Source: a bacterium (GTDB lineage: Bacteria; Zhuqueibacterota; Zhuqueibacteria; Oceanimicrobiales; Oceanimicrobiaceae). Taken from it: a stretch of DNA of 64,000 nucleotides. The DNA lies in contig JBHHYI010000001.1 of the NCBI GenBank assembly GCA_046757525.1, positions 31,073 to 95,072 of the forward strand, written 5' to 3'. How positions within the stretch are numbered: the first letter of the stretch is position 1; each line of letters starts with the position of its first letter. Below the pieces are notes generated by a model that searched no databases, had not been told where the DNA came from, and saw only the letters and a list, made by a program, of their open reading frames with translations. The position numbers and the translations under genes were made by a program. Shown here one piece after another: positions 1 through 64,000 of the stretch.

Positions 1-1637
1 TCAGCGTGAGGGCGCCGAGAACGGTTACTCTCACGTGCAAGGGTTGGGGCCAGGAAGCGGCCATGCGGATGCTGATGAACAATTTGGATCCCGAAGTCGC
101 TGAAGCTCCGGAGAAGTTGATTATCTATGGGGGGACTGGCAAAGCGGCGAGAAATTGGGATTGTTACCATGCCATCGTGAGGTGCCTGCAAAACCTGGAG
201 AACGACGAGACGTTGCTCGTGCAGTCGGGTAAACCTGTGGGGATTTTTAGGACCCACCCTCAGGCCCCAAGGGTGTTGATCGCCAATTCATTGTTGGTAC
301 CGGCCTGGGCAAATGCGCAATACTTCCGCAACCTGGAAGACAAAGGGCTGATCATGTACGGCCAAATGACCGCGGGTAGCTGGATTTACATCGGCACACA
401 AGGAATCTTGCAAGGCACTTATGAAACTTTTGCTGCTGCGGCTAAAAAGCACTTTGGCGGTGACTTAAAGGGCAAGCTCGTCGTCTCCGGTGGTTTAGGC
501 GGTATGGGAGGAGCCCAGCCCCTGGCTGCCACCATGAACGGCGGTGCCTTCCTGGGAATAGAAGTGGACCGTAACCGAATTGCCAGGCGCCTTAAAACCG
601 GTTATTGCGACCAAATGACCGAAGATTTGGATGAAGCTTTGAGAATCGTTTTGGAGGCTAAGGACAGCGCACAGGCCATTTCGGTGGGTCTGGTGGGGAA
701 TTGTGCGGAAGTCTTGCCCCAGTTGGTGCAAAGGCAAGTTGTGCCGGATTTGCTGACCGATCAAACCTCAGCTCATGACGAGCTCAACGGCTATGTGCCG
801 GCCGGGCTGCCGCTTGAAAAAGCGCTGCAGTTGAGGACCCAGGATCCCGAGGAATACATTCGCAGAAGTTACGAGTCGATGGCACGCCATGTCAAAGCGA
901 TGCTGGAGCTCAACAAAATGGGCGCTGTGACTTTCGATTACGGTAACAATTTGAGGGGGCAAGCCCTCAAAGCAGGTGTGCAAGATGCCTTTGATTTTCC
1001 CGGTTTTGTGCCTGCCTACATTCGGCCGCTGTTCTGCGAAGGCAAAGGGCCATTTCGCTGGGTGGCACTTTCTGGCGATCCGGAAGACATTTACAAAACC
1101 GATGAGGTGGTTTTGAAGTTGTTTCCGGAAAATGAATCCCTTGTTCGCTGGATTGGTCTGGCCCGGAAACGGATTCAGTTTCAAGGGCTGCCTGCGCGAA
1201 TTTGTTGGTTGGGCTATGGGGAGAGGGCCAGGTTTGGCCTGGCCATCAATGACATGGTTGGCAAAGGTGAAATCAAAGCGCCCATCGTAATCGGTAGAGA
1301 TCACCTGGACACCGGCTCTGTGGCTTCCCCGAATCGAGAAACCGAAGGCATGCTGGACGGCTCCGACGCCATTGCTGACTGGCCCATACTCAATGGCCTG
1401 CTCAATGCCGTATCGGGTGCCACCTGGGTGTCGGTACACCATGGTGGCGGCGTTGGAATCGGGAACTCCATTCATGCCGGGCAGGTCGTCGTTGCCGACG
1501 GGACGCAAGAAGCCGCAGAGCGATTAGAGCGCGTGCTGACCAATGATCCAGGCATCGGCATAGCCAGGCATGCGGACGCGGGTTATCAGGGGGCAATCGA
1601 CACCGCGAAGAAGCACGAAATAAAGATTCCCATGTAG
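1..1637 (+). CDS. hutU: urocanate hydratase (urocanase), 5' end outside window
   Basis: Translation matches the HutU family from about residue 12 onward ([25 protein letters not shown] motifs). The frame is open to the window edge. Confidence 0.9.
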
Positions 1638-1751
1638 TCCTCGTGAGAAGCTTTCTTTAGGGAGGGAAAGGCACCATTTGGAAAGCAACCCGCACCAGAA
1701 ATTCGATTTTCCCGTCCCATTTGTACGCTTTAATCTTGACTTTAGCAAAAA

Positions 1752-3011
1752 TTGAAGGCCGATTTATTAATCCAAAATGCTGAGGAGATCGCAACCGGGC
1801 AGGCGATTGCTGACTTTGCTCCGGCTAAGTGGTCGGTGTTTAAGGGAACCAGTCTCGCTGCCTTTGAGGGCAAAATCGTAGCCCTGGGGCCGAATCGCCA
1901 GGTTCAAGAAACGGTTGAAATGGCTGACAACGGGGTCACTATCGACGCTACCGGCAAAACCGTGACCCCCGGGTTCGTGGACTGCCACACACACCCAATT
2001 TTCAAAGATGCGCGTGAACAGGAGTTTGAAATGCGGGTGGTGGGAAAGAGTTACGAGGAAATTGCAGAAGCCGGTGGTGGGATTCGTGCCAGTGTTAGAA
2101 GTCTACGTCGAGCTTCCAAAGAGCAATTGGTGCAAGCAGCCCTGCCGCGCCTGGACCGCTTTCTCGCACATGGCACCACCACCATCGAAGCAAAATCGGG
2201 CTACGGGTTGACGCTTGAGGATGAAGTCAAATCGTTGGAAGTGATTGCCGAGCTGAATCGGTTGCACCCCCTCGATATCGTTCCCACCTTTTTGGGCGCA
2301 CACGAGATTCCTGATGAATATCGAGGCCAAACGGGAAAGTATCTCGAGGTGGTCATCAATGAAATGCTTCCCAGGGTTGTGGAAAACAACTTAGCTGAAT
2401 TCTGCGACATATTCTGCGAGGCCAATGTTTTCTCCACCCAGGAGGTGCGCAAACTATTTGCCGCGGCCAGGAATGCCGGTTTGAAATTAAAGATTCATGC
2501 CGACCAATTGACTGCCAACGGTGGGGCTTCGTTAGCCGCAGAATTTGGTGCCGTGTCAGCCGACCACCTGGAATACACCACAGCCGGCGATTGGGCCAAC
2601 CTGCTGCACAACCAGGTCGTTCCTGTGCTCCTGCCAGGCGCTGTTTTTTTTATCGGCAAAGACAAGTACGCCAGGGCTCGTGAGATGGTGAAGATGGGCC
2701 TACCAGTCGCTGTCGCCACCGATTTCAATCCTGGGACCTGCATGTCCGAGTCCATGCCACTCATGCTCACCTTGAGCTGTCTGAAACTGAAGCTCACACC
2801 GGCCGAAACCCTTGTGGCCGCTACCTATCACGCCGCATTAGCCATTGATCGGGGGAACTTATTGGGCACTCTTGAAGTAGGAAAAAAGGCTGATTTAGTA
2901 ATCTGGGATATTCCAAACTTTAAGCACATCCCCTATCATTTCGGTGTTAACCTGGTCAGGACCGTAATTAAGAATGGGAATATAGTTTATGAAATCCAAG
3001 ACTCCCGGTGA
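1752..3011 (+). CDS. hutI: imidazolonepropionase
   Basis: 419 aa with an amidohydrolase HxH motif (FVDCHTHPIF). Sits directly downstream of hutU. Confidence 0.9.
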   Translation: MKADLLIQNAEEIATGQAIADFAPAKWSVFKGTSLAAFEGKIVALGPNRQVQETVEMADNGVTIDATGKTVTPGFVDCHTHPIFKDAREQEFEMRVVGKSYEEIAEAGGGIRASVRSLRRASKEQLVQAALPRLDRFLAHGTTTIEAKSGYGLTLEDEVKSLEVIAELNRLHPLDIVPTFLGAHEIPDEYRGQTGKYLEVVINEMLPRVVENNLAEFCDIFCEANVFSTQEVRKLFAAARNAGLKLKIHADQLTANGGASLAAEFGAVSADHLEYTTAGDWANLLHNQVVPVLLPGAVFFIGKDKYARAREMVKMGLPVAVATDFNPGTCMSESMPLMLTLSCLKLKLTPAETLVAATYHAALAIDRGNLLGTLEVGKKADLVIWDIPNFKHIPYHFGVNLVRTVIKNGNIVYEIQDSR

Positions 3012-4195
3012 ACATGAATAAGTTGAATGGCAAGAGAATTAACCCAATCGTTTACGTTGTATTTGCACTCATGCCCATTCTTTCGAACGCGTGCAGTGGC
3101 GACAGTCCCATCGAAGGCTTCGACCTCACCGATGTCACCGACAGAGGGGAGATTCGCAACACCGTTCTTGACACGCTGCAGTTAGAGATGAGTTTTGACA
3201 ATGAGCTCGCACCCACCGGCCATGCCGTGCTTTTGTCATTGGGCGCTTTTGACAACGTGACGACCAAAATCCTGTTGAGATTTGCCACCTTGCCGGATTC
3301 GCTGGTCATCAGCTCAGCGAAGGTGATTCTGCATCCACACGCCGTTATTGGGCGCAGCAAAGGTTCCTTTACGGCAACAGCCCGTCAGGTTACTACGGAT
3401 TGGGACGAAAGCACGGTGACTTCTGAGAGTTTTGACGAGTCGCAGGCTACCACCGTCGTGGGCATGGCGGAGATATTCTCAACCATTGGCAATGCGACCA
3501 GCAAGGATTCGAGTGTGGTCATACCTATCGACCCGGCGTTGGTGAATGCCTGGATAGATTCTTCGGTGGCAAATCAAGGCATCTTGATCGACTTCTCCCG
3601 GGAACTTTTCATCGAAGAGTTTTTCTCAAAGGACAATTCGACCCAACGACCGCAATTGCAACTGCAGTATATGGTGGAAGATACGTTGCAGACGAACAGT
3701 TTTGTTGCCACGGCTGATGCCTTCCTGTTTAAAAGGACAAGTCCATTACCAAGCGGCCCCATTTATGTGGCTAACGGACTAAACCGGCGAAGCATTCTCA
3801 AATTTAAACTCTCTGAGATTCCCCGTGAGGCTACGGTTAGTAAAGCAATGCTGGATTTAAATATACAGCTCGGAAACACATTGCTCACCGGTGATGGCCT
3901 CAAGATTCAAGTTGTACCCCTACTTTCAGAATTTGTCTCGCCCGATTCCTTCAAAACGGATGCAAGTTTTGTTCTTGAGAGGGATGTGAGTGCTTCGGAT
4001 GGTTCCATTCAGATGGACATTCGAAGTCTGCTTCAAACCTGGGTTTCCCAGACCAGAGAGAATTTTGGTTTTGTCATTAGATCGCGCAATCCAGATCGCG
4101 ATGTCTCGCGCATTGCTTTTTTTTCCACGGAGATCGACACGAGTTTAGCCCCCAAAGTGGCAGTAGACTTCACGATCCCCCCCCAAGGTAAATGA
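3008..4195 (+). CDS. lipoprotein with two internally repeated beta-sandwich-like domains (DNRLRE-like?)
   Basis: GTG start overlaps the hutI stop. Lipobox-like signal (ILSNAC). Two halves share motifs (LLRFATLPDSLVISSAKVIL / ILKFKLSEIPREATVSKAMLDL; FFSKDNS / FFSTEIDTS). Confidence 0.45.
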   Translation: MNMNKLNGKRINPIVYVVFALMPILSNACSGDSPIEGFDLTDVTDRGEIRNTVLDTLQLEMSFDNELAPTGHAVLLSLGAFDNVTTKILLRFATLPDSLVISSAKVILHPHAVIGRSKGSFTATARQVTTDWDESTVTSESFDESQATTVVGMAEIFSTIGNATSKDSSVVIPIDPALVNAWIDSSVANQGILIDFSRELFIEEFFSKDNSTQRPQLQLQYMVEDTLQTNSFVATADAFLFKRTSPLPSGPIYVANGLNRRSILKFKLSEIPREATVSKAMLDLNIQLGNTLLTGDGLKIQVVPLLSEFVSPDSFKTDASFVLERDVSASDGSIQMDIRSLLQTWVSQTRENFGFVIRSRNPDRDVSRIAFFSTEIDTSLAPKVAVDFTIPPQGK

Positions 4196-4218
4196 GATTT
4201 AAGTTTTAGGAAACGAAG

Positions 4219-5418
4219 ATGAAAACACGCAGTTTGGTATTTTTTGTTTTGTTGCTTGGCCTGTCAACCAGCTTGAGTGCTCAATCCTTTTATTCCAGAA
4301 AGGGCATTGGTCTGGTACACTATTTTGTAAGCGGACGAAGCGTAGCCATGGGAGGCGTGGGACTGGCCTTCATAGAGCCTCTGACGGTGAACTACCTGAA
4401 TCCTGCAGCCCTGGCCGCCCTACCACTCACAACCGTTTCTGGCAATTTTTTACACCAGGCAGTCGATGTCAATGGTGCTTCACCCGATGCGTTCATATCC
4501 GATACCAACGTGGCCGGGTTGCAATTTGTTATTCCTATCAAGAAAGAGGTCATTTCAATCTCAATAGGGGCTGCCCCGTATAGCCGCATCCAATATGGCT
4601 TCAGCAATTTGGGGTCCGATGGGGAAAACTCGTACCGGGAAACCGTGTCGGGCGATGGTGGCGTCACAAGTGCCTTCTTCAGCTTGGCAGTCCGACCGGT
4701 CAAAAGATTCTATCTCGGAATCACCGGATTGTTTTATTTCGGCAGATTGAGCACTAATTGGCGCCTGGATTTCGTCAACTCGACACTGCAGGACGCGCGA
4801 GACAAAGTTTCACGTACTTTTAATGCTGGAAATTTTAGGGTTGGGGTGCTCTACAAGGTCAATTCAAGCTTGAATGTCGCAGCCGTGTTGTCCCCCTCTG
4901 TCACCCTGGACGCAAACAAAGAAGTTTCCACCCGCTTTTCAGAATTCACAGATTTCCCCAATTCAGACCTCGAACTCCCCCTGGCGTTTGGGCTGGGCAC
5001 CTCCTGGAAGCTTAGCACCAAGATTCTGCTCGGCGCAGATTATTATACGGAGTTGTGGAGCAAAAGCAATTTCCAAGATGAGGGCATTGTAAACGACAGC
5101 CAACGAATTGCCCTGGGTATCGAGTTTTTACCAAATTCATCCGTTGCGGGTTCGTATCTTAGCCGAGTCGCCTACCGGGCAGGCTTTTTTTACCGAGATT
5201 TGGGTATTGAGGATCCAATAGGAGAAAGGGTAACGGAGTTTTTTGGTTCTATCGGACTGGGCTTGCCGGTCCGCTGGCGGGCGGGTAGGATTGACCTGGC
5301 CCTCGAAGGTGGTAGGCGGGGCTCGCTGTCCTCAAATCCCATCCGAGAGACGGTCGTTCGAGTTTCCGCCAGCATCTCTGTTGGACAAAAGTGGTTCTAT
5401 CGCGGGGGACGACGGTAG
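4219..5418 (+). CDS. outer-membrane beta-barrel protein, FadL/PorV (OMPP1)-like
   Basis: Signal peptide plus an N-terminal GRSVAMGGVGLAF...NPAALAAL motif typical of FadL-family barrels. C-terminal residues are aromatic-rich. Confidence 0.5.
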   Translation: MKTRSLVFFVLLLGLSTSLSAQSFYSRKGIGLVHYFVSGRSVAMGGVGLAFIEPLTVNYLNPAALAALPLTTVSGNFLHQAVDVNGASPDAFISDTNVAGLQFVIPIKKEVISISIGAAPYSRIQYGFSNLGSDGENSYRETVSGDGGVTSAFFSLAVRPVKRFYLGITGLFYFGRLSTNWRLDFVNSTLQDARDKVSRTFNAGNFRVGVLYKVNSSLNVAAVLSPSVTLDANKEVSTRFSEFTDFPNSDLELPLAFGLGTSWKLSTKILLGADYYTELWSKSNFQDEGIVNDSQRIALGIEFLPNSSVAGSYLSRVAYRAGFFYRDLGIEDPIGERVTEFFGSIGLGLPVRWRAGRIDLALEGGRRGSLSSNPIRETVVRVSASISVGQKWFYRGGRR

Positions 5419-5534
5419 TAACTGGATTGTAACATTTTGCTTGATTTTTAGCGGATTATTTAGTAAAATCAAGAGCTTCAGTCCTCAGAGAATAAATCCA
5501 CTTTCTAAGAAAATCAAATCTTTGGGAGGAAAAA

Positions 5535-6830
5535 GTGGCTTTCAAAGTTGACCTCAAGACGGTATTGAATGGTTTGATTCGATACGGGGTGCTTTTATTG
5601 ACGATAATGGTTGCTTTAAGTCTAATCCAGGACGGTGCAATTGCTCAGAAAAAGAAAAAGAAGAAGAAGGGCAAAAAGCATAGCGAAGAGTATGAGCAGG
5701 CTTATCGGGATTCTCTGAAAAAGGAATACACTAAGAAACTAAACCTTTACTGGAGTTTCGGGTACGAAAACTACAAAAACAAGCAATATGCCGATGCATC
5801 AAGGCACTTTTGGAGAGTGGCCAGAATGGATACCACAAACAAATTTCCAAAGGTTTATCAGTACCTTGGACAAAGCTATTTTCAGCTCCAAAAGCCAGAC
5901 ACAGCGCAAATCGTATATGAAATGGGCATCAAGAAATATCCCAAAGAAGCCCATTTGCATCGCATGCTCGGTTACATCTTGAGTCAGCGAGAGCAAACGG
6001 ACGCGGCCATTGAGCAGTATGAGGCTGTCGTCAAACTCGAGCCCAAAGCTGTGGATGATTGGCGACAACTTGCAAATTTGTATGTTAGGACCGACAGGAT
6101 GGAAGATGCCATCAGTGCTTATGAGAAAATCGTTGAGCTGGTCCCCGAGGACGTCCAGGCCTCCAATACGCTGGCCGAATTGTTGAAATCCACGGGAGAC
6201 ATCGAACGCGTAATCGCAGCGAAAGAGGAAGCTGTGGCCAAGGATTCAACCAACACGCAGCTCTTGTTTGAGCTTGGCAAAATCTATTTCGATCAGTCTG
6301 AATATGAGAAGGCCATCGAAAAATTCAAAGCTTTGTTGAAAATAACCCCCGATGACGAGAATGCGTTAGAATATGTTGGCAATGCCTATCAAAGCATGGA
6401 ACGGTATCGATCGGCCATTGCTGAATTCAACAAGGTTCTGAAACTTGAGGCCGGCAACAAGAAAGTGTTGGCAGAAATCAGCCGTTGTTACCGGGGTTTG
6501 AACAATTTCCCCCGGGCTCGAGCTTACGCCAGAAAGGCTCTTGCGGTTGATAACCAGTATGGACTGGGTTGGATTGTTTTGGGGGAAGCTTACGAGGCCA
6601 GCGCAGAAAAGTGTGTGAAAGCCAAACGAGGTAAGATTGACTTCAACGACAAATTGGTCTACGAAAAGGCTTATTTCCAATACCGAAAAGCTTTATCTGA
6701 CCTTGAGTACAAGGGCGACGCCGAGAGAAAAATCAATTATTTGCGAGGTGTCTTACCGACAAAAGAAGACAAGTTCATGCACAAGAATCAGAAGCAACCT
6801 AAAGGTGATTGTTACAAGTGGATGCGGTAG
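5535..6830 (+). CDS. TPR-repeat protein with an N-terminal TM segment and a poly-lysine tract
   Basis: TM helix, a KKKKKKKGKK run, then multiple 34-aa TPR-like repeats (AxxYxxAL patterns). Confidence 0.7.
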   Translation: MAFKVDLKTVLNGLIRYGVLLLTIMVALSLIQDGAIAQKKKKKKKGKKHSEEYEQAYRDSLKKEYTKKLNLYWSFGYENYKNKQYADASRHFWRVARMDTTNKFPKVYQYLGQSYFQLQKPDTAQIVYEMGIKKYPKEAHLHRMLGYILSQREQTDAAIEQYEAVVKLEPKAVDDWRQLANLYVRTDRMEDAISAYEKIVELVPEDVQASNTLAELLKSTGDIERVIAAKEEAVAKDSTNTQLLFELGKIYFDQSEYEKAIEKFKALLKITPDDENALEYVGNAYQSMERYRSAIAEFNKVLKLEAGNKKVLAEISRCYRGLNNFPRARAYARKALAVDNQYGLGWIVLGEAYEASAEKCVKAKRGKIDFNDKLVYEKAYFQYRKALSDLEYKGDAERKINYLRGVLPTKEDKFMHKNQKQPKGDCYKWMR

Positions 6831-6865
6831 GGACCTGAAAGTCTAATAACAAACAAGGAATACTG

Positions 6866-8158
6866 TTGGAGCTGATAAAAAAGACAGATCCCCAATTATA
6901 CCGGGCTATCGTAGATGAAATCCACAGACAGAATGAAAAGCTTGAATTAATAGCGTCCGAGAATTTCGTCAGTCCTGCCGTGTTGCAGGCCATGGGGCAG
7001 GTCATGACCAACAAATATGCCGAGGGTTACCCGGCTAAGCGATATTACGGCGGTTGCGAATTTGTAGATGTTGCAGAAGAATTAGCCCGAGACAGAGCCA
7101 AGAAACTTTTCCAAGCGGAACACGCCAACGTACAACCCCACTCAGGTTCCCAGGCCAACATAGCGGCCTATTTTTCTTTCATAAAGCCTGGGGACACGAT
7201 TTTAGGCATGAATTTGTCCCATGGGGGGCATCTGACCCACGGCAGTCCGGTGAATTTTTCCGGGCGAATTTTCCGGGTAGTCTTTTATGGCGTCAATCGA
7301 GAGACTGGGCGCATCGACCTGGACGAAGTGGCGGCTGTGGCCGAAAAAGAAAAGCCGCGGCTCATCATCGTCGGTGCCAGCGCCTACGCCAGAGCTATCG
7401 ATTATGAATCCTTCAGATGGATTGCTGACAAAGTGGGGGCATATCTTGTTGCCGACATTGCTCATCCCGCGGGCTTGATCGCCTGTGAATTGTTGCCAAG
7501 TCCAATGCCCCATTGTCATGCCGTGACCACGACAACACACAAGACTCTGCGCGGGCCCCGCGGCGGCATGATTCTGATCGGAAAGGATCAAGAAAATGAT
7601 TTGGGGATAAAGACGCCCAAGGGGCGGACCAAACTCTGGTCTGAAATCATCGATTCTAACGTCTTTCCCGGCTTTCAGGGCGGCCCTCTCATGCACATCA
7701 TCGCAGCCAAAGCGCTGGCCTTCAAAGAAGCGCTGCAGCCAGACTTCAGAGAGTATTCTAAACAGGTTATCCGGAATGCACAAACTCTGGCCAATGAACT
7801 GATGGAGATGGGATATCATGTCGTCTCAGGCGGCACCGACACGCATCTGATGCTGGTCGACTTGCGCAACAAGGGCTTGACCGGCAAGCAGGCCGAACAG
7901 GCTTTGGAACAAGCGGGCATCACGGTCAACAAGAACATGGTTCCTTTCGATGACCAGAGTCCCTTTGTGACCAGTGGCATTCGTTTAGGGACGCCGGCTT
8001 TGACAACCCGCGGCATGAAAGAAAAGGAGATGGCGGAAATCGCAAAGTTCATCGATTCCGTTTTGTCGCAGATTGACGATAAGACTGTGATCAAAGAGGT
8101 CGCCCATGAGACTTTTGAGCTGTGCGAGCGATTTCCGTTGTACCAGGTGCCGGACTGA
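6866..8158 (+). CDS. glyA: serine hydroxymethyltransferase
   Basis: Full-length SHMT similarity ([13 protein letters not shown], the PLP-lysine region [13 protein letters not shown]). Confidence 0.95.
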
Positions 8159-8164
8159 ACGATC

Positions 8165-8623
8165 ATGCGCTGCCCTTACTGTAAATATGAAGATAGCCGC
8201 GTCATCGACTCTCGTGCCAGCAACGAGGGGCGGGCCATAAGAAGGCGAAGGGAGTGCTTGTCATGCAAACGGAGATTCACCACCAAGGAGCATGTGGAAG
8301 AGTCTCCGCTTATGGTGGTCAAAACGGATGGACGGCGTGAAATCTATGATCAGAGTAAGCTGAGGCGAAGCCTGCAAATCGCCTGCATCAAAAGGCCCAT
8401 TTCTGTGAACACCATCGATGATATCGTGACGAAGATCGAAGGTCGATTGCGCGACAAATCCCAGGATGAAATCAATTCTCGTGAAATCGGGGAGTTGGTC
8501 ATCAATTACCTTCGAGAACTGGATGAGGTCGCCTACGTAAGATTTGCTTCCGTTTATCGCAATTTTCAGGATAAGGAAGAATTCTTGAGCGAGCTGGAGG
8601 GCCTAAAGGAACTCGGCAAATAG
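8165..8623 (+). CDS. nrdR: transcriptional repressor NrdR
   Basis: MRCPYCK...CLSCKRRFTT zinc ribbon followed by an ATP-cone. 152 aa. Confidence 0.9.
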   Translation: MRCPYCKYEDSRVIDSRASNEGRAIRRRRECLSCKRRFTTKEHVEESPLMVVKTDGRREIYDQSKLRRSLQIACIKRPISVNTIDDIVTKIEGRLRDKSQDEINSREIGELVINYLRELDEVAYVRFASVYRNFQDKEEFLSELEGLKELGK

Positions 8624-8720
8624 AACAGACTTAAAAGTTGTGGAATGATATTGGGCAGATAGATTTGGTTGTCCCATTCTTTTGAGGGTTACCACTATCT
8701 GCTGTTTTATGTTTGGACAC

Positions 8721-9476
8721 ATGGAGAACAAACCCAAAGGAACCGACGTGAGAGAAATGCCCTTTCTCGATCATCTGGAAGAATTGCGTTGGCGACTGAT
8801 AAAATCAATTGCCGCAATCGTCCTCAGTGCCATCGCGGTCTACTTTTTTTCTGACAAGGTCCTTTCTTTGCTGATAAGGCCCTACAACCTGGCGGCGGAG
8901 AATTTGCAAAAAACCAACGTACAGCGATTGATTTTTTTGACGCCCACCGGGGGCTTCATGATTCGCATTAAGCTCTCTATTTTTGTCGGGATTTTGATTT
9001 CTTTGCCGGTGATATTCTACCAGGTGTGGAAGTTTGTGGTGCCAGGGCTTCTGCAAAAAGAGCGTAAATATGTGCCTGTGGTGGTTTTGTTCTCCACCTT
9101 CTGCTTCTTGACCGGAGCGTTGTTCTGTTATCTGGTGGTTTTGCGGTACGGGCTGCGGTTTTTATTGAGTTTTGAAACGGCTGATCTGGCGGCCACTATT
9201 TCCGTCAACGAGTACTTGCAATTTGTCACCATGTTGATTCTTGTTTTTGGTTTGGTTTTCGAGCTCCCTGTTTTGTCTTTTTTTTTGACGAAAATTGGTC
9301 TTCTCACACCCCCCTTTTTGCGTCACTACCGGCGGCATGGGATTGTCATCATGGTTATTCTTGCTGCGATGATTACGCCCCCCGACGTTTTTACACAGGT
9401 GCTTTTAGCCGGCCCACTCATCATGCTGTATGAAATCAGCATCCTGGTTTCAAAAATCGCGGTGCGCAAGTCTTAG
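8721..9476 (+). CDS. tatC: twin-arginine translocase subunit TatC
   Basis: MPFLDHLEELRWRL N-terminus and six TM segments. Start chosen at the ATG at 8721. Confidence 0.85.
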   Translation: MENKPKGTDVREMPFLDHLEELRWRLIKSIAAIVLSAIAVYFFSDKVLSLLIRPYNLAAENLQKTNVQRLIFLTPTGGFMIRIKLSIFVGILISLPVIFYQVWKFVVPGLLQKERKYVPVVVLFSTFCFLTGALFCYLVVLRYGLRFLLSFETADLAATISVNEYLQFVTMLILVFGLVFELPVLSFFLTKIGLLTPPFLRHYRRHGIVIMVILAAMITPPDVFTQVLLAGPLIMLYEISILVSKIAVRKS

Positions 9477-9544
9477 TCAATTAATAATCAAGTAACCTCA
9501 GCAGTGAGACGAAATACTAAATTGGGATCTGGAGGAAGCAATTT

Positions 9545-10099
9545 ATGGCTATAAAGGCAGACAGATGGATCAAGAAGATGGCCCTGGAACATGACATGAT
9601 TTCGCCCTTCATCGAGAAACAAGTTCGGGACCAGGTCATTTCTTACGGCGTCTCATCTTACGGCTACGACATCAGAATTGCTGATGAGTTCAAGATTTTC
9701 ACAAACCTGAACTCTACTATTGTCGACCCCAAGCAGTTAGATGCCAAATCTCTCGTCGATTTCAAAGGGGAGGTGTGCATTATTCCGCCTAATTCATTTG
9801 CCTTAGGACGAACCATTGAGTATTTCAAAATTCCCAGAAAAGTCATGACCATTTGCGTGGGCAAGTCGACTTATGCCCGCTGTGGCATTATCACCAATGT
9901 CACGCCTTTGGAGCCGGGATGGGAAGGGTTCGTGACCCTGGAGATTTCTAATACCACGCCCTTGCCAGCCAAGATCTATGCCGGCGAGGGAATCGCGCAA
10001 ATTCTATTTTTCGAAAGCGACGAGGATTGCCTAATTTCTTATGCGGACAAAACCGGTAAGTATCAGGCACAAAAGGGCATCACTTTGCCCAAAGTATGA
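9545..10099 (+). CDS. dcd: dCTP deaminase
   Basis: 184 aa with a YGYDIR motif and a dUTPase-like fold signature. Confidence 0.9.
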
Positions 10100-10108
10100 A
10101 ATTCAATT

Positions 10109-10948
10109 GTGAGTATTATGAATAGAAGTCCTCAATATGCCGATTTGCATCTACATTCAAACAGATCAGACGGGTTTTGCACGCCCGATCAATTGGTTGA
10201 AAAAGCCTTAGAACATAATCTTAAGGCGATTGCAATAGTCGATCATGATGACATCAGTGCTCTGGAGGAGGCCATCCCGTTCGGAAAGGAGAAAGGCATT
10301 GAAGTCATCCCGGGGGTAGAATTGAGTGTGCAGCACAACAATCTGGAGTTCCACCTATTAGGCTACTGCTTTGACCTCGGCAACCCCGAATTGCAGGCGC
10401 AGCTAAGGCTGTTCAAAGAAAACCGTGTGCAGAGGGCCCGGAAAATTGTGAACAAGTTGTCTAAATTGGGCGTCGCTATTTCTTTTGAAGAGGTCATTCA
10501 GAGGGCGGGCGAGGGTACGGTCGGCAGACCCCATATTGCTGAGGTCTTGCTGGAGCAGGGGTGTGTGTTTTCTTTTCAAGACGCTTTCAATCGTTACCTC
10601 GGCAGCGGCAAGCCAGCCTACGAGCAAAACTTCCGGATGGATTTCATTACGGCGCTCAGATTGGTGCGTGGTGCAGGTGGGATCTGCTCCATTGCTCATC
10701 CAGCCCTGGTGTTGGATGACGAGATGATTTACCAGTTAATCAAAGCAGGCATCGAAGGCATCGAAACCATTCATCCCAAACACAACCTGGAGAAAACGCG
10801 CTATTTCAGCGAAATTGCGAGAAGGAACGGCCTGGTTGAAACCGGAGGGTCCGACTATCATGGTGGCAAGAAAGGGGAGGAAGCCCTGGGGCATTACAGA
10901 ATTTCAATGGAAAACGTGTTGAGATTGAAGGAAATATCTTCGTGTTAG
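10109..10948 (+). CDS. PHP-domain phosphoesterase (TrpH/YciV RNase AM-like)
   Basis: LHLHSNRSDG...IAIVDHDD PHP motifs. 279 aa. Confidence 0.75.
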   Translation: MSIMNRSPQYADLHLHSNRSDGFCTPDQLVEKALEHNLKAIAIVDHDDISALEEAIPFGKEKGIEVIPGVELSVQHNNLEFHLLGYCFDLGNPELQAQLRLFKENRVQRARKIVNKLSKLGVAISFEEVIQRAGEGTVGRPHIAEVLLEQGCVFSFQDAFNRYLGSGKPAYEQNFRMDFITALRLVRGAGGICSIAHPALVLDDEMIYQLIKAGIEGIETIHPKHNLEKTRYFSEIARRNGLVETGGSDYHGGKKGEEALGHYRISMENVLRLKEISSC

Positions 10949-10957
10949 TGAGAGCGT

Positions 10958-11590
10958 ATGATTGTTGAGAAGATAGAGGTCGGCGTATTTGCGGAGAATT
11001 GCTACATGGTCGGCTGTGAGGAAACGCGTGAGGCCGTCGTTATCGATCCGGGAGATGAAATAGCTAAGATTCTCGACCGAATCGAAGACAGGGCCCTGAA
11101 TATAAAATATATTTTGCTTACCCACGCCCATCTGGATCATGTAAAAGAGGTCCAGACTTTCAAGAGAAGCCTGCCGGTGCCGATTCTCATGCACGCAGCG
11201 GACCAGTTTCTTCTGGACAATTTGCCGGCACAAGCAGCGGCCTTTGGCCTGACGACCTCAGGAATTCCTCATGTTGATGTAAACATCGACGAGGGCGACG
11301 AAATAGCGTTCGGCCAGCTCCGATTCAAGGTGCTGCACACGCCGGGCCATTCCCCTGGCAGTGTTTCCTTCGTGGCCTCGAATGCTGCTTTTGTTGGAGA
11401 CGCCCTATTTGCAGGCTCCATTGGTAGAACCGATTTGCCTGGTGGAGACTATGATTTGCTCATGAAATCAATCAGAGAAAAGCTGTTGACCCTGCCGGAA
11501 GCAACAGAAATCTATCCGGGTCACGGTCCAGTTTCCACCATTGGCCACGAAAAACAAACCAATCCTTTTCTAACAACTGCGTTGCGATGA
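10958..11590 (+). CDS. MBL-fold metallo-hydrolase
   Basis: THAHLDH zinc-binding motif, HTPGHSPG, 210 aa. Confidence 0.75.
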   Translation: MIVEKIEVGVFAENCYMVGCEETREAVVIDPGDEIAKILDRIEDRALNIKYILLTHAHLDHVKEVQTFKRSLPVPILMHAADQFLLDNLPAQAAAFGLTTSGIPHVDVNIDEGDEIAFGQLRFKVLHTPGHSPGSVSFVASNAAFVGDALFAGSIGRTDLPGGDYDLLMKSIREKLLTLPEATEIYPGHGPVSTIGHEKQTNPFLTTALR

Positions 11591-11623
11591 CGATGTTGCG
11601 CAAGCAACGCATCGAACTGAAGT

Positions 11624-12316
11624 ATGGAGAAGTCAATGAGTAATCTTGCGAACAATCGAGTCACCCTGGCTCAAGTTAAAACAGACCCCCAAATTCAAGC
11701 CTACATCAAAAGAGCGGATGAATACTTGGGCATAAGCGGATACACCGAACATGGCAAACGGCATTGCGGTCTGGTCGCCAAATTCGCTTACGATATCTTA
11801 ACCCAATTGGGCTTTCCTGAACGCGACGCCGAACTCTCGGCCATCGCTGGGTATTTGCACGACATCGGCAACGTATTCAGCAGAAAGAGCCATGCTTACA
11901 CGGGAGCCGTGCTTGCGCACACTTTGCTGAAAGACCTGAACATGGATATGGATGAAATCACGGAAATCGTTGCCGCCATTGGAGGCCACGATGACGATGG
12001 GTGTGAACCTGTAAGCCGCATTGCCGCCGGGCTGGTACTGGCGGATAAATCCGACGTCCATCGCTCTCGGGTAAGAAATCCCGACATGATCAAATTTGAC
12101 ATCCACGACCGAGTCAACTATGCCGTGGAAAAATCGAAACTCAGGGTTGATCGAGAGCACAAAACCATCAGCCTGGAACTTGAGATTGATTTGAATATCT
12201 CATCTGTCATGGAGTATTTTGAAATCTTCCTCAACCGCATGTTGTATTGTAAGCGGGCTGCCAATTTTTTGGCCTGCACGTTCAGCCTGGTGGTCAACGA
12301 AAACCGTCTACTTTAA
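11624..12316 (+). CDS. HD-domain phosphohydrolase
   Basis: H...HDIG motif (YLHDIGN). Confidence 0.6.
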   Translation: MEKSMSNLANNRVTLAQVKTDPQIQAYIKRADEYLGISGYTEHGKRHCGLVAKFAYDILTQLGFPERDAELSAIAGYLHDIGNVFSRKSHAYTGAVLAHTLLKDLNMDMDEITEIVAAIGGHDDDGCEPVSRIAAGLVLADKSDVHRSRVRNPDMIKFDIHDRVNYAVEKSKLRVDREHKTISLELEIDLNISSVMEYFEIFLNRMLYCKRAANFLACTFSLVVNENRLL

Positions 12317-12403
12317 AGATCGCGTTTTGTTGTGCAAAAATAACTTGCAAATTATTTATAAATTTATTATAATAAAAGTACTTTGCTTAGGTATTGAAAC
12401 GAA

Positions 12404-12431
12404 AAGGGATAGCGATATCCCTTTTTATTTG
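12404..12431 (+). terminator. rho-independent terminator after the HD-domain gene
   Basis: aagggata-gcga-tatccctt stem (8 bp) followed by TTTATTT. Confidence 0.6.
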
Positions 12432-12547
12432 TTAAAGTGTTCTTTGAAATTTTCCTCACTGTTCTACCCTTTGGTCCCCGCGAACTCAGAATGTTGTGAA
12501 GGCATTCGAATTAATATGGTGATTAGGAAGGTGATGTTTTTATCGCA

Positions 12548-14068
12548 ATGAAAAAAGAGATCATAATTAATTCCACAGTTAGCGAGACGAGAATTTCCAT
12601 ATTAGAAGATGGCAGGTTGGCCGAACTTTTTGTTGAAAGGCCTGAAAATGAGAGAATGGTCGGTGACATCTACCTGGGTAAGGTGGTCAATGTGGTGTTG
12701 GGGCTGCAAGCCGCATTTGTCAACATTGGTCACCCTCAGGACGCTTTCTTGCATTTTTCTGATATAGGGAACGTTCTTGTGGATTACAAGGTATTTGCAG
12801 ACTTAAATGGTTCAAGGAATAATTCTCACGGAAAATATGGGAGGCCAGTTCCTAAAGAAGGGCAAGAAATCTTAGTACAAATCATTAAAGAACCTATCAA
12901 CAAAAAAGGTGCGAGGGTAACAACAGAAATTTCCATTCCTGGACGATTTTTGGTTTTGGTTCCTAAGTCAGACGCAGTAGGTGTGTCGAAAAAAATCAAT
13001 CGAGTTAAGGAAAAACGAAGGCTCAAAAAAATTGTGCGCGGGATCAAGCCTGACGGCTTCGGGTTAATCGTGAGAACAGTGGCGGAAAATCAAGATGAAA
13101 AAGCATTAAAAGCTGATTTGGATAACCTGATCAGGGAATGGAAAAAAATTCAAAAAAAACTCAGAGGCAAATCCCCTCCATCTTTGATTCACAAAGATAT
13201 CGCCATGGCTTCGAGCGTTATCCGAGACCTGTTCACCAGCGATGTTCAAAAATTGGTGTTGGATAACAAGAAATTGTACAAACAGATTTCTGGGTATCTT
13301 AAGGACGTTGCGCCGTCGTTGTACAACCGGGTTAAGTATTATGGCAATCACAAACCCATTTTTGACGCTTACGGCATTGAAGCAGATATTGAGAAGGGCC
13401 TCTCCCGCAAGGTCTGGACGCCAAGTGGGGGGTACATCATTTTTGATCACACGGAAGCGCTGGTTGCCGTGGACGTCAACAGCGGTAAGTTCCTCGGGCG
13501 CAAGGAACCTGAAGCAAACATTTTGAAAATCAATTTAGAAGCGGCCAAGGAAATTGCCCGGCAACTGCGCTTGCGCGACATGGGCGGGCTGATCATCATC
13601 GATTTTATCGACATGACGGATCCGGCCAACAAAAAGAAGCTTTACGAGCATTTCCGTCGTGAACTGCGAAAGGACCGCGCCCAGGCGAATATTACACCCA
13701 TCAGTGAATTTGGCTTGATCGAAATGACGCGCGAGCGGGTGAGGCCGAGTTTGCTTTATACTTTTAGCGAGTCTTGCCCCACTTGCGACGGTACCGGGCG
13801 GGTTGTGTCAAAAACGACGGTGCTGACGCGAATTGAGCGGGCGATTAAGCGACTCAAATCCGAGTGCAGAGAATGGTCTCTGCAGCTTGTTGTGCACCCT
13901 TCGATTGCGCACTATTTGACTTCCGGATTCAACAACAAGGTGCGCAGAATGATGTGGAAATATCGATTGAAAATTGAAGTTCTCAGGAACGACGGGTTAA
14001 GAACCGACCAGTTCAAAATAATCTTGAAAAAATCTCAACAAGAAGTCACAGACCAGTTCTTATCGTAA
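12548..14068 (+). CDS. rng: ribonuclease G/E family (RNase G)
   Basis: S1 domain, RNase E/G catalytic core and a CPxCxGxG zinc link (CPTCDGTG). 506 aa. Confidence 0.85.
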   Translation: MKKEIIINSTVSETRISILEDGRLAELFVERPENERMVGDIYLGKVVNVVLGLQAAFVNIGHPQDAFLHFSDIGNVLVDYKVFADLNGSRNNSHGKYGRPVPKEGQEILVQIIKEPINKKGARVTTEISIPGRFLVLVPKSDAVGVSKKINRVKEKRRLKKIVRGIKPDGFGLIVRTVAENQDEKALKADLDNLIREWKKIQKKLRGKSPPSLIHKDIAMASSVIRDLFTSDVQKLVLDNKKLYKQISGYLKDVAPSLYNRVKYYGNHKPIFDAYGIEADIEKGLSRKVWTPSGGYIIFDHTEALVAVDVNSGKFLGRKEPEANILKINLEAAKEIARQLRLRDMGGLIIIDFIDMTDPANKKKLYEHFRRELRKDRAQANITPISEFGLIEMTRERVRPSLLYTFSESCPTCDGTGRVVSKTTVLTRIERAIKRLKSECREWSLQLVVHPSIAHYLTSGFNNKVRRMMWKYRLKIEVLRNDGLRTDQFKIILKKSQQEVTDQFLS

Positions 14069-14117
14069 GCAGGATGCAGTCATCAAAACGAAATGTTCTT
14101 AACGGGAGGTAGATTGA

Positions 14118-14453
14118 ATGTATGCTATCGTTGATGTTGGTGGGGTCCAACTAAAGGTACGACAAGACGAGGAGGTCCTGGTTCCCAAGTTGGCTGGCGA
14201 AGTCGGCCAGGAAGTAGTATTTGACAAGGTCTTGTTCCTCTCTGACAAAGGCAAGACCAGGATTGGCCAACCGACGGTCAAGGGGGCCTCTGTTAAAGCA
14301 AAAATCCAGGGCGACGCCCGCGGCAAGAAGGTCATTGTTTTTAAGAAGAAAAGACGCAAGGGTTACAAAGTAAGAAGGGGGCATCGTCAGGAATACACGG
14401 CGGTGACCGTTGAAAGCATCAATACCAAGGCAGCCCAAAAGGAGGCAAAATAA
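14118..14453 (+). CDS. rplU: 50S ribosomal protein L21
   Basis: [15 protein letters not shown]-terminus. Confidence 0.95.
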
Positions 14454-14456
14454 GAG

Positions 14457-14714
14457 ATGGCACATAAGAAAGGTGTAGGCAGCTCCAAAAATGGTCGGGA
14501 CAGCAGGCCGCAATTTTTGGGGGTGAAGAGATTTGATGGCCAGCATGTGTCCGCAGGTAGCATTTTGGTACGCCAAAGAGGCACGCGGTTTCATCCCGGC
14601 CACAATGTTGGATTGGGCAAAGACGACACGTTGTTTGCCAAGGCCGACGGAATTGTGAAATTTCAGAGGCAGGGTCGTTACAAGAAAAGGGTCAGTGTGT
14701 TGCCCGCCAAATGA
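14457..14714 (+). CDS. rpmA: 50S ribosomal protein L27
   Basis: [17 protein letters not shown]-terminus. Confidence 0.95.
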
Positions 14715-14731
14715 CGTAAAACAACTCATAA

Positions 14732-15769
<1,038 letters not shown>

Positions 15770-15796
15770 CCGGATTCTGATAGCAAGTCATGTTAC

Positions 15797-15826
15797 AAAA
15801 GCGGCACATCGCCGCTTTTTTTTGTA
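15797..15826 (+). terminator. rho-independent terminator after mdh
   Basis: aaaagcggc-acatc-gccgctttt stem followed by TTTTTTTTG. Confidence 0.7.
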
Positions 15827-15880
15827 TTTTGAATAAAAATACCTGTTTACAAAAACTATGCCAGGCCTTCTAATTTAACC

Positions 15881-15909
15881 TTGACAATCAGTACGAATTG
15901 TTTTATATT
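15881..15909 (+). promoter_or_regulatory. sigma-70-like promoter upstream of gatC
   Basis: TTGACA, 17-nt spacer, TATATT. Confidence 0.5.
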
Positions 15910-15957
15910 TAGCAGAACCTGTGGGAGCCTCTATTCCCATGTGCAGGAGGAAGTGGC

Positions 15958-17909
<1,952 letters not shown>

Positions 17910-17979
17910 TGATGTCAGCTCATCACTGTTGCAGAATTGAAAAAAACCAATTCTGGCCGATATTAGAGAGAGTGGAAAC

Positions 17980-18567
17980 TTGATTACCCGATTTTCATAT
18001 TGCCTCACTTTGGTGCTGTTTATTTTTTCTTGTCATTCTCAAGAAGATGTGTCTTCTAATGCACCGGAGTTGACCGAACTGCCGGCTCAGGAAGGGTGGA
18101 ACTCCACGTTGACAACCACCAGTCAAGGAAAATTTCAAGCGGTCATAAAGTTCGAACATATGGAAAAATTTACGAAGAAAAAAGTTACCCAATTTGATCA
18201 AGGCGTTGAGATCGATTTTTACGATGACAGCGGAGCACATTCGTCAAAGGTCTACGCTGAGAATGCTACCCTGAACGACAGGAGCAAAAACGTGGAATTG
18301 GGTGGGCGTGTGGAGGTGCATGGCGACAACGGCATCATCCTGAGAACGGAAAAACTGCTTTGGAACGAAGCCAAGGGTTCCATGTCTTCAGACGAATATG
18401 TTACCATCATCACGGCGGAGAACGATTCGATGTATGGCTATGGTTTCGAATCCGGGCAGTCTTTGGAAAATTGGACCATTAGCAAGCCGTGGGGCGCCAG
18501 CCCGAAAAAGTTGAACACTGAGGCGTTGGACAAAACCACAGAATCCAACCATGGTAGCCAGAATTAG
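17980..18567 (+). CDS. LptC-like lipopolysaccharide export protein
   Basis: Signal/lipobox N-terminus, about 190 aa. Sits in the conserved position upstream of the lptA-like, lptB and rpoN genes. Confidence 0.5.
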   Translation: MITRFSYCLTLVLFIFSCHSQEDVSSNAPELTELPAQEGWNSTLTTTSQGKFQAVIKFEHMEKFTKKKVTQFDQGVEIDFYDDSGAHSSKVYAENATLNDRSKNVELGGRVEVHGDNGIILRTEKLLWNEAKGSMSSDEYVTIITAENDSMYGYGFESGQSLENWTISKPWGASPKKLNTEALDKTTESNHGSQN

Positions 18568-19633
18568 TTTGCCATTGTTGATGCTGCTCTTGCTCGACAT
18601 TCCGTTGGGACACACCCAGGAAGGTCGATTGCGCTATCGGGCTGATGTGTTCAAACGGGAGCGCGTGGGTCGACAGGTACTGCAGATTTTTGAAGGGCAC
18701 GTGAGATTTGAGCAGAATCAAACGAAAATAAGCTGTGACAAAGCCGTTCAGTATGTGGGTCTGGGCAAGACCATTCTGAGCGGTACGGTCGAGATCAATG
18801 ACAAGAACCGCACCTTGTTTGCCGATACCGTTTACTTTTATGATCGGGTGAAAATGGAGGTTGCAGTCGGCAAGGTGCGTGTGGTGGCTGATGCGGACAC
18901 GACCACGGGGAACCGCATGACATACTACGAGGCCCAGGACAGTCTGGTGTCCGAGGGTGACGTCGAAGTGATCAGCCCCAAAGAACAGACGCGGCTAACG
19001 GGTGGCTATCTCAGTTACAATAGAGCCAGCGGGGCTGGCATGGTGTTAAAAAATCCGGTTTTGATTCAATACGACAGTCTGAACACTGAGATGATGCGCA
19101 TTGTCAGTGACACCTTGGAGACTTTTGAGGGAGGCAGCCATGTTCGAGCAATTCACAACGTCGACATAAAGCAGGCAGGCATTGAAGCGACCTGCGGAAA
19201 GGCGGATTACTTCAAACCGCACGGTCTGGTAGTATTGCGGGACCATCCCAGGGCCTGGCAACGGAATCAACAAATCTCAGGCGACACGTTGGAAATCTAT
19301 TTGAAAGAGTCAAAACTGCAGCGTGCAAGGGCGTTAGGCCACGCGATCACCACCTCTGATGCCGACACTTTGAACAAGGGGCGTTGGGTCAACAAGTTGA
19401 CGGGTCAGCGCATCGATTTGTACTTTGTTGACGAAAAGCTCGAGAAAGTCATTGTAGCGGACCAGGCTACCAGCGTTTATCATATCATAGAAGACGATCA
19501 GTACAAAGGTGCTAACGAGGTTTCCGGGGACCAGATCACGCTGTTTTTGTCCGCAAAAGGCGCGGTGAGCCGGATTCATGTTGAAAGCAGTCCTGGAAGT
19601 TCTAATGGAAAATACAAACCGCCGAGCATTTGA
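18551..19633 (+). CDS. OstA/LptA-family periplasmic protein
   Basis: Signal peptide and beta-jellyroll-like repeats. Synteny with lptB-rpoN. Overlaps the previous gene by 17 nt. Confidence 0.5.
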
Positions 19634-21042
19634 AAATAAATTCAATGGTTCGAGAACACGATGGGCACAAATACTCATTCTTAAACCAGAATAAAGAGCA
19701 AGGTGATTCCCAGGAATATCGATTGGCTCCAGATTATTTGACGGCGACTTATGACAAATTGCTCAAGACTACGGAAGAAGAAGTCGGCCGATTGGTCGTA
19801 ATCAGTGATGACGATGAGTGCCGGAAATCTTTCATCTCGCTGTTGACCGGCGGATATTATGCCTCGAAGAAGATCGAGCTCATACAGTCGAAATACATTG
19901 AATTAGGGAAGGTCATAACGCACAACAAGAACAAGCTGGAGATATTCGGGATTTCTGTTGAACGGAGGTTCTTGCAAAAGTTAGAACGGATGGCAGAGAG
20001 CCTGGTTGGGTACATTCTCTTGATTGGTACCAAGAAAGCTTACGACAAAATGAGCTACTTGGGATATTTAATGAATACTCTCAGAAAGAACATCGAGGTG
20101 CCTTATGTGGTGGCGTTTGACCGTTCCCGGGACCCGCGCGGCAAGCACGTGCCGTTCATTCAACACGCTTTGCGATTAGATGAGCAGGAGCCATTTGTGG
20201 AATTCGACATACACAAAATTGCCAGTGTGAATCGTTTGTTACATGAGCTTATACCAGCTACTACCACGATGAAGATGCCAAAGACTCAAGATAGAACCCG
20301 AGAAGAAGCCCCTCCGGCCAGGTTAAGGTCGGAAAACCTGGTTAAAATTTACAAGAAGCGCAAGGTTGTAACCGGGGTCAGCGTCGAATTGAAGCAGGGG
20401 GAAATCGTTGGTTTGCTGGGACCGAACGGTGCAGGCAAAACCACAACCTTTTACATGATCACTGGCATGGTCCGGGCCAATGCGGGCAGAATATTCATCG
20501 ATGATCGGGACATTACGACCTTGCCCATGTACAAACGCGCCCGCCTGGGGATCGGTTATCTCTCGCAGGAACCTTCCATTTTCAGGAGGCTCACAGTTGA
20601 GCAGAATATCATGGCTATCCTTGAGACCATGCACCTTTCCAAAAAGGAACGCAGGAATCGCCTGGCAGAGCTGTTGGAAGAGTTGAACATTGCCCCCTTA
20701 GCCAAAAACAAGGCCTACACGCTTTCCGGCGGAGAACGTCGACGCGTGGAAATAACCCGGGCGCTGGTGACTAAGCCCAAATTCATGTTGCTCGACGAGC
20801 CCTTTGCTGGTGTGGATCCAATCGCTGTGGAAGAAATCCAAGAGATTATTCAGAAGTTGAAGCTCAGGGGCATCGGGGTGCTCGTTACAGATCACAACGT
20901 CTATGAGACGCTTTCCATTACCGATCGCGCCTATCTGATGTACGAGGGGGTTGTGCTAAAGTCTGGCACCGCGCAGTTCTTAGCCAGCGATCCCGAAGCC
21001 ATTAAACTGTACTTAGGAGAAAAGTTTCGATTGGATCGTTAG
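19630..21042 (+). CDS. lptB: LPS export ABC ATPase LptB with an about 230-aa N-terminal Ras-like pseudo-GTPase extension
   Basis: The C-terminal about 240 aa is canonical LptB (GPNGAGKTT Walker [12 protein letters not shown] signature, [10 protein letters not shown] Walker B). The frame stays open for about 700 nt upstream. Confidence 0.85.
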
Positions 21043-21092
21043 GCAGATGCCATTGAATGGTGTTTGATTGAATATCAGGAGAACCCGATAGC

Positions 21093-22538
21093 ATGGTAAA
21101 TTTAGTTCAAAGACTTAGCATGCAGCTAAAACAGTCGCCTCAACAGGTGCTGTTATCTTCTCTACTCCAACTTCCACTATTGAGCCTGGAGCAAAAACTA
21201 AAATATGAGCTGGAGATGAACCCGTTGCTTGAAATCGATGAAGAGATAGAAGTAGCAGAGGAAATGCAAGAAGAACCTGAACTGAATGCTGAGCTGGACG
21301 ACAAGGATCAAAGCACAGATGGGGAATTGGAGCCAAGCGAAGATGCCACCGATGATTTCGACAAAAATGAAGTTGACTGGGATGCCATATTGAATGATGA
21401 AGACAATTATGAGTTTCGCATGCCGAGAGACCATAGCGCCGAGATATTTGAACGGCCAGAAGTGGCGCAAACCACCCTGCCGGAGCACCTTTTAAGTCAG
21501 CTTCATCTGATAGATTTATCTGAGGAGGAAACGGCGATTGGGGAATATATTATCTGGAACATCAACGAAGACGGCTACCTGTCTGTTTCGCTGGAACTCA
21601 TAGCCGAAAACCTGGACCAGCCTATTGATAAGATCGAAAAGGTTTTAAGTGTAGTTCAACAACTTGATCCCGTAGGCATTGGAGCCAGGAACCTGCAAGA
21701 GTGTCTGCTCATTCAAATGCTCGACAGGAATCCGGAAGATCACATCGCCATCACCATTTTGCGCGAGCACTTCGAAGATTTTACCAACAAACGCTTTGAA
21801 AAGATCACCAAGAAAATGAATATCACGCTGGATGACATCCGTAGAGCCATGGATGAGATCACCAAACTAAACCCGAAACCCGGTGAAGGCTATGTCACCT
21901 ACCACCAGAATGTCATCATCCCCGATTTGGTCGTAGAGAGGGAGGACGGTGAGTTCAAAATCGTCATGAACGACTGGAACGTTCCCCACCTGAGGATCAA
22001 TAATTCTTACAAGCGGCTGTTGTTAGATAAGAAGCATACTTCCAAGGACACCAAGGACTACATTCGGCAAAGCCTGGAGTCTGCTCGCTGGTTGATCAAT
22101 TCAATCCATCAAAGGCGGGCGACGATCTTGCGCGTCATGGAAGCCATCATCGACAAACAAAGGCCATTCTTCGAAAGGGGCAAGGATTATCTTAAGCCGA
22201 TGATTTTGAAGGATATCGCAGATGAGATTGGCATGGATATCTCTACCATCAGCCGGGTCACCAACGGCAAGTATGTTCAGACCGAACATGGTGTGTTCGA
22301 GCTAAAATACTTCTTTAGCGAAAGAATCAAAAGCGGTACCGGCGAGGATGTCTCCAACAAGAAAATAAAAGGCTTGATTAAGGAAATGATTGCCCAAGAG
22401 GATCCGCACAAGCCATTAAACGATCAAAAGATTGCGGAGATGTTGAAGACCGAGGGCTTCAGTGTGGCGCGCAGAACTGTTGCAAAGTACCGTGAGCAAA
22501 TGATGATCCCGGTATCCCGTCTGAGGAGGAAGATTTAA
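21093..22538 (+). CDS. rpoN: RNA polymerase sigma-54 factor
   Basis: N-terminal Q/L-rich activator-interacting region and an RpoN box (ARRTVAKYRE) at the C-terminus. Confidence 0.9.
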   Translation: MVNLVQRLSMQLKQSPQQVLLSSLLQLPLLSLEQKLKYELEMNPLLEIDEEIEVAEEMQEEPELNAELDDKDQSTDGELEPSEDATDDFDKNEVDWDAILNDEDNYEFRMPRDHSAEIFERPEVAQTTLPEHLLSQLHLIDLSEEETAIGEYIIWNINEDGYLSVSLELIAENLDQPIDKIEKVLSVVQQLDPVGIGARNLQECLLIQMLDRNPEDHIAITILREHFEDFTNKRFEKITKKMNITLDDIRRAMDEITKLNPKPGEGYVTYHQNVIIPDLVVEREDGEFKIVMNDWNVPHLRINNSYKRLLLDKKHTSKDTKDYIRQSLESARWLINSIHQRRATILRVMEAIIDKQRPFFERGKDYLKPMILKDIADEIGMDISTISRVTNGKYVQTEHGVFELKYFFSERIKSGTGEDVSNKKIKGLIKEMIAQEDPHKPLNDQKIAEMLKTEGFSVARRTVAKYREQMMIPVSRLRRKI

Positions 22539-22701
22539 CCTGAATAATCCACTTCAAAAACTGAGTTTTTAAGTGAAAATTGCACGGTATTTAAGTTGTT
22601 TGACATGGGGATGTCATTATTACCAAAAAAATAATAAATTACCAGAAAAACTCAGTTTTTTGGGTTAGGTTAAATAAGACTTCTATAAATTATTCAGGTT
22701 A
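22537..22701. promoter_or_regulatory. nested inverted repeats in the rpoN-hslV intergenic region
   Basis: Outer inverted repeat aacctgaataat (22537-22548) / attattcaggtt (22689-22700). Two copies of AAAAAC-TGA/TCA-GTTTTT (22556-22570 and 22646-22660). Central tgacat-gggg-atgtca palindrome (22601-22616). Confidence 0.4.
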
Positions 22702-22709
22702 AGTCAAAA

Positions 22710-23249
22710 ATGGATCGCAATAGGATTAGAAGCACAACCATCTTGGCCGTGCAGCACAAAGACAAAGCGGCTATCGGAGGCGATGGGCAGGTGACCTTTG
22801 GCGAGTCTGTCTTAAAAATGCACGCAAAGAAGGTGCGGAGAATGTACAAGGATGCGGTTGTGGCTGGCTTTGCCGGCGCCTCTGCCGATGCCATCACGCT
22901 GTTTGAAAAGTTTGAAAACCGTCTTGAAATGTACGGCGGCAACCTGAGCCGCGCCGCGGTAGAACTGGCGAAAGAATGGCGTACCGATCGGTATCTCAGG
23001 AGGCTGGAAGCGCAGCTCATCGTGATGAACCGAGATGGGTTGTTTCTCATCTCCGGGACCGGGGACGTGGTGGAACCCGACGACAACGTGATTGCCATCG
23101 GTACAGGGGCAGGCTACGCCATGGCTGCCGCTCGCGCTTTGATTCGGCATTCTGAGCTGGACGCAAAAAACATCGTGCAAGAATCGTTGCAAATTGCTTC
23201 AGACATTTGTATTTATACGAACTCGAACTTGATCGTCGAAGAACTCTGA
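22710..23249 (+). CDS. hslV: ATP-dependent protease subunit HslV
   Basis: TTILAV...GDGQVTFG N-terminal threonine protease motif. Confidence 0.9.
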
Positions 23250-23264
23250 TTAAGGAATTGCTCA

Positions 23265-24632
23265 ATGCGTGATATCAAGGAATTCACCCCAAGGCAAATT
23301 GTTGAACAATTAGATAAGTACATCATTGGTCAGGACAAGGCCAAGAAGTCGGTTGCGATTGCCTTGAGAAATCGCTGGCGCAGGTTGCAGGTGCCTGAAA
23401 AGCTGCAAGAAGAAATCATGCCCAACAACATCATCTTGATCGGGCCGACCGGGGTTGGGAAAACGGAAATAGCGCGCCGACTGGCCCGTCTGGCAAATGC
23501 TCCTTTCGTTAAAGTAGAAGCTTCAAAGTTTACCGAAGTGGGCTACGTGGGGCGGGATGTGGAATCCATGATCCGCGAACTCACCGATTTAGCCGTCTCC
23601 ATGGTCAAATCTGAAAAGACCGAACAGGTGCAGGCATTAGCTCGAAAACATGCCAATGAACGTCTGTTGGACATCCTATTGCCCGTCCGTAAAAGCAAAG
23701 CCCGTGTGGGTTATGAAAACAACGATGAAGAAAGCCCCGAAGAAAGGTACCAGCGTTCGCGTGAGAAATTCAAGAAACAATTGGAAGACGGCGATCTGGA
23801 AGACCGCATGGTCGAACTGGACGTAAGTAGTGAACAATTCCCTTTGATGCAAATCATCTCCCCTATGGGCGTTGAAGAAATGGGGGTCAATCTGCAAGAA
23901 ATCTTTGGGGGCATGATGCCCAAAAAGTCGAAGCGACGGAAAATGAAGATTACGGATGCCCGAAACCACTTGATTCAGGAGGAAGCGCAAAAACTCATCG
24001 ACATGGATCAGGTGGTTCAGGAGGCCATAAATAGAGTACAAAATGCGGGGATTGTGTTCCTGGATGAAATAGACAAGATTGCCGGCAGCGATTCCGGCAA
24101 AAGCGGTCCCGATGTCTCCCGGGAAGGGGTTCAGCGGGATTTGTTGCCCGTGGTGGAAGGCACCAGCGTTTTTACAAAGTATGGCATGGTGAAAACGGAT
24201 CATATTCTTTTCATTGCTTCCGGGGCTTTTCATCTTTCCAAGCCTTCAGATCTGATTCCGGAACTCCAGGGCCGATTTCCCATTCGGGTCGAGCTTGCAA
24301 GCCTGACGGCCGATGATTTTGTGCGCATTCTTACCGAGCCGGAAAACGCGTTGGTCGAGCAATACAAGGCCTTGTTGAAATCAGAGAATGTGGACCTGGT
24401 CTTTACCAATGGTGCTGTTCGTGAAATCGCGAACATTGCCAGCCAGGTCAACGAGAGGACGGAAAACATCGGGGCGCGCAGACTTCATACCGTGTTGACC
24501 GCTTTGTTAGAAGAGGTGCTTTTTGAGTTGCCCGATGCAAAAATCAAAAAGGTAGAAATCAACAAAGAAAAAGTACGGGAGACGTTGAGCGAGATCGTAG
24601 AGGACGAAGATTTAAGTCGCTATATTTTGTAG
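23265..24632 (+). CDS. hslU: ATP-dependent protease ATPase subunit HslU
   Basis: [21 protein letters not shown] and a [15 protein letters not shown] Walker A. Confidence 0.95.
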
Positions 24633-24717
24633 TTGTTGAACGCCGTCGAATTTTGACCGTTTGCAATTCGCAAGAAAAGAACCGCCAGATTTACTGCTTG
24701 TGAAAGGAGTCCCACCG

Positions 24718-25629
24718 TTGCAAAAGCATTTCTTGTCAATCGCTGAGCTAAGCAGAGATGAAATATTTGAGATCTTTGATCTGGCCCGAGATTTAAAGAA
24801 CAGACAAAAGCGCGGCCAGGAGCACAAAATACTGGCTGGCAAGACTCTGGCCATGATTTTTCAAAAGCCTTCTGCGCGAACGCGCGTTTCTTTTGAAGTC
24901 GGCATGTTTCAATTGGGCGGGCATGCGCTCTACTTGGGCCCCAACGACATTCAGATTGGCAAGCGGGAGTCTATTAGTGACGTTGCCCGCACGCTTTCCC
25001 GTTTTGTGGACATCATCATGGCCAGGATGTTTGGGCACGCCGATATCGTTGAATTAGCCGAATTCGCTTCCGTTCCCGTGATCAATGGACTCACCGACCT
25101 GTTACACCCGTGTCAAATCATGGCCGATCTTTTCACCATATTGGAACACCGGCAGCAGTTAGAGGATTTGAAAATAACGTATATTGGCGACGGCAACAAT
25201 GTAGCCAATTCCTGGCTCAACATGGCCACCAGGGTGCCCATGACGCTCAATCTCGCCATCCCTGAAGAGTACGATCCTCCTGAGGAGATTCTGGCGCAGG
25301 CTACATCGAGCGAGATCAGCCACGTGCAAATTTTCAGGAATCCGGCGGAGGCCTGTGAGGGCTGTCACGTCCTGTACACAGACGTGTGGGCTAGCATGGG
25401 TCAGGAAGCCGAAGCCGAGCAGAGAAAGAAGGCGTTCCGGGATTTTCAAGTCAACCAGGCGTTGCTGCAGCGTGCCGATCCCAAGTGCCTGGTCATGCAT
25501 TGTTTGCCGGCCCACCGAGGGGAAGAGATCACCGACGAGGTGATCGAAGGTCCCCGTTCGGTCGTTTTCGATGAAGCTGAAAACCGGCTGCACGTTCAAA
25601 AAGCCATTTTGGTTAAGCTTTTAGAATGA
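24718..25629 (+). CDS. argF: ornithine carbamoyltransferase-family protein (OTC/AOTC/SOTC not distinguished)
   Basis: STRTRVSFE carbamoyl-phosphate motif and HCLPAHRGEE. Start placed at the TTG at 24718, preceded by an aaaggag RBS. The longer ORF in the track begins at 24661. Confidence 0.8.
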   Translation: MQKHFLSIAELSRDEIFEIFDLARDLKNRQKRGQEHKILAGKTLAMIFQKPSARTRVSFEVGMFQLGGHALYLGPNDIQIGKRESISDVARTLSRFVDIIMARMFGHADIVELAEFASVPVINGLTDLLHPCQIMADLFTILEHRQQLEDLKITYIGDGNNVANSWLNMATRVPMTLNLAIPEEYDPPEEILAQATSSEISHVQIFRNPAEACEGCHVLYTDVWASMGQEAEAEQRKKAFRDFQVNQALLQRADPKCLVMHCLPAHRGEEITDEVIEGPRSVVFDEAENRLHVQKAILVKLLE

Positions 25630-26642
25630 TCGCAAGAGAGAAAGCCTACAAGGATATCGAGGAAACCAAGAGAATCGATGTCCAGTATTTTGCAGACCGC
25701 TTCTCGGACCGGTGGGACACATTTGTGTGGAATGCAAATAACGGCTCGCTATTTCACACGCGAAGGTTTCTAAACTACCATCCCAAATATCGATTTCAAG
25801 ATGTCTCACTGGTTTTTTCGAAAGGAAACAAATGGCTGGCTCTGTTGCCCGCCGCCGTTGAGAAAACCGGAAGCCTCAAATCACTGGTCTCGCATCCTGG
25901 CACTTCCTTTGCCGGATTTGTTCTGAATGACAACCACTCAATTAGAGATGTCTTCCGAATGATCAAGGCCTTTGTTCAGTTTGCTCACAAGCATGAATTC
26001 GCTAAAATAATTTTGACCATTCCTCCGCAAATTTATTATTCGCGTCCCAGCAACTACTTGGAATTTGCGCTCCTGGAGGCGGGTTTTGTTTACCAAAAAA
26101 GAGAAGTGTCCAGTGTCATTCCGCTGGATTTTTCTGAAGAGGACATTCTCACCATTTTTAGCCCGGAATCGAGCCGGGCGGTGCGCAAGGCCATCCGATG
26201 CGGGGTACAAGTTCATGAAAATGAAGACCTTGGGCCATTTTATGGCCTTTTAGAAAAGAACCTCAAGCTTAGACACAATGTCCAACCGACTCACACCCTT
26301 GCAGAATTGCAGCACCTAAAACGGATATTTCCAGACCGAATCAGGCTATTTGAGGCTACCCTGGGTGAGAAAACGATCGCCGGTATCGTGCTTTTCATTT
26401 GCAATGCCAAGGTCGCTCTGGCCTTTTATGTGAGTCATGATGAGCGAATGCAAGAATACAGGGCGGTTAATTTTCTGTTTTATCATGTCATACGTTGGGC
26501 AATCTGGCAAAGACTAAAGTTTTTGGACTTTGGCATATTTACCGTGAATATGAAGCCCAATTGGGGCCTGGCCCGATTCAAGGAGAGTTTTGGCGCCCAG
26601 GGCATCTTTCGTGACACCCTGGTAAAAGAGATCGAGACGTAG
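25626..26642 (+). CDS. FemAB-like / GNAT-fold acyltransferase family protein
   Basis: 338 aa. ATGA overlap with the argF stop. Tandem acyltransferase-like halves. Call rests on family-level resemblance only. Confidence 0.45.
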   Translation: MIAREKAYKDIEETKRIDVQYFADRFSDRWDTFVWNANNGSLFHTRRFLNYHPKYRFQDVSLVFSKGNKWLALLPAAVEKTGSLKSLVSHPGTSFAGFVLNDNHSIRDVFRMIKAFVQFAHKHEFAKIILTIPPQIYYSRPSNYLEFALLEAGFVYQKREVSSVIPLDFSEEDILTIFSPESSRAVRKAIRCGVQVHENEDLGPFYGLLEKNLKLRHNVQPTHTLAELQHLKRIFPDRIRLFEATLGEKTIAGIVLFICNAKVALAFYVSHDERMQEYRAVNFLFYHVIRWAIWQRLKFLDFGIFTVNMKPNWGLARFKESFGAQGIFRDTLVKEIET

Positions 26643-26708
26643 CCGCCAACCTCAGATCGTTGGGCTTCGAGGCTGTTGGTTTGCTCCGCGTGTTTCCTAA
26701 AAGCCCCC

Positions 26709-26732
26709 GCAATCCGGCAGCCGCCGGATTGC
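26709..26732 (+). terminator. perfect 10-bp hairpin downstream of the FemAB-like gene (terminator-like)
   Basis: gcaatccggc-agcc-gccggattgc followed by TTTCAAT. Confidence 0.45.
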
Positions 26733-26855
26733 TTTCAATGTCGGAAACGCCAAGCCAGCCCTGTCATGCAGGAGGCTTCTTGTTACAAGTCAGCACGGTG
26801 TAGCCAGCGGACAAGATTCCTCCTGAATGACACTGGAGGGTGTAATAAAGGACGG

Positions 26856-27141
26856 CGACAGCGAGGCGTTTCCTGAAAGCACTGTGCGAGTCATCCCGAG
26901 TAGGTCGCTGCTGTTCAAGTGACCGTATCGAGGGGTGACGGACGTCGATACGAAATTCCCCTTTTTGAAAGGGGGACGGTTTTTGAAGCGTCCAGCGAAA
27001 AAACCAGGGGGATTTTAGGAGGCGTCCTGAAAACCCAAGCTAAGGTGCTGTCGGCCAGACATCCCTCTGATTTTCGCTCTGAACGAGCGAAAATCTGTCT
27101 CCCTTCAAAGGGAGAATGGCCTCGCAAACGAGACGTTTGCG
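26856..27141 (+). repeat. structured intergenic repeat element, copy A (5' module, hairpin-rich middle, conserved 3' hairpin)
   Basis: Positions 26883-26953 are about 90% identical to 53802-53872. The 3' hairpin cgcaaacg-aga-cgtttgcg is shared with copy B. Confidence 0.6.
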
Positions 27142-27158
27142 CGACGGGCAACGGCTTC

Positions 27159-28235
27159 ATGAGTTTAAGAATCATACATATTGCCCCTTTTAACACCTCG
27201 GGTGTCCCCATGGCTCTGGTCAAAGCTGAAAGGAAGCTGGGTCACTACAGCCGCTTGGTCACCCTGGGGCGGGATTTGAGGCATTACGAAGAAGATATTT
27301 GTCTGGATTTACCATTCATGAATTCCTGGGCTACCCGGTTAGCGAAGAGAATCGTTGTCCATCCGGACAGGCTTTCCGTGCACAACAACTACAAAATGCC
27401 TGAAACGATTCCTCCGGTTTGGCAGCCCAACGGGCCGGCTGAAAAAATAGGGATCGCCCTGCGCGAGTGGCTGTGGAAACGCCGAATCGAGCAACTGTTT
27501 GAGTCGTGTGATTTTTGGAACTTCGACATTTACCAGTTGGACGGGGGGCTGGAGTTCTTCAGAAATGGCCAGACCATCAAGAAACTCAAGGCGTTGCACA
27601 AAAAAGTTATTTGCTGCTACACCGGCAGCGATTTGCGTACAAGAGGCGTTTTGCCCAACGTTGATGCCCTAACGGATCTCAATGTTACTCTGGAATTCGA
27701 CCATTTAAAACTGCATGAAAAGATTCACCACGTTTTTTTCCCCTTTGACGTCAGCAGATACGAATTAAGGGCAGAGCCCGAGGGGGCCACGATCAGGATT
27801 GGGCATGCGCCCACAAATCGCGCGGCCAAAGGCAGCGAGGTCATCATCTCTGCTATTCAGGAGCTGCAATCGGAATTCTCAGTCGACTTGGAATTGATCG
27901 AGAATTTGCCACATGAGGAAGCGCTCAAAAGGAAGGCAAGATGTCACATATTTGTGGACCAAATAGGCATGCTGGGCTACGGCATCAACTCACTCGAGGC
28001 ACTGGCTATGGGCATTCCCACGTGTTCCTGTCTGGCCCCCGGTTTTGAAAAGGAATACTCCGATCATCCTTTCATCGTCATCGATGCGTCCAACATCAAA
28101 GCACGGTTGCGAGAATTGGTGCGCAGCAGAGAATTGCGACAGGCAAAGGGTAGCCAGGGCCGGCATTGGGTGCAAACCCACCACGACAGTCTCAAGGTTG
28201 TACAGAAGATTCATGCATTGGCTGGCTTGACTTAG
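27159..28235 (+). CDS. glycosyltransferase (GT-B fold, GT4-like C-terminal domain)
   Basis: Start placed at the ATG at 27159 (MSLRIIHIAPF). C-terminal half resembles the GT4 retaining-GT nucleotide-binding domain. The upstream part of the tracked ORF is the repeat region. Confidence 0.45.
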   Translation: MSLRIIHIAPFNTSGVPMALVKAERKLGHYSRLVTLGRDLRHYEEDICLDLPFMNSWATRLAKRIVVHPDRLSVHNNYKMPETIPPVWQPNGPAEKIGIALREWLWKRRIEQLFESCDFWNFDIYQLDGGLEFFRNGQTIKKLKALHKKVICCYTGSDLRTRGVLPNVDALTDLNVTLEFDHLKLHEKIHHVFFPFDVSRYELRAEPEGATIRIGHAPTNRAAKGSEVIISAIQELQSEFSVDLELIENLPHEEALKRKARCHIFVDQIGMLGYGINSLEALAMGIPTCSCLAPGFEKEYSDHPFIVIDASNIKARLRELVRSRELRQAKGSQGRHWVQTHHDSLKVVQKIHALAGLT

Positions 28236-28403
28236 TTTCTGTTTGGTAGAATGCCATTCCCAAATGCTTTCGGACCGTGTGAAACTGAAGATGTGATTTG
28301 AATCGCCAGAAGAGCATAATCGAGGCAAGGGGCACTTCTACAATCTTTTGCAACAGAAATGCTCAGGCCTCAGGAGTAACAAATTCAAATTGGTTTGGGG
28401 TAA

Positions 28404-29588
28404 ATGGAGAAGGCAGTGCGCGCAATGTTTAAGATTAAGCATTGGTTAAAACGGTCTACCTTGAAGCTTCTTCCTGGAAGGCCGGGAAAAGAGGTAATCG
28501 CGCCAGGTGATTTGCCACGATCAGAAATTCGCAAGATTGTGATCCTAATCCGGTCAGATGCTTTGGTTGATCTATTGTTGACCACGCCTGTTTTTAAAGC
28601 AGTCCGACAGGGATTCCCCTCGGCGCATATTGCTGTTTTGACGGGGAATTACACCGGCCAGGTCTTAGTTAACAACCCGAACATCGACGAAGTCATCTAT
28701 TTGCGCAAAGGGCTGGCATTTTGGTCGCCTGCTAATGTCATTGCTTTTGTTAAGCAATTACATGCCCACTTTGATTTAGCCATCGTGTTAAACCCTTCGG
28801 CCCAGATCGATTGGCTGGCTCATTTTAGTGGCGCCAGGTACATTTTGGGTCCCGAGCAAGCCGTTGAAACTGACGACGAGGCCATTGGCTTCTACAATCT
28901 GCGCGCCCCCCGCGCCGACGCAAAGCAGCACGTAACTGAGAGAGCTTTGGCGGTTGTGCGCCATCTCGGCCTGGATTCCAGCGACAAAGGGGCTGAGCTA
29001 AGCATAACCACGGAAGAAAAGATCCGGGCGATCGAGTTTTTGAAAGAAAATTTCATCCAACTGGGGGAGCTGGTGGTTGCGGTACACCTTGGTACAGGCA
29101 AGTTTAACCAGCCCTGGGATGTGAAGAACTTTATTCAAGTGGCCAAGAGTTTCAGCACCTTGCACAACGCTAAGATCGTGGTGTCGTGGGGACCTGAAGA
29201 CCAGCAGACAGGCCGGGCCTTCCTGGAGGGCATGCCTTTTACGCCAGTCCAGGCCAACGGGTTGTCGTTGCGCGAGCTTGCCGCCGTGTACCTCTTTTGC
29301 AGCTTGCTCGTGTGCAACTACACCGGGATCATGTATTTGGCCGCCAGCTTGGGTACGCCGCTGGTGGCCGTTGGCGGCCCGCCTGAGCCTGACGATCGCG
29401 AGCCGCTGGGCGAAGAATTTGTCGTGCTAAAAGGGGTCCACGGGGATGTGTCAACCATCGGCCCGGAGCAGGTGATGCAGCGGGCAGCCGGACTTCTTAG
29501 AGCTTACCCAAAGAATATCAAAGACCAACAGTTCGACATTTCAGAGCAGGTGTTAGAGCAATATTTGAACGTCCTAAAAACCTTTTGA
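28404..29588 (+). CDS. glycosyltransferase family 9 (heptosyltransferase-like)
   Basis: RKIVILIRSDALVDLLLTTPVFKAV N-terminus, typical of GT9. Confidence 0.6.
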   Translation: MEKAVRAMFKIKHWLKRSTLKLLPGRPGKEVIAPGDLPRSEIRKIVILIRSDALVDLLLTTPVFKAVRQGFPSAHIAVLTGNYTGQVLVNNPNIDEVIYLRKGLAFWSPANVIAFVKQLHAHFDLAIVLNPSAQIDWLAHFSGARYILGPEQAVETDDEAIGFYNLRAPRADAKQHVTERALAVVRHLGLDSSDKGAELSITTEEKIRAIEFLKENFIQLGELVVAVHLGTGKFNQPWDVKNFIQVAKSFSTLHNAKIVVSWGPEDQQTGRAFLEGMPFTPVQANGLSLRELAAVYLFCSLLVCNYTGIMYLAASLGTPLVAVGGPPEPDDREPLGEEFVVLKGVHGDVSTIGPEQVMQRAAGLLRAYPKNIKDQQFDISEQVLEQYLNVLKTF

Positions 29589-29808
29589 CCGGCAATGCAA
29601 ATCGTGTTGTGTCAGCATTGTTCTCGGGCAAGAAAGCTCGAAAATTCCCGTAACAGCATTTTTGTCCTTTGTGCTTGTTCGAAAAGAGACCCGAAGTACA
29701 AGAAATACCCAGCCTTGCCCGTGCTGGAGTGTCAGGCCTATCGCAAAAATGCTGATTCAGGCAGTGGCTCCTGAATTCAAATTAATTTAGTAACCAGTAA
29801 CCAATCTT

Positions 29809-30255
29809 TTGAGGGAGAGTGCCATGAGGATTAGCGACATCCTTAAGTCTAAGGGCAGCCAGGTCTATACGATCAACATGGAGCAATCCATACAGGAGAC
29901 CATTCAAAGCCTGGTCATGCACAATATTGGCGCGCTCCTGGTTTTGGATGACCAGGAGAAGCTTGTAGGCATCATTTCCGAACGGGACATCCTGAGGAAA
30001 AATGCCAACCAAACCGTCATTCTCAAAGACACCAAAGTAAAGGACGTCATGACCAGCAATTTAATCATCGGTGTCCCCAACGACGACATAGAATACATCA
30101 TGGGAATCATGACGAAAAACAGAATCCGGCATCTGCCGGTTTTGGATGAGGAGAAGGTCGTTGGCATTGTCTCTCTGGGCGATGTGGTGAAGGCACAACT
30201 GACCGAAAAAGAGTACGACAACCGCTATTTGAAACAATACATGTTTGGACATTGA
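29809..30255 (+). CDS. CBS-domain pair protein
   Basis: Two CBS motifs (VVDDQEKLVGIISERDIL; VLDEEKVVGIVSLGDVV). Confidence 0.7.
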   Translation: MRESAMRISDILKSKGSQVYTINMEQSIQETIQSLVMHNIGALLVLDDQEKLVGIISERDILRKNANQTVILKDTKVKDVMTSNLIIGVPNDDIEYIMGIMTKNRIRHLPVLDEEKVVGIVSLGDVVKAQLTEKEYDNRYLKQYMFGH

Positions 30256-30288
30256 TCGGAAGCGGGTGTTAGGTAGGGATGGCTAATG

Positions 30289-30340
30289 TTGTCAAGGCTG
30301 GCAAAAAGTGCTTGACAATCTTAAAATAATTTCCTAAACT
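30289..30340 (+). promoter_or_regulatory. sigma-70-like promoter with an overlapping 8-bp inverted-repeat operator candidate upstream of the FAH gene
   Basis: ttgtcaag (30289-30296) / cttgacaa (30311-30318). TTGACA (30312-30317), 17-nt spacer, TAAACT (30335-30340). Confidence 0.4.
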
Positions 30341-30452
30341 GATATCCCTAAAGCAGGCGCCTGGTCTCGCCGGTTGTGTTTTGCGCTTCCCAAGTCTGAG
30401 GAAAGCGTTGAGTTCCGCGTGAGACCATTCATGTCAATGGAAGGAGTCCATT

Positions 30453-31346
30453 TTGAAGGCATTCTCGTTTACCAATGAAAAAGGACTGTTGCAAATTGGC
30501 GTTGAATTACAAGGGCAAGCTTTCAATTTCTCCCAGGCCTGGGAAATCTACAAAGAGATCAAGAGCCGTGGCAAAGGCCCCAGTCTGAACCTCCTGCAAA
30601 TAATGGTGGAGACGGATTTCTTTTATCTGGACACCTTTCAGGAAGTTTTTCAAACGATCCGAGAATCCAGGCCCATCGAGAATCTCAAACTAACGTCCCA
30701 TTTTCGTTTCAGCTCCCCCATCGGTAGGCCCCAAAAAATCATCTGCATCGGCAGAAATTATAGCGCTCATGCTGAAGAATTGGGCAATGTTGTGCCGGAT
30801 GAGCCCATTTTTTTCTCAAAGTCTCCTTCGGCCATCACCGGGCATGAAGGTGCTATCAGAATCCCAGAAGGCGTTGGGCGCGTGGATTACGAGGGCGAAT
30901 TAGCTGTTGTGATCGGTAAACGGGCGCGTGGCATTTCCCGGGACAGGGCCTTCGACTTTATTGCAGGATATACCATACTGAATGACGTCACGGCACGGGA
31001 ATTACAAAAAGCTGACTTCAAAGAAGCGAAGCCATGGTTTCGTTCAAAGAGCTTTGACACCTTCTGTCCCATTGGCCCCTTTTTGGTGCCAAAGGATGCC
31101 ATTGCCAATCTGGCTGATTTGGAATTGGAAGTGCGCGTCAATAATGAACGAAAACAGTTTGCCAGGCTGGCACAAATGTTGTTTGATGTGCCGGGCCTGG
31201 TAGCCTATTTGTCAAGGTACCTGACGCTGGAGCCGGGCGATGTGGTGGCAACCGGTACGCCCGAAGGCGTTGGTCCGCTGCGACCGGGCGATGTGGTAGA
31301 GTGTGAAATAACCCAGCTTGGCACCTTGCGGAATCCAGTGCAGTGA
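30453..31346 (+). CDS. fumarylacetoacetate hydrolase (FAH) family protein
   Basis: C-terminal FAH-fold motifs (YEGELAVVIGK, GDVVATGTPEGVGP). Confidence 0.8.
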   Translation: MKAFSFTNEKGLLQIGVELQGQAFNFSQAWEIYKEIKSRGKGPSLNLLQIMVETDFFYLDTFQEVFQTIRESRPIENLKLTSHFRFSSPIGRPQKIICIGRNYSAHAEELGNVVPDEPIFFSKSPSAITGHEGAIRIPEGVGRVDYEGELAVVIGKRARGISRDRAFDFIAGYTILNDVTARELQKADFKEAKPWFRSKSFDTFCPIGPFLVPKDAIANLADLELEVRVNNERKQFARLAQMLFDVPGLVAYLSRYLTLEPGDVVATGTPEGVGPLRPGDVVECEITQLGTLRNPVQ

Positions 31347-31409
31347 GAAAAAGTTACATTTAATTTTACCGTTTTATTCATCATTTTTACACTTAGGAAG
31401 GAGGAAGGT

Positions 31410-33428
31410 ATGCGCTTACCCCTGAGACTGTTACAGACTTTTTTGTGTGTTGGCTTACTATTGGCTAACTACCAGTTGGCGAAAGCCAGGAGTGAAACGT
31501 CAAAGGAGGTAGTCATCAAGTTTCATGCGGACATCCAGAAAGGCCCGATCGATTCGCTAACCGCGGCGTTGGGACTGGTTAAGATCAAGTCTATGAGCGA
31601 GATTAACGTGGCCGTTTTCAGGATCTCTTCGGATTATTCCATGGAGAAGGTTGTGCAGATTTGCAGCAAGTCACCTTATGTCGAGTATGCCGAACCTACT
31701 GCTCGATTTCGCGTGGCAGCCATTGGCCTGCAAGCTGCGGAGCCTGCAACGGCAGCCGAGGCGCAGCAAAGTTCAAAACAGCAAGCGCAGGTCGCGGAGC
31801 ACAAGGAGGGCGAATTGCTGATCAAGTTCAAATCGGATGTGGCGCAGCTAGCGGTCACTTCGCTCTTGAACAATGTGGGCATCACCATCGACCGGCGGTT
31901 CGATGAAATTGGGGTGTACAAGTGTAGCATCAAGAGCGGCAAATCGGTTTTGAAGGCAACCGAAGAATGCAACGCCGACAGCAACGTGGAATATGCCGAG
32001 CCCAATTACATTTACCACGCCAGCGTAGAACCTAACGATCCGCGATTCCCTGATATGTTTGGGTTGGACAAAATCGATGCACCCCAGGCCTGGGACAAGC
32101 AAAAAGGGGCCAAGTCCATCGTCGTTGGCGTCATCGATACCGGCGCGGACCATGAGCACGAAGACTTGAAAGCGAATATGTGGCGTAACACTGGCGAGAT
32201 TGGCAACGGTAAGGAAAACAACGGGATCGATGACGACGGCAACGGGTTTGTAGATGATTTTCAGGGTTGGGATTTCGTACAAAGGGACAACGACCCATTC
32301 GATGACAACGAGCACGGAACACATGTGTCGGGAACCATCGGTGCGGTTGGCAACAATGGCACAGGTGTGGTTGGCGTCAATTGGACCGTCTCCATCATGC
32401 CGCTAAAGTTCCTGAATGCGCAGGGCAGTGGCACCACCGATGATGCCATCGATGCCATCCTGTACGGCGTGAACATGGGCGCCAATGTTCTGAGCAACAG
32501 TTGGGGCGGCGGTGGGTTTTCCAGAGCGCTGGAAGATGCTATAAAGTTTGCCAATCAACATGGCGTGCTGTTCGTGGCGGCCGCTGGCAATGCCAGCAGC
32601 AACAACGATTCCTTCCCCACTTTTCCGGCCAACTATGCCATCGATAATGTAATCGCTGTGGCGTCGAGCACGAGCAGCGACAATTTGTCCGGTTTTTCCA
32701 ATTTCGGCAAGAAGACCGTACACCTGGCTGCTCCCGGTTCAAACATTCTGAGCACTCTGCCACGCAACAAATATGGTCTGTTGAGCGGTACTTCTATGGC
32801 CACGCCACATGTCAGCGGCGCTGCTGCACTCGTTTGGGCGCAATTCCCTAACGCCACCATGAAGCAAATCAAAGCCCGCATTGTGGGGTCTGTTGACCGG
32901 CTGCCCAATTTTACGGACAAAGTCATTTCCGGAGGCCGGCTTAATGTGAACAAGGCACTGTCAACCAATCCCATTATTGCCAATACTACCCGGCTGGAGA
33001 ATACGCTGGACGAAACAGGACCTTATATAGTCGAGTCGGACATCGTAGACGATGGAAGCATTCAGACGGCCACTCTGACCTACCAGGTCATGGGACAGCA
33101 AGCGGTCACGGTGGCGATGACAGCCCTGGGCAGCGACAGCTACCGGGGTGAGATTCCTGGCCAGGCCCTGGGCAGCACCATCACCTATTTTGTAACCGCG
33201 TCTGACGGGGATGGCAACCAGGCTCAGGACCGGTCGTTCAGTTTTTCAATTGCGGAACCCACCAACGGCGGCGGATGTTGCGGCAAGCCTGCAATCGATT
33301 TAGCTTTCGAGAACGCAACGCTTCACACGACGGCAAATGTGTTAGCAAATATTTCGTTTTTCATTTTGCCGTTTGTTGGGTATCAGGTGCATTCCAAACG
33401 TCGCAAAAAGAACAAGAATCGCAAGTAG
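31410..33428 (+). CDS. subtilisin-like serine protease (S8), secreted, with an atypical C-terminal hydrophobic and basic tail
   Basis: Signal peptide and an inhibitor_I9-like propeptide. Catalytic D (VIDTGAD), H (HGTHVSGTIGA) and S (GTSMATPHVSGAAAL). Confidence 0.9.
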   Translation: MRLPLRLLQTFLCVGLLLANYQLAKARSETSKEVVIKFHADIQKGPIDSLTAALGLVKIKSMSEINVAVFRISSDYSMEKVVQICSKSPYVEYAEPTARFRVAAIGLQAAEPATAAEAQQSSKQQAQVAEHKEGELLIKFKSDVAQLAVTSLLNNVGITIDRRFDEIGVYKCSIKSGKSVLKATEECNADSNVEYAEPNYIYHASVEPNDPRFPDMFGLDKIDAPQAWDKQKGAKSIVVGVIDTGADHEHEDLKANMWRNTGEIGNGKENNGIDDDGNGFVDDFQGWDFVQRDNDPFDDNEHGTHVSGTIGAVGNNGTGVVGVNWTVSIMPLKFLNAQGSGTTDDAIDAILYGVNMGANVLSNSWGGGGFSRALEDAIKFANQHGVLFVAAAGNASSNNDSFPTFPANYAIDNVIAVASSTSSDNLSGFSNFGKKTVHLAAPGSNILSTLPRNKYGLLSGTSMATPHVSGAAALVWAQFPNATMKQIKARIVGSVDRLPNFTDKVISGGRLNVNKALSTNPIIANTTRLENTLDETGPYIVESDIVDDGSIQTATLTYQVMGQQAVTVAMTALGSDSYRGEIPGQALGSTITYFVTASDGDGNQAQDRSFSFSIAEPTNGGGCCGKPAIDLAFENATLHTTANVLANISFFILPFVGYQVHSKRRKKNKNRK

Positions 33429-33450
33429 ACGTTGTAACAGACATCGTCCA

Positions 33451-33489
33451 AGCCCCCGCTAATCGTCCTGACGGGGGCTTTTTGCTTTG
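33451..33489 (+). terminator. rho-independent terminator after the S8 protease gene
   Basis: agcccccg ... cgggggct stem followed by TTTTGCTTTG. Confidence 0.75.
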
Positions 33490-33536
33490 GAAATTAAATG
33501 ACGAATGCGCGTGTTCCTGAATAAAACACCTTCCCG

Positions 33537-35357
33537 TTGACCCTTGAGGCGCAGCCTATGAAAGTTCAGACAATGACCAACAATCTGCTGCGTGCCGTCC
33601 TGACCGCAGGACTTTTGGGGTTGTTCGTTGCTCCTCTGATAGCTGAGACGCCAAACTTTGGCACGATTTCCTACACCGTTGGAATCGATGAGACAAGTTA
33701 CGAATTCTTCCGCATAAGAATTGAAGTCAGCCACTTGCCGTCAAAAACCCTGACTTTGCGTATGCCGACGTGGTCGCCTGGCGCTTACCGCATTCGCGAT
33801 TACTCCAAGAATGTGACAAACTTCAAAGCCTTCGACAAGACCCACGCGCTGCTGAACGTCGAAAGAATTGGCGTGGACAGTTGGCAAGTGAAGCTACAAA
33901 GCGATTACGCCCTGGTTGAATACGAGGTAGAACCTGCTTTTGAATTTTGGTCTGGAAATAGTCTGGATTCGACTCACGCTCTGGTTCAAGGCCCGAGCAG
34001 CTTAATGTATTTAGAAGGGTTTGAGTCTAAACCCTGTTTAATAAAGTTTGAGGTGCCCGACGGGTGGGGGATCGTTTCATCGCTCAATAAGAGCGACAGC
34101 TTGAATTATTATGCCGAAAACTACCCGATTCTCATCGATTCGCCGGCGCTGTTAGGACGATTCAAACGCTATTCCTTTCGTTTAAACAACGTTCCTTTTT
34201 ATCTGATTCTTACGGGTGACATTTCGTTTCAAACAGAACCATTTCTAAAAATGGTGCAAGGAATTTGTGAGTACCAAATTGCGTTTTTTAAAGAGATTCC
34301 TTTTGAGAAATATGATTTTTTCTTTACCTTTTCGCCACGGCAATTCGGTGGCGGACTGGAACATGGGAATTCAACGGTGATTGGTCTCTCGAGTGCCAAA
34401 GTGTCCGAAGACATGACCAGGGTAGCAGAGGTCACGGCGCACGAATTCTTCCACGCCTGGAACGTGAAACGGATTAGACCAAAAGTCTTTAGCGCCAACG
34501 ATTACACCAAACAGGCGCGCACCAAAGACCTCTGGTTTAGCGAGGGGGTAACCAGTTATTACGCTACTTTGACTTTGCTGAGAACTGGAATTTGGGGTGA
34601 GAGTCGTTTCCTCGACGAGATGGAACAGGAAATCGTCCGGCTACAAATGAACCCCGATCGCCACCATTCCAGTGTAGAACTGGCGAGTTGGGCTGTTTGG
34701 GAGAGAGGGTTTGACCCTTCATTCATTTCTTATTACAACAAAGGTCAAATCCTGGGGTTGCTCCTGGATTTGAAAATCAGGGCGATCACCAACAACCGCT
34801 TTAGTTTGGACGATGTCATGCGTTTTATGAATTGGTGGTTTGCGAAACCCGGCGTTGGATTTGCGGAAGGCGACATCAAGAGAATGGTCAATACGGTTAG
34901 TCAAACGGACCTCTCGGGGTTCTTTGAGAAATACGTCGCCGGCACTGTGGAGCTTCCCTACCAGGAAATATTGGCAGCAGCCGGTTTAACCATTGACCTT
35001 ACCAGTGATTGGGTTCCCGATATCGGTGAGTTCCTGCTGGTGGGACCGCGCAACCGGGTCGTCACCGTGGAGGCGAATAGTCCGGCCGAGGCGGCAGGGT
35101 TGCGACGGCGGGATTACCTGGTGCAGATCGATGATGCCAAAGTTTCGTCGTTAAAGCAGGCGCGGGAAATCGTGCGATCAAAAAAAATCGGGTCCGAGCT
35201 GCATCTGAAAGTGTTGCGCAATAATGTCGAGTTAACCCTGCCGGTTGAGGTCGGTAAGAAAGAAATCGTTACCTGTGAAATCCGGCACGCCGACAATCCC
35301 GCGCCTTTGCAGGCGAGGATTTTTGAAGGGTGGTTAAAGGGGATGACTTGTAATTAG
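33537..35357 (+). CDS. M61 glycyl-aminopeptidase-family metallopeptidase with a C-terminal PDZ domain
   Basis: Signal peptide, HEFFHAWN zinc motif, PDZ-like C-terminus (GLRRRDYLVQIDD). Confidence 0.75.
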   Translation: MTLEAQPMKVQTMTNNLLRAVLTAGLLGLFVAPLIAETPNFGTISYTVGIDETSYEFFRIRIEVSHLPSKTLTLRMPTWSPGAYRIRDYSKNVTNFKAFDKTHALLNVERIGVDSWQVKLQSDYALVEYEVEPAFEFWSGNSLDSTHALVQGPSSLMYLEGFESKPCLIKFEVPDGWGIVSSLNKSDSLNYYAENYPILIDSPALLGRFKRYSFRLNNVPFYLILTGDISFQTEPFLKMVQGICEYQIAFFKEIPFEKYDFFFTFSPRQFGGGLEHGNSTVIGLSSAKVSEDMTRVAEVTAHEFFHAWNVKRIRPKVFSANDYTKQARTKDLWFSEGVTSYYATLTLLRTGIWGESRFLDEMEQEIVRLQMNPDRHHSSVELASWAVWERGFDPSFISYYNKGQILGLLLDLKIRAITNNRFSLDDVMRFMNWWFAKPGVGFAEGDIKRMVNTVSQTDLSGFFEKYVAGTVELPYQEILAAAGLTIDLTSDWVPDIGEFLLVGPRNRVVTVEANSPAEAAGLRRRDYLVQIDDAKVSSLKQAREIVRSKKIGSELHLKVLRNNVELTLPVEVGKKEIVTCEIRHADNPAPLQARIFEGWLKGMTCN

Positions 35358-35381
35358 AATCTGTTAACGTGGAGGATTGCC

Positions 35382-36107
35382 ATGTCTGATTCCGTGAGAG
35401 TAAAGCCTTACATTCTCAAGATCAAGAATTGGAAGATTCGCAACATGATCATGTTGTATCTCGATGCCAGGGAGAAGTTTCTCGCCTACCGCAAGATGAT
35501 TCGCAGCGGAGCTTTCTTGTCCTTTGAGCGAATAGAGGAAATCTGCGATATCTTGTTTGAAATAAAAGAGGACCACCATCTTCTGTTCAAGCGCCTTGTG
35601 GACCCAAAGAAAAAGAAATTTGAAAAGGATCATAAGATCATGCCAGGTGAAGTGGAAACAGAGTTCATGAATAATGTGGGGTTGCTGTTTCACAAGATGA
35701 TGGTTGCTAAGGAATTCAAATACCTGATGGAACGCTATTTGGAGGACAGCGACACCTTCAAGAAAAGCAGCGGTGAATTACAATACCAATTGATGAAGAT
35801 CGACAAGCTCTTTGACGATGGCATCGAGATATTGAAGACCATGATTGCTAAGTATAACGACAACATTTTGTTGCTAACGCTTTTGCTCGAGGATCCAACG
35901 AGAACCAGGAAACACTTTGGACAGAACGTCGCAGAAATCCTCGAGCAATTCGTTGGCGGCCAGGGGCTGGATGAAGTCTATTATTCTGTCGGGAAGTTTT
36001 ATGTTGAGAGTGGGTGGAAAGAGAAAGCCAAAAGCATGTTGAAAGAAGCCTTGAGAAGAAATCCTCAGCATCAGCCTGCCAGGCAACAGCTCTCTTATCT
36101 GATGTAG
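35382..36107 (+). CDS. hypothetical protein (helical, TPR-like C-terminus)
   Basis: Long open frame with coding-like composition. No recognisable catalytic motif. Confidence 0.4.
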   Translation: MSDSVRVKPYILKIKNWKIRNMIMLYLDAREKFLAYRKMIRSGAFLSFERIEEICDILFEIKEDHHLLFKRLVDPKKKKFEKDHKIMPGEVETEFMNNVGLLFHKMMVAKEFKYLMERYLEDSDTFKKSSGELQYQLMKIDKLFDDGIEILKTMIAKYNDNILLLTLLLEDPTRTRKHFGQNVAEILEQFVGGQGLDEVYYSVGKFYVESGWKEKAKSMLKEALRRNPQHQPARQQLSYLM

Positions 36108-36261
36108 TGACCCCCGTCTGTGCCATTGCACAAGAAGAGAGTTCCTGTGACTCGACCGCTATCTATTGACTTTTGTCTCCAAATTTGTTTTCTTACTCTA
36201 ATAAATTGCTGGCGAATCTTGAAAGTCTTACAGGAAGGAAACGAAAGGTCTTCGTCGATCT

Positions 36262-38484
36262 ATGCAAGAGACTGCGGTTACTAAGGAATTAGCCCTCGCC
36301 CATGGGCTGTCGGAAGAGGAGTTTGAACGCATCCTCAAGATACTCGACCGGACGCCCACGTTTACCGAGTTAGGCATCTTTTCGGTCATGTGGTCTGAGC
36401 ACTGCAGCTACAAGAACTCCATCGCTTTGCTCAAGACCTTGCCTCGCGAAGGCCGCCATCTGCTCGTCAAGGCAGGAGAGGAGAACGCGGGGTTGGTAGA
36501 CATCGGCGACGGTTTGGCGGTTGCTTTCAAAATCGAAAGTCACAATCACCCCTCAGCGGTGGAGCCGTATCAGGGGGCAGCCACAGGTGTGGGCGGCATC
36601 ATGCGTGACATCTTTTCCATGGGAGCGCGGCCCATTGCTTCGCTCAATTCTCTGCGGTTTGGTTCTTTGGCAGACCCAAAGGTTCGGTATCTGTTCAACG
36701 GCGTTGTCAAAGGTATTGGGGATTACGGCAATTGTTTCGGGGTGCCGACAGTTGCCGGTGAAATCTATTTTGACGAAAGTTTCCAGGGCAATCCTCTGGT
36801 CAACTGCATGGCTGTTGGCATCGTAGAACATGGGGCCATCGCCCGTGCGATGGCACAGGGTGAAGGGCATTCGGTCATGATCATCGGTTCTGCCACAGGA
36901 CGGGATGGCATTCATGGAGCTACCTTCGCCTCGGAGGAAATCGATGCCGGCTCTGAGGCCCGACGCCCTCAGGTGCAGGTCGGCGATCCGTTTACCGAAA
37001 AGCTGCTGTTAGAAGCCACATTGGAAATGATCGCGAAGGGACTTGTGGTCGGCATTCAAGACATGGGCGCGGCCGGCATTACTTGTTCCACCAGCGAGAT
37101 GTCAGCCAAAGGCGACGGTGGCATGGTGGTTGATCTGAACAAGGTTCCTCTGCGCGAAGAAGGCATGAGCGCCTATGAGATCATGCTGTCAGAGTCCCAG
37201 GAACGTATGTTGGTGGTAGTCAAGCAAAGTGACGAAGCGGCGGTTAAGGCTATCTGTGACAAATGGGATTTGAATGCCGAGACCATTGGCAGAGTAACCA
37301 AAGATTCCAATATCAAAGTAAAATTGAACGGCGCCATAGTGGCCGATATTCCCGCCAGGGTTTTGGTGTTAGGCGGCGGAGCCCCCGTGTACCAAAGAGA
37401 AGCCCGACAACCTGACTACATCGCCGCGGTTCGCAACTTTGATTTTGACTCACTCGCTACGCCTGACGATTACGTAGAAACGCTCGGCAAACTCCTGGCC
37501 TCTCCCAACATCGCAAGCAAAGAATGGGTCACGCAGCAGTACGACCACATGGTGCAGACCAACACCGTGGTGTTTCCAGGCTCAGATGCGGCGGTTGTGC
37601 GGATCAAAGGCACCAACCGGGGATTGGCGTTGAAAACCGACTGCAACAGTCGTTACGTCTATCTAAATCCAAAAAGAGGAGCGATGATTGCGGTAGCAGA
37701 ATCTGCACGCAATGTGGTGTGCTCAGGTGCCAAACCTGTGGCCATTACCAACTGTCTGAATTTTGGCAACCCTTACAAACCTGAGTTGTTCTGGCAGTTC
37801 AAAGAAGCCGTGGCCGGAATAGCCGAAGCCTGCACCATTCTGGAAACCCCGGTTACGGGGGGCAATGTTAGCTTTTACAATGAAAATCCGCAAGGTGCCG
37901 TGTACCCAACCCCGGTCATTGGCATGCTCGGTTTAGTCGAGGATTTAAGGCATGTGACCACCGCCTGGTTTAAGGATGAAGGAGATGTCATACTGTTATT
38001 GGGAGAAAACCGGGGAGAAGTCGGTGGCAGCGAATATTTGAAAATTCAGTTCGATAAAGTAGCCGGGGATTGTCCCTCTCTGGTTTTGCCGTTTGAAAAA
38101 CGGCTGCAATCGGCTTGTTTAGAGGCCATCCACCGGGGACTGGTAAAGTCAGCGCATGACGTGTCTGAAGGTGGCCTAACTGTTGCGCTGGCCGAGTGCT
38201 GTTTTCTGAATCCCGAACAGAATCTGGGTGCAAGAATCGAATTGGGTCTACCCGGACGGGTCGACTTCCTGCTTTTTGGCGAGGACCAATCACGAATCGT
38301 CCTCTCCGCGGTCAGAGAACAGGTTGAGGAGCTAAGGAGGCTTTGTGAGGCGCATGAAGTCCCGTTGAGCGTTCTTGGCCAAGTAGGTGGCAAGGCGCTG
38401 GTTGTCAATGACCTGATCCAGGTCGATGTGGACCGTCTCGAGTCGATTTGTCGAATGGCAATCAAGAACAAAATGGAGCACTGA
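36262..38484 (+). CDS. purL: phosphoribosylformylglycinamidine synthase subunit PurL (FGAM synthase II)
   Basis: 740 aa with duplicated AIR-synthase-like domains ([19 protein letters not shown]). Confidence 0.95.
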
Positions 38485-38525
38485 AGCCGTTGCAAGCATT
38501 TCGAGTTAACCGTTGAGGAGGAAAA

Positions 38526-40328
38526 TTGAACCCCAAGAGCACTTTGCATCCGAGAGAAATCAAAAACGTGTCCATTAACCACGAGGAGCTTTCGATTGAA
38601 AAATTGTTGTCCGTTTCAAGATACTTTGCCAGAGTGGCGCCCTTCGAGGGGCCGAAACGACAAAAAGTGGATGCTGTGCGGAAATATGTGGAAGAGAACT
38701 GGCTCAGTGACTCAGCCCAACCACGCTACGGATTCAACACTGGCATCGGTTCTTTGAAAGGCGTCAAGATATCGCAGGACAACATCGAGAAATTTCAGCA
38801 GCATTACGTCAAGTCCCACAGCGTGGGCGTCGGAGAGCCTCTGGCCGTCGAAATCGTACGAGGGGCCATGCTCATTCAGGCCAACGCCCTGTCCATGGGT
38901 TTTTCCGGCGTCAGAGCTTTGGTCGTCGACAAACTCATCGAGATGCTGAACAAGAAGGTTCATCCGGTGGTGCCGGAGCAAGGCTCTTTGGGAGCCAGCG
39001 GCGACCTGGCACCTCTCACACACATAGCGTCCGTGCTGGTGGGGGAGGACGACGCTGAAATCTGGATCGGCTCCAGGCGCGCGAAAATCAGTGAGCTCAC
39101 AGAGGCTTCCGGTGCCATTTCGTTCGAGCAAGAAGGCCGCACCATTTCCTTTGAACCCATTCGGTTGCAGGGCAAAGAGGCGGTGTCCCTTACCAATTCC
39201 ACGGCAGTCATGCTTGCCGTTGCCGCCCATTTGGTCTTTGATGCCGAGGTGGTGTTGAAAAATGCGGACATCTCTGGTGCCTTGAGCCTCGAGGCCATGA
39301 TGTGCGAAGCCAGCGCCTTTTCCGAGGATTTGCACCGACTGAGAAATCAGGTTGGCCAGATTAACACGGCAAAAAACATCAGCGCTCTGGTTCAGAACAG
39401 CAAGCGCATGACTTCCGAGGCCCGTCTTCAGTACTTTCAGACAACGACCGGGAGGCAGTTGAACGAGAAACTGAAAGACTCTCCCCTGAAGGAATTTGTT
39501 TCAGAAATTAGCCGGTATAAGAAGGAGCATGAGTTTGAGAAGGATCGGATTCAGGATGCCTATTCGCTGCGGTGCATCCCTCAGGTGCATGGTGCTTGCA
39601 AGGACGCTTTCAATTACGTTAAGAACATCGTAAATCTGGAGTTAAGCGCCGTGACGGATAATCCTGTCATTTTCCCAGAAAGGAGGGAGGATGGGTTTGT
39701 GGCCAGAAGCGGCGGCAATTTTCACGGCGAACCGTTAGCCCTGGCCATGGATTTCCTCAGCATTGCGCTATCCGAAATTGGCAGCATTGCTGAAAGGCGC
39801 CTGTTTCGGATGCTGAGTCCCGGCATGAGCTTTGGCCTGCCGAGAAATCTTTCCGGCGGTGAGGTTGGCGTCAATTCGGGCTACATGATTGTTCAGTACA
39901 CAGCCGCGCAACTCGTGGCGGAAAACAAAATCCTGGCTCACCCCGCCAGCGTCGACAGCATTCCGACCTCAGACAACCAGGAAGACCACGTCAGCATGGG
40001 GCTCACCGCGGCCAGAAAATGTCTAAGGATCGCAAAAAATGTTCAGTACCTGATTGCCATGGAGTACCTTTGTGCGGTGCAGGGGTTGCACCTGAGTGCC
40101 CTGGAGGCTTCCGTCAATTTTGAGAAATTTCCTCTGGGCGCTGGAACGACCCTGGCATTTGATTTTCTCAGGAATTGGAAGATAAAATCCGGAAACAGCG
40201 AAAAATACCCGTTCCAGCTCATGCGGGACGATGAATATGTCAAGACAAAAATCGAAATCATGCGAGCGTTGTGTGCCGAAGGCACCATCGTGAATGAAGT
40301 TGAAAAAAGGGTTAAACTTTTAGTGTAA
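38526..40328 (+). CDS. hutH: MIO-dependent aromatic/histidine ammonia-lyase (probable histidase)
   Basis: GSLGASGDLAPLTH MIO-forming Ala-Ser-Gly motif. 600 aa, longer than typical HAL. Confidence 0.75.
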   Translation: MNPKSTLHPREIKNVSINHEELSIEKLLSVSRYFARVAPFEGPKRQKVDAVRKYVEENWLSDSAQPRYGFNTGIGSLKGVKISQDNIEKFQQHYVKSHSVGVGEPLAVEIVRGAMLIQANALSMGFSGVRALVVDKLIEMLNKKVHPVVPEQGSLGASGDLAPLTHIASVLVGEDDAEIWIGSRRAKISELTEASGAISFEQEGRTISFEPIRLQGKEAVSLTNSTAVMLAVAAHLVFDAEVVLKNADISGALSLEAMMCEASAFSEDLHRLRNQVGQINTAKNISALVQNSKRMTSEARLQYFQTTTGRQLNEKLKDSPLKEFVSEISRYKKEHEFEKDRIQDAYSLRCIPQVHGACKDAFNYVKNIVNLELSAVTDNPVIFPERREDGFVARSGGNFHGEPLALAMDFLSIALSEIGSIAERRLFRMLSPGMSFGLPRNLSGGEVGVNSGYMIVQYTAAQLVAENKILAHPASVDSIPTSDNQEDHVSMGLTAARKCLRIAKNVQYLIAMEYLCAVQGLHLSALEASVNFEKFPLGAGTTLAFDFLRNWKIKSGNSEKYPFQLMRDDEYVKTKIEIMRALCAEGTIVNEVEKRVKLLV

Positions 40329-40330
40329 AC

Positions 40331-41731
40331 ATGTCTGCAATAAGGCCCACACTTCCCAAAGGAACCCGAGATTTTTTGCCCGAACAGATGGTTCGGCGGC
40401 AATTTGTTTTTGACACCATAAAAACCATCTTCGAAAAGTACGGTTACGAACCGCTGGAAACGCCCTCCATTGAGAAGCTCGACGTTCTGTCGGGCAAATA
40501 TGGGGATGAGGGCGAGCAGTTGCTGTTTAAAGTGCTGAGACGTGGCACCGGTCTTGAACAGTTGCAGCGCGGTCGGCAGGAATTTGTGGTGAGAGAATAT
40601 TCTCAACTGGTCGAGGAAGCCCTCAGGTACGACCTCACCGTGCCGTTGAGCCGGGTCGTGGCCATGCATCAGAATGAACTCATCTTGCCCTTTAAGCGCT
40701 ACCAAATCCAGCCGGTTTGGCGGGCGGACCGGCCACAGCGGGGCAGGTACCGTGAGTTTTATCAATGCGATATCGACACGGTTGGCACCAAGTCCATGCT
40801 TGCTGATGCGGAAGCCATCGCCGTTGTTCACGAAGTGTTGGCCACGTTGGGGTTCGAAAACTTTTCGATTAGAATCAACAACCGGAAAGTTTTAAACGGG
40901 CTGCTCATTCATGCTGGCATTGCCCCCGAGGCCGGAGACGCCGTTTTTGTTGTCATCGACAAATTGGATAAGATTGGCCTTGCAGGTGTGAAAAGCGAGC
41001 TGGAAAAGCTTGGCCTCTCCGGCAAGCAGGTGGACAAAGTGCTCTCTGTACTGCAGTTGTCCGGGGAAAGCGACTCCGTGTTGTCCGAACTCAAGAGTAC
41101 ATTAAAGGACAGTGAAGCGTTAGCAGAAGGGGTCGATGAGCTTCGGAAAATCGTTACCTACCTGAACGCAATGGGGATTCCTGAATCCCATTACAAAATC
41201 GACCTTTACCTGGTGCGCGGGTTGAGCTACTACACCGGCCCAATCCACGAATCCGTCATCGAGGAGCCGAAAATGGGGAGCCTGACCGGTGGCGGCAGGT
41301 ATGACTGCTTGATCGGGATGTTTCTCGGTCGCGACATTGCCGCCACTGGAACTGCGTTTGGCGTGGAACGAATTATCGACGTGATGACGCAATTGGAGAT
41401 GTTTCCGGAATCGCAAAACAGCACCCAGGTACTGGTGACCCAATTCGACGATTCCACCGTGGAGGCCAGTTTAGGGTACGTGCAATTGCTGCGAGGTGCC
41501 GGAATCGCCGCGGAATTCTATTTTGAAGCTGCCAAAATGAAGAAGCAATTGTCTTACGCCAACAAGAAAGCCATTCCGTATGTGGCGTTCGTCGGCCCTG
41601 ATGAAGTGACGAAAAATCAAGTGACCCTCAAAGACATGCGCAGCGGGGACCAGCAGACGTTGGCGGTAACGTCCTCCCTTGAGATGCTGAAAAAGAAGAT
41701 TTACGGACCTGGAGGGCGAGGTAATCAATAA
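40331..41731 (+). CDS. hisS: histidine--tRNA ligase
   Basis: Class II motifs (TRDFLP, RYREFYQCDID) and a C-terminal anticodon-binding domain. Confidence 0.9.
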   Translation: MSAIRPTLPKGTRDFLPEQMVRRQFVFDTIKTIFEKYGYEPLETPSIEKLDVLSGKYGDEGEQLLFKVLRRGTGLEQLQRGRQEFVVREYSQLVEEALRYDLTVPLSRVVAMHQNELILPFKRYQIQPVWRADRPQRGRYREFYQCDIDTVGTKSMLADAEAIAVVHEVLATLGFENFSIRINNRKVLNGLLIHAGIAPEAGDAVFVVIDKLDKIGLAGVKSELEKLGLSGKQVDKVLSVLQLSGESDSVLSELKSTLKDSEALAEGVDELRKIVTYLNAMGIPESHYKIDLYLVRGLSYYTGPIHESVIEEPKMGSLTGGGRYDCLIGMFLGRDIAATGTAFGVERIIDVMTQLEMFPESQNSTQVLVTQFDDSTVEASLGYVQLLRGAGIAAEFYFEAAKMKKQLSYANKKAIPYVAFVGPDEVTKNQVTLKDMRSGDQQTLAVTSSLEMLKKKIYGPGGRGNQ

Positions 41732-41738
41732 AGGGTAA

Positions 41739-41796
41739 GGGACTGGCTCTCAAAGGAGCAGTGCAGAGAAGCAGGAGCCAGTCCCCCTTGTTTTTG
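41739..41796 (+). terminator. terminator-like long hairpin after hisS
   Basis: gggactggctc ... gagccagtccc 11-bp stem followed by CCTTGTTTTTG. Confidence 0.55.
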
Positions 41797-42219
41797 ACCT
41801 CCGCAGTGATGCTATGCCATAGGGTTGGAATGGAGATCAAAACCTTTTAACAAAATTCAGGAATTCCTTTTCCCGTCCGAGAATGAATGTGACGAGGAAT
41901 TTCTTGCAACTCGTCATATTTTCTACAGTCAGGCATCCGTGCCTATTTTGTCAAATCCAGTTGCCTGTGTCCCTGCAAACGCAATGCCAGTGTAATCGGC
42001 AAGAGAGTAATTGGCATTAAGATATTGTTTTTATTCAGGAAGATTTTTTAGAAGGACAGGGATTCTCGGTCATTGCCTGGTAGTAGCTGAAACACTGTCT
42101 TGCCATGAAACATGGGGTTGTATTTGCACGGCTGTCTGATGCTAAACCTATTACCACTTTCGAGGCGCCTATCACAGCCATGGTTTTAGCACTTCAATTC
42201 TTACTTCGAGTCCGGACGT

Positions 42220-42540
42220 TCAGGGCTTGGAATCAGTTAGCTCGGGCTTCTTTTCCAACTGCTCGAATTCATCGCTTGCTTTTTGAAAAACCTGCAACCA
42301 GAGCTCCGGGTTCGCGTCAAGATATTGAATGGTATTTTCCAACTCTTCGGGGGTAACGTTGAACTGCTTCAGAATTCTCTTTTGGGCTTCCAGAGAATCC
42401 GCAGCGGAGTGATATTGGCTTTGTAGAACCAATTGGATATAAAGGTCGGTAAATTGATCGAGGTCCAGGATGTCTTCCGGCTTCTGCCTGGAACAGGAAA
42501 GCAGAAGCATTATGGCAATAAGTGCTATTTGGAGTCTCAT
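42220..42540 (-). CDS. small lipoprotein (hypothetical)
   Basis: MRLQIALIAIMLLLSCS lipobox signal. 106 aa. Confidence 0.4.
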   Translation of the reverse strand: MRLQIALIAIMLLLSCSRQKPEDILDLDQFTDLYIQLVLQSQYHSAADSLEAQKRILKQFNVTPEELENTIQYLDANPELWLQVFQKASDEFEQLEKKPELTDSKP

Positions 42541-42676
42541 TTTTTCAACCAAAGCGCTCGTTAGTCAACTACCTAAAGGTATGAAAACATTGAAAGAGTG
42601 TCAATAGCTCAGCCAAAATGCTCTTGACTTTTTACATAAATTTTGATAATTTGAATTGAAATAAGAAGAATTCCAA

Positions 42677-45192
<2,516 letters not shown>

Positions 45193-45213
45193 CATTTAGA
45201 GTAGGAGGGTGGC

Positions 45214-45531
45214 GTGAATTTTGTCTCATTATTGTTAATGCTGAGTGGTTCAGGTGGCCAACAAGCAGGCAATCCATTAGCCATGTGGCTACCCATCATC
45301 TTAATATTTGTCATCATGTATTTTTTGATCTTTCGACCGCAAGCCAAAAAGCAGAAGCAACACCAGGCTATGGTCGATTCTCTCAAGAAAGGCGACAAAG
45401 TCATTACAGCGGGAGGTATTTACGGCTCCATTGCGGGGCTTAAGGAAAAGGAGAAAACGATCATCGTCAAAATCGATGACCATGTGAAAATTGAAGTCTC
45501 CCGCAGTTCTATTGCGAAAAAATTGGAGTGA
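45214..45531 (+). CDS. yajC: preprotein translocase subunit YajC
   Basis: Single TM segment followed by FRPQ.KKQK...GDKV..GGI.G. Confidence 0.85.
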   Translation: MNFVSLLLMLSGSGGQQAGNPLAMWLPIILIFVIMYFLIFRPQAKKQKQHQAMVDSLKKGDKVITAGGIYGSIAGLKEKEKTIIVKIDDHVKIEVSRSSIAKKLE

Positions 45532-45535
45532 GTTG

Positions 45536-46087
45536 ATGGCTGTTCTTCCTATTATCAAGTATGGCAATCCAATTCTGCGGGTGCAGACAAGCCCGGTTGC
45601 TGAGATCACTGAGGAACATCGCATTTTGGTTGACGACATGATCGAAACCATGCAAGAAGCTGAAGGCGTTGGTCTCGCGGCACCGCAGGTAGCGGAATCC
45701 ATCGCTGTGTGCATAGTGGATTTGGGGCTGATCGAAGAGGGCGCAGCGCCCAAGGCCTACATCAATCCCGTGATTTTACAGGTCGAAGGTTCTGAGAGCC
45801 TGGAGGAGGGCTGTTTGAGCATCCCGGATATTCGCGAAGAAGTCATTCGGCCGCAGATCATTCAGGTGAAGTATTTGGATCTGTACGGCACCGAACACGA
45901 AGAAGTCTGTGGCGGCATGCTCTCGCGGGTTTTGCAGCATGAAATCGATCACCTCAACGGTGTCTTGTTCATAGACAGGATTAGCTCGATCAAGAGAAAG
46001 CTGCTGGCAAAAAAGTTGAAGAGGATTGCTGAAAAAAGTGGCAGAACCAATGGAGTCGCAGCGCACATGGTCAAAGGCGCTTTATGA
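45536..46087 (+). CDS. def: peptide deformylase
   Basis: GVGLAAPQ, EGCLS and HEIDHLNG motifs. Confidence 0.9.
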   Translation: MAVLPIIKYGNPILRVQTSPVAEITEEHRILVDDMIETMQEAEGVGLAAPQVAESIAVCIVDLGLIEEGAAPKAYINPVILQVEGSESLEEGCLSIPDIREEVIRPQIIQVKYLDLYGTEHEEVCGGMLSRVLQHEIDHLNGVLFIDRISSIKRKLLAKKLKRIAEKSGRTNGVAAHMVKGAL

Positions 46088-47016
46088 AATTGTTATTCAT
46101 GGGAACGCCGGATTTTGCGGTTCCCAGTTTGAGAGCCTTGCAAGCCAGCCAGCATGAAGTTATGAGTGTGGTAACGGCAACCGACAAACCCTGTGGCCGC
46201 GGGCTCAAGATTAAACCTTCACCAGTTAAGCAAGTTGCAAAACAATTAGGCCTGCCCGTTCTGCAGCCCACCGATTTGAAAGATTCTAAGTTCATTGAAG
46301 ACATCCAACGTCTAAACGCTGAGCTTTTTGTAGTTGTTGCGTTCCGAATTTTACCCCCTGAAGTGTTTACACTCCCCCCTCATGGCACCATAAATCTGCA
46401 TGCCTCCTACTTGCCGAAATATCGTGGTGCAGCTCCCATCAATTGGGCCATAATCAACGGTGAAAAGGAGACCGGCGTAACCATTATTCAAATCAATGAA
46501 AAGGTCGATACCGGGGAGATCGTCTTGCAAGAAAAGGTTCCAATAGGGGCCGAAGAAACTGCGGGCGAGCTTCACGACCGTTTGGCCACGATTGGGGCGG
46601 AGTGTTTGCTAAGAGCGGTCGCATTGATTGAGTCCGGCAATGTGGCGACAATCCGACAAACTGAAGAAGGGAGCAGAGCGCCCAAACTCTCCAGGGAATT
46701 GTGCCACATTCAATGGAATCAACCGGCCGAAACGATTTACAATCTGGTGCGTGGGTTGTGTCCGGTGCCAGGCGCGTACACGAATTTACGTGGGAAAATG
46801 ATTAAACTGTATCGCGTGAGGCCCGCGGGCCATGCCCCCACAAGTGCAGCGCCCGGAGAAATCGTTCGCCGCGGCAACAGGCCGGGCACCCTTGCTGTTG
46901 CCACCGGAGCCGGTTTACTCCACATTCAGGAACTCCAGCCCGAGGGCAAACGTAGAATGTCCGCAGAAGACTTTTTGCGGGGGCATCCTTTGAAAGCAGG
47001 GGACCGATTTGAATAA
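46084..47016 (+). CDS. fmt: methionyl-tRNA formyltransferase
   Basis: MKLLFMGTPDFAVPSL N-terminus and formyltransferase core (INLHASYLPKYRGAAPI). Confidence 0.9.
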   Translation: MKLLFMGTPDFAVPSLRALQASQHEVMSVVTATDKPCGRGLKIKPSPVKQVAKQLGLPVLQPTDLKDSKFIEDIQRLNAELFVVVAFRILPPEVFTLPPHGTINLHASYLPKYRGAAPINWAIINGEKETGVTIIQINEKVDTGEIVLQEKVPIGAEETAGELHDRLATIGAECLLRAVALIESGNVATIRQTEEGSRAPKLSRELCHIQWNQPAETIYNLVRGLCPVPGAYTNLRGKMIKLYRVRPAGHAPTSAAPGEIVRRGNRPGTLAVATGAGLLHIQELQPEGKRRMSAEDFLRGHPLKAGDRFE

Positions 47017-48349
47017 GCCAAATTATTCCGTTCGCCACATTTGCGTGAACATACTGGACCGGCTCAACCACAACGGCCACTATGCCGACGAGCTTATCGC
47101 AGAAGCGTTCAAGAGACATTCTTTGCCGCAAGTCGACAGGTCGCTGGTGGTTGAACTCGTAAACGGCACGGTGCGTTGGCAGGGACAACTCGATTGGATT
47201 CTGGCGCGGGGTTTCCGGGGTGACTTTAACCGGTGCGCGAGCAAACTGAGAGCCATTTTGGAGTTGAGTTTGTACCAGATCAGATTTTTGCAAAGAATCC
47301 CCAAATATGCGGCGGTAGACCAGGGCGTGGAGATCGCGAAAGCCGAAGGGGGGAAGTCCTGGGGCAATTTGGTCAACGCGGTTTTGCGGAATTACCTCAG
47401 GCGCGAGAAAACCCTTGAAATGCCTTCTTTTGAAGCAGACGCCACAACAGCATTGGCGGTTCGCCACTCCCATCCGCAATGGATGGTGCAGCGATGGTTA
47501 GATCGTTACGGTTTGGAAGAAACCGAAGAGCTTTGTCGCTTTAACAACCAAAGACCGTGCGTCTGCGTGCGCGTGAATCTGGCCAAAACCTCGCCTGAGC
47601 ACCTACTGCAATATTTTCAAGAAAGGGAGATCGAGGCTCGCCCGTCGATTTATTTTGCCGATTTTATCAAGATTACTCGTCCGGGAGATTTAAACAACTG
47701 CTCAGCGTTTACCAACGGCCAGTTTACCATTCAAGATGAAAGCACGGCCATCGGCAGTCTGTTGTTAGCACCCCAAAAAGGCGAGACCGTTTTAGATTTG
47801 TGCGCGGCGCCTGGAGGCAAGGCGGGCCACTTAGCCCAGTTGCTCGGTGAATCCGGCCGGGTCTTAGCCGTGGATCAGAACTTCAATCGCTTGAGCTTGT
47901 TGCAGGACAATATTGTTAGGTTACAAACAAGACTCATCCGGCCAATCGTGGCCGATGGGCGCCACTTTCAGTGTTCCCCGGTCAACAAAATCCTGTTAGA
48001 CGCTCCTTGTTCTGGCCTGGGCGTTTTGGCCAAACGGGTCGATTTGCGCTGGAGACGAAAACCCAACGATATCGCTAAGGTGAGCCGTTTGCAAAGGTCT
48101 TTGTTGCAAAGCGCCAGTCGACTGGTCAAAAAAGGGGGAGTTTTGGTTTACAACACTTGCACCCTCGAGCCTGAGGAAAATGAAACTGTGGTTGAAGATT
48201 TCCTGGATCGCAATGGGAATTTTAGGTTAGAACCGCTGGCTTTAAGTTGTTTGGAGCCATTCGCGAATTCCCAGGGCTATTTCAGATCCTTACCCCAAAA
48301 GCACAAAATGGACGGAGCTTTTGCGGCAAGATTGTTAAGGATTAACTAG
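47009..48349 (+). CDS. rsmB: 16S rRNA (cytosine967-C5)-methyltransferase RsmB
   Basis: N-terminal NusB-like domain, SAM motif (DLCAAPGGK) and catalytic motifs (DAPCSG; LVYNTCTL). Confidence 0.9.
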   Translation: MNKPNYSVRHICVNILDRLNHNGHYADELIAEAFKRHSLPQVDRSLVVELVNGTVRWQGQLDWILARGFRGDFNRCASKLRAILELSLYQIRFLQRIPKYAAVDQGVEIAKAEGGKSWGNLVNAVLRNYLRREKTLEMPSFEADATTALAVRHSHPQWMVQRWLDRYGLEETEELCRFNNQRPCVCVRVNLAKTSPEHLLQYFQEREIEARPSIYFADFIKITRPGDLNNCSAFTNGQFTIQDESTAIGSLLLAPQKGETVLDLCAAPGGKAGHLAQLLGESGRVLAVDQNFNRLSLLQDNIVRLQTRLIRPIVADGRHFQCSPVNKILLDAPCSGLGVLAKRVDLRWRRKPNDIAKVSRLQRSLLQSASRLVKKGGVLVYNTCTLEPEENETVVEDFLDRNGNFRLEPLALSCLEPFANSQGYFRSLPQKHKMDGAFAARLLRIN

Positions 48350-48503
48350 TGATTGACCGAGACTCCCAAAATGTCATTTCGACGCAGTCCAGCAACTGCC
48401 GGACGGAGGAGAAATCTGGTTACATTGGTGCTTAGCCAGATTTCTCATCAGGCATTCGCCTGATTCGAAATGACAGTCGTTAGATGAGTTTTCGGTCAAT
48501 CAC
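48349..48503. repeat. about 155-bp nested inverted-repeat (MITE/REP-like) element between rsmB and the PASTA gene
   Basis: Outer inverted repeat gtgattgaccga / tcggtcaatcac. Inner inverted repeat tgtcatttcga / tcgaaatgaca. Internal stems gagaaatctgg / ccagatttctc and tcaggc / gcctga. Confidence 0.6.
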
Positions 48504-48535
48504 TAACTTAAAGTATGAATTAAGAGCCAATAATC

Positions 48536-49318
48536 ATGGCCACTCTCAAAGAACGAGCATTGCACCTATTGACTCCCAAGCGAGTAGCGATCCTGGCCTT
48601 GCTCACGGGCGTCTTATTAGGGGTCACTATTCTATTTGACCAGGTCCTCATGCCCTGGTATACGCGGCACGATCAGGCCCTGGAAGTGCCAAACCTGGTG
48701 GGTAAGCGATTCGAAAGCGCCAAAGAGCTTTTGGACGCAGCCGGTTTGGAAATCGTCAAGAAGGGCGAGAAGTATGACTCGGCGTGGCCGTTCGGCTATG
48801 TGGTGGACCAGAACCCACACGCATTGAGGAAGGTCAAGAATGGCCGACGGGTTTATGTGACTCTGAGCCTTGGCGACCGTGAGCTGCAAGTGCCGGACCT
48901 CATGGGACTGTCTGAAACCAACGCTGAGGAACGATTAAAGAGCCTGGGGCTTCGGATCGGGGAACGAGAATACGAATACGTTGCCAACGAACCGTCCGAT
49001 ATCGTCATCGCCCAGTCGTTGCCACCGAACCGAATGGTGAAAACTGGCACCGCCGTTGACATAAAGGTCAGTCTGGGCAAGGCGGCTGGCAGCGCTCGAG
49101 TTCCGTCAATTCTGGGCAAAACCCTGGAGACCGCCAAAAGGGAAATAAGAAAATCGGGGCTGGTTCTGGGTCATGTACAGTTCCGCCTGACCAACGAATT
49201 CTTGCCGAACACAGTCATCTGGCAGTCCCTTACGACGGGCACAAAGGTAACCCGCGGGGACACTTTAGACCTCATCGTGACCACGGTGAGCCAATCAAAG
49301 CGGAGCTTGAAACAATGA
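48536..49318 (+). CDS. membrane-anchored PASTA-domain protein (three PASTA repeats, no kinase or PBP domain)
   Basis: N-terminal TM followed by three repeats of about 65 aa beginning VPNLVG / VPDLMG / VPSILG. Confidence 0.8.
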   Translation: MATLKERALHLLTPKRVAILALLTGVLLGVTILFDQVLMPWYTRHDQALEVPNLVGKRFESAKELLDAAGLEIVKKGEKYDSAWPFGYVVDQNPHALRKVKNGRRVYVTLSLGDRELQVPDLMGLSETNAEERLKSLGLRIGEREYEYVANEPSDIVIAQSLPPNRMVKTGTAVDIKVSLGKAAGSARVPSILGKTLETAKREIRKSGLVLGHVQFRLTNEFLPNTVIWQSLTTGTKVTRGDTLDLIVTTVSQSKRSLKQ

Positions 49319-49974
49319 TCAAGATCGCGCCTTCTATTCTGGCAGCAGACTTCTCGGTGCTAAGAGACCAAATCCAAATCGCCGAAGAAGCGGGAGCCGA
49401 TTGGTTGCATCTGGACGTCATGGACGGCCACTTTGTACCGAACTTAACCTTTGGGCCGTTGCTGGTAGAGGCTGTTAATAGAATCACCGACTTGCCTTTG
49501 GATGTTCATCTAATGATCGAGAATCCCGACGCCTACATCCACCAGTTCCGCGAGGCAGGTGCGGACATCATTTCCGTGCATGCAGAAGCCTGTGTGCATC
49601 TGAACCGGACGCTCAACTTGATCAGAGACGCCGGGGCGCAAGGGGGCGTGGCTCTCAACCCGGCCACACCCATCGGTTTCTTAGATGACGTTCTGGACGA
49701 CACCGACCTGGTGTTAGTCATGACCGTCAATCCGGGATTCGGCGGTCAGTCGTTTATTGCCCATTCCGCCGACAAAATCCAACGTATTGCCCGCAAACTC
49801 GAGCAGGCTGAACTTTCGATTTTCATAGAGGTCGACGGTGGCATCGATAAGATTACCGCGCCACAGGTGGTAGCGGCTGGCGCTAATGTGTTGGTGTCCG
49901 GCTCCGCCATCTTTGCCTCTGAGGATATCTCCCGGGCCCTGAAGGCGATAAGGGCGTCGGTAGCGGGTCTGTAG
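49315..49974 (+). CDS. rpe: ribulose-phosphate 3-epimerase
   Basis: IAPSILAADF, HLDVMDGHFVPN and VMTVNPGFGGQ motifs. Confidence 0.9.
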   Translation: MIKIAPSILAADFSVLRDQIQIAEEAGADWLHLDVMDGHFVPNLTFGPLLVEAVNRITDLPLDVHLMIENPDAYIHQFREAGADIISVHAEACVHLNRTLNLIRDAGAQGGVALNPATPIGFLDDVLDDTDLVLVMTVNPGFGGQSFIAHSADKIQRIARKLEQAELSIFIEVDGGIDKITAPQVVAAGANVLVSGSAIFASEDISRALKAIRASVAGL

Positions 49975-50024
49975 CTCGCATGATTCACAAACTTTCAGTT
50001 TTTTGCTGCGCGTTCTACTGATGG

Positions 50025-50064
50025 TGTCATTTCGAGTCAGGCGGCTGCCTGACTCGAAATGACA
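50025..50064. repeat. perfect 18-bp-stem palindrome sharing the TGTCATTTCGA termini of the 48349-48503 element
   Basis: tgtcatttcgagtcaggc-ggct-gcctgactcgaaatgaca. No U-run follows it. Confidence 0.7.
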
Positions 50065-50321
50065 GTTTGGGGGCTTAAGTTGATGCCGATGGGCGTATGC
50101 CGGATTAATCGGGAATCTTGTGCCTAATTCTCGAATGCATTCCTGCTTACACCATGCAGCAATGACATTCATTGGGCCAATAGATGAAATTCACAATAGT
50201 TTAGTTATTGGATGGCGGATAAACGGGGATGTAATCAAGATTATCTGGGGGTATTACCTTGACGCAGTTACCTACCGTGACGTATTGCCAATCGTATTCT
50301 CAGTCCAGGATAGTTAAGGTG

Positions 50322-51497
50322 TCAATACTTCTTAGCAACGGTTTTATACGCGTCTCTAAATGGCATCCCTCCTTTAACTAATTTATAGACCGCTTCCGTC
50401 GCATAAACTTCTTCGGTCATCGCTTTTGCACAATTGTCCTCGTTGACTTTGAGATTCTGGAAAATGAGGCTCATGATTTCAATACTGGCCCTTGTAATTT
50501 CAAAGGCCTGCATGATTGGTTTTTTGGTAAGTTGTAAGTCTCGATGATAGCCTGATATCAAGTTACCGATGATATTCTTGATTTGGAATTCCTGTGACAC
50601 GACGATGTGGCATCTTGCTCGCAGCAGCTCCAACACATCCGGGTTCTTTTTTTGTGGCATAATCGAACTGCCTGTGCAAAAATCCTCAGGCAATTCGAAA
50701 TACCCGAACTCCGGCATGCTGAATACGATTAAGTCGGAGGCTATTTTATTTAAATCGAACATGATTTGACTTAACGCGTGCAGTATGGTGGATTCAAATT
50801 TCCCGCGGCTGTTTTGACAGTAAATCGGGTTTTGTTGCAGCTTTTTAAAACCCAATAACTCAGTCGTCATATCTCTATTTATTTTCAGAGGGATGCCATA
50901 GCCGGCGCCAGTTCCTAACGGTGATTGATCCACTAATTCAAGTGAAAGTTCAACTACTTTCAGGTTGTCATTCATTGAATCGATAAACGAAGTTCCCCAC
51001 ATGCTAACCGCGGAGGGCATGGCTTTTCTTGTATGGGAATATCCTGGAAATATTATTTCTCCGTACTTTTTGCTAAAATTAGCGATTGCTTTGATTAGTC
51101 GCTCCACCGATTTCTTGCATTCATTCAGCTCATGCTTATAAAACAATCTCAATGCCGTCAACACCTGGTCGTTTCTCGACCGTGCGGTATGTATCTTCTT
51201 ACCCAAATCGCCTAACTTTTTTACCAGATGGTTCTCGATGGCGGTGTGACAATCCTCTTGTTCTTTCCGAATCTTGAATTTGCCCTTCTTATCTAAGTGG
51301 ATAATGTGGTTTAGTTCCCGTTCGAGTTTTTGCACCTCTTGTTCGTTCAAAATGCCAACCGTGCCCAGCATCTTAGCGTGGGCAATCGAAGCTATGCAGT
51401 CGTATTTCACTAATTTCTGGTCCAGAATAAAGTCATCATCCACGGTGAAGTCTTCGATCTGTTTATTTGGGTGGGTGTGCGTTTGCCAAAGTTTCAT
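50322..51497 (-). CDS. argH: argininosuccinate lyase (short, about 391 aa, C-terminal part apparently missing)
   Basis: Fumarate-lyase signature [12 protein letters not shown]. About 41% GC versus about 53% in flanking DNA. Start placed at MKLWQ, overlapping the argG 3' end. Confidence 0.8.
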
Positions 51498-52743
51498 ATT
51501 TTCGCCAATCATACGGTTTTCTCTTGCGTAACACAAGATGGTGAGCTTTTAATCTAATGGCATTAATGTTGATAAAGCCGCGCGAGTCTGTTGCGTCAAA
51601 TCCACCTTCGACTTCCATACTGGAGAGGTCCTGTTCGTAAAGAGATGTGGGGGATTCTCTGCCGATTATATTCACACTGCCTTTGTACAGAGAAAGAAGG
51701 ACTCTGCCGTCGATGGCTTCTTGACTTTTGTTGAAAGCGCTCATGATAAAATCCATTTCCGGTGAAAACCAAAAGCCATTATAAATCAATTCAGAAAATT
51801 TTGGTATCAGCATGTCCCGCAAGTGCATAACTTCTTTGTCCATGGCAATGCCTTCCAGGTCTCTGTGGGCTTCCCAAAGAATAGTAGCCCCGGGAGATTC
51901 ATAAATACCTCTGGATTTTATCCCAATAAACCGATTTTCAACCATATCCACTCTGCCGATTCCATTTTCGCTGCCCAAATCATTTAAATACATGAATAGT
52001 TCCAGGGGCTTATCCTTGACAATCTCTTTATTTTTGTTGATGACCTTTACCGGGAAGCCATTCTTAAAATGAATCTCGACGATCGTCTCCTCGTCGGGCG
52101 TTTGCTTGATCGATTTGGTCATGGAAAATATATTTTCAGGCGGCCGATAAAATGTGTTTTCCAAAACGCCGGCTTCGTGGCTTATGTGCATCAAGTTTTC
52201 ATCTTCGCTGTACGGTTTTTCTTTGGAGGCTTTCACCGAAATGTTCCATTTTTTGGCATAATTCAATAAGTCACTTCTCCCCTTGAATTCTTCTAAGAAT
52301 TCCGGATCCTTCCACGGGGAGACTATTTTGATGTCAGGATTTAGAGCGTAGTAAGTAAGTTCAAATCTCACCTGATCATTTCCTTTGCCTGTGGCCCCAT
52401 GGGAAACAAATTCTGCGTTCTCGATTTCAGCAATTTCAATTTGTTTTTTCGAAAGTAGGGGTCTCGCTAAGGAGGTGCCGAGCAAGTACCTGCCCTCATA
52501 AAGTGCGTTGCCTCGCAGCGCAGGGAAGATGTAATCTGTGACAAACACTTCTCTCAGATCTTCTGTAAAAACTTTAGAAGCTCCGGTTGCAAGCGCTTTT
52601 TGTTCAAGCGCTTTGAAATCCTCTTGTTGTCCAACGTTGCCTACGAAACAAATTACCTCAAATCCTTTATTAAGCAACCATTTTAAAATTACAGACGTGT
52701 CCAGTCCGCCACTATAAGCCAGGATCAGTTTTTTCGTTGCCAT
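51463..52743 (-). CDS. argG: argininosuccinate synthase
   Basis: [12 protein letters not shown]-loop, 426 aa, low GC like argH. Confidence 0.9.
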
Positions 52744-52745
52744 AA

Positions 52746-53735
52746 TTAATCACGATCGTTTTGGTTATGCATGAGTTTATGCCGCTTCTCCAAGAGCGCG
52801 TCAATTGCGGAGATGGTTTCCCTGGGAAGTTTCCAGTCACCCGCCCCAATGGTTTGCTCAATTTGCACTTGACGCCTCGCTCCCACAATCGCGGCGGTGA
52901 CTTCAGGGCGCCGCAGCACCCAGGCGATTGCAAGCTGGGCAACGGACTTCCCATGTTCCTCGGCCAGCGACCTCAGAGCGTCCACGAACGCCAGATTCGA
53001 GCTCAGCTCAGGCTCCCGGAATCGGCTGTCAACCGTTCGTCTGTGGTCCGCCTCCGGCAACGCTTCTACCCATTCTCGGGTAAACTTGTCCGTCAAAATA
53101 CCTTTCTGCAAGGGACTGTAAGGGATGACCCCGATGTTTTTTGCTGAACAATAATCCAGCAGATTATTTTCAACGTTGCGTTCAAGCATGCTGTACGGCG
53201 GCTGCACCGAAGCCACCAGGTGAATCGCTGCAATGCGCTCGAGTTGTTTTACACTAAAATTGCACACGGCGGCATACCGGATTTTCCCTTCTTCGACCAA
53301 CTCTGCTAATGCGCCCCAGGCTTCTTCGATATCATTTTTCGGGTCTGGCCAGTGAATTTGATAGAGATCGATCGCCTCGATTTGCAGTCGTCTTAAGCTG
53401 GCCTCTACTTCAGCCCGAACACTCGCTCGTTTTAATCTTCCGAAAACGTTGCCGTCTTTATCCCAGGCCAGGCCGCATTTGGTGGCAAGGATGGGCTTAG
53501 CGCTCCTGCCTTTAATGGCTTGGCCCACGACTTCCTCAGCGTGACCCAACCCGTAGACCGGGGCGGTGTCAATCCAATTGACGCCTAAATCAAGCGCACG
53601 TTGGATAGTAGTGATCGATTCTTGATCATCCTGTGGGCCCCAGCCAAAAGGCCAGCCGCCACCGCCGATAGCCCAGGTGCCGAGTCCAATAGGAGTCAAT
53701 TCTAAATCTGTGGAGCCTAATTTTTTTGTTTGCAT
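52746..53735 (-). CDS. aldo/keto reductase family oxidoreductase
   Basis: LGTWAIGG and WIDTAPVYG motifs. Start placed at MQTKKLG (53735). The rest of the tracked ORF is 5' leader. Confidence 0.8.
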
Positions 53736-53779
53736 GGTTTTTCGAAGCTTTGTGCGCGTTTTTACACTAAAGAAAACGA

Positions 53780-53995
53780 CTGAAGTGGTTCTTAGAAACA
53801 ATGTGCAAGTCATCCCGAGTAGGTCACCGCTGTTCAGGTGACCGTATCGAGGGGTGACGGGCTTCGATACGTCCCGACCAAAAAGCGGTAGGGACCAAAC
53901 GGTGACCTTCTTTGAGAAGGTTACCGTTTGACAACCCCGCCCTCGCAATCGAGACGATTGCGTTACGTGCAACAGAGCGTTTCCTGAGAGTGTAC
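53780..53995 (+). repeat. structured intergenic repeat element, copy B
   Basis: Positions 53802-53872 are about 90% identical to 26883-26953. Contains a 15-bp hairpin (53905-53937) and the shared 3' hairpin cgcaatcg-aga-cgattgcg (53944-53962). Confidence 0.6.
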
Positions 53996-54315
53996 TAATA
54001 TGTTAAATAAATGAAAGCATGTCAAGAGAAAAGTTTGTCCAATGATTCGCGCAAAAGCTTCTCAGTGGGTTTATTTGCACCAACAGGGCCTGGCTTTGGT
54101 CAAACGAGTGAATCCAAAGCCTCACAAAGGTTCAGAACCTTCGCGAGGCGGGCGCAGCCCAAACTTGTCGCAGCGACGGTCGAATGCTAAGGCTTATGCC
54201 GGGTCGGTGGCTGTGGTTCCTATTTTTTCAGGGGTACCAAATCAAGGGCGGGTTTTGATGGGTTGGGACGAAACGTGTGCGCATGCCCGGGCTGCGCAGT
54301 AACCCCAAAAATTTC

Positions 54316-54344
54316 TTGACAAATAGCAAGATATTAATTATATT
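54316..54344 (+). promoter_or_regulatory. sigma-70-like promoter for the cold-shock gene
   Basis: TTGACA (54316-54321), 17-nt spacer, TATATT (54339-54344), about 95-nt leader. Confidence 0.5.
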
Positions 54345-54441
54345 GCAATCGTTTAACGGTGAATAGGCAGTTTGGTCTACATAATATTACAAAGGGGTTT
54401 TATGTAGATCAAGCGGCACAAAAGGAGGAGGAGTGCACAGC

Positions 54442-54642
54442 ATGTTTAGAGGTAAAGTCAAATGGTTCAACGACAACAAAGGTTATGGTTTCATTGAACA
54501 CGAAAACGGGGAGGATGTATTCGTCCACTTTTCTGTTATTGAGATGGATGGTTACAAAACCTTGCAAGAAGGCATAGAAGTGGAATATGAATGCATAAAC
54601 GGCGAAAAGGGCCTGCACGCTACGCGCGTAACCAAGATTTAG
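54442..54642 (+). CDS. cold-shock protein (CspA family)
   Basis: [18 protein letters not shown] with RNP1/RNP2 motifs. 66 aa. Confidence 0.9.
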
Positions 54643-54703
54643 TTCCCGACTTCTGTGAACCAATTTCCATGCTACCTACCTATCTACATAAACATTCTTG
54701 ACG

Positions 54704-54731
54704 ACCCCGATTCCTGATCGGGGTTTTGTAT
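54704..54731 (+). terminator. rho-independent terminator after csp
   Basis: accccgat-tcctg-atcggggt stem followed by TTTGTAT. Confidence 0.7.
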
Positions 54732-54756
54732 ATACGCTTGAATTAACGTCGGAGCG

Positions 54757-55224
54757 TTGATTGTGAGATTCTCTAAGAAGGACATCGACAAAATTGGCAA
54801 GGTGTTAGGCGTTCAAGCCAAGCTTTGGGGAAACAATTATCGCTTTATGCTCGAAAACAGAGAGGCCGGCAGAAAGCTTTCCTTGGAAATCTATCCTAAC
54901 ATTCCAATCGGCAAACAGACCGGAAACCTGGTCAGCGTTTACACCCACAACTCCCATTTGCAGCTTCACTTTTGCACCGGATACGTCGTCAGTGAGATGT
55001 TGGGTGAGGTTACTTTTGTAGGCGAGTTTCAAGGACGCCTCTCGGGTCTGATTATCGAAAAAGAGGCGGGCTGTTCTCTCTACGCCAATGTTGATTCAAA
55101 TCTTCTTTCCGGCGATCTCACGAAACTTGGCCCAGAAGTCATGCTTTCCGGCATTGCTTTATCTCTTACCGAAGGCATTCTGCCGGGCGGAGAGGAGGCA
55201 CATTCCGAAGAAAGAGAATCTTAA
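54757..55224 (+). CDS. hypothetical protein
   Basis: 155-aa open frame between csp and the xerD-like gene. No recognisable motif. Confidence 0.35.
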   Translation: MIVRFSKKDIDKIGKVLGVQAKLWGNNYRFMLENREAGRKLSLEIYPNIPIGKQTGNLVSVYTHNSHLQLHFCTGYVVSEMLGEVTFVGEFQGRLSGLIIEKEAGCSLYANVDSNLLSGDLTKLGPEVMLSGIALSLTEGILPGGEEAHSEERES

Positions 55225-55293
55225 CACCCGGCATTGATACTGGTGACGAGATCGCATGGCGTCGATGGCAATCTCTTTTTGAAGAATAATGGG

Positions 55294-56220
55294 ATGTTGA
55301 ATTACTTAGACGAATTCCTGAACTTTCTCCGGGTTGAAAAGAATGCCGCTGCCAACACCGTCCAGTCCTACCAGAATGATCTGAATCGCTATTTGAGTTT
55401 TCTGGCGGATAGGGGCTTTGCCAATTTGGAAGATGTCAAAGCCGCAGATATTCTCTCCTTGATCAATAGCTTGCACCAGTTGGGTTTTGCTTCCGCCAGC
55501 AACGCCAGAAATTTATCCGCCATCCGAATGTTCCACCGTTTTTTGCTTGGAGAAGGCCACGTAAAAGTCGATCCTACCCTGAACATTAGCTTCCCCAAGC
55601 TGTCGAAAAAGCTGCCCGCAGTCCTGACTCAACCGGAAATCGAATCCATTTTGAGCCAACCGGTTCTTTCCACGAAAAAGGGTCTGCGCGACAAGGCGAT
55701 GTTGGAGTTCTTGTACGCTACCGGAACACGGGTTTCGGAGCTGATCGCCACTCGTTGTCAGGATTTGTTTTTTGCCGAGGGATTCATTCGAGTGGTGGGA
55801 AAAGGGTCGAAGGAACGCATCGTCCCCATTGGCGAGCAAGCTATATTCTACACGACCTCCTATTTAACGCAAGTGCGGTGTCACGTAGCCCAGAGAGGTC
55901 TCAGCAAGGATGTGGTGTTCTTGAATTTCCGCGGCAAGCCGCTTTCGAGGATGGGTGTCTGGAAGGTCCTGCGTGCTTATGTCGTCAAGGCGGGCATTAC
56001 GAAAAAAGTTTCGCCGCATACGTTCAGGCACTCGTTTGCTACCCATCTCATAGAAGGGGGAGCTGACCTGCGTGCTGTGCAGGAAATGCTGGGCCATGCG
56101 GATATTTCCACAACGCAAATCTACACGCACCTGGATCGTGAGTACCTGAAAGAGGTGCATCGGCTGTTTCATCCCCTGGAAAAGTATGGCAACAAAGCGA
56201 AGAGGGTGTTACAAACATGA
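55294..56220 (+). CDS. tyrosine site-specific recombinase (XerD-like)
   Basis: R...HxxR...Y catalytic set (HTFRHSFATHL, LGHADISTTQIYTHL). Confidence 0.8.
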   Translation: MLNYLDEFLNFLRVEKNAAANTVQSYQNDLNRYLSFLADRGFANLEDVKAADILSLINSLHQLGFASASNARNLSAIRMFHRFLLGEGHVKVDPTLNISFPKLSKKLPAVLTQPEIESILSQPVLSTKKGLRDKAMLEFLYATGTRVSELIATRCQDLFFAEGFIRVVGKGSKERIVPIGEQAIFYTTSYLTQVRCHVAQRGLSKDVVFLNFRGKPLSRMGVWKVLRAYVVKAGITKKVSPHTFRHSFATHLIEGGADLRAVQEMLGHADISTTQIYTHLDREYLKEVHRLFHPLEKYGNKAKRVLQT

Positions 56221-56241
56221 AGGACAACGATTGTTTTAGCC

Positions 56242-57831
56242 ATGTCGAAAGTCTCTGAGCGCAAAAAAATATTTACTACCGATTCCGGCATTAAAGTCAA
56301 AGCTGTCTACGACGAGGCAGATGTCGCAGACTCCAAGGGTCTGCTGGGCTTTCCTGGAGCGTATCCCTTCACTCGCGGGATTTATTCCAATATGTATCGC
56401 GGCCGATTTTGGAGCATGCGGCAATATGGCGGTTTTGGTACGGCAAAGGAAACCAACCAAAGATTCAAGTATTTGCTGGATAACGGACAAACGGGCCTGT
56501 CGGTCGCCTTTGATCTGCCTACCCAAATGGGTTTCGATTCGGACTCCCCGCTGGCAGAAGGCGAAGTGGGGAAGGCAGGCGTGGCGATCGATAGCCTCAG
56601 GGACATGGAGATTCTGTTCCAGGATATACCGCTGGAGAAAATAACCACGTCCATGACCATCAACGCTACTGCTGCCATTCTTCTGGCCCTTTATGTGGCC
56701 ATCGCCAGGAAGCAGGGTGCAGATTTGAAACGAATCAGCGGCACGATTCAAAATGACATTCTCAAAGAATACATCGCTCGCTCGACTTACATTTATCCGC
56801 CGGAGCCCTCGATGCGAATCGTGACCGACATTTTTGAGTATTGCAAAGACCACCTGCCGCGCTGGAACACGATCTCCATAAGCGGCTACCACATCCGCGA
56901 GGCTGGTGCCAATGCCATCCAGGAGTTGGCGTTTACCTTTGCCAATGCCATCGCCTACATTGAGGCGGCCCTGAAGCGCGGTTTGAATGTGGATGAATTT
57001 GGCGGTCGGTTGTCCTATTTCTTTGCCTGTCATAACAATTTTTTTGAAGAAATTGCCAAATTCCGGGCGGCGCGTCGTATTTATGCAACCATTATGAAGG
57101 AAAGATTCAACGCTGCCAGGCCGAAGACCCTGATGCTGCGGTTCCATACGCAAACAGGTGGGTCCACCTTGACCGCGCAACAACCGGATAACAACATCAT
57201 TCGGGTGGCGTTGCAGGCCCTCGCCGCTGTTTTGGGCGGCACGCAGTCGTTGCACACCAACTCCAAAGACGAAGCGCTGGCGCTCCCGACCGAGGAGGCC
57301 GTACGCATCGCCTTGCGAACCCAGCAAATCATCGCTCATGAATCGGGCGTGGCCGACACCGTCGATCCGCTGGGGGGGAGCTATTTTCTGGAATCCCTGA
57401 CCCAAGAAATCGAGTCCAAAGTGTGGGGATATCTTGACCGAATCCAGAAGTTGGGAGGGGCGGTAAAAGCCATTGAAGAGCACTATTTTCAGGAGGAGAT
57501 CAGCAGAAGCGCCTACAAATATCAGAAAGAGATCGAGGCGAATGATAGAATCATCGTGGGCGTGAATGAATTTGTTCATGAAGAGAAAGAACCTCAATCA
57601 ATTTTGCGCGTCGATCCCTCGGTCCGCAGCGAACAAATAGCTGCCCTGAAAAAATTAAGAGCCGATAGAGATACTGGCAAAGTCGAGCGTTTGCTGGCAG
57701 AATTGAGAACGGCTGCGCAAGGCTCTGAAAATCTCATGCCCAAGATTCTGGCCTGTGTCGAAGGTTACGTAACCCTGGGAGAAATCTCTGACACCTTGCG
57801 AGAAGTCTTCGGCAGCTACAGCGAAAGCTGA
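56242..57831 (+). CDS. methylmalonyl-CoA mutase-family catalytic (TIM-barrel) subunit, no B12-binding domain in this ORF
   Basis: 529 aa matching the MCM large-subunit N-terminal domain ([24 protein letters not shown]). Confidence 0.85.
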
Positions 57832-58682
57832 TGTTTGCGAACAATCACAACCGCTTCCATTCGGTTGCCCATCCGAGCACGAATGAATTTTCCGGTTTCA
57901 AAGAGGTGTTAGCAGCAAATCGCGGGACGCGACGTTTTGGCAAAAGGAGCTTTGTCTTCAACCGGTTAGGCTCCACCAACAGTTATGCAAAGCGATTGGC
58001 CGCCAAGGGTAGCGCGGAAGGTACGCTGGTAATAGCGGAAAAACAGACCCGGGGACGGGGCAGGAGGGGCCGTCGTTGGGAATCGGCACCTGGAAAAGGA
58101 TTGTGGATTTCATTGATTTTGCGTCCGGACCTCGAGGCAGACAAGGCCGGATTGCTTGCCCTTTTGGCGGGCCTTTCCGTTGCCCAGACCGTTGAAACCC
58201 ATCTAAACTTGTCTGCTGAATTAAAATGGCCTAATGATGTGTTGATTCAATCAAAGAAGTTTTGCGGGATTCTGAGCGAAGCTGAAATTTCAGCCCGACA
58301 AAGACTCGCCTGGATTGTGCTCGGAATCGGTCTCAATGTCAATCACTTGCTGGAAGACTTTTCGGACGAAATTCGTCCCAGGGCGACTTCATTGGCCATC
58401 GAATGCGGAAGCCCTGTTAGCCGCAGCGAATTGTTGCTGGCCTTTCTTGGTGTTTTGGAGGAGAACTATCTGAAACTGAAGCAGGGTGGGGCGGCTTACT
58501 TCCTCCAGCAATGGATTAGAAGATGTCCCACTTTCAAGAAGCGAATTTTGCTTCGACAAGATGAGACAGAAATGGAAGGCATCTTTGAGGATTTGGATGC
58601 CGGGGGAAGAATGCTCTTGCGTCTGGCTAATGGTGAAATCAGGCGGATTTCGGCTGGTGAAGTGATAATCCAACCCGAATAA
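57831..58682 (+). CDS. birA: biotin--[acetyl-CoA-carboxylase] ligase
   Basis: GRGRRGRRW biotin-binding motif. ATG overlaps the mutase stop (TGATG). Confidence 0.8.
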   Translation: MFANNHNRFHSVAHPSTNEFSGFKEVLAANRGTRRFGKRSFVFNRLGSTNSYAKRLAAKGSAEGTLVIAEKQTRGRGRRGRRWESAPGKGLWISLILRPDLEADKAGLLALLAGLSVAQTVETHLNLSAELKWPNDVLIQSKKFCGILSEAEISARQRLAWIVLGIGLNVNHLLEDFSDEIRPRATSLAIECGSPVSRSELLLAFLGVLEENYLKLKQGGAAYFLQQWIRRCPTFKKRILLRQDETEMEGIFEDLDAGGRMLLRLANGEIRRISAGEVIIQPE

Positions 58683-58734
58683 TTCATTCGCCGCAAAGTC
58701 GCAGAGGTGCACCGTACCAAGAATAAGAAATAGG

Positions 58735-58765
58735 AACGTTAGTGTCAGTAACACAACGTTTTTCT
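58735..58765 (+). terminator. possible terminator after birA
   Basis: aacgtt(a)gtg-tcagtaa-cacaacgtt stem with one bulge, followed by TTTCT. Confidence 0.4.
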
Positions 58766-58843
58766 ACGTAAGTTTTTTATTTGCAATCGCACAAAGGGAA
58801 TTCGTACTGAGTCCCGGCGATTTTCTAAATATTGAGGAGATTC

Positions 58844-59611
58844 ATGTTATTAGCAACCGACATCGGCAACACACACGTCACCATTGGCGTCTATTCGAAA
58901 GAGAGGTTGCTGGCCCATTGGCGCTTGTCTTCGGATACGGTTCGTACCGAAGACGAGAGCTGGATCATGCTCACCATGCTGTGCCACAGCGCCGGGTTGG
59001 ATCCTGCAAGATTAACCGGGTGCGTGGTCTCCTCTGTGGTTCCGGACTTGACCCACATCTATGCCACCATGGCCAAAAGCAATCTCGCAATTCCATGCGT
59101 GGTCATCGACGCGAACCTGGACACGGGTCTGAGAATCTTGTACAAAGATCCCATGTCCGTCGGTGCCGACCGCATTTGCAATGCGGTGGCGGGTCACCAC
59201 AAGTACGCTGGTCCATTGATCATTGTCGATTTTGGCACCGCTACCACCTTCGATGTTGTCTCGGAGGAAGCTGAATACCTGGGTGGGGTGATTTGCCCTG
59301 GCGTTGAATCGTCTTCCTACATCCTGCACCGATACGCGGCCCGGCTGCCCAAGGTGGAATTAAGATTCCCGAAAAAGTTAGTGGCCAGGACCACGGAGTC
59401 CAGTATGCAAGCGGGCATCATGTATGGCACCGTAGAAATGGTTAACGGTCTTGTGCGCAGATTGCTCCGCGAATTAGGTCGCCAGGCCACAATCATAGCC
59501 ACAGGCGGCATAGCGGATCAGTTGATCGAAAAACTCGACATGGCGCCAAAACTTGAACCTCTGTTGACTTTAGAAGGGATGCGGCTGATTTATGAGAGAG
59601 TCAAGAAGTAG
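58844..59611 (+). CDS. coaX: type III pantothenate kinase
   Basis: MLLATDIGNTHVTIGV N-terminus, preceded by a gaggag RBS. Confidence 0.85.
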   Translation: MLLATDIGNTHVTIGVYSKERLLAHWRLSSDTVRTEDESWIMLTMLCHSAGLDPARLTGCVVSSVVPDLTHIYATMAKSNLAIPCVVIDANLDTGLRILYKDPMSVGADRICNAVAGHHKYAGPLIIVDFGTATTFDVVSEEAEYLGGVICPGVESSSYILHRYAARLPKVELRFPKKLVARTTESSMQAGIMYGTVEMVNGLVRRLLRELGRQATIIATGGIADQLIEKLDMAPKLEPLLTLEGMRLIYERVKK

Positions 59612-60001
59612 TCGACAGGCAAAGCACGCCGGGAGCCGCAAAACAAGTCCGGGCTTTCGGGCCCGGCGCTGGACTTCATGAATCGAGCATCGGTCTCTTA
59701 GGTCCTAAAAATACCCGTTTCCTACCTTCCACGCTCAGAGGATTCTGGTCGTTTTCCGGCCATTCGCCTCAAATCTGTTCAAACTTGCGCGTCAGTCTTT
59801 CCTAACAAGCTTCGACCTAAGTGCTTAGTAACTCGAGGCTTGTACAACCACTTTTTCCTTTCGGCACAACCATTGCACGTGCGTTCAGGATTTATGGCTC
59901 AAATCATTTTGACACCATCACTTTGCTTCAATTCATTTAATAACCAAGGCTGAGTCATGGCCCTTCGTAAGTCAAAATCTGTTTTACAAAGAGGACGTAT
60001 T

Positions 60002-61399
60002 ATGCCGTTAAAATCGCCGAGGATTTTGATTGTCGACGACGAACCGCTCATGAGCAACATGCTCAATGAAGCCTTGAAGAAGAAAAACTATGACGTCTCG
60101 ATTGCGGACAACGGACGGGCCGCCATCGAGCTGTTAAAGAAAGTCAAGTTTGACCTGGTGATCACGGACATTTTTCTTCCCGACATCAACGGCATGGATA
60201 TACTCAAAAAGGTCAAACAACTGGACGCCAACATTGGGGTCATCATGATCACGGGGCACGGCTCTATTGAGAAAGCCGTGGAGGCTATGAAAGTTGGAGC
60301 CTATGATTTCTTGAGCAAGGGGTTTTCCATCGGCGAAATCGAAGTTACAGTTGAAAAATTTTTCAAATACCAACGGCTTTTGCAGGAGAATGAATTGCTG
60401 CGTTCCGAGTTGGGCTGCCGTTACGGGTTAGAGCGCATCATTGGCAAGAGCGACTCAATCAGAAAGGTGTTCGAGACCATTGAAATGGTGGCACCTACCA
60501 AGGCCACGGTTTTGATTCAAGGCGCCAGCGGCACTGGCAAAGAGCTCTTTGCGCGCGCGATTCACGACTGTAGCCCCCGGCGGGAGCAGGCCTTTGTAAA
60601 AACAAATTGCGCTGCGATTCCCGAAGGGTTGATTGAAAGCGAGCTTTTTGGACACGAAAAAGGGGCCTTCACCGGGGCTATACGCCGCACCAAGGGCAAG
60701 TTCGAATTGGCGGATGGCGGCAGTTTGTTGTTGGACGAGATTAGCGAGATCAGGCCCAATTTGCAGGCCAAATTGCTGCGCGTGCTGCAGGAAAGGGAAT
60801 TCGAAAAAATCGGAAATCCTGAATCGATCCAGGTCGATGTGCGCATCATTGCTACGACCAATCGCGATTTAAGAGAAGAGGTCAAGCGGGGAAATTTTCG
60901 CGAGGATCTGTTCTACCGCTTGAATGTCGTACCGATCTTTGTTCCGCCTCTGCGGGATCGCAAGGAAGACATTCCTTTGTTGGTGGATCACTTCATCGCC
61001 AAATACTCAAAAGAAAATGACCGGCGCATCGCTTGCATCGATGAGCAGGCGTTGCACGCTTTGCTGCAACATGATTGGCCAGGGAATGTTCGTGAACTCG
61101 AGAATGCCATTGAACGCGCTATCGTCATCTGTAAGAACGACACCATTTTGCCGCAACACCTTGCGGTTGGCGAGTTTTGTCGACAGGAAAGCGGCTCTAA
61201 CTCGACCTATTCTCTACCCTCTGGCAAAACATTGAAGGAAGTGGAAAGGGAACTCATCTTGAAGATCCTGGACGAACAGGGAAAAAATAGAACGCATGCA
61301 GCGCGCAAATTAGGCATCAGCGTTAGGACTCTACGAAACAAACTGCGCGAGTACAAAGGTGACGACTCCGCAAGTCGAGAGGAGCTGGTAGGAAATTAG
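60002..61399 (+). CDS. sigma-54-dependent response regulator (NtrC family: REC-AAA+-HTH)
   Basis: Receiver domain (ILIVDDEP...ITDIFLPD), GASGTGKE Walker A, GAFTGA sigma-54 contact motif and a C-terminal Fis-type HTH. Confidence 0.9.
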   Translation: MPLKSPRILIVDDEPLMSNMLNEALKKKNYDVSIADNGRAAIELLKKVKFDLVITDIFLPDINGMDILKKVKQLDANIGVIMITGHGSIEKAVEAMKVGAYDFLSKGFSIGEIEVTVEKFFKYQRLLQENELLRSELGCRYGLERIIGKSDSIRKVFETIEMVAPTKATVLIQGASGTGKELFARAIHDCSPRREQAFVKTNCAAIPEGLIESELFGHEKGAFTGAIRRTKGKFELADGGSLLLDEISEIRPNLQAKLLRVLQEREFEKIGNPESIQVDVRIIATTNRDLREEVKRGNFREDLFYRLNVVPIFVPPLRDRKEDIPLLVDHFIAKYSKENDRRIACIDEQALHALLQHDWPGNVRELENAIERAIVICKNDTILPQHLAVGEFCRQESGSNSTYSLPSGKTLKEVERELILKILDEQGKNRTHAARKLGISVRTLRNKLREYKGDDSASREELVGN

Positions 61400-61634
61400 T
61401 TTCACCCCTTAGGCAAATTCTTCCGCCAAAAACCATCCTCAGCAATAGCCAGGGCCTTCATAGCCTCTTGAGAAGCGAGTGCCGCTTCAGATCGCTTGCA
61501 ACAAGACCCGTTTCCGATCCCCAGGAATAAGTCTCATATTATTAGTCTCCTAAGCGATTAACACAGCATAACAAAAGTTGAGATTCATTACATCTGGGCT
61601 CGTTGATCTCGATACGACTTCTCCACTCAGCCTG

Positions 61635-61650
61635 TGGCATGGAAGTTGCC
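61635..61650 (+). promoter_or_regulatory. sigma-54 (-24/-12) promoter upstream of the sigma-factor gene
   Basis: TGGCATG-GAAG-TTGCC against the consensus TGGCACG-N4-TTGCW. Lies about 225 nt upstream of the ATG at 61876. Confidence 0.6.
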
Positions 61651-61875
61651 AAATCAATTCCCCAGCTAACAGCTTGGTAATCTTGAGCTGTACAACTCCT
61701 AACAAGAATGCTTAACATTTGCTATCCCATTTGAAACTAAGAGACCCTTAAACTATTGCAACCAGACTGTTCTTAGACTCAAACTGCTTACAATTTATTG
61801 CGGGGCATATTGCGTGTCTTCAACCGACTTAGACGATTCTTGGTGGTAACAAGAACTATTTAAGGAGAGATTCTT

Positions 61876-62640
61876 ATGCATGCAGCGGTACAGATGAAGC
61901 TATGGCAGGAATACCGAGCTACTCAAAAGCCGGAAACTCGAGAGGCGCTTTTAGTCCAATATTTGCCCCTGGTAAAATATGTGGCGGGCAAGATGATGTT
62001 TTCACTGCCCGCTTCCGTTGATTACAATGACTTGATCAGCGCAGGTATTATGGGGCTAATCGGTGCCCTGGAAAGATTCAATCCGGACCAGGGGGTTAAG
62101 TTTGAAACATTTGTGTTGCCTCGAATCCGGGGTGCTATTTTGGATGAATTACGTACCTTAGACTGGGCACCCAGATCCCTTCGATCAAAGGCACGCATGG
62201 TTGAACGCGCTGGTTCCCAGTTAGAAAAGGAATTGGGGCGCGCCGCCTCAGACATCGAGATCGCCGACAAACTTGACATGGACATTGGTGAATACGACTG
62301 TGTTATGCGGGACTTGAGCATGGCTTCGTTGTTATCTCTGGACGGGGGTCTGGGGGAAGAGGCCGAGAATCTTACCTCCATGTACGACCTGCTGGAAAAC
62401 ACACAGTCCGACAATCCTTACCGAGTCTTAGAGACCGATGAAATAAGAAAACTCCTAATAGCAGCCATAGAAAGCCTGAATGAGCAGGAAAAAATAGTCA
62501 TGGCTTTATATTACTATGAAGAATTGACCCTGCGCGAGATCGGCCAGGTGCTAAACATTACCGAGTCCAGAGTCTCACAAATCCACAGCAAGGCTATTGA
62601 CGGCTTGAGAAGTCTGTTAGAAAATGAAATCTTATCCTGA
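61876..62640 (+). CDS. alternative sigma factor, FliA/SigB/SigF (group 3) family
   Basis: Region 2 (ISAGIMGLIGALERF, FETFVLPRIRGAILDELR), region 3 and a region 4 HTH (LTLREIGQVLNITESRVSQIH). Confidence 0.85.
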   Translation: MHAAVQMKLWQEYRATQKPETREALLVQYLPLVKYVAGKMMFSLPASVDYNDLISAGIMGLIGALERFNPDQGVKFETFVLPRIRGAILDELRTLDWAPRSLRSKARMVERAGSQLEKELGRAASDIEIADKLDMDIGEYDCVMRDLSMASLLSLDGGLGEEAENLTSMYDLLENTQSDNPYRVLETDEIRKLLIAAIESLNEQEKIVMALYYYEELTLREIGQVLNITESRVSQIHSKAIDGLRSLLENEILS

Positions 62641-62730
62641 CCACGGAAAATGCAACGAGCAAACGGGAAAAGCAAGAAACCGAGAAGCTACCAATTTTGT
62701 TGTTCTTTGACAATTGCCAGCAAGACGGAG

Positions 62731-63150
62731 ATGATAGGCATCGGCAGGGCATGTCTCACTGAAATTGCGTCCAGCCTGGGTTTCGACAGCAGACGCATCT
62801 ATGAACTCAAATTAGCCCTGAACGAGGTCTGTGTCAACATCATAGAATATTGCTACCATTGGAACATGAATTACAAGATTCTAATCGAATTCTTTCAACA
62901 CGACGATAAGTTAGAAATAAAGGTGAAGGAATTTAGCAAGTTGATCGACTCCAACATTCACCGTGACTTGGCAAAACCAGACGAAGCTAAGCTGAATTCC
63001 AACAACCATTTCTTGGTGAATCATCTCATGGACGAGGTTTCATTTGACTATGAGGCGCCTGAAGGGGTAGAGATCAGTCTAATTAAACTGCTTGGACGCG
63101 AGAAAGAAGGAGTCATCGACAATCGGCAAACCATAGTAAATCAGAGCTGA
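62731..63150 (+). CDS. RsbW/SpoIIAB-like anti-sigma factor serine kinase (HATPase)
   Basis: ELKLALNEVCVNIIEY N-box-like motif and NHFLVNHLMDEVSF G-box-like region. Start placed at the ATG at 62731. Confidence 0.6.
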   Translation: MIGIGRACLTEIASSLGFDSRRIYELKLALNEVCVNIIEYCYHWNMNYKILIEFFQHDDKLEIKVKEFSKLIDSNIHRDLAKPDEAKLNSNNHFLVNHLMDEVSFDYEAPEGVEISLIKLLGREKEGVIDNRQTIVNQS

Positions 63151-63206
63151 TTCAGACGCTTGCAAAACAACACGGAGCTTTAGGAAACATCAAACGGAAG
63201 CGATGG

Positions 63207-63683
63207 ATGAAACTGAAGTCAAGAACAATGGCCGACGAAGATGAAAAGCTCGTGGAGAACGACGATGTTCATTTCCATGATTTCTTGAACAACTTGAGCC
63301 GCATCATCGAATTCGATGCCGGCAGTTTGTTTCTGTATGATACGGAGTCAGAAGCCCTAAAGGAAGTTGCCAACAAGGGAGAAGGCATTGATTTCATCAG
63401 TTCCGTGCACTTTCCGCTGGGCAATGGCCTGTCAGCCTGGGTGGCCCAAAAAGGCAAACTCATCTATCTCCCTGATATTCATCGGGGGAGCAGGCATGGT
63501 GAGAATCCGGTGCGGTCGTATGTGTCCATTCCTCTGGAAGTCAACAGCAAGGTGCTGGGGGTATTGAATCTGGGACATGGAATTCCACACGCCTTCAGCG
63601 ATGAAGATATTAAGAGAATAGAATGCGTCGGCAAAGAGGCCATTCGTAGGATAGTCAACCGGAAATATTTAAAATTGAATTGA
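63207..63683 (+). CDS. GAF-domain protein
   Basis: Single GAF fold of 158 aa (DAGSLFLYD...VLGVLNLGH). Confidence 0.7.
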   Translation: MKLKSRTMADEDEKLVENDDVHFHDFLNNLSRIIEFDAGSLFLYDTESEALKEVANKGEGIDFISSVHFPLGNGLSAWVAQKGKLIYLPDIHRGSRHGENPVRSYVSIPLEVNSKVLGVLNLGHGIPHAFSDEDIKRIECVGKEAIRRIVNRKYLKLN

Positions 63684-63868
63684 CTGTTATGGTTTATGAG
63701 TTACCTGGCATGGAAATTGCAAAAACTTGGAAAAATGAAAATGGTCAAAACGTGAAAATCATTTCATTCCTCAATAAAATAACAAGTTAATTTGCTTTGC
63801 TTGCATTGCGTCATGGTTCGCACGTGTCTCAATGTGAAATATAAGCCAAATAAAATGGGTGTTGGCAC

Positions 63869-64000
63869 ATGACGAATCAACACGGCTTAGGTAACTTAAT
63901 CTTGAAATTTATTGACAAAGTTCTGCTGGTTATTTCTATCCTCATAAGCATCGTTCAAATTGCTTTTAAACAAAGCAGACGGACTCATCTTGAAGGATCC
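63869..64000 (+). CDS. 5' fragment of a probable membrane protein, runs off the window
   Basis: ATG followed by 44 codons without a stop. Hydrophobic stretch VLLVISILISIVQIAF. Confidence 0.25.
   Translation, partial: MTNQHGLGNLILKFIDKVLLVISILISIVQIAFKQSRRTHLEGS

Follow-up and report, generated by a model that had tools for sequence, protein, structure and literature searches.

REPs of the CGTC-tagged superfamily (Di Nocera, De Gregorio and Rocco, 2013, BMC Genomics 14:522; PMC3733652) carry an unpaired CGTC, TGTC or CCTC tag at one end, an 8-9 bp stem whose first pairs are almost always A-T and T-A, a 4-5 nt loop and a tail of approximately CCA. Head-to-head dimers predominate, and the superfamily, which includes Neisseria dRS3 and Rickettsia RPE-4 and RPE-6, is distributed over five phyla including Chlorobi and Bacteroidetes. 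These repeats are not known to have a dedicated transposase, and the 2013 survey left open which enzyme serves them (PMC3733652). A REP-like palindrome of 18 nt, aAACCGTTgaAACGGTTt, has been reported from Caldithrix abyssi (Kublanov et al., 2017; PMC5317091).

Here we analyze a palindrome at positions 50025-50064 of a 64-kb stretch of bacterial DNA, referred to as the window. The palindrome belongs to a family that is present in two genomes in multiple intergenic copies with a highly conserved core, in any gene context and in both orientations. The family probably consists of small, selfish, lineage-specific, non-coding palindromic repeats of the REP/MITE kind, closest to the CGTC/TGTC-tagged REP superfamily. 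Features of this type are commonplace; the details of this one are new. The analysis drew on the 64 kb of the window and on loci from one MAG that total 192 kb and were chosen for containing the motif.

A perfect 18-bp palindrome is located between rpe and argH

The gene content of the window is that of an ordinary housekeeping region (hut genes, glyA, nrdR, tatC, rng, mdh, pyrG, lptC/A/B, rpoN, hslVU, argF, purL, hisS, radA, tgt, def, fmt, rsmB, rpe, argH, argG and mcm), with no transposase, tRNA or Rfam match in the 64 kb. The palindrome lies between the convergent genes rpe and argH, 51 nt past the stop of rpe (49315-49974, plus strand) and 258 nt past the stop of argH (50322-51536, minus strand). 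It reads tgtcatttcgagtcaggc-ggct-gcctgactcgaaatgaca (in upper case TGTCATTTCGAGTCAGGC-GGCT-GCCTGACTCGAAATGACA) and is composed of a 5' arm (50025-50042), a GGCT loop (50043-50046) and a 3' arm (50047-50064), which bears out exactly the perfect 18-bp stem given in a preliminary description of this DNA. Within the arms, a TGTC tag (50025-50028) is followed by the stem strand ATTTCGAG (50029-50036), the inner hairpin TCAGGC-GGCT-GCCTGA (50037-50052), the second stem strand CTCGAAAT (50053-50060) and a GACA tail (50061-50064). The 8-bp stem ATTTCGAG/CTCGAAAT is thus stacked directly on an inner hairpin of the kind we call 'B', and the palindrome is perfect because the GACA tail is complementary to the TGTC tag.

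Position 50025-50064 is a real feature and no chance occurrence. Its uninterrupted 18-bp stem folds on both strands, with energies of -35.9 and -32.6 kcal/mol and z scores of -6.9 and -9.7 relative to dinucleotide shuffles, and none of 200 shuffles folded as well. By chance, 64 kb would contain about 6e-6 perfect inverted repeats of 18 bp with loops of 3-8 nt. The bases that follow the hairpin are GTTTGGGGG on the plus strand (RNA GUUUGGGGG) and CCATCAG on the minus strand (RNA CCAUCAG). Neither strand carries a U-run after the hairpin and the terminator scan did not list the site, in line with the earlier statement that it is not a canonical terminator.

Two observations concern the neighboring reading frames. 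A spurious 152-aa ORF (49714-50172, minus strand) runs straight across the hairpin. Truncation of argH by the repeat was considered, as its ORF is 404 aa long with a partial ASL_C2 match, and was rejected: lengths of 391-403 aa are normal in 120 homologues, and no argH extension was found in another reading frame. The nearest argH homologue besides the genome's own is 75% identical.

The hairpin is flanked by repeat remnants and has a long relative nearby

The hairpin, its flanks and a longer related element upstream comprise the following features.

49978-50024, plus strand: left flank of the hairpin, similar to a Y-type shell, beginning 4 nt past the rpe stop
50025-50064, no strand assigned: short palindromic unit, based on sequence, fold, motif statistics and family membership
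50065-50108, minus strand: right flank of the hairpin, ATCCGGCATAC, then GCCCATCGGCATCAACTTAAG, then CCCCCAAAC
48347-48505, no strand assigned: long relative in a Z-type shell, based on sequence, TIR scan and cloverleaf fold
48372-48419, plus strand: dimer unit 1 of the long relative, TGTC-ATTTC-GA-('D' hairpin GTCCAGC AACT GCCGGAC, 48387-48404)-GGAG-GAAAT-CTGG
48436-48475, minus strand: dimer unit 2 of the long relative, TGTC-ATTTC-GA-('B' hairpin ATCAGGC GAAT GCCTGAT, 48447-48464)-GA-GAAAT-CTGG

The left flank preserves a remnant of a Y-type shell, from its outer left portion; this is one of the shell types found around units of this family in the MAG. It reads GCATGATTCACAAAC...TTTTTTGCTGCG...CTGATGG, compared with GCCTGATTAATTCACAAATCT...TTCAGTTGCTTCCGCTGAAT in the MAG Y-type elements, five of which were aligned and possess 21-bp TIRs about 220 nt apart. 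By blastn, window positions 49983-50060 match positions 6127-6203 of one MAG locus (L037) at 75%. On the minus strand of the right flank, ATCCGGCATAC belongs to a broken 'D' hairpin as its 5' arm, GCCCATCGGCATCAACTTAAG is a junction motif (W, with the junction at about 50072-50095) that recurs at no fewer than 15 broken hairpins in the MAG, and CCCCCAAAC abuts the hairpin. The hairpin together with its right flank (50025-50108) is 84.5% identical over 84 nt to positions 5058-5140 of another MAG locus (L043), where the flanking genes differ.

The long element is an inverted dimer of two units within a Z-type shell. Its 14-bp TIR TAGTGATTGACCGA is found at 48347-48360 and 48492-48505, and the left TIR contains the rsmB stop. 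For both strands the predicted fold is a cloverleaf of four helices (z of about -6). AACT is possibly duplicated on both sides as a target-site duplication, while the flanks of X-type elements are inverted and not direct. The short hairpin and the segment 48372-48475 have in common their TGTCATTTCGA arms and a TCAGGC/GCCTGA core and are 79-83% identical across 36-38 nt, so the kinship proposed earlier between the hairpin and this element (then delimited as 48349-48503) holds. A third copy suggested at 56723-56760 (repeat family D2, 63% identical) was discarded as a chance match, being part of the methylmalonyl-CoA mutase gene.

The motif GTCATYYCGAG occurs four times in the 64 kb against an expected 0.12, a count reached in 0 of 100 shuffles, so the motif search put forward in the preliminary description returns matches above chance. 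The sites are 26890, 50026 (plus), 50053-50063 (minus) and 53809, representing both arms of the short hairpin and the two copies of a second module, D1 (GTCATCCCGAG), treated below. The arms of the long element end in GTCATTTCGAC and GTCATTTCGAA (...CGAC, ...CGAA) and for this reason fall outside the motif. Exact matches to TGTCATTYCGA number four in the window and correspond to the four arms of the short and the long element, here called the TTTC elements; all one-mismatch matches lie within genes. According to ORF and Pfam maps, the four repeat elements of the window are all intergenic, as had been described.

The family is multi-copy and intergenic in a Calditrichaceae MAG

To determine the distribution of the repeat, we scanned 185,579 species-representative genomes, a collection that does not include the window's own genome, for TGTCATTTCGANTCAGGC. 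The scan identified 55 loci: 27 are contigs of one uncultured Calditrichaceae MAG (CAYVXE01) and 28 are singletons in unrelated taxa. The singletons are almost certainly chance matches because all but one (L023) lack a hairpin partner. Several of them apparently lie in coding sequence, and with 17 bases specified, chance alone would produce about 70 matches. The 27 MAG contigs extend the dispersed intergenic pattern first noticed in the window to a second genome.

Proteins encoded in the window are 72% (purL) and 64% (hisS) identical to their MAG counterparts, which indicates that the window derives from a fairly distant relative of the MAG; gene order is partly shared. The long element of the window and the MAG copies have one common architecture. 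Unit 2 of the long element is the most conserved part of the family: across that distance, about 20 MAG copies match its 40-nt core CCAGATTTCTCATCAGGC....GCCTGATTCGAAATGACA at 90-95% identity.

The basic unit consists of a (T)GTC tag, the stem strand ATT(T/C)C, GA, a GC-rich inner hairpin, G(A/G), the second stem strand G(A/G)AAT and a CTGG tail. Inner hairpins are of two kinds, 'B' (TCAGGC-N4-GCCTGA) and 'D' (TCCGGCA-NN-TGCCGGA). Units occur singly or as inverted dimers, with either CTGG or GACA as the tail. Two inverted units make up a core of about 105-140 nt in which tags and stems can pair mutually to form a cloverleaf. Cores usually reside within MITE-like shells of about 130-245 nt with their own TIRs, of which at least three types can be distinguished.

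X-type shell: GGGGYTGTCYAAAA..., about 195 nt
Y-type shell: GCCTGATTAATTCACAAATCT, about 245 nt
Z-type shell: (T)AGTGATTGACCGAAAAC, exemplified in the window by 48347-48505

In the MAG, X, Y and Z shells have TIRs of 14-21 bp whose two members are separated in every case by about 130-220 nt; the sampled MAG loci contain no TIR pair with a spacing above 300 nt.

Across the window and the MAG loci, each of the 34 sites examined is intergenic: 16 lie between tandem genes, 3 between convergent and 3 between divergent genes, and 12 have one callable flanking gene. Relative to neighboring genes, our own tally gives 9 antisense and 5 sense copies, an unbiased distribution. The G·T wobbles of stems A and C occur on opposite strands, evidence against selection acting on a single RNA strand. 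Taken with the unbiased orientation and the equal folding of both strands, this favors a DNA-level element over a sense-strand RNA. The repeats also interrupt assemblies. Several MAG contigs terminate inside elements, and Logan contigs (SRR29324611) span window positions 48476-50054 and 50178-53831 and hence break at repeats.

No multi-copy transposase-like ORF is present in the 192 kb of MAG loci; the only multi-copy proteins there are large ones that share a domain of about 100 aa. At the gathering score, Rfam returned no match in the window, 19 MAG loci and 14 metagenome loci, and at E <= 10 it returned only chance miRNA-hairpin matches. Literature searches by nucleotide and peptide strings yielded only primers and irrelevant matches. 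The repeat family seems to be undescribed.

The hairpin is probably a nested variant of the CGTC/TGTC-tagged kind

The family shares with CGTC REPs a TGTC tag, a stem that starts with AT (8 bp in the short hairpin), a short tail, inverted dimers and an intergenic location. Like those repeats, it is multi-copy and dimer-rich, as observed in the 27 MAG contigs and the two window elements, and no transposase was seen in the window or the MAG loci. In contrast to published CGTC REPs, the loop of the 8-bp stem is replaced in the short hairpin by a stacked 16-nt GC hairpin, and the stem ATTTCGAG/CTCGAAAT continues unbroken into it to give 14 bp, or 18 bp with the tag. The terminal loop GGCT does measure 4 nt, but relative to the 8-bp stem the 'loop' is the 16-nt hairpin. 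The tag is also not confined to one end or unpaired in the short form: TGTC at 50025-50028 pairs with GACA at 50061-50064, so that the tag is present on both strands and the whole unit is one perfect palindrome. In the long-form units, which end in CTGG, the tag is unpaired within the unit. An unpaired 3-nt CCA tail is found in neither form: the tail bases read GAC(A) in the short hairpin, as they do in D1, and CTG(G) in units of the long form. Further differences are that the units lie inside TIR-bounded shells and that the phylum, that of a Calditrichaceae relative, was outside the 2013 survey. The CCA-like tail, the unpaired tag at one end and the 4-5 nt loop directly on an 8-9 bp stem are published CGTC features that the hairpin lacks, a counterpoint to its placement with these repeats. 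Owing to the deviating tail and tag and the nested hairpin, we regard the hairpin as a variant of the CGTC kind that does not belong to the four published families.

The shells correspond to MITEs in being non-coding, multi-copy and intergenic elements of 130-245 nt that have TIRs of 14-21 bp, contain no ORF and break assemblies. MITEs include the Correia/NEMIS, ERIC and Nezha elements. Unlike in MITEs, no autonomous IS with matching TIRs was seen in the sampled loci, target-site duplications are ambiguous, and the presence of at least three shell types around one core is not predicted by a simple MITE model. The mosaic arrangement of the family resembles that of the Neisseria NIMEs, intergenic arrays in which dRS3 pairs flank variable segments.

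The C. abyssi 18-mer comes from the same phylum-level group and is likewise intergenic and high-copy, often between convergent genes (PMC5317091). Its sequence is unrelated and it was reported as lying outside larger repeats (PMC5317091). The window contains 0 matches to it when up to 2 mismatches are allowed.

The short form may have originated by internal deletion of a dimer

The preliminary description regarded the short hairpin as a deletion derivative of the long element nearby. Internal deletion is a plausible origin for the short form as judged from its sequence, with a different parent. Some MAG dimers, for example L028(-) and L057, carry CTCGAAATCTG after the B hairpin in place of GGAGAAATCTG. 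When a 65-nt deletion between two direct repeats, CTCGAAAT and TTCGAAAT, was simulated in L028(-), joining TCGAAAT to the TCGAAAT of the far arm, the result was the 40-mer TGTCATTTCGAGTCAGGCGCAGGCCTGACTCGAAATGACA, which is identical to the window hairpin at 37 of 40 positions, the three differences being located in or next to the loop. The equivalent deletion in the neighboring long element would give GATGAGAAATGACA, and the hairpin is therefore no derivative of that copy. Together with the non-syntenic short-form homologue at L043 and its matching flank, this shows that the short form is a propagated subfamily and no local accident. In the proposed sequence of events, the short form would have arisen from a dimer by deletion between the 7-nt TCGAAAT direct repeats, a deletion that would automatically yield the perfect 18-bp palindrome, and would then have been copied along with its flank.

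D1 is a second hairpin module with a similar syntax

The remaining two intergenic elements of the window are copies of the D1 module.

26863-26952, plus strand: D1 copy 1, (A)GTC-ATCCC-GAGTAG-(GGTCGCT GCTGTTCA AGTGACC)-CGTATCGA-GGGGT-GAC
53782-53871, plus strand: D1 copy 2, 84% identical to copy 1

Copy 2 shows a compensatory change in the inner hairpin (GGTCACC/GGTGACC) and possibly a degenerate inverted partner extending to about 53906; a Logan contig (L060) terminates inside it. A metagenome scan for GTCATCCCGAG-N(12-42)-CGAGGGGTGAC identified 14 loci that fall into two classes. Class I, the D1 type, has the form GTC-ATCCC-GAGTAG-(7-bp hairpin, 8-nt loop)-CGTATCGA-GGGGT-GAC, with invariant internal-loop bases and a covarying inner hairpin, and includes four loci from a single metagenome (L063, L064, L069 and L070). 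Class II reads GTC-ATCCC-GAGCG..(GCGAAGC or a hairpin)..GAGT-CGA-GGGGT-GAC. Searching with a class I covariance model revealed, unforced, an inverted second copy in L070 at 53.6 bits. The outer helix of this copy shows compensatory changes (GTCGTCCT/AGGGCGAC) and its inner helix is wholly different yet still pairs, indicating that D1 also occurs as an inverted doublet. The segment TCGATACG downstream of D1 copy 1 in the window is probably the remnant of an inverted partner. A pseudoknot between CGTATCGA and the downstream TCGATACG was also considered; a partner remnant explains the pairing better, given the complete second copy in L070.

The preliminary description had proposed that D1 and the TTTC elements may be diverged members of one superfamily. 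In favor of this, both follow a common syntax of GTC tag, AT-initial stem, GA(G), inner hairpin, (C)GA, stem strand and tail, and correctly pairing stem variants are found (TTTC/GAAA, TTCC/GGAA, CCTT/AAGG, CCCC/GGGG and TCCC/GGGG), a pattern compatible with the published CGTC/TGTC-tagged REP superfamily (PMC3733652). The MAG contains 42 matches to the unit syntax compared with 12.8 expected, with four complementary stem variants, TTTC/GAAA, TTCC/GGAA, CCTT/AAGG and CCCC/GGGG, coexisting behind the same tag and tail. Under a strict test (GTCA + N4 with its exact reverse complement) only TTTC is enriched; the superfamily signal needs wobbles and the tail to be allowed, which makes the evidence moderate. 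Against such a link, D1 is absent from the 192 kb of MAG loci, which are rich in the TTTC family. Its wobbles are compatible only with the plus strand, its minus strand folds like shuffled sequence and 6 of 6 copies are sense-oriented relative to their neighbors. The superfamily link is plausible but moderately supported. With invariant loop bases (GAGUAG / CGUAUCGA), covarying stems and a uniform sense orientation, D1 could act at the RNA level.

Mobilization at the DNA level is favored over alternative explanations

The family most likely persists or spreads at the DNA level by means of an enzyme. Transposition or hairpin-targeted recombination would account for its spread, the enzyme would be encoded elsewhere in the genome, and the tag and stem would represent its putative recognition site. 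Against this reading, no mobilizing enzyme was found in the window or the sampled MAG loci, and target-site duplications are ambiguous. That an 18-bp palindrome has remained undecayed and is strongly conserved across genomes could also reflect a host function. When transcribed downstream of rpe and argH, the hairpin (-33 to -36 kcal/mol) would, as a likely side effect, impede 3' exonucleases or make RNA polymerase pause; stabilizing or terminating these transcripts is a side effect at most.

A RAYT (Y1 HUH transposase) that binds the tagged hairpin as ssDNA and cuts beside the tag, as proposed for REPs/REPINs, was suggested in the preliminary description as the common recognition protein. Such a system is unlikely here. 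The layout is REP-like: similar to GTAG REPs and REPINs, the units are short, intergenic and palindromic and carry a conserved tetranucleotide on the 5' side, inverted doublets form the replicating unit, conservation goes beyond pairing and persistence in the lineage is long (Nunvar 2010; Bertels and Rainey 2011, PMC3116915; Messing 2012, PMC3479197). The long co-persistence of REPs and RAYTs in a lineage would also fit the conservation between the two genomes. In contrast to GTAG REPs, the tag is TGTC and not GTAG/GTRG, the units are longer and nested, and no RAYT was found nearby. There is no Y1_Tnp (PF01797) among about 55 window ORFs scanned, and tblastn found none in the 192 kb of MAG loci, a weak test with IS200 and RAYT queries. 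Two or three RAYT homologues from metagenomes, on short contigs, have no such units alongside, and no RAYT was reported to be flanked by CGTC-type REPs (PMC3733652).

One D1-bearing metagenome contig, L069, does carry a RAYT gene that is truncated and frameshifted, with a TGTC-ATTCCCGC...GCGGGAAT-CCAGG unit after it. This fragment (Y1_Tnp E = 4e-4, below the Pfam cut-off) is the sole RAYT-like sequence on repeat-bearing loci. The unit lies within a TIR-bounded insertion that apparently truncates the RAYT gene, which makes the proximity probably fortuitous. Canonical CGTC-type units of the form TGTC-ATTCCCGA-GCTCTTTTA-TCGGGAAT-CCAG are present on two D1 contigs, L069 (at 3728) and L070 (at 2019-2123). 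For the family described here, the RAYT hypothesis, and with it the earlier notion of a shared RAYT-type protein, is unsupported.

It is less probable still that the hairpin is a host-selected RNA element serving rpe and argH as a bidirectional terminator or as a 3'-end stabilizer that needs no U-tract. Its location past both stops and its very stable fold on both strands would suit such a role, and REPs, mostly found downstream of genes, have been reported to stabilize upstream mRNA (PMC3733652, PMC5317091). The lack of a U-run and the silent terminator scan argue against termination. Other members lie between divergent genes, far from stops, and show no orientation bias. In addition, the sequence itself is conserved between genomes beyond its pairing, and the flanks are repeat debris.

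There is little to recommend a structured ncRNA in which the long form is the four-helix cloverleaf, with the short form as its processed or minimal variant. The z of about -6 of the long form speaks for it, as do the many inner loops that start with G, some of them GNRA-like (GGAA, GCAA, GAAA). Both strands fold equally well, however, orientation is unbiased, the wobbles are inconsistent between strands and no Rfam family matches even at E <= 10. A hammerhead was considered for GCCUGA-N-GAGAAAU, which has CUGANGA with a variable N7, and was rejected for the missing GAAA after helix II, the wrong topology and the lack of an Rfam match. Least credible is an operator for a transcription factor or a recombinase such as Xer or an integrase, for which a perfect palindrome and the XerC/D-like tyrosine recombinase gene at 55234-56220 could be cited, as the 18-bp arms far exceed operator half-sites in length, the palindrome is located between the 3' ends of two genes, the copies are tied to no gene class and inspection showed no likeness to dif or attC core motifs.

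Implications for REP biology and genome annotation

Repeats of this family explain assembly breaks in the lineage and generate spurious ORFs, and their annotation as terminators or small RNAs should be avoided. They extend the CGTC/TGTC-tagged REP type to an uncultured Calditrichaceae relative in an unusual nested form, with a hairpin in the loop and several shell types per core, and add a further case without an evident transposase.

A speculative and rather doubtful extension is that the lineage hosts an active hairpin-targeting system in which TGTC units serve both as cores of the several shells and as insertion or recombination sites for another element, whose end, YWTSN-GCGTCAACTTAAG, would always join just 3' of '..GCC' in the inner hairpin of the unit. 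If the joining is truly site-specific, complete genomes could reveal the enzyme that moves or recombines CGTC/TGTC REPs.

Repeat elements at gene ends and assembly breaks

The long element, an inverted dimer of two repeat units (window 48347-48505), has a left TIR (TAGTGATTGACCGA) that opens with TAG, the stop codon of rsmB (48347-48349). The RsmB domain extends intact as far as residue 442 of 446 and the element is therefore inserted exactly at the end of rsmB. The short hairpin, an 18-bp palindrome between rpe and argH (50025-50064), and its repeat flanks are traversed by a 152-aa open reading frame (49714-50172, - strand) that is almost certainly spurious, being the type of ORF that such repeats produce in automatic annotation.

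Logan contigs of run SRR29324611 begin and end exactly at repeat units (L001, window 48476-50054; L060, window 50178-53831), with the exception of one end near 50178 where no unit is defined. A second TIR-like motif of the Y shell type, ATTCACAA, is located near this end at ca. 50186.

At the short-form locus L043 of the Calditrichaceae MAG, ca. 120 N (4871-4990), masked in the collection, lie directly upstream of the short-form element. A direct repeat of ca. 55 nt containing a promoter-like TTGACA...TATACA is present on both sides of the N run.

A junction motif in broken hairpins

A junction motif occurs close to the short hairpin and at other loci:

Window 50072-50095, - strand: junction motif YWTSN-GCGTCAACTTAAG
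L005, L010, L013, L022, L032, L033, L036, L043, L047, L055 and L057: junction motif YWTSN-GCGTCAACTTAAG

The motif is always joined just 3' of '..GCC' within a broken B or D hairpin, the inner hairpins of the repeat units, and the sequence beyond it takes at least six different forms. The motif resembles either the terminus of a hairpin-targeting element or a scar left by recombination.

A RAYT-like gene fragment adjacent to a repeat element

The metagenome contig L069 encodes a group II intron maturase fragment (GIIM, E = 4e-7) directly followed by a frameshifted and truncated gene resembling RAYT, the Y1-type transposase of REPs, with the HUH motif PDHMHCIW:

L069 2667-3146 and 3349-3684: maturase fragment and RAYT-like gene stretch

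After this gene lies an element of ca. 150 nt with the TIR TAGTGTCCGGTTAG at both ends, which includes a unit similar to the Neisseria REP dRS3, TGTC-ATTCCCGC..GCGGGAAT-CCAGG.

Gene neighborhood

Several large proteins encoded beside repeat elements in the MAG (L005, L007, L031, L037, L046 and L052) have in common a domain of ca. 100 aa, 30-50% identical, that may function in secretion or sorting. No other multi-copy proteins were seen in the loci sampled. The XerC/D-type tyrosine recombinase gene at window 55234-56220 is probably a housekeeping xerC/D. Immediately upstream is a 155-aa ORF (54757-55224) that matched nothing in Pfam, and no link to the repeats was found. The window starts with hutU and hutI. 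Its purL and hisS genes are separated by a histidine ammonia-lyase gene (38526-40328), while they are adjacent in the MAG (L010 6145-6157).

The D1 module

The second repeat family, the D1 module, matched no Rfam family and is found at the following positions:

Window 26863-26952 and 53782-53871, + strand: D1 copies
L063 2744, L064 4765 (- strand), L069 7349 and L070 494: D1 copies
L070 544-606, - strand: inverted second D1 copy

A hairpin, CTCGCAA(A/T)CGAGACG(T/A)TTGCG, recurs 130-235 nt 3' of both window copies (27128-27148 and 53938-53958). Two other perfect hairpins, CCCCTTTTTGAAAGGGG (26964-26981) and GATTTTCGCTC..GAGCGAAAATC (ca. 27070-27096), lie close by. Because of this recurrent downstream hairpin and its neighbors, the D1 copies may belong to a modular repeat of greater length.

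The module also forms inverted doublets. Its internal-loop bases GAGTAG / CGTATCGA are invariant, both helices show covariation and the wobble pairs are functional on the + strand only. All six of six copies are in sense orientation, and genes for secreted or envelope proteins are often located 20-230 nt downstream. The D1 module may act at the RNA level.

Follow-up and report, generated by a model that had tools for sequence, protein, structure and literature searches.

The 64-kb stretch of DNA analysed here (64,000 nucleotides; the window) carries two structured and partly similar sequences in intergenic DNA, copy A and copy B, and the question that they raise is whether such sequences are leaders of the genes beside them, small RNAs in their own right, or members of a repeat family. 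Considering the comparison of the two copies together with metagenome-wide searches and covariance modelling, we judge it probable that A and B are gene-less composite copies of a dispersed hairpin-repeat family of an Ssn-like or REP-like kind, the repeats being putatively recognised by a nuclease. The parts of both copies and their immediate context are listed below.

Table. Coordinates (window numbering) of copies A and B, their component parts and adjoining features.
Feature	Position	Strand	Sequence or structure	Basis or remark
Copy A	26890-27155	+	conserved 5' domain, private middle, 3' hairpin	
Copy A conserved unit	26890-26939	+	architecture as in copy B; inner hairpin GGUCGCU-gcuguuca-AGUGACC	model R1, 44.7 bits, E 1.4e-9
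Copy A spacer	26953-27119	+	several hairpins; whalefall-1-like module at 27058-27118	fold; module matched on - strand
Copy A 3' module	27120-27155	+	hairpin CGCAAACG-aga-CGUUUGCG, then CGACGGGCAAC	
Copy B	53809-53975	+	conserved 5' domain, private middle, 3' hairpin	
Copy B conserved unit	53809-53858	+	both stems in MFE fold	model R1, 46.5 bits, E 5e-10; exact half-motifs matched
Copy B outer stem	53809-53816 with 53851-53858	+	GUCAUCCC pairs with GGGGUGAC	outer stem of the family; recovered by MFE fold
Copy B internal loop	53817-53822 and 53844-53850	+	GAGUAG / GUAUCGA	
Copy B inner hairpin	53822-53843	+	GGUCACC-gcuguuca-GGUGACC	MFE fold
UCGAUAC in copy B	53864-53870	+	complements GUAUCGA of the unit; alternative pairing to the outer stem	read from sequence
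Copy B spacer	53872-53929	+	small hairpin 53872-53894; hairpin of 15-16 bp at 53897-53929 with one G-U	fold
Copy B 3' module	53941-53975	+	hairpin CGCAAUCG-aga-CGAUUGCG (53944-53962), then UUACGUGCAAC	common to copy A
Near-palindromic 14-mer (TTTC-CT-GAAA type)	53977-53990	+	GCGTTTCCTGAGAG	also 5' of copy A
Aldo/keto reductase gene	52746-53735	-		Pfam PF00248, E 3e-85; context, not part of the element

A repeat finder paired positions 26863-26952 with 53782-53871 (90 nt, 84% identity, both on the plus strand), and alignment of the two copies established that they have in common a 5' domain of approximately 70 nt and a 3' hairpin, while their middles, of approximately 170 nt in A versus 70 nt in B, are unrelated. 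The 22-nt 3' module CCTCGCAAWCGAGACGWTTGCG occurs in the window only at 27120-27141 and 53941-53962, against an expectation of 0 from shuffling. Where the shared parts differ, they do so largely in a manner that preserves pairing: the inner hairpin is GGUCACC/GGUGACC in B and GGUCGCU/AGUGACC in A, representing one compensatory change from C-G to U-A and one from A-U to G-U, and the 3' hairpin has CAAUC/GAUUG in B versus CAAAC/GUUUG in A, a compensatory change from A-U to U-A. Such compensatory differences point to selection, or to recent copying, of folded structures. The private middle of B contains the 15-bp hairpin with one G-U pair that had been described previously; its arms lie at 53897-53911 and 53915-53929, inside a 16-bp stem of the MFE fold.

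With regard to the neighbouring genes, copy B starts 74 nt upstream of the ATG of the aldo/keto reductase gene, on the strand opposite to it, and therefore indeed lies in the 5' region of this minus-strand gene; the reductase is 100% identical to a 329-aa protein of an NCBI MAG. Copy A is followed at a distance of 20 nt by a plus-strand ORF (27159-28235), which the earlier note took for a glycosyltransferase gene and for which no Pfam or NCBIfam match was found. The coordinates of the copies, the reductase gene and this ORF agree with the earlier observation that A and B, both being on the plus strand, have opposite orientations with respect to the genes next to them. The nearby xerD (55234-56220) is a housekeeping recombinase gene (TIGR02225, above cutoff) located outside the element. 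The resemblance between the 3' flank of B and the 5' flank of A was traced to a 14-mer, GCGTTTCCTGARAG, present exactly at 26866-26879 and 53977-53990, with a further copy at 26690 that has 2 mismatches, and TTTCCTGAAAG also adjoins elements in the metagenomic loci L004 and L014. The earlier note had taken this resemblance to suggest circularly related or tandemly arranged repeat units; the shared 14-mer is real, but the comparison revealed no other sign of circular permutation.

The conserved 5' domain contains a 50-nt unit, in which an outer stem (CAUCCY/RGGGUG) encloses an invariant internal loop (GAGUAG / CGUAUCGA) and an inner hairpin of variable sequence; written as a pattern, the unit reads C-R-Y-C-C-Y, GAGTAG, variable hairpin, CGTATCGA, R-G-G-R-Y-G. 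A metagenome scan with a pattern of the two invariant blocks established that the unit is carried by at least 120 stretches and more. Among the matches listed there are 109 distinct units according to the strict pattern and 187-206 units according to a relaxed pattern which also takes unconstrained partner units, and the carrier loci among these matches span 35-71% GC. A scan of a genome collection with a stricter pattern returned one Anaerolineae MAG, and in assembly LXNI01 units were present on at least 13 contigs. The unit pattern had 0 matches in a scan of viral contigs, a blastn search of PLSDB with one GC-rich unit gave no match, and a literature search by unit sequence strings retrieved only chance matches to primers.

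The proposed fold of the unit, made up of the outer stem, the inner hairpin and a G-C pair within the loop, was assessed on an alignment of 52 gapless units. It pairs 79% of cells as compared to 66% in shuffled alignments, with a covariation score of 0.31 versus 0.14 (0 of 500 shuffles reached the observed value in either case), and controls in which the fold was slid along the alignment gave 37-52% pairing. The closing pair of the outer stem is C-G in 147 and U-A in 49 of 206 units, approximately 10 being mismatched, and at locus L111 both types occur within one doublet. As the closing pair covaries within the unit, even in L111, each unit folds on itself and not just with an inverted neighbour. 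A long four-way junction as the primary fold of full doublets was rejected on the grounds that the flanks covary per unit, also in doublets made of two differing units. GAGTAG stands immediately 5' of the inner hairpin in all units, the pairs of the inner stem covary, and the fold is asymmetric with respect to strand, having a U-G wobble in 135 of the 206 units and tandem G-A/A-G beside the closing pair. Likenesses to hammerhead, K-turn, sarcin-ricin and group II domain V structures were dropped because the conserved positions do not fit. A covariance model, R1, was built from the 52 metagenomic units only and matched exactly two significant sites in the 64-kb window, namely the conserved units of copies B and A, the next match having an E value of 0.8; since a model derived from metagenomic units finds both sites, the window copies are true members of the family.

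Hairpin repeats of this type are common in metagenomes and have no matching Rfam family. No gathering-level match to Rfam 15 was obtained in the whole window, E-value scans of both copies matched the unit to no family, and a gathering-level scan of 20 loci returned one tRNA and otherwise nothing. The only near match to Rfam is whalefall-1 (RF01762), at 35.5 bits versus a gathering threshold of 37 (E 1.5e-7), in the spacer of copy A. Whalefall-1 is an orphan RNA motif (Weinberg et al. 2010, PMC2864571). The two-hairpin module of copy A, read on the plus strand, begins with CATCCC..TGA before a hairpin and in this recalls the left flank of the unit; it differs in being located in the spacer and not in the conserved unit, and the match is on the strand opposite to the unit. 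No whalefall-1-like module was found in copy B or in any of the other loci.

This near-threshold match is one of several observations that would suit a role at the RNA level, whether as an element of transcripts (an mRNA stabiliser, a terminator-like structure or a leader of the reductase gene) or as a small RNA, with the association with a nuclease being secondary. The plus strand folds better than shuffled sequences (z of -8.6 for copy B and -6.1 for copy A) and better than the minus strand (-5.4 and -3.7, respectively), the G-U wobble is conserved, and an RNA role would be just as consistent with the G-U pairs and the good RNA fold; moreover, copy A lies just upstream of the ORF at 27159-28235 and on the same strand. 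A promoter-like site on the minus strand at 54025-53997 (TTGACA-17-CATATT, a consensus match only) would include copy B in the leader of the reductase transcript. Copy B would, however, be antisense in that leader, which would destroy the G-A and G-U features of the fold; in that position it might have an incidental effect on the gene. The unit has no Rfam family, the genes that flank it are functionally unrelated, and approximately 80% of adjacent units are inverted, with both orientations around the nuclease genes described below and no consistent sense orientation. The characterised analogue, Ssn, does not bind RNA (PMC11893778). The independently transcribed small RNA that had been proposed earlier fares no better, as no plus-strand promoter-like site was found upstream of A or B and the inverted pairs argue against an RNA that depends on orientation. 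We consider a role as RNA unlikely, and favour the interpretation of A and B as copies of a nuclease-associated repeat.

How the units are arranged and dispersed bears on the same question. The adjacent unit pairs comprise 27 in +- order, 53 in -+ order, 11 in ++ order and 7 in -- order, that is 80 inverted versus 18 direct pairs. Full doublets, in which a plus-strand unit, a spacer and a minus-strand unit make up a long quasi-palindrome, were observed at L008, L033, L041 and L082, and in such doublets as L008, L033 and L041 the sequences CGTATCGAGGGG...CCCCTCGATACG form a long stem. The doublet of L033 is closely related to the window type. At the loci among the matches listed, the 150 ORFs that lie nearest to units represent 103 Pfam families, none of which recurs in more than three ORFs. 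Copy number varies between related loci: three elements in L014 and one in L033 stand upstream of the same gene, and L042 has two modules versus one in L090 and L092, with L024 also included in this comparison. With upwards of 120 stretches at least, unrelated neighbouring genes and this variation in copy number, the description of A and B as a repetitive structured element in intergenic DNA is borne out. The same applies to the argument against a simple cis-acting leader or riboswitch, given that the copies are inverted with respect to genes, that 103 Pfam families occur nearby and that relatives of the reductase gene have no unit. The latter point comes from loci L128 and L129, where just 50-90 nt lie upstream of the gene and R1 has no match; as these loci are not syntenic with the window, they amount to only a weak form of the empty-site comparison that the earlier note had called for. 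A BLAST comparison of the sequences on either side of each unit cluster with all loci yielded copy-number differences of tandem modules only, with no clean pair of a filled and an empty site and no target-site duplication.

The window copies themselves have no good inverted partner unit. In layout they look like doublets, each consisting of a good plus-strand unit and a remnant of the right flank of a partner (TCGATACG), followed by a spacer of its own and by a 3' hairpin that is specific to this genome. The UCGAUAC of copy B matches the right flank of the inverted partner unit in full doublets elsewhere (...CCCYTCGATACG). The 3' module may be a lineage-specific degenerate inverted unit, its reverse complement reading GTAA-hairpin-AGGG; R1 matches the 3' module of copy B on the minus strand at 53936-53958 with a non-significant E value of 9. 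No further copies of the spacers or of the 3' module were found among the fetched loci, and the spacer of copy B has no similarity to copy A or to any of these loci.

Such features could be taken to indicate that A and B are inert relics in decay, which at present have neither a function nor a partner in this genome and persist through chance or hitch-hiking: the 64 kb contain only two copies, an intact inverted partner unit is missing from both, their spacers are unrelated and the window contains no nuclease gene. We regard this as very improbable, as both 50-nt units are near the family consensus, at 44.7-46.5 bits on a par with many metagenomic members, and the differences between A and B are compensatory in both hairpins.

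Clustering of ORFs across the loci identified one recurrent small protein, a single-domain GIY-YIG protein of 97-108 aa (PF01541). GIY-YIG ORFs closely flanked by units on both sides were found at L008, L027, L018/L100, L005/L006 and L035; among loci selected by the motif the association with the nuclease gene concerns a minority, approximately 6 distinct loci out of approximately 120. The association was also approached from the protein side, using four homologues (P0183, P0175, P0182 and P0203) chosen solely for their long contigs: units were present beside the gene in all four, and bracketing was seen in L122-L127. At the four protein-first loci one unit lies 22-72 nt upstream, mostly on the strand of the gene, and one 5-98 nt downstream, mostly on the opposite strand; the units there include a CCUGAG/CGAAGG variant. 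Most GIY-YIG homologues are situated on very short contigs, as would be expected if the repeats break assemblies.

Homologues of Methylobacterium (approximately 52% identical; L130 and L132) are bracketed by inverted variant units of the form CTCATCCTGAGGTG-hairpin-CCTCGAAGGAGG, which have in common with the family the core and even the sequence of the inner hairpin, and a Sphingomonas homologue is flanked, as judged by eye, by minimal versions such as CCCTGAG-CGAAG-TCGAAGGG. Four more distant plasmid homologues (35-40% identical) had neither units nor SRMs, the hairpin repeats of the Ssn systems, beside them, and a link to SRM-flanked Ssn genes by way of these plasmid homologues was discarded, as the four genes have neither type of repeat. 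The nearest solved relatives of the partner proteins are the UPF0213 proteins 1ZG2 and 1YWL, and E. coli YhbQ is 36% identical; the partner proteins may belong either to the Ssn clade (CDD cd10448) or to the UPF0213/YhbQ-like proteins. In the 64-kb window a six-frame hmmsearch found no GIY-YIG gene.

The mechanism that we propose is modelled on Ssn/NTS and on REP/RAYT, with which the ssDNA recognition and cutting described here are drawn in analogy. The unit would be the strand-specific recognition hairpin, in single-stranded DNA, of a cognate GIY-YIG nuclease assumed to be encoded elsewhere in the genome; this nuclease would bind the hairpin in its folded state at times when the DNA is single-stranded, as in replication or DNA uptake, and would cut nearby. 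The strand asymmetry of the fold, with its U-G wobble and tandem G-A, lends indirect support to such strand-specific action. To our knowledge, GIY-YIG enzymes form no covalent intermediate. The gene-less copies A and B would be dispersed cis sites that arose from the spread of a unit-gene-unit cassette or of unit pairs. In the genome of the window, the spacer and the 3' hairpin of the copies are lineage-specific.

If this interpretation holds, the repeats mark places where a site-specific single-strand DNA nuclease can act; repeats of such a kind influence transformation and local recombination in Neisseria. The motif, being distinct from the published Ssn-related motif, would then add a new combination of enzyme and site specificity to a family that is under development as ssDNA tools, and hairpin repeats that occur abundantly in uncultured bacteria would gain a role. 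For the annotation of the window, it would mean that the 1-kb region upstream of the reductase gene contains a repeat element in place of a dedicated regulatory RNA. More tentatively, and with some doubt on our part, a hairpin with the core CCYGAG...CGARGG may be the cognate ssDNA site for stand-alone GIY-YIG nucleases that make up a large clade not linked to such a site before; these UPF0213/YhbQ-like proteins would lie outside the published SRM definition. The core is accompanied in the present family by the GUAG/CGUAU internal loop and an inserted hairpin, and shorter forms of it occur elsewhere. Were this proposal true, it would explain a family of palindromic repeats that are common in metagenomes and lack an Rfam match, give a first hint of what UPF0213-type proteins do, and extend the Ssn principle of one small nuclease and one hairpin repeat to Chloroflexi-like and many other uncultured bacteria.

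Among known systems, the GTAG REPs, which have been described from more than 80 species in 8 phyla, including Chloroflexi and Bradyrhizobia (PMC3733652), share many traits with the unit. As in REPs, REPINs and BIMEs (PMC3733652, PMC3116915), GTAG stands directly 5' of a covarying extragenic stem-loop (20-40 nt in REPs of this type), the units occur as singletons, in clusters and as inverted dimers joined head-head or tail-tail, repeats stand on both sides of the partner gene and G-T pairs occur in the stems; in the window the partner unit is degenerate. It could consequently be argued that the family is a REP or REPIN of the GTAG type which depends for its mobilisation or maintenance on a RAYT (an HUH/Y1 tyrosine transposase), and that the GIY-YIG genes are just a favoured neighbourhood; in a sample like the present one, a RAYT that each genome has in a single copy could readily escape notice. 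However, Y1_Tnp does not figure in the 25 Pfam families listed for the 150 ORFs that lie nearest to units, neither a RAYT flanked by units nor any other transposase was seen, and a tblastn search of 790 kb with TnpA of IS608 and IS200, a weak test on account of approximate queries, gave no match. The gene bracketed by units is instead repeatedly a GIY-YIG nuclease gene and not one for an HUH/Y1 transposase, in the protein-first picks in four cases out of four. Furthermore, the unit has long conserved flanks that pair together, the additional 3' flank CGTATCGARGGG pairing with the 5' flank, so that GTAG is enclosed in an internal loop instead of standing at a free end, whereas ordinary REPs have no such flanks, and the core of the unit is conserved across very different GC contents while REPs are species-specific. 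A REP with a RAYT as its partner is for these reasons quite unlikely to account for the family, and the GIY-YIG protein is retained as the candidate partner. The IS200/IS605 transposase TnpA, which reads imperfect subterminal ssDNA hairpins in a strand-specific manner, provides the nearest mechanistic model, with the differences that a Y1 transposase was not found near the units, that units around a gene are typically inverted and not direct, and that defined element ends or cleavage tetranucleotides were not identified in the unit family.

The closest resemblance is to the Ssn nucleases and their repeats. Ssn nucleases are single-domain GIY-YIG proteins of approximately 94 aa, and their genes are arranged as NTS-ssnA-NTS (Chenal et al., Nat Commun 2025; PMC11893778); the nucleases cleave only ssDNA, and neither RNA nor dsDNA, next to the flanking folded hairpin repeat and in a strand-specific manner, and the NTS/Ssn system of Neisseria modulates transformation (PMC11893778). 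The unit family likewise brackets a small single-domain GIY-YIG gene on both sides, in a layout of repeat, gene and repeat that resembles an insertion sequence and that is found in the family elsewhere, the window itself being without such a gene; in both cases hairpin repeats of 20-50 nt are also dispersed in intergenic DNA and are oriented by conserved non-palindromic flanks. The two differ in the repeat itself, which is CAUCCYGAGUAG-hairpin-CGUAUCGARGGG in the unit versus CGTC-ATTCCCGCG...CGCGGGAAT-CYRG in SRMs, and in their carriers, those of the unit being mostly uncultured, Chloroflexi-like and other taxa. When the SRM pattern was applied as a regular expression that matches the NTS consensus (HGTCWYN(0-2)YYVSBRHN(0-5)WNVSBRGN(0-2)RNCYNB), it detected 0 units and 0 sites in the window, and 8 scattered sites in 790 kb. 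On this comparison the pair of repeat and nuclease appears to resemble Ssn/SRM in its working, with REP-like traits in addition, and we do not class it as an SRM; the element is another hairpin motif within a known type of system, that of a hairpin repeat and a small nuclease.

At two of the loci fetched for comparison, a GIY-YIG nuclease gene associated with the conserved 50-nt unit of the repeat was found beside nrdR, lying directly downstream of it on a metagenomic contig (L122, 2001-2309), and on a Sphingomonas plasmid (L131, 686-1006) nrdR is again directly upstream; this may be a site at which insertion recurs, or an old position passed on vertically. At a further locus (L126, 500-2865) the unit-flanked GIY-YIG gene has an RVT_1 reverse transcriptase gene on one side and a bAvd gene on the other, and it appears to have been inserted within a diversity-generating retroelement.

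Variant and partial forms of the unit were also encountered. The right flank alone, GCCGTATCGAGGGG, follows some units in tandem two to four times (L112, L118, L088 and L025), a pattern suggestive of slippage at this flank or of its having been cut and rejoined repeatedly. Short hairpins with the same core and no inner hairpin, such as GTCCTGAGCTTGTCGAAGGG and CCCTGAGCGAAGTCGAAGGG, occur within or beside elements at five loci (L009, L039, L020, L103 and L131), and suggest a wider superfamily built on CCYGAG...CGARGG.

The two window copies of the repeat, A and B, share a near-palindromic flanking 14-mer, GCGTTTCCTGARAG, and TTTCCTGAAAG also adjoins elements at L004 and L014; the 14-mer could be a protein-binding site or an additional module of the mosaic. 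Another palindromic repeat family, ATTTCGAGTCAGGC-nnnn-GCCTGACTCGAAAT-GACAGT, was observed in the window, where it has two intergenic copies between rsmB and argH, with rpe and the gene for the PASTA protein lying between the copies; a weak third match at 56723, within the methylmalonyl-CoA mutase gene, is probably due to chance.

Features located in the window or, where stated, at another locus
Feature	Position	Strand	Remark
14-mer GCGTTTCCTGARAG	26866-26879		5' of copy A
14-mer GCGTTTCCTGARAG	53977-53990		3' of copy B
14-mer, 2-mismatch version	26690-26703		176 nt upstream of copy A
Second palindromic repeat	48440-48477 and 50029-50066		79% identical
Sigma-70-like site TTGACA-17-CATATT	54025-53997	-	10/12 matches; faces reductase gene
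Tandem right flank GCCGTATCGAGGGG, example	L112, near 419	-	

Upstream of the aldo/keto reductase gene lies an unusually long stretch of approximately 1 kb without a recognisable gene before the next ORF (53736-54756), and ORFs 54042-54302 and 54757-55224 gave no match in Pfam or NCBIfam; relatives of the reductase gene (L128 and L129) have just 50-90 nt upstream. If the sigma-70-like site is used, the reductase gene would have a leader of about 255 nt in which copy B is present as its reverse complement.

For the ORF that follows copy A (27159-28235), which the earlier note had named a glycosyltransferase gene, neither Pfam nor NCBIfam gave a match; the gene after this ORF (28404-29588) encodes a family 9 heptosyltransferase. 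The copy-specific spacer of copy A contains, on the minus strand at 27058-27118, a match to the orphan Rfam motif whalefall-1 (RF01762), scoring 35.5 bits (E 1.5e-7), near but below the gathering score of 37. This module is absent from copy B and from all fetched loci. Read on the plus strand, the whalefall-1-like module starts with CATCCC..TGA followed by a hairpin, and thereby resembles the left flank of the unit.

Follow-up and report, generated by a model that had tools for sequence, protein, structure and literature searches.

A probable flagellar-type sigma-54 to sigma-28 regulatory cassette with an RsbW-like probable pseudokinase and a stand-alone GAF protein in a KSB1/Calditrichota-like bacterium

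Flagellar gene expression in Pseudomonas (FleQ and FleSR) and Vibrio (FlrA, FlrBC and FliA) follows a hierarchy that runs from sigma-54 to sigma-28. The fliA operon is RpoN-dependent in Geobacter sulfurreducens (PMC2725144) and in V. cholerae (PMC3439928); FliA in turn reads promoters of the type TAAA-N15-GCCGATAA. Kinase-negative RsbW-type anti-sigma factors are co-transcribed with sigF, as for mycobacterial UsfX/RsbW1, a small GHKL protein of the RsbW/SpoIIAB kind encoded beside a group-3 sigma factor (PMC7693655). In the HptB-HsbR-HsbA/FlgM-FliA system of P. aeruginosa, partner switching of the RsbW/STAS type is wired to sigma-28 and motility, with the kinase forming one domain of HsbR (REC-PP2C-kinase) and FlgM serving as the target of the STAS protein (PMC6482189). 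Here we analyze a stretch of 64,000 nucleotides (the window) from an uncultured KSB1/Calditrichota-like bacterium; the cassette it carries is probably the regulatory core of a sigma-54 to sigma-28 cascade of flagellar type (Table 1). A cascade of this kind is already known; the companions of FliA in this locus are an RsbW-like protein that is probably kinase-dead and a small GAF protein.

Table 1 Features of the cassette and its surroundings (window positions)
Feature	Position	Strand	Basis
rpoN (sigma-54), 481 aa	21093..22538	+	Pfam Sigma54_AID, Sigma54_CBD (1.3e-62), Sigma54_DBD (9.8e-62)
Imperfect palindrome TGGTCGTTTTCCGGCCA, ~100 nt 5' of the P_ebp -24/-12 element	59746..59762	+	Conserved block in 11-region alignment
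Sigma-54-type -24/-12 element CGGCACAACCATTGCA (P_ebp), 5' of activator gene	59862..59877	+	Consensus scan; conservation
Response-regulator-type sigma-54 activator (REC, AAA+ with GAFTGA, HTH_8), most likely start	60002..61399	+	Pfam Response_reg, Sigma54_activat, AAA_lid_14, HTH_8; ORF open from 59957
Candidate upstream activator sequence, two tandem sites	61389..61426	+	Same place in 10 loci
P_fliA, very probable sigma-54 promoter, TGGCATGGAAGTTGCC	61635..61650	+	Consensus match; 12-leader alignment; predicted start ~61660
fliA, FliA/WhiG-family sigma-28, 254 aa	61876..62640	+	TIGR02479; homologue names; Pfam Sigma70_r2/r3/r4
RsbW/SpoIIAB-fold protein, 166 aa, degenerate ATP-binding motifs	62650..63150	+	Pfam HATPase_c_2, 48 bits
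Stand-alone GAF-domain protein, 158 aa	63207..63683	+	Pfam GAF_2, GAF, GAF_3
Third sigma-54 -24/-12 element TGGCATGGAAATTGCA	63706..63721	+	Perfect consensus match
Predicted membrane ORF, 49 aa, start	63869..64000	+	L001 translation; ends at window-equivalent 64018

The cassette consists of four plus-strand ORFs, the first of them open from 59957 to 61399. ORF calls and Pfam domains agree with the initial annotation on the positions of all four genes, on a response-regulator-type enhancer-binding protein gene adjoining an alternative sigma factor gene, on the gap of 476 bp between these two (61400-61875) and on the presence of rpoN in the window. The sigma factor had been described as a member of the FliA/SigB family. 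Its sequence assigns it unambiguously to FliA/WhiG (sigma-28), with 270.9 bits for TIGR02479 against a cut-off of 189.6, and its homologues in KSB1, Calditrichaeota and Zhuqueibacterota MAGs are named FliA/WhiG. The SigB/F half of that description falls away, as the SigB/F/G model gives 111.8 bits against a cut-off of 234. RpoS was likewise rejected (90 bits against 379), and the proposed parallel to Rrp2-RpoN-RpoS of Borrelia burgdorferi is reduced to circuit logic: in both cases a response-regulator-type activator and sigma-54 serve a second sigma gene, but the target here is sigma-28 FliA/WhiG and the context is flagellar (a FlgA relic, csrA, a sigma-28 promoter and the flagellar clusters of relatives).

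Since the sigma factor is FliA/WhiG, the appropriate comparison is with the sigma-54 to sigma-28 hierarchies that control flagella in Vibrio and Geobacter. As in these and in Pseudomonas, an NtrC-family activator together with RpoN would lead to fliA expression, and as with Vibrio flrBC the regulator gene itself lies behind a sigma-54-type promoter. Unlike in the flhF-flhG-fliA operon, fliA is a separate unit directly 3' of the activator gene. Other differences are that the activator has no adjoining cognate kinase gene and reaches none of the equivalog cut-offs for FlrC, FleR, FlgR or FlbD, that the upstream site overlaps the activator stop codon, that fliA lies in a predicted operon with the RsbW-fold probable pseudokinase and the GAF protein, and that the phylum belongs to the FCB group (KSB1/Calditrichota).

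The -24/-12 element that the initial annotation had placed about 225 nt 5' of the sigma gene lies 226 nt before the ATG at 61876, and its conservation pattern makes it very probably a real sigma-54 promoter, as had been claimed. In an alignment of 12 orthologous fliA leaders, TGGCA and TTG(C) are the sole invariant positions; the element keeps its orthologous position in these diverged leaders, the flanks of which cannot be aligned. Its distance to fliA is 73-226 nt in every activator-bearing locus of the clade with FliA at least 72% identical; that the window's distance exceeds the 73-163 nt of its relatives counts against this reading. TGGCAYN5TTGCW with at most one mismatch occurs 13 times in the window, compared with 5.6 ± 2.5 times in shuffled sequences (0/100 shuffles reach 13), and three of the 13 matches, at 59862, 61635 and 63706, are non-coding and sense-oriented inside the 4-kb cassette. 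The first and last of these flank the cassette and had escaped the initial annotation.

A scan for inverted repeats 5' of the promoter, which had been proposed along with it, yielded a pair of tandem sites conserved in 10 loci. Site 1, TAGGAAATTAGTTTCAC (61389-61405), overlaps the stop codon of the activator gene, and site 2, TAGGCAAATTCTTCCGC (61410-61426), follows at 21 bp; together they lie 210-245 bp 5' of the fliA -24 element. Across the 10 loci the consensus is TAGGMAAW..TnTTnCC, with a spacing of 20-22 bp, a distance of 180-250 bp from the promoter and the invariant blocks TAGG.AA and GGCAA..T.T.CC. In one relative, L165, the site is perfectly palindromic, GTAGGCAAACTTTGCCTAC. L090/L091, a natural deletion variant, has neither activator gene nor tandem sites, and the proximal element there is reduced to TGGCATGGATATTGAA; a decayed -12 element is seen only in this variant.

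These patterns bear on a different reading, in which fliA is mainly read through from P_ebp, or transcribed from an unrecognized housekeeping promoter in the 226-nt leader, with the conserved TGGCA-N7-TTGC element playing a minor part as a sigma-54 roadblock or silent site. Because no terminator was predicted in 61400-61875, between the activator gene and fliA, read-through from P_ebp is possible and could contribute to fliA transcription. L090, which lacks the activator gene, has P_ebp upstream of fliA, and in V. cholerae fliA is still considerably expressed when rpoN is mutated (PMC3439928). A scan of 61400-61875 found no sigma-70-type promoter, constitutive or otherwise, and no Bacteroidota-type promoter with its -7 motif, although the promoter rules of KSB1 housekeeping sigma factors may differ from those scanned. 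We consider this reading very unlikely, given that in 12 loci conservation is confined precisely to -24 and -12, correctly spaced, that a conserved tandem site lies at activator distance, and that the -12 element decays only in the absence of the activator gene. The gap contained no Rfam family and no unusually stable leader structure, and a search of the stretch from the upstream site to the promoter found no IHF consensus, a point against the favored mechanism.

The activator carries the GAFTGA motif in ELFGHEKGAFTGA and has D27/D28 and D71 (480-aa numbering). Its best NCBIfam match is AtoC-like (497 bits), with no equivalog cut-off reached. The protein most likely starts at ATG 60002 (465 aa) rather than at 59957, because an AGAGGA ribosome-binding site, the L001 gene call and the N-termini of homologues agree on this position. 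In P_ebp, GGCA and TTGCA are retained in 10 of 11 orthologous activator-gene upstream regions. The palindrome 5' of P_ebp, perfect in L090 (TGGTTGTTTTTCAACCA), is dissimilar in sequence to the fliA upstream site and is a candidate site for a different, higher-tier activator. Such an activator probably switches on the activator gene via P_ebp, so that the hierarchy would have several tiers, as it does in Vibrio and Pseudomonas.

The RsbW-like ORF begins 9 nt past the fliA stop codon. The AlphaFold model of its product best matches RsbW, SpoIIAB and UsfX (8jzt, 8ih8), and RsbW models give 62 bits against cut-offs of 145-155. The G1 and G2 ATP-binding boxes are lost, RDFG being replaced by KEFS in G1 and GGLG by NSNN in G2. 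The sole orthologue found, in L165, is 42% identical, and loss of G1 and G2 with retention of the RsbW fold is seen only in these two. The protein is thus a probable pseudokinase and, if active at all, would most likely be an anti-sigma-28 factor that works stoichiometrically and by binding only, by analogy with mycobacterial UsfX/RsbW1. Unlike in UsfX-SigF, the sigma factor is FliA and its gene comes first, and the window has no nearby STAS antagonist of the RsfA/RsfB kind, the GAF protein taking that position. The RsbW-like protein is dispensable for FliA control, because most close relatives keep fliA followed directly by the GAF gene, with no RsbW-like gene between. The term partner-switching module, used in the initial annotation, therefore overstates the case: the RsbW-like protein lacks G1 and G2, its gene is missing from most close relatives, and neither a STAS nor a PP2C gene was found in the cassette or the 64-kb window.

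The GAF gene lies 3' of fliA in all 27 loci with FliA at least 63% identical, which points to a functional link with FliA. Its 71 homologues are all stand-alone proteins of 134-203 aa from KSB1/Caldithrix-type MAGs, with an invariant loop, DIHRGSRHG-NP-RS, and the model (pLDDT 85) matches a generic GAF fold. The GAF protein is the constant companion of FliA and the ancient partner of this module; it may act as a ligand-sensing modulator, possibly an antagonist, of RsbW-like/FliA control. It descends from an RsbW-STAS-GAF-REC/PAS/HisKA module that distant relatives carry inside flhA-flhF-flhG-fliA...flgFG-flgA-flgHIJ clusters. These relatives recall P. aeruginosa in combining partner-switching components, here RsbW, STAS and a REC-containing protein within the flagellar cluster, but their module has no PP2C domain and includes GAF and a REC/PAS/HisKA protein that lacks a catalytic domain. 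From the window, STAS has been lost.

The same module raises the possibility, which we regard as real but doubtful, that the promoter and activator are read correctly while FliA is not under the control of the RsbW-like and GAF proteins. Both would then be leftovers of a four-gene signalling module that in flagellated relatives serves a different output (control of the motor or of assembly, for instance, or a second-messenger pathway) and is being lost piecemeal in the window lineage, with the RsbW-like gene a decaying or repurposed remnant. Consistent with this, the ancestral module adjoins flgF, flgG and flgA, not fliA, with RsbW 2.5-4 kb away from the latter. Separate lineages have also lost separate parts: RsbW remains only in the window and L165, STAS alone in L097, REC/PAS/HisKA alone in L083 and L163, and none of the three in L086, L087 and L090. 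The RsbW-like protein, its kinase motifs gone, evolves far faster than its neighbors: the window and L165 versions are 42% identical, compared with 75% for FliA and 67% for the GAF protein. Against this, its ORF is intact in two lineages whose FliA has diverged by 25%, and the modelled fold is confidently RsbW-like except in the ATP lid; it starts very close to the fliA stop codon, as does STAS in L097 (7 nt past fliA); and the GAF gene follows fliA even after fliA left the flagellar cluster.

Taken together, we favor as the probable mechanism one in which a histidine kinase encoded outside the window phosphorylates D71 in the REC domain of the activator, which would bind the tandem sites overlapping the 3' end of its own gene and, through DNA looping, remodel sigma-54 RNA polymerase at TGGCAT-N5-TTGCC. 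Transcription would start near 61660 and yield one transcript for fliA and the RsbW-like and GAF genes (gaps of 9 and 56 nt), and FliA would then act on sigma-28 promoters. The activator gene's own P_ebp, with its distinct palindrome, would probably be fired by the higher-tier activator, and the third sigma-54 promoter would serve the small membrane ORF, the gene for a FlgA N-domain and probably csrA.

On another reading the lineage has lost flagella, and FliA, GAF, the truncated FlgA and CsrA would form a repurposed sigma-54/sigma-28 circuit with a non-flagellar regulon, comparable to sigma-28 in non-motile Chlamydia. In the clade with FliA at least 72% identical, fliA has moved out of the flagellar cluster, and neither the window nor the flanks of close relatives hold flagellar structural genes other than a FlgA relic without the ChapFlgA/SAF domain; two of four KSB1 clades are reported to lack flagellar genes (PMC9012183). 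We nevertheless regard this reading as unlikely: the view covers 64 kb of a genome and flagellar genes are frequently dispersed, csrA and a canonical sigma-28 promoter have been kept, and the length of the truncated FlgA is conserved across the clade, suggesting function over decay.

Just past the window end lie the FlgA N-domain gene, csrA and the sigma-28-type promoter, TAAAG-N16-GCCGATA, 1.4 kb beyond the end and kept in L001 and L165 5' of two small genes. The third sigma-54 element, 5' of the membrane ORF, the FlgA N-domain gene and csrA, has equivalents in L163 (8405) and L165 (7799). A 58-aa ORF occupies the place of the membrane ORF in L165 and shares 42% identity with it over 36 aa.

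The four plus-strand genes near the end of the window, which code for an activator, a sigma factor, an RsbW-like protein and a GAF-domain protein, are best explained as part of a flagellar-type cascade from sigma-54 to sigma-28. In this cascade, the phosphorylated activator would bind a tandem site at the 3' end of its own gene and then open a sigma-54 promoter (P_fliA), from which a fliA/RsbW-like/GAF operon would be transcribed, and FliA would in turn read sigma-28 promoters. The activator gene would be under another sigma-54 promoter (P_ebp), whose upstream site differs, and a third would drive a unit of csrA and the gene for a truncated FlgA (FlgA-N). The RsbW-like protein would act as an anti-sigma-28 factor through binding only, and the GAF protein would be a modulator that senses a ligand; these two roles are the weakest steps of the proposal.

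Features of the cassette, its flanks and the rest of the window, with counterparts in orthologous loci of relatives (L-numbers); L001 is the window sequence extended by 3.8 kb
Feature	Locus	Position	Strand	Sequence or remark
Block upstream of P_ebp	window	59746-59762		TGGTTG-N5-CAACCA type
P_ebp	window	59862-59877		CGGCACAACCATTGCA
Activator ORF	window	59957-61399	+	
Upstream site 1 of fliA	window	61389-61405		TAGGAAATTAGTTTCAC
Upstream site 2 of fliA	window	61410-61426		TAGGCAAATTCTTCCGC
58-aa ORF	window	61542-61718	-	probably a spurious call
P_fliA	window	61635-61650		TGGCATGGAAGTTGCC
fliA	window	61876-62640	+	
RsbW-like gene	window	62650-63150	+	
GAF gene	window	63207-63683	+	
Third sigma-54 element	window	63706-63721		TGGCATGGAAATTGCA
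49-aa predicted membrane ORF	window	63869-64000		ends at 64018 in L001
FlgA-N gene	L001	10158-10601		window-equivalent 64095-64538
FlgA-N gene	L083	7368-7829		
FlgA-N gene	L163	8494-8991		
FlgA-N gene	L165	8184-8675		
Sigma-28-type promoter with p133 and p64	L001	11136-11796		TAAAGCTTCAAAAAAGTTTTGCCGATA; window-equivalent ~65073-65733
Sigma-28-type promoter with p133 and p64	L165	9150-9750		
REC/PAS/HisKA gene	L083	6288-7343		
REC/PAS/HisKA gene	L163	7309-8364		
REC/PAS/HisKA gene	L166	8506-9573		
RsbW-STAS fusion gene	L004	7488-8294		
Retained P_ebp and its palindrome	L090	4514-4646		GGGCATACCCCTTGCA; TGGTTGTTTTTCAACCA
Decayed fliA-proximal element	L090	4908-4923		TGGCATGGATATTGAA
lpt-rpoN neighborhood	window	18551-24632		
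rpoN	window	21093-22538		
Gene-poor gap	window	41732-42676		
Sigma-54 consensus in the gap	window	41974-41989	-	TGGCATTGCGTTTGCA
110-aa ORF in the gap	window	42220-42552	-	

All four ORFs of the initial annotation are borne out on the plus strand, and the first codes, as proposed, for a complete REC-AAA+(GAFTGA)-HTH enhancer-binding protein. Its receiver domain (Pfam Response_reg, 1e-30) has D27, D28, D71 and the lysine of 'LSKGF', all seen in the translation, its full-length AAA+ domain (Sigma54_activat, 1.3e-71) carries the GAFTGA loop and is accompanied by AAA_lid_14, and a C-terminal Fis-type HTH (HTH_8, 1.4e-12) occupies residues 425-466. The activator is a bacterial enhancer-binding protein of the response-regulator (NtrC) class. 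It likely starts at ATG 60002, given an AGAGGA ribosome-binding site, agreement with a 465-aa gene call and the N-termini of homologues. The protein lies below the NCBIfam equivalog cut-offs of the named flagellar activators FlgR, FlbD and FleR/FlrC (FlbD 383 against 750, FlgR 332 against 750), its best NCBIfam match is AtoC (497 against a cut-off of 714), and no named orthologue can be assigned from these equivalogs. No gene for a cognate histidine kinase was found within the window, which outside the cassette codes for housekeeping functions only (Pfam, ~45 ORFs).

The second gene had been described as coding for a FliA/SigB-family sigma factor. The FliA/WhiG part of this description holds, with 270.9 bits for NCBIfam TIGR02479 (cut-off 189.6), 253.7 for NF005413 (cut-off 201) and Pfam regions r2, r3 and r4 all present; the SigB part falls away, as the SigB/F/G model TIGR02980 is not reached (111.8 bits against 234.35). 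The protein is firmly a FliA/WhiG sigma-28 and not a SigB-type stress sigma factor. Neither is the RpoS model reached (90 against 379), and the suggested analogy with the Borrelia Rrp2-RpoN-RpoS pathway does not extend beyond circuit logic, where it stands. The MAGs in which the sigma factor and the GAF protein have homologues carry the labels candidate division KSB1, Calditrichaeota, Caldithrix or Zhuqueibacterota. Orthologous loci were gathered by exact-protein look-ups, a genome scan and a metagenome scan. A FliA-profile scan of a genome collection, which mostly gave distant FliA genes of Zixibacteria, Ignavibacteria and Actinobacteria, was left out because the GAF matches at those loci belong to longer, unrelated proteins.

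The 476-bp gap ahead of fliA and the sigma-54-like element in it, 226 nt from the gene, are as first described. Compared to TGGCAC-N5-TTGCW (GG at -24 and GC at -12, 12 bp apart), the element has a single mismatch, at the final position. TGGCAY-N5-TTGCN is present 5' of fliA in every locus where FliA is at least 72% identical and the activator gene is the upstream neighbor, at a distance of 73-163 nt in the relatives compared to 226 nt in the window. An alignment of 12 leaders has TGGCA and TTG as its only invariant columns, with the -12 C kept in 11 and flanks that cannot be aligned, and by our calculation the chance expectation of the permissive pattern is ~0.006 per 400-nt leader. With a consensus match, conservation at the orthologous position, and rpoN, an activator and a candidate upstream site in the same genome, we regard P_fliA as a predicted sigma-54 promoter. 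Transcription of fliA may instead be mostly read-through or come from an unrecognised promoter. No terminator was found within 61400-61875, and scans of the same stretch for a sigma-70-type promoter, a Bacteroidota-type -7 motif, a sigma-28 autoregulation site and an IHF consensus gave nothing convincing.

A riboswitch or structured fliA leader was rejected: no Rfam family matches the 226-nt leader, which folds no better than its shuffles (z = +0.79), and scans of the whole window at gathering thresholds and of the cassette at E ≤ 1 gave no RNA family in the leader or elsewhere. The public gene call of the Logan contig places a 58-aa ORF inside the leader, spanning the sigma-54 element; it has no Pfam match and no counterpart in relatives with shorter leaders.

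The initial annotation had proposed a scan for inverted repeats, and this found two tandem sites of the form TAGGMAAW..TnTTnCC at or just past the activator stop codon; they are spaced by 20-22 bp and precede the -24 element by 180-250 bp. The blocks TAGG.AA and GGCAA..T.T.CC are invariant across 10 aligned loci, and in L165 the second site is a perfect palindrome (GTAGGCAAACTTTGCCTAC). Judged from ORF ends, both sites lie entirely outside the coding region in several loci, so the conservation acts on DNA. Their position suggests that the adjacent activator binds them. Across the window, a loose form of the pattern gave background matches only, from which no further regulon members can be called. 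Two relatives, L090 and L091 (FliA 72% identical), have neither the activator gene nor the TAGGMAAW sites. They retain the activator gene's own promoter element and its palindrome, and their fliA-proximal element is decayed at -12 (TTGAA). These losses, effectively a natural deletion experiment in a single lineage, are the pattern expected if the activator, the upstream site and P_fliA function together as a single unit.

The predicted promoter of the activator gene, P_ebp, keeps GGCA and TTGCA in 10 of 11 orthologous regions, with a conserved block ~100 nt further 5'. As this block differs from the fliA upstream site, autoregulation of the activator via the same site was rejected, and we therefore infer that a separate, higher-tier activator acts at P_ebp rather than simple autoregulation. 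We liken this arrangement to that of FlrA and flrBC in V. cholerae (PMC3439928). The third sigma-54 element, just 3' of the GAF gene, matches the consensus perfectly and has counterparts in L163 and L165.

The RsbW-like protein matches Pfam HATPase_c_2 (48.2 bits against 27.4), and the best Foldseek matches of its AlphaFold model (pLDDT 79, with the ATP lid, residues 100-114, disordered) are RsbW (6m36/6m37, target TM 0.86-0.91), SpoIIAB and UsfX. Both results place it in the GHKL (Bergerat) fold of the HATPase_c_2 type. The protein nevertheless stays under the RsbW/SpoIIAB equivalog cut-offs (62.4 against 145, 60.9 against 155 and 29.7 against 135). When the protein is aligned with RsbW and SpoIIAB of B. 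subtilis and with ten environmental homologues, its N box keeps E and N with H replaced by E, RDFG of the G1 box (DxGxG) has become KEFS, and GGLG of the G2 box (GxGxG) has become NSNN. The L165 protein has equivalent losses and lacks the N-box Asn too; the ten other homologues keep every box. A word-indexed homologue search returned only the protein itself, and an exhaustive HMMER search found one orthologue (L165, 42%) among 1.84 billion representatives, followed by generic RsbW-like proteins of ~30-35% identity. To judge from its nucleotide boxes, the RsbW-like protein is very probably no kinase. The mycobacterial RsbW1/UsfX proteins, anti-sigma factors of the RsbW type, are kinase-negative but retain binding to their sigma factor, and their genes, rsbW and usfX, share a transcript with sigF (PMC7693655). 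By analogy, a binding-only anti-sigma factor with putative binding to FliA is the most economical model.

The partner-switching module of the initial annotation lacks its usual antagonist and phosphatase: tblastn with three STAS proteins of relatives gave no match in the window or L001, and no PP2C/SpoIIE domain is present in the annotated window ORFs or in related modules. A STAS gene is present in L004, L005, L097 and L166-L169. The disappearance of the STAS substrate from the locus and the window fits the decay of the kinase motifs in the RsbW-like protein.

With such decay, the RsbW-like and GAF proteins may both be relics, acting on another target. On the other side, every one of the 27 loci with FliA at least 63% identical has the GAF gene 3' of fliA. 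The GAF protein (Pfam GAF_2, 1.5e-13; 322 PDB GAF matches at E ≤ 1e-3) has a generic fold in its model (pLDDT 85), from which no ligand class is assignable, and in the alignment it shows none of the Cys residues that are usual in free methionine-R-sulfoxide reductases. Its family comprises 71 members from the same bacterial group, all stand-alone (134-203 aa), with an invariant DIHRGSRHG-NP-RS loop. Relatives at 63-68% FliA identity have the order flhA-flhF-flhG-x-fliA and, 2.5-4 kb on, RsbW with intact boxes, STAS, GAF and a REC/PAS/HisKA protein without a catalytic domain; this ancestral block is followed by flgF-flgG-flgA-flgH-flgI-flgJ-flgN-flgK. In the clade with FliA at least 72% identical, fliA and GAF are relocated beside the activator gene, and their companions vary: the window and L165 have the RsbW-like gene plus GAF, L083, L163 and others have GAF plus REC/PAS/HisKA, and L086, L087 and L090 have GAF alone. 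L097 has fliA, STAS 7 nt on, and GAF. The RsbW-like/GAF pair of the window is thus a reduced derivative of the four-gene module. L004, from a hydrothermal-vent MAG, has a single RsbW-STAS fusion protein of 268 aa, whose gene lies directly 5' of the GAF gene.

The REC/PAS/HisKA protein (~351-357 aa, no HATPase domain) is coded by a gene that shares ~26 nt with the end of the GAF gene and is missing from the window's locus. Its best NCBIfam similarity is to AtoS, as that of the activator is to AtoC, and the protein could be the activator's phosphotransfer partner. The strict linkage of GAF with fliA, with RsbW, STAS and REC/PAS/HisKA as lineage-variable companions, points to an uncharacterised post-translational input to sigma-28 or flagellar control. 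A bolder joint reading, which we consider unlikely, is that the GAF protein is a previously unrecognised ligand-sensing sigma-28 regulator at the core of the four-gene module in KSB1/Calditrichota-type flagellar clusters, and that in the lineage of the window it pairs with the kinase-dead RsbW-like anti-sigma factor and takes the role of the STAS antagonist. If so, the partner switch would be driven by small-molecule binding, not phosphorylation.

Past the window end, L001 codes for a secreted protein of 147 aa that is homologous to FlgA only in the latter's N-terminal 100 residues and has no ChapFlgA/SAF domain (38% identity to the FlgA of L166, E 4e-15), and for csrA (Pfam 6e-25). The FlgA-N protein (147-165 aa, with a signal peptide) is kept clade-wide beside csrA. 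A predicted membrane ORF of 49 aa separates the third sigma-54 promoter from the FlgA-N gene; over 36 aa it shares 42% identity with an equivalently placed 58-aa ORF of L165. At 1.4 kb past the window end, and also in L165, a sigma-28-type promoter (TAAAG-N16-GCCGATA) precedes the small genes p133 and p64, which code for 133 and 64 aa in L001 and 119 and 59 aa in L165; the family form of the promoter is TAAA-N15-GCCGATAA. By eye, the C-terminus of p64 (RLRNGFYTTSEVTERIAKKIL) resembles the sigma-28-binding region of FlgM, but neither Pfam, NCBIfam nor a PDB sequence search supports this, and p64 as a FlgM is at most a lead. A further rival explanation is that the lineage is non-flagellated and the circuit repurposed. 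The relatives at 63-68% FliA identity have fliA within flagellar clusters, compared to only the truncated FlgA and csrA in the window's own clade. The sigma-28-type promoter itself is of the kind that FliA would read in the flagellar-type cascade.

What is known of cascades from sigma-54 to sigma-28 comes mainly from Proteobacteria and Campylobacterota, and to our knowledge the host phylum has no cultured, genetically tractable member. A conserved example from KSB1, in the FCB group, would carry this logic across phyla. The cassette offers a concrete, testable wiring diagram for motility-type control, with an activator, a likely DNA site, three predicted sigma-54 promoters, FliA and a sigma-28-type promoter, and the compact pair of promoter and upstream site can be rebuilt in E. 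coli. The series of loci represents natural module reductions that could reveal which parts are essential. Operons of fliA that depend on RpoN are documented in V. cholerae (PMC3439928) and predicted in Geobacter (PMC2725144), and in P. aeruginosa FliA is known to receive an input from a partner switch (PMC6482189). Full-text literature searches gave no description of an RsbW-STAS-GAF-REC/PAS/HisKA module. What appears novel is the phylum, the compact unit of activator, site, promoter and fliA, the RsbW-fold pseudokinase in a predicted operon with fliA, and the strict fliA-GAF linkage with the ancestral four-gene module within flagellar clusters.

The rpoN gene was confirmed where it had been placed. 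It is preceded by lptC, an LptA/OstA-like gene and an lptB-like ABC ATPase gene, and lpt genes ahead of rpoN are a common order in many Gram-negative bacteria; hslV/hslU-like genes (a proteasome-type subunit and an AAA_2 ATPase), not hpf/ptsN, follow it. Elsewhere in the window, a 946-bp gap with no ORF of at least 120 aa and no Rfam match separates a histidyl-tRNA-synthetase-like gene from radA. The only sizeable ORF in this gap has 110 aa and no Pfam match, and the gap also contains a perfect sigma-54 consensus.
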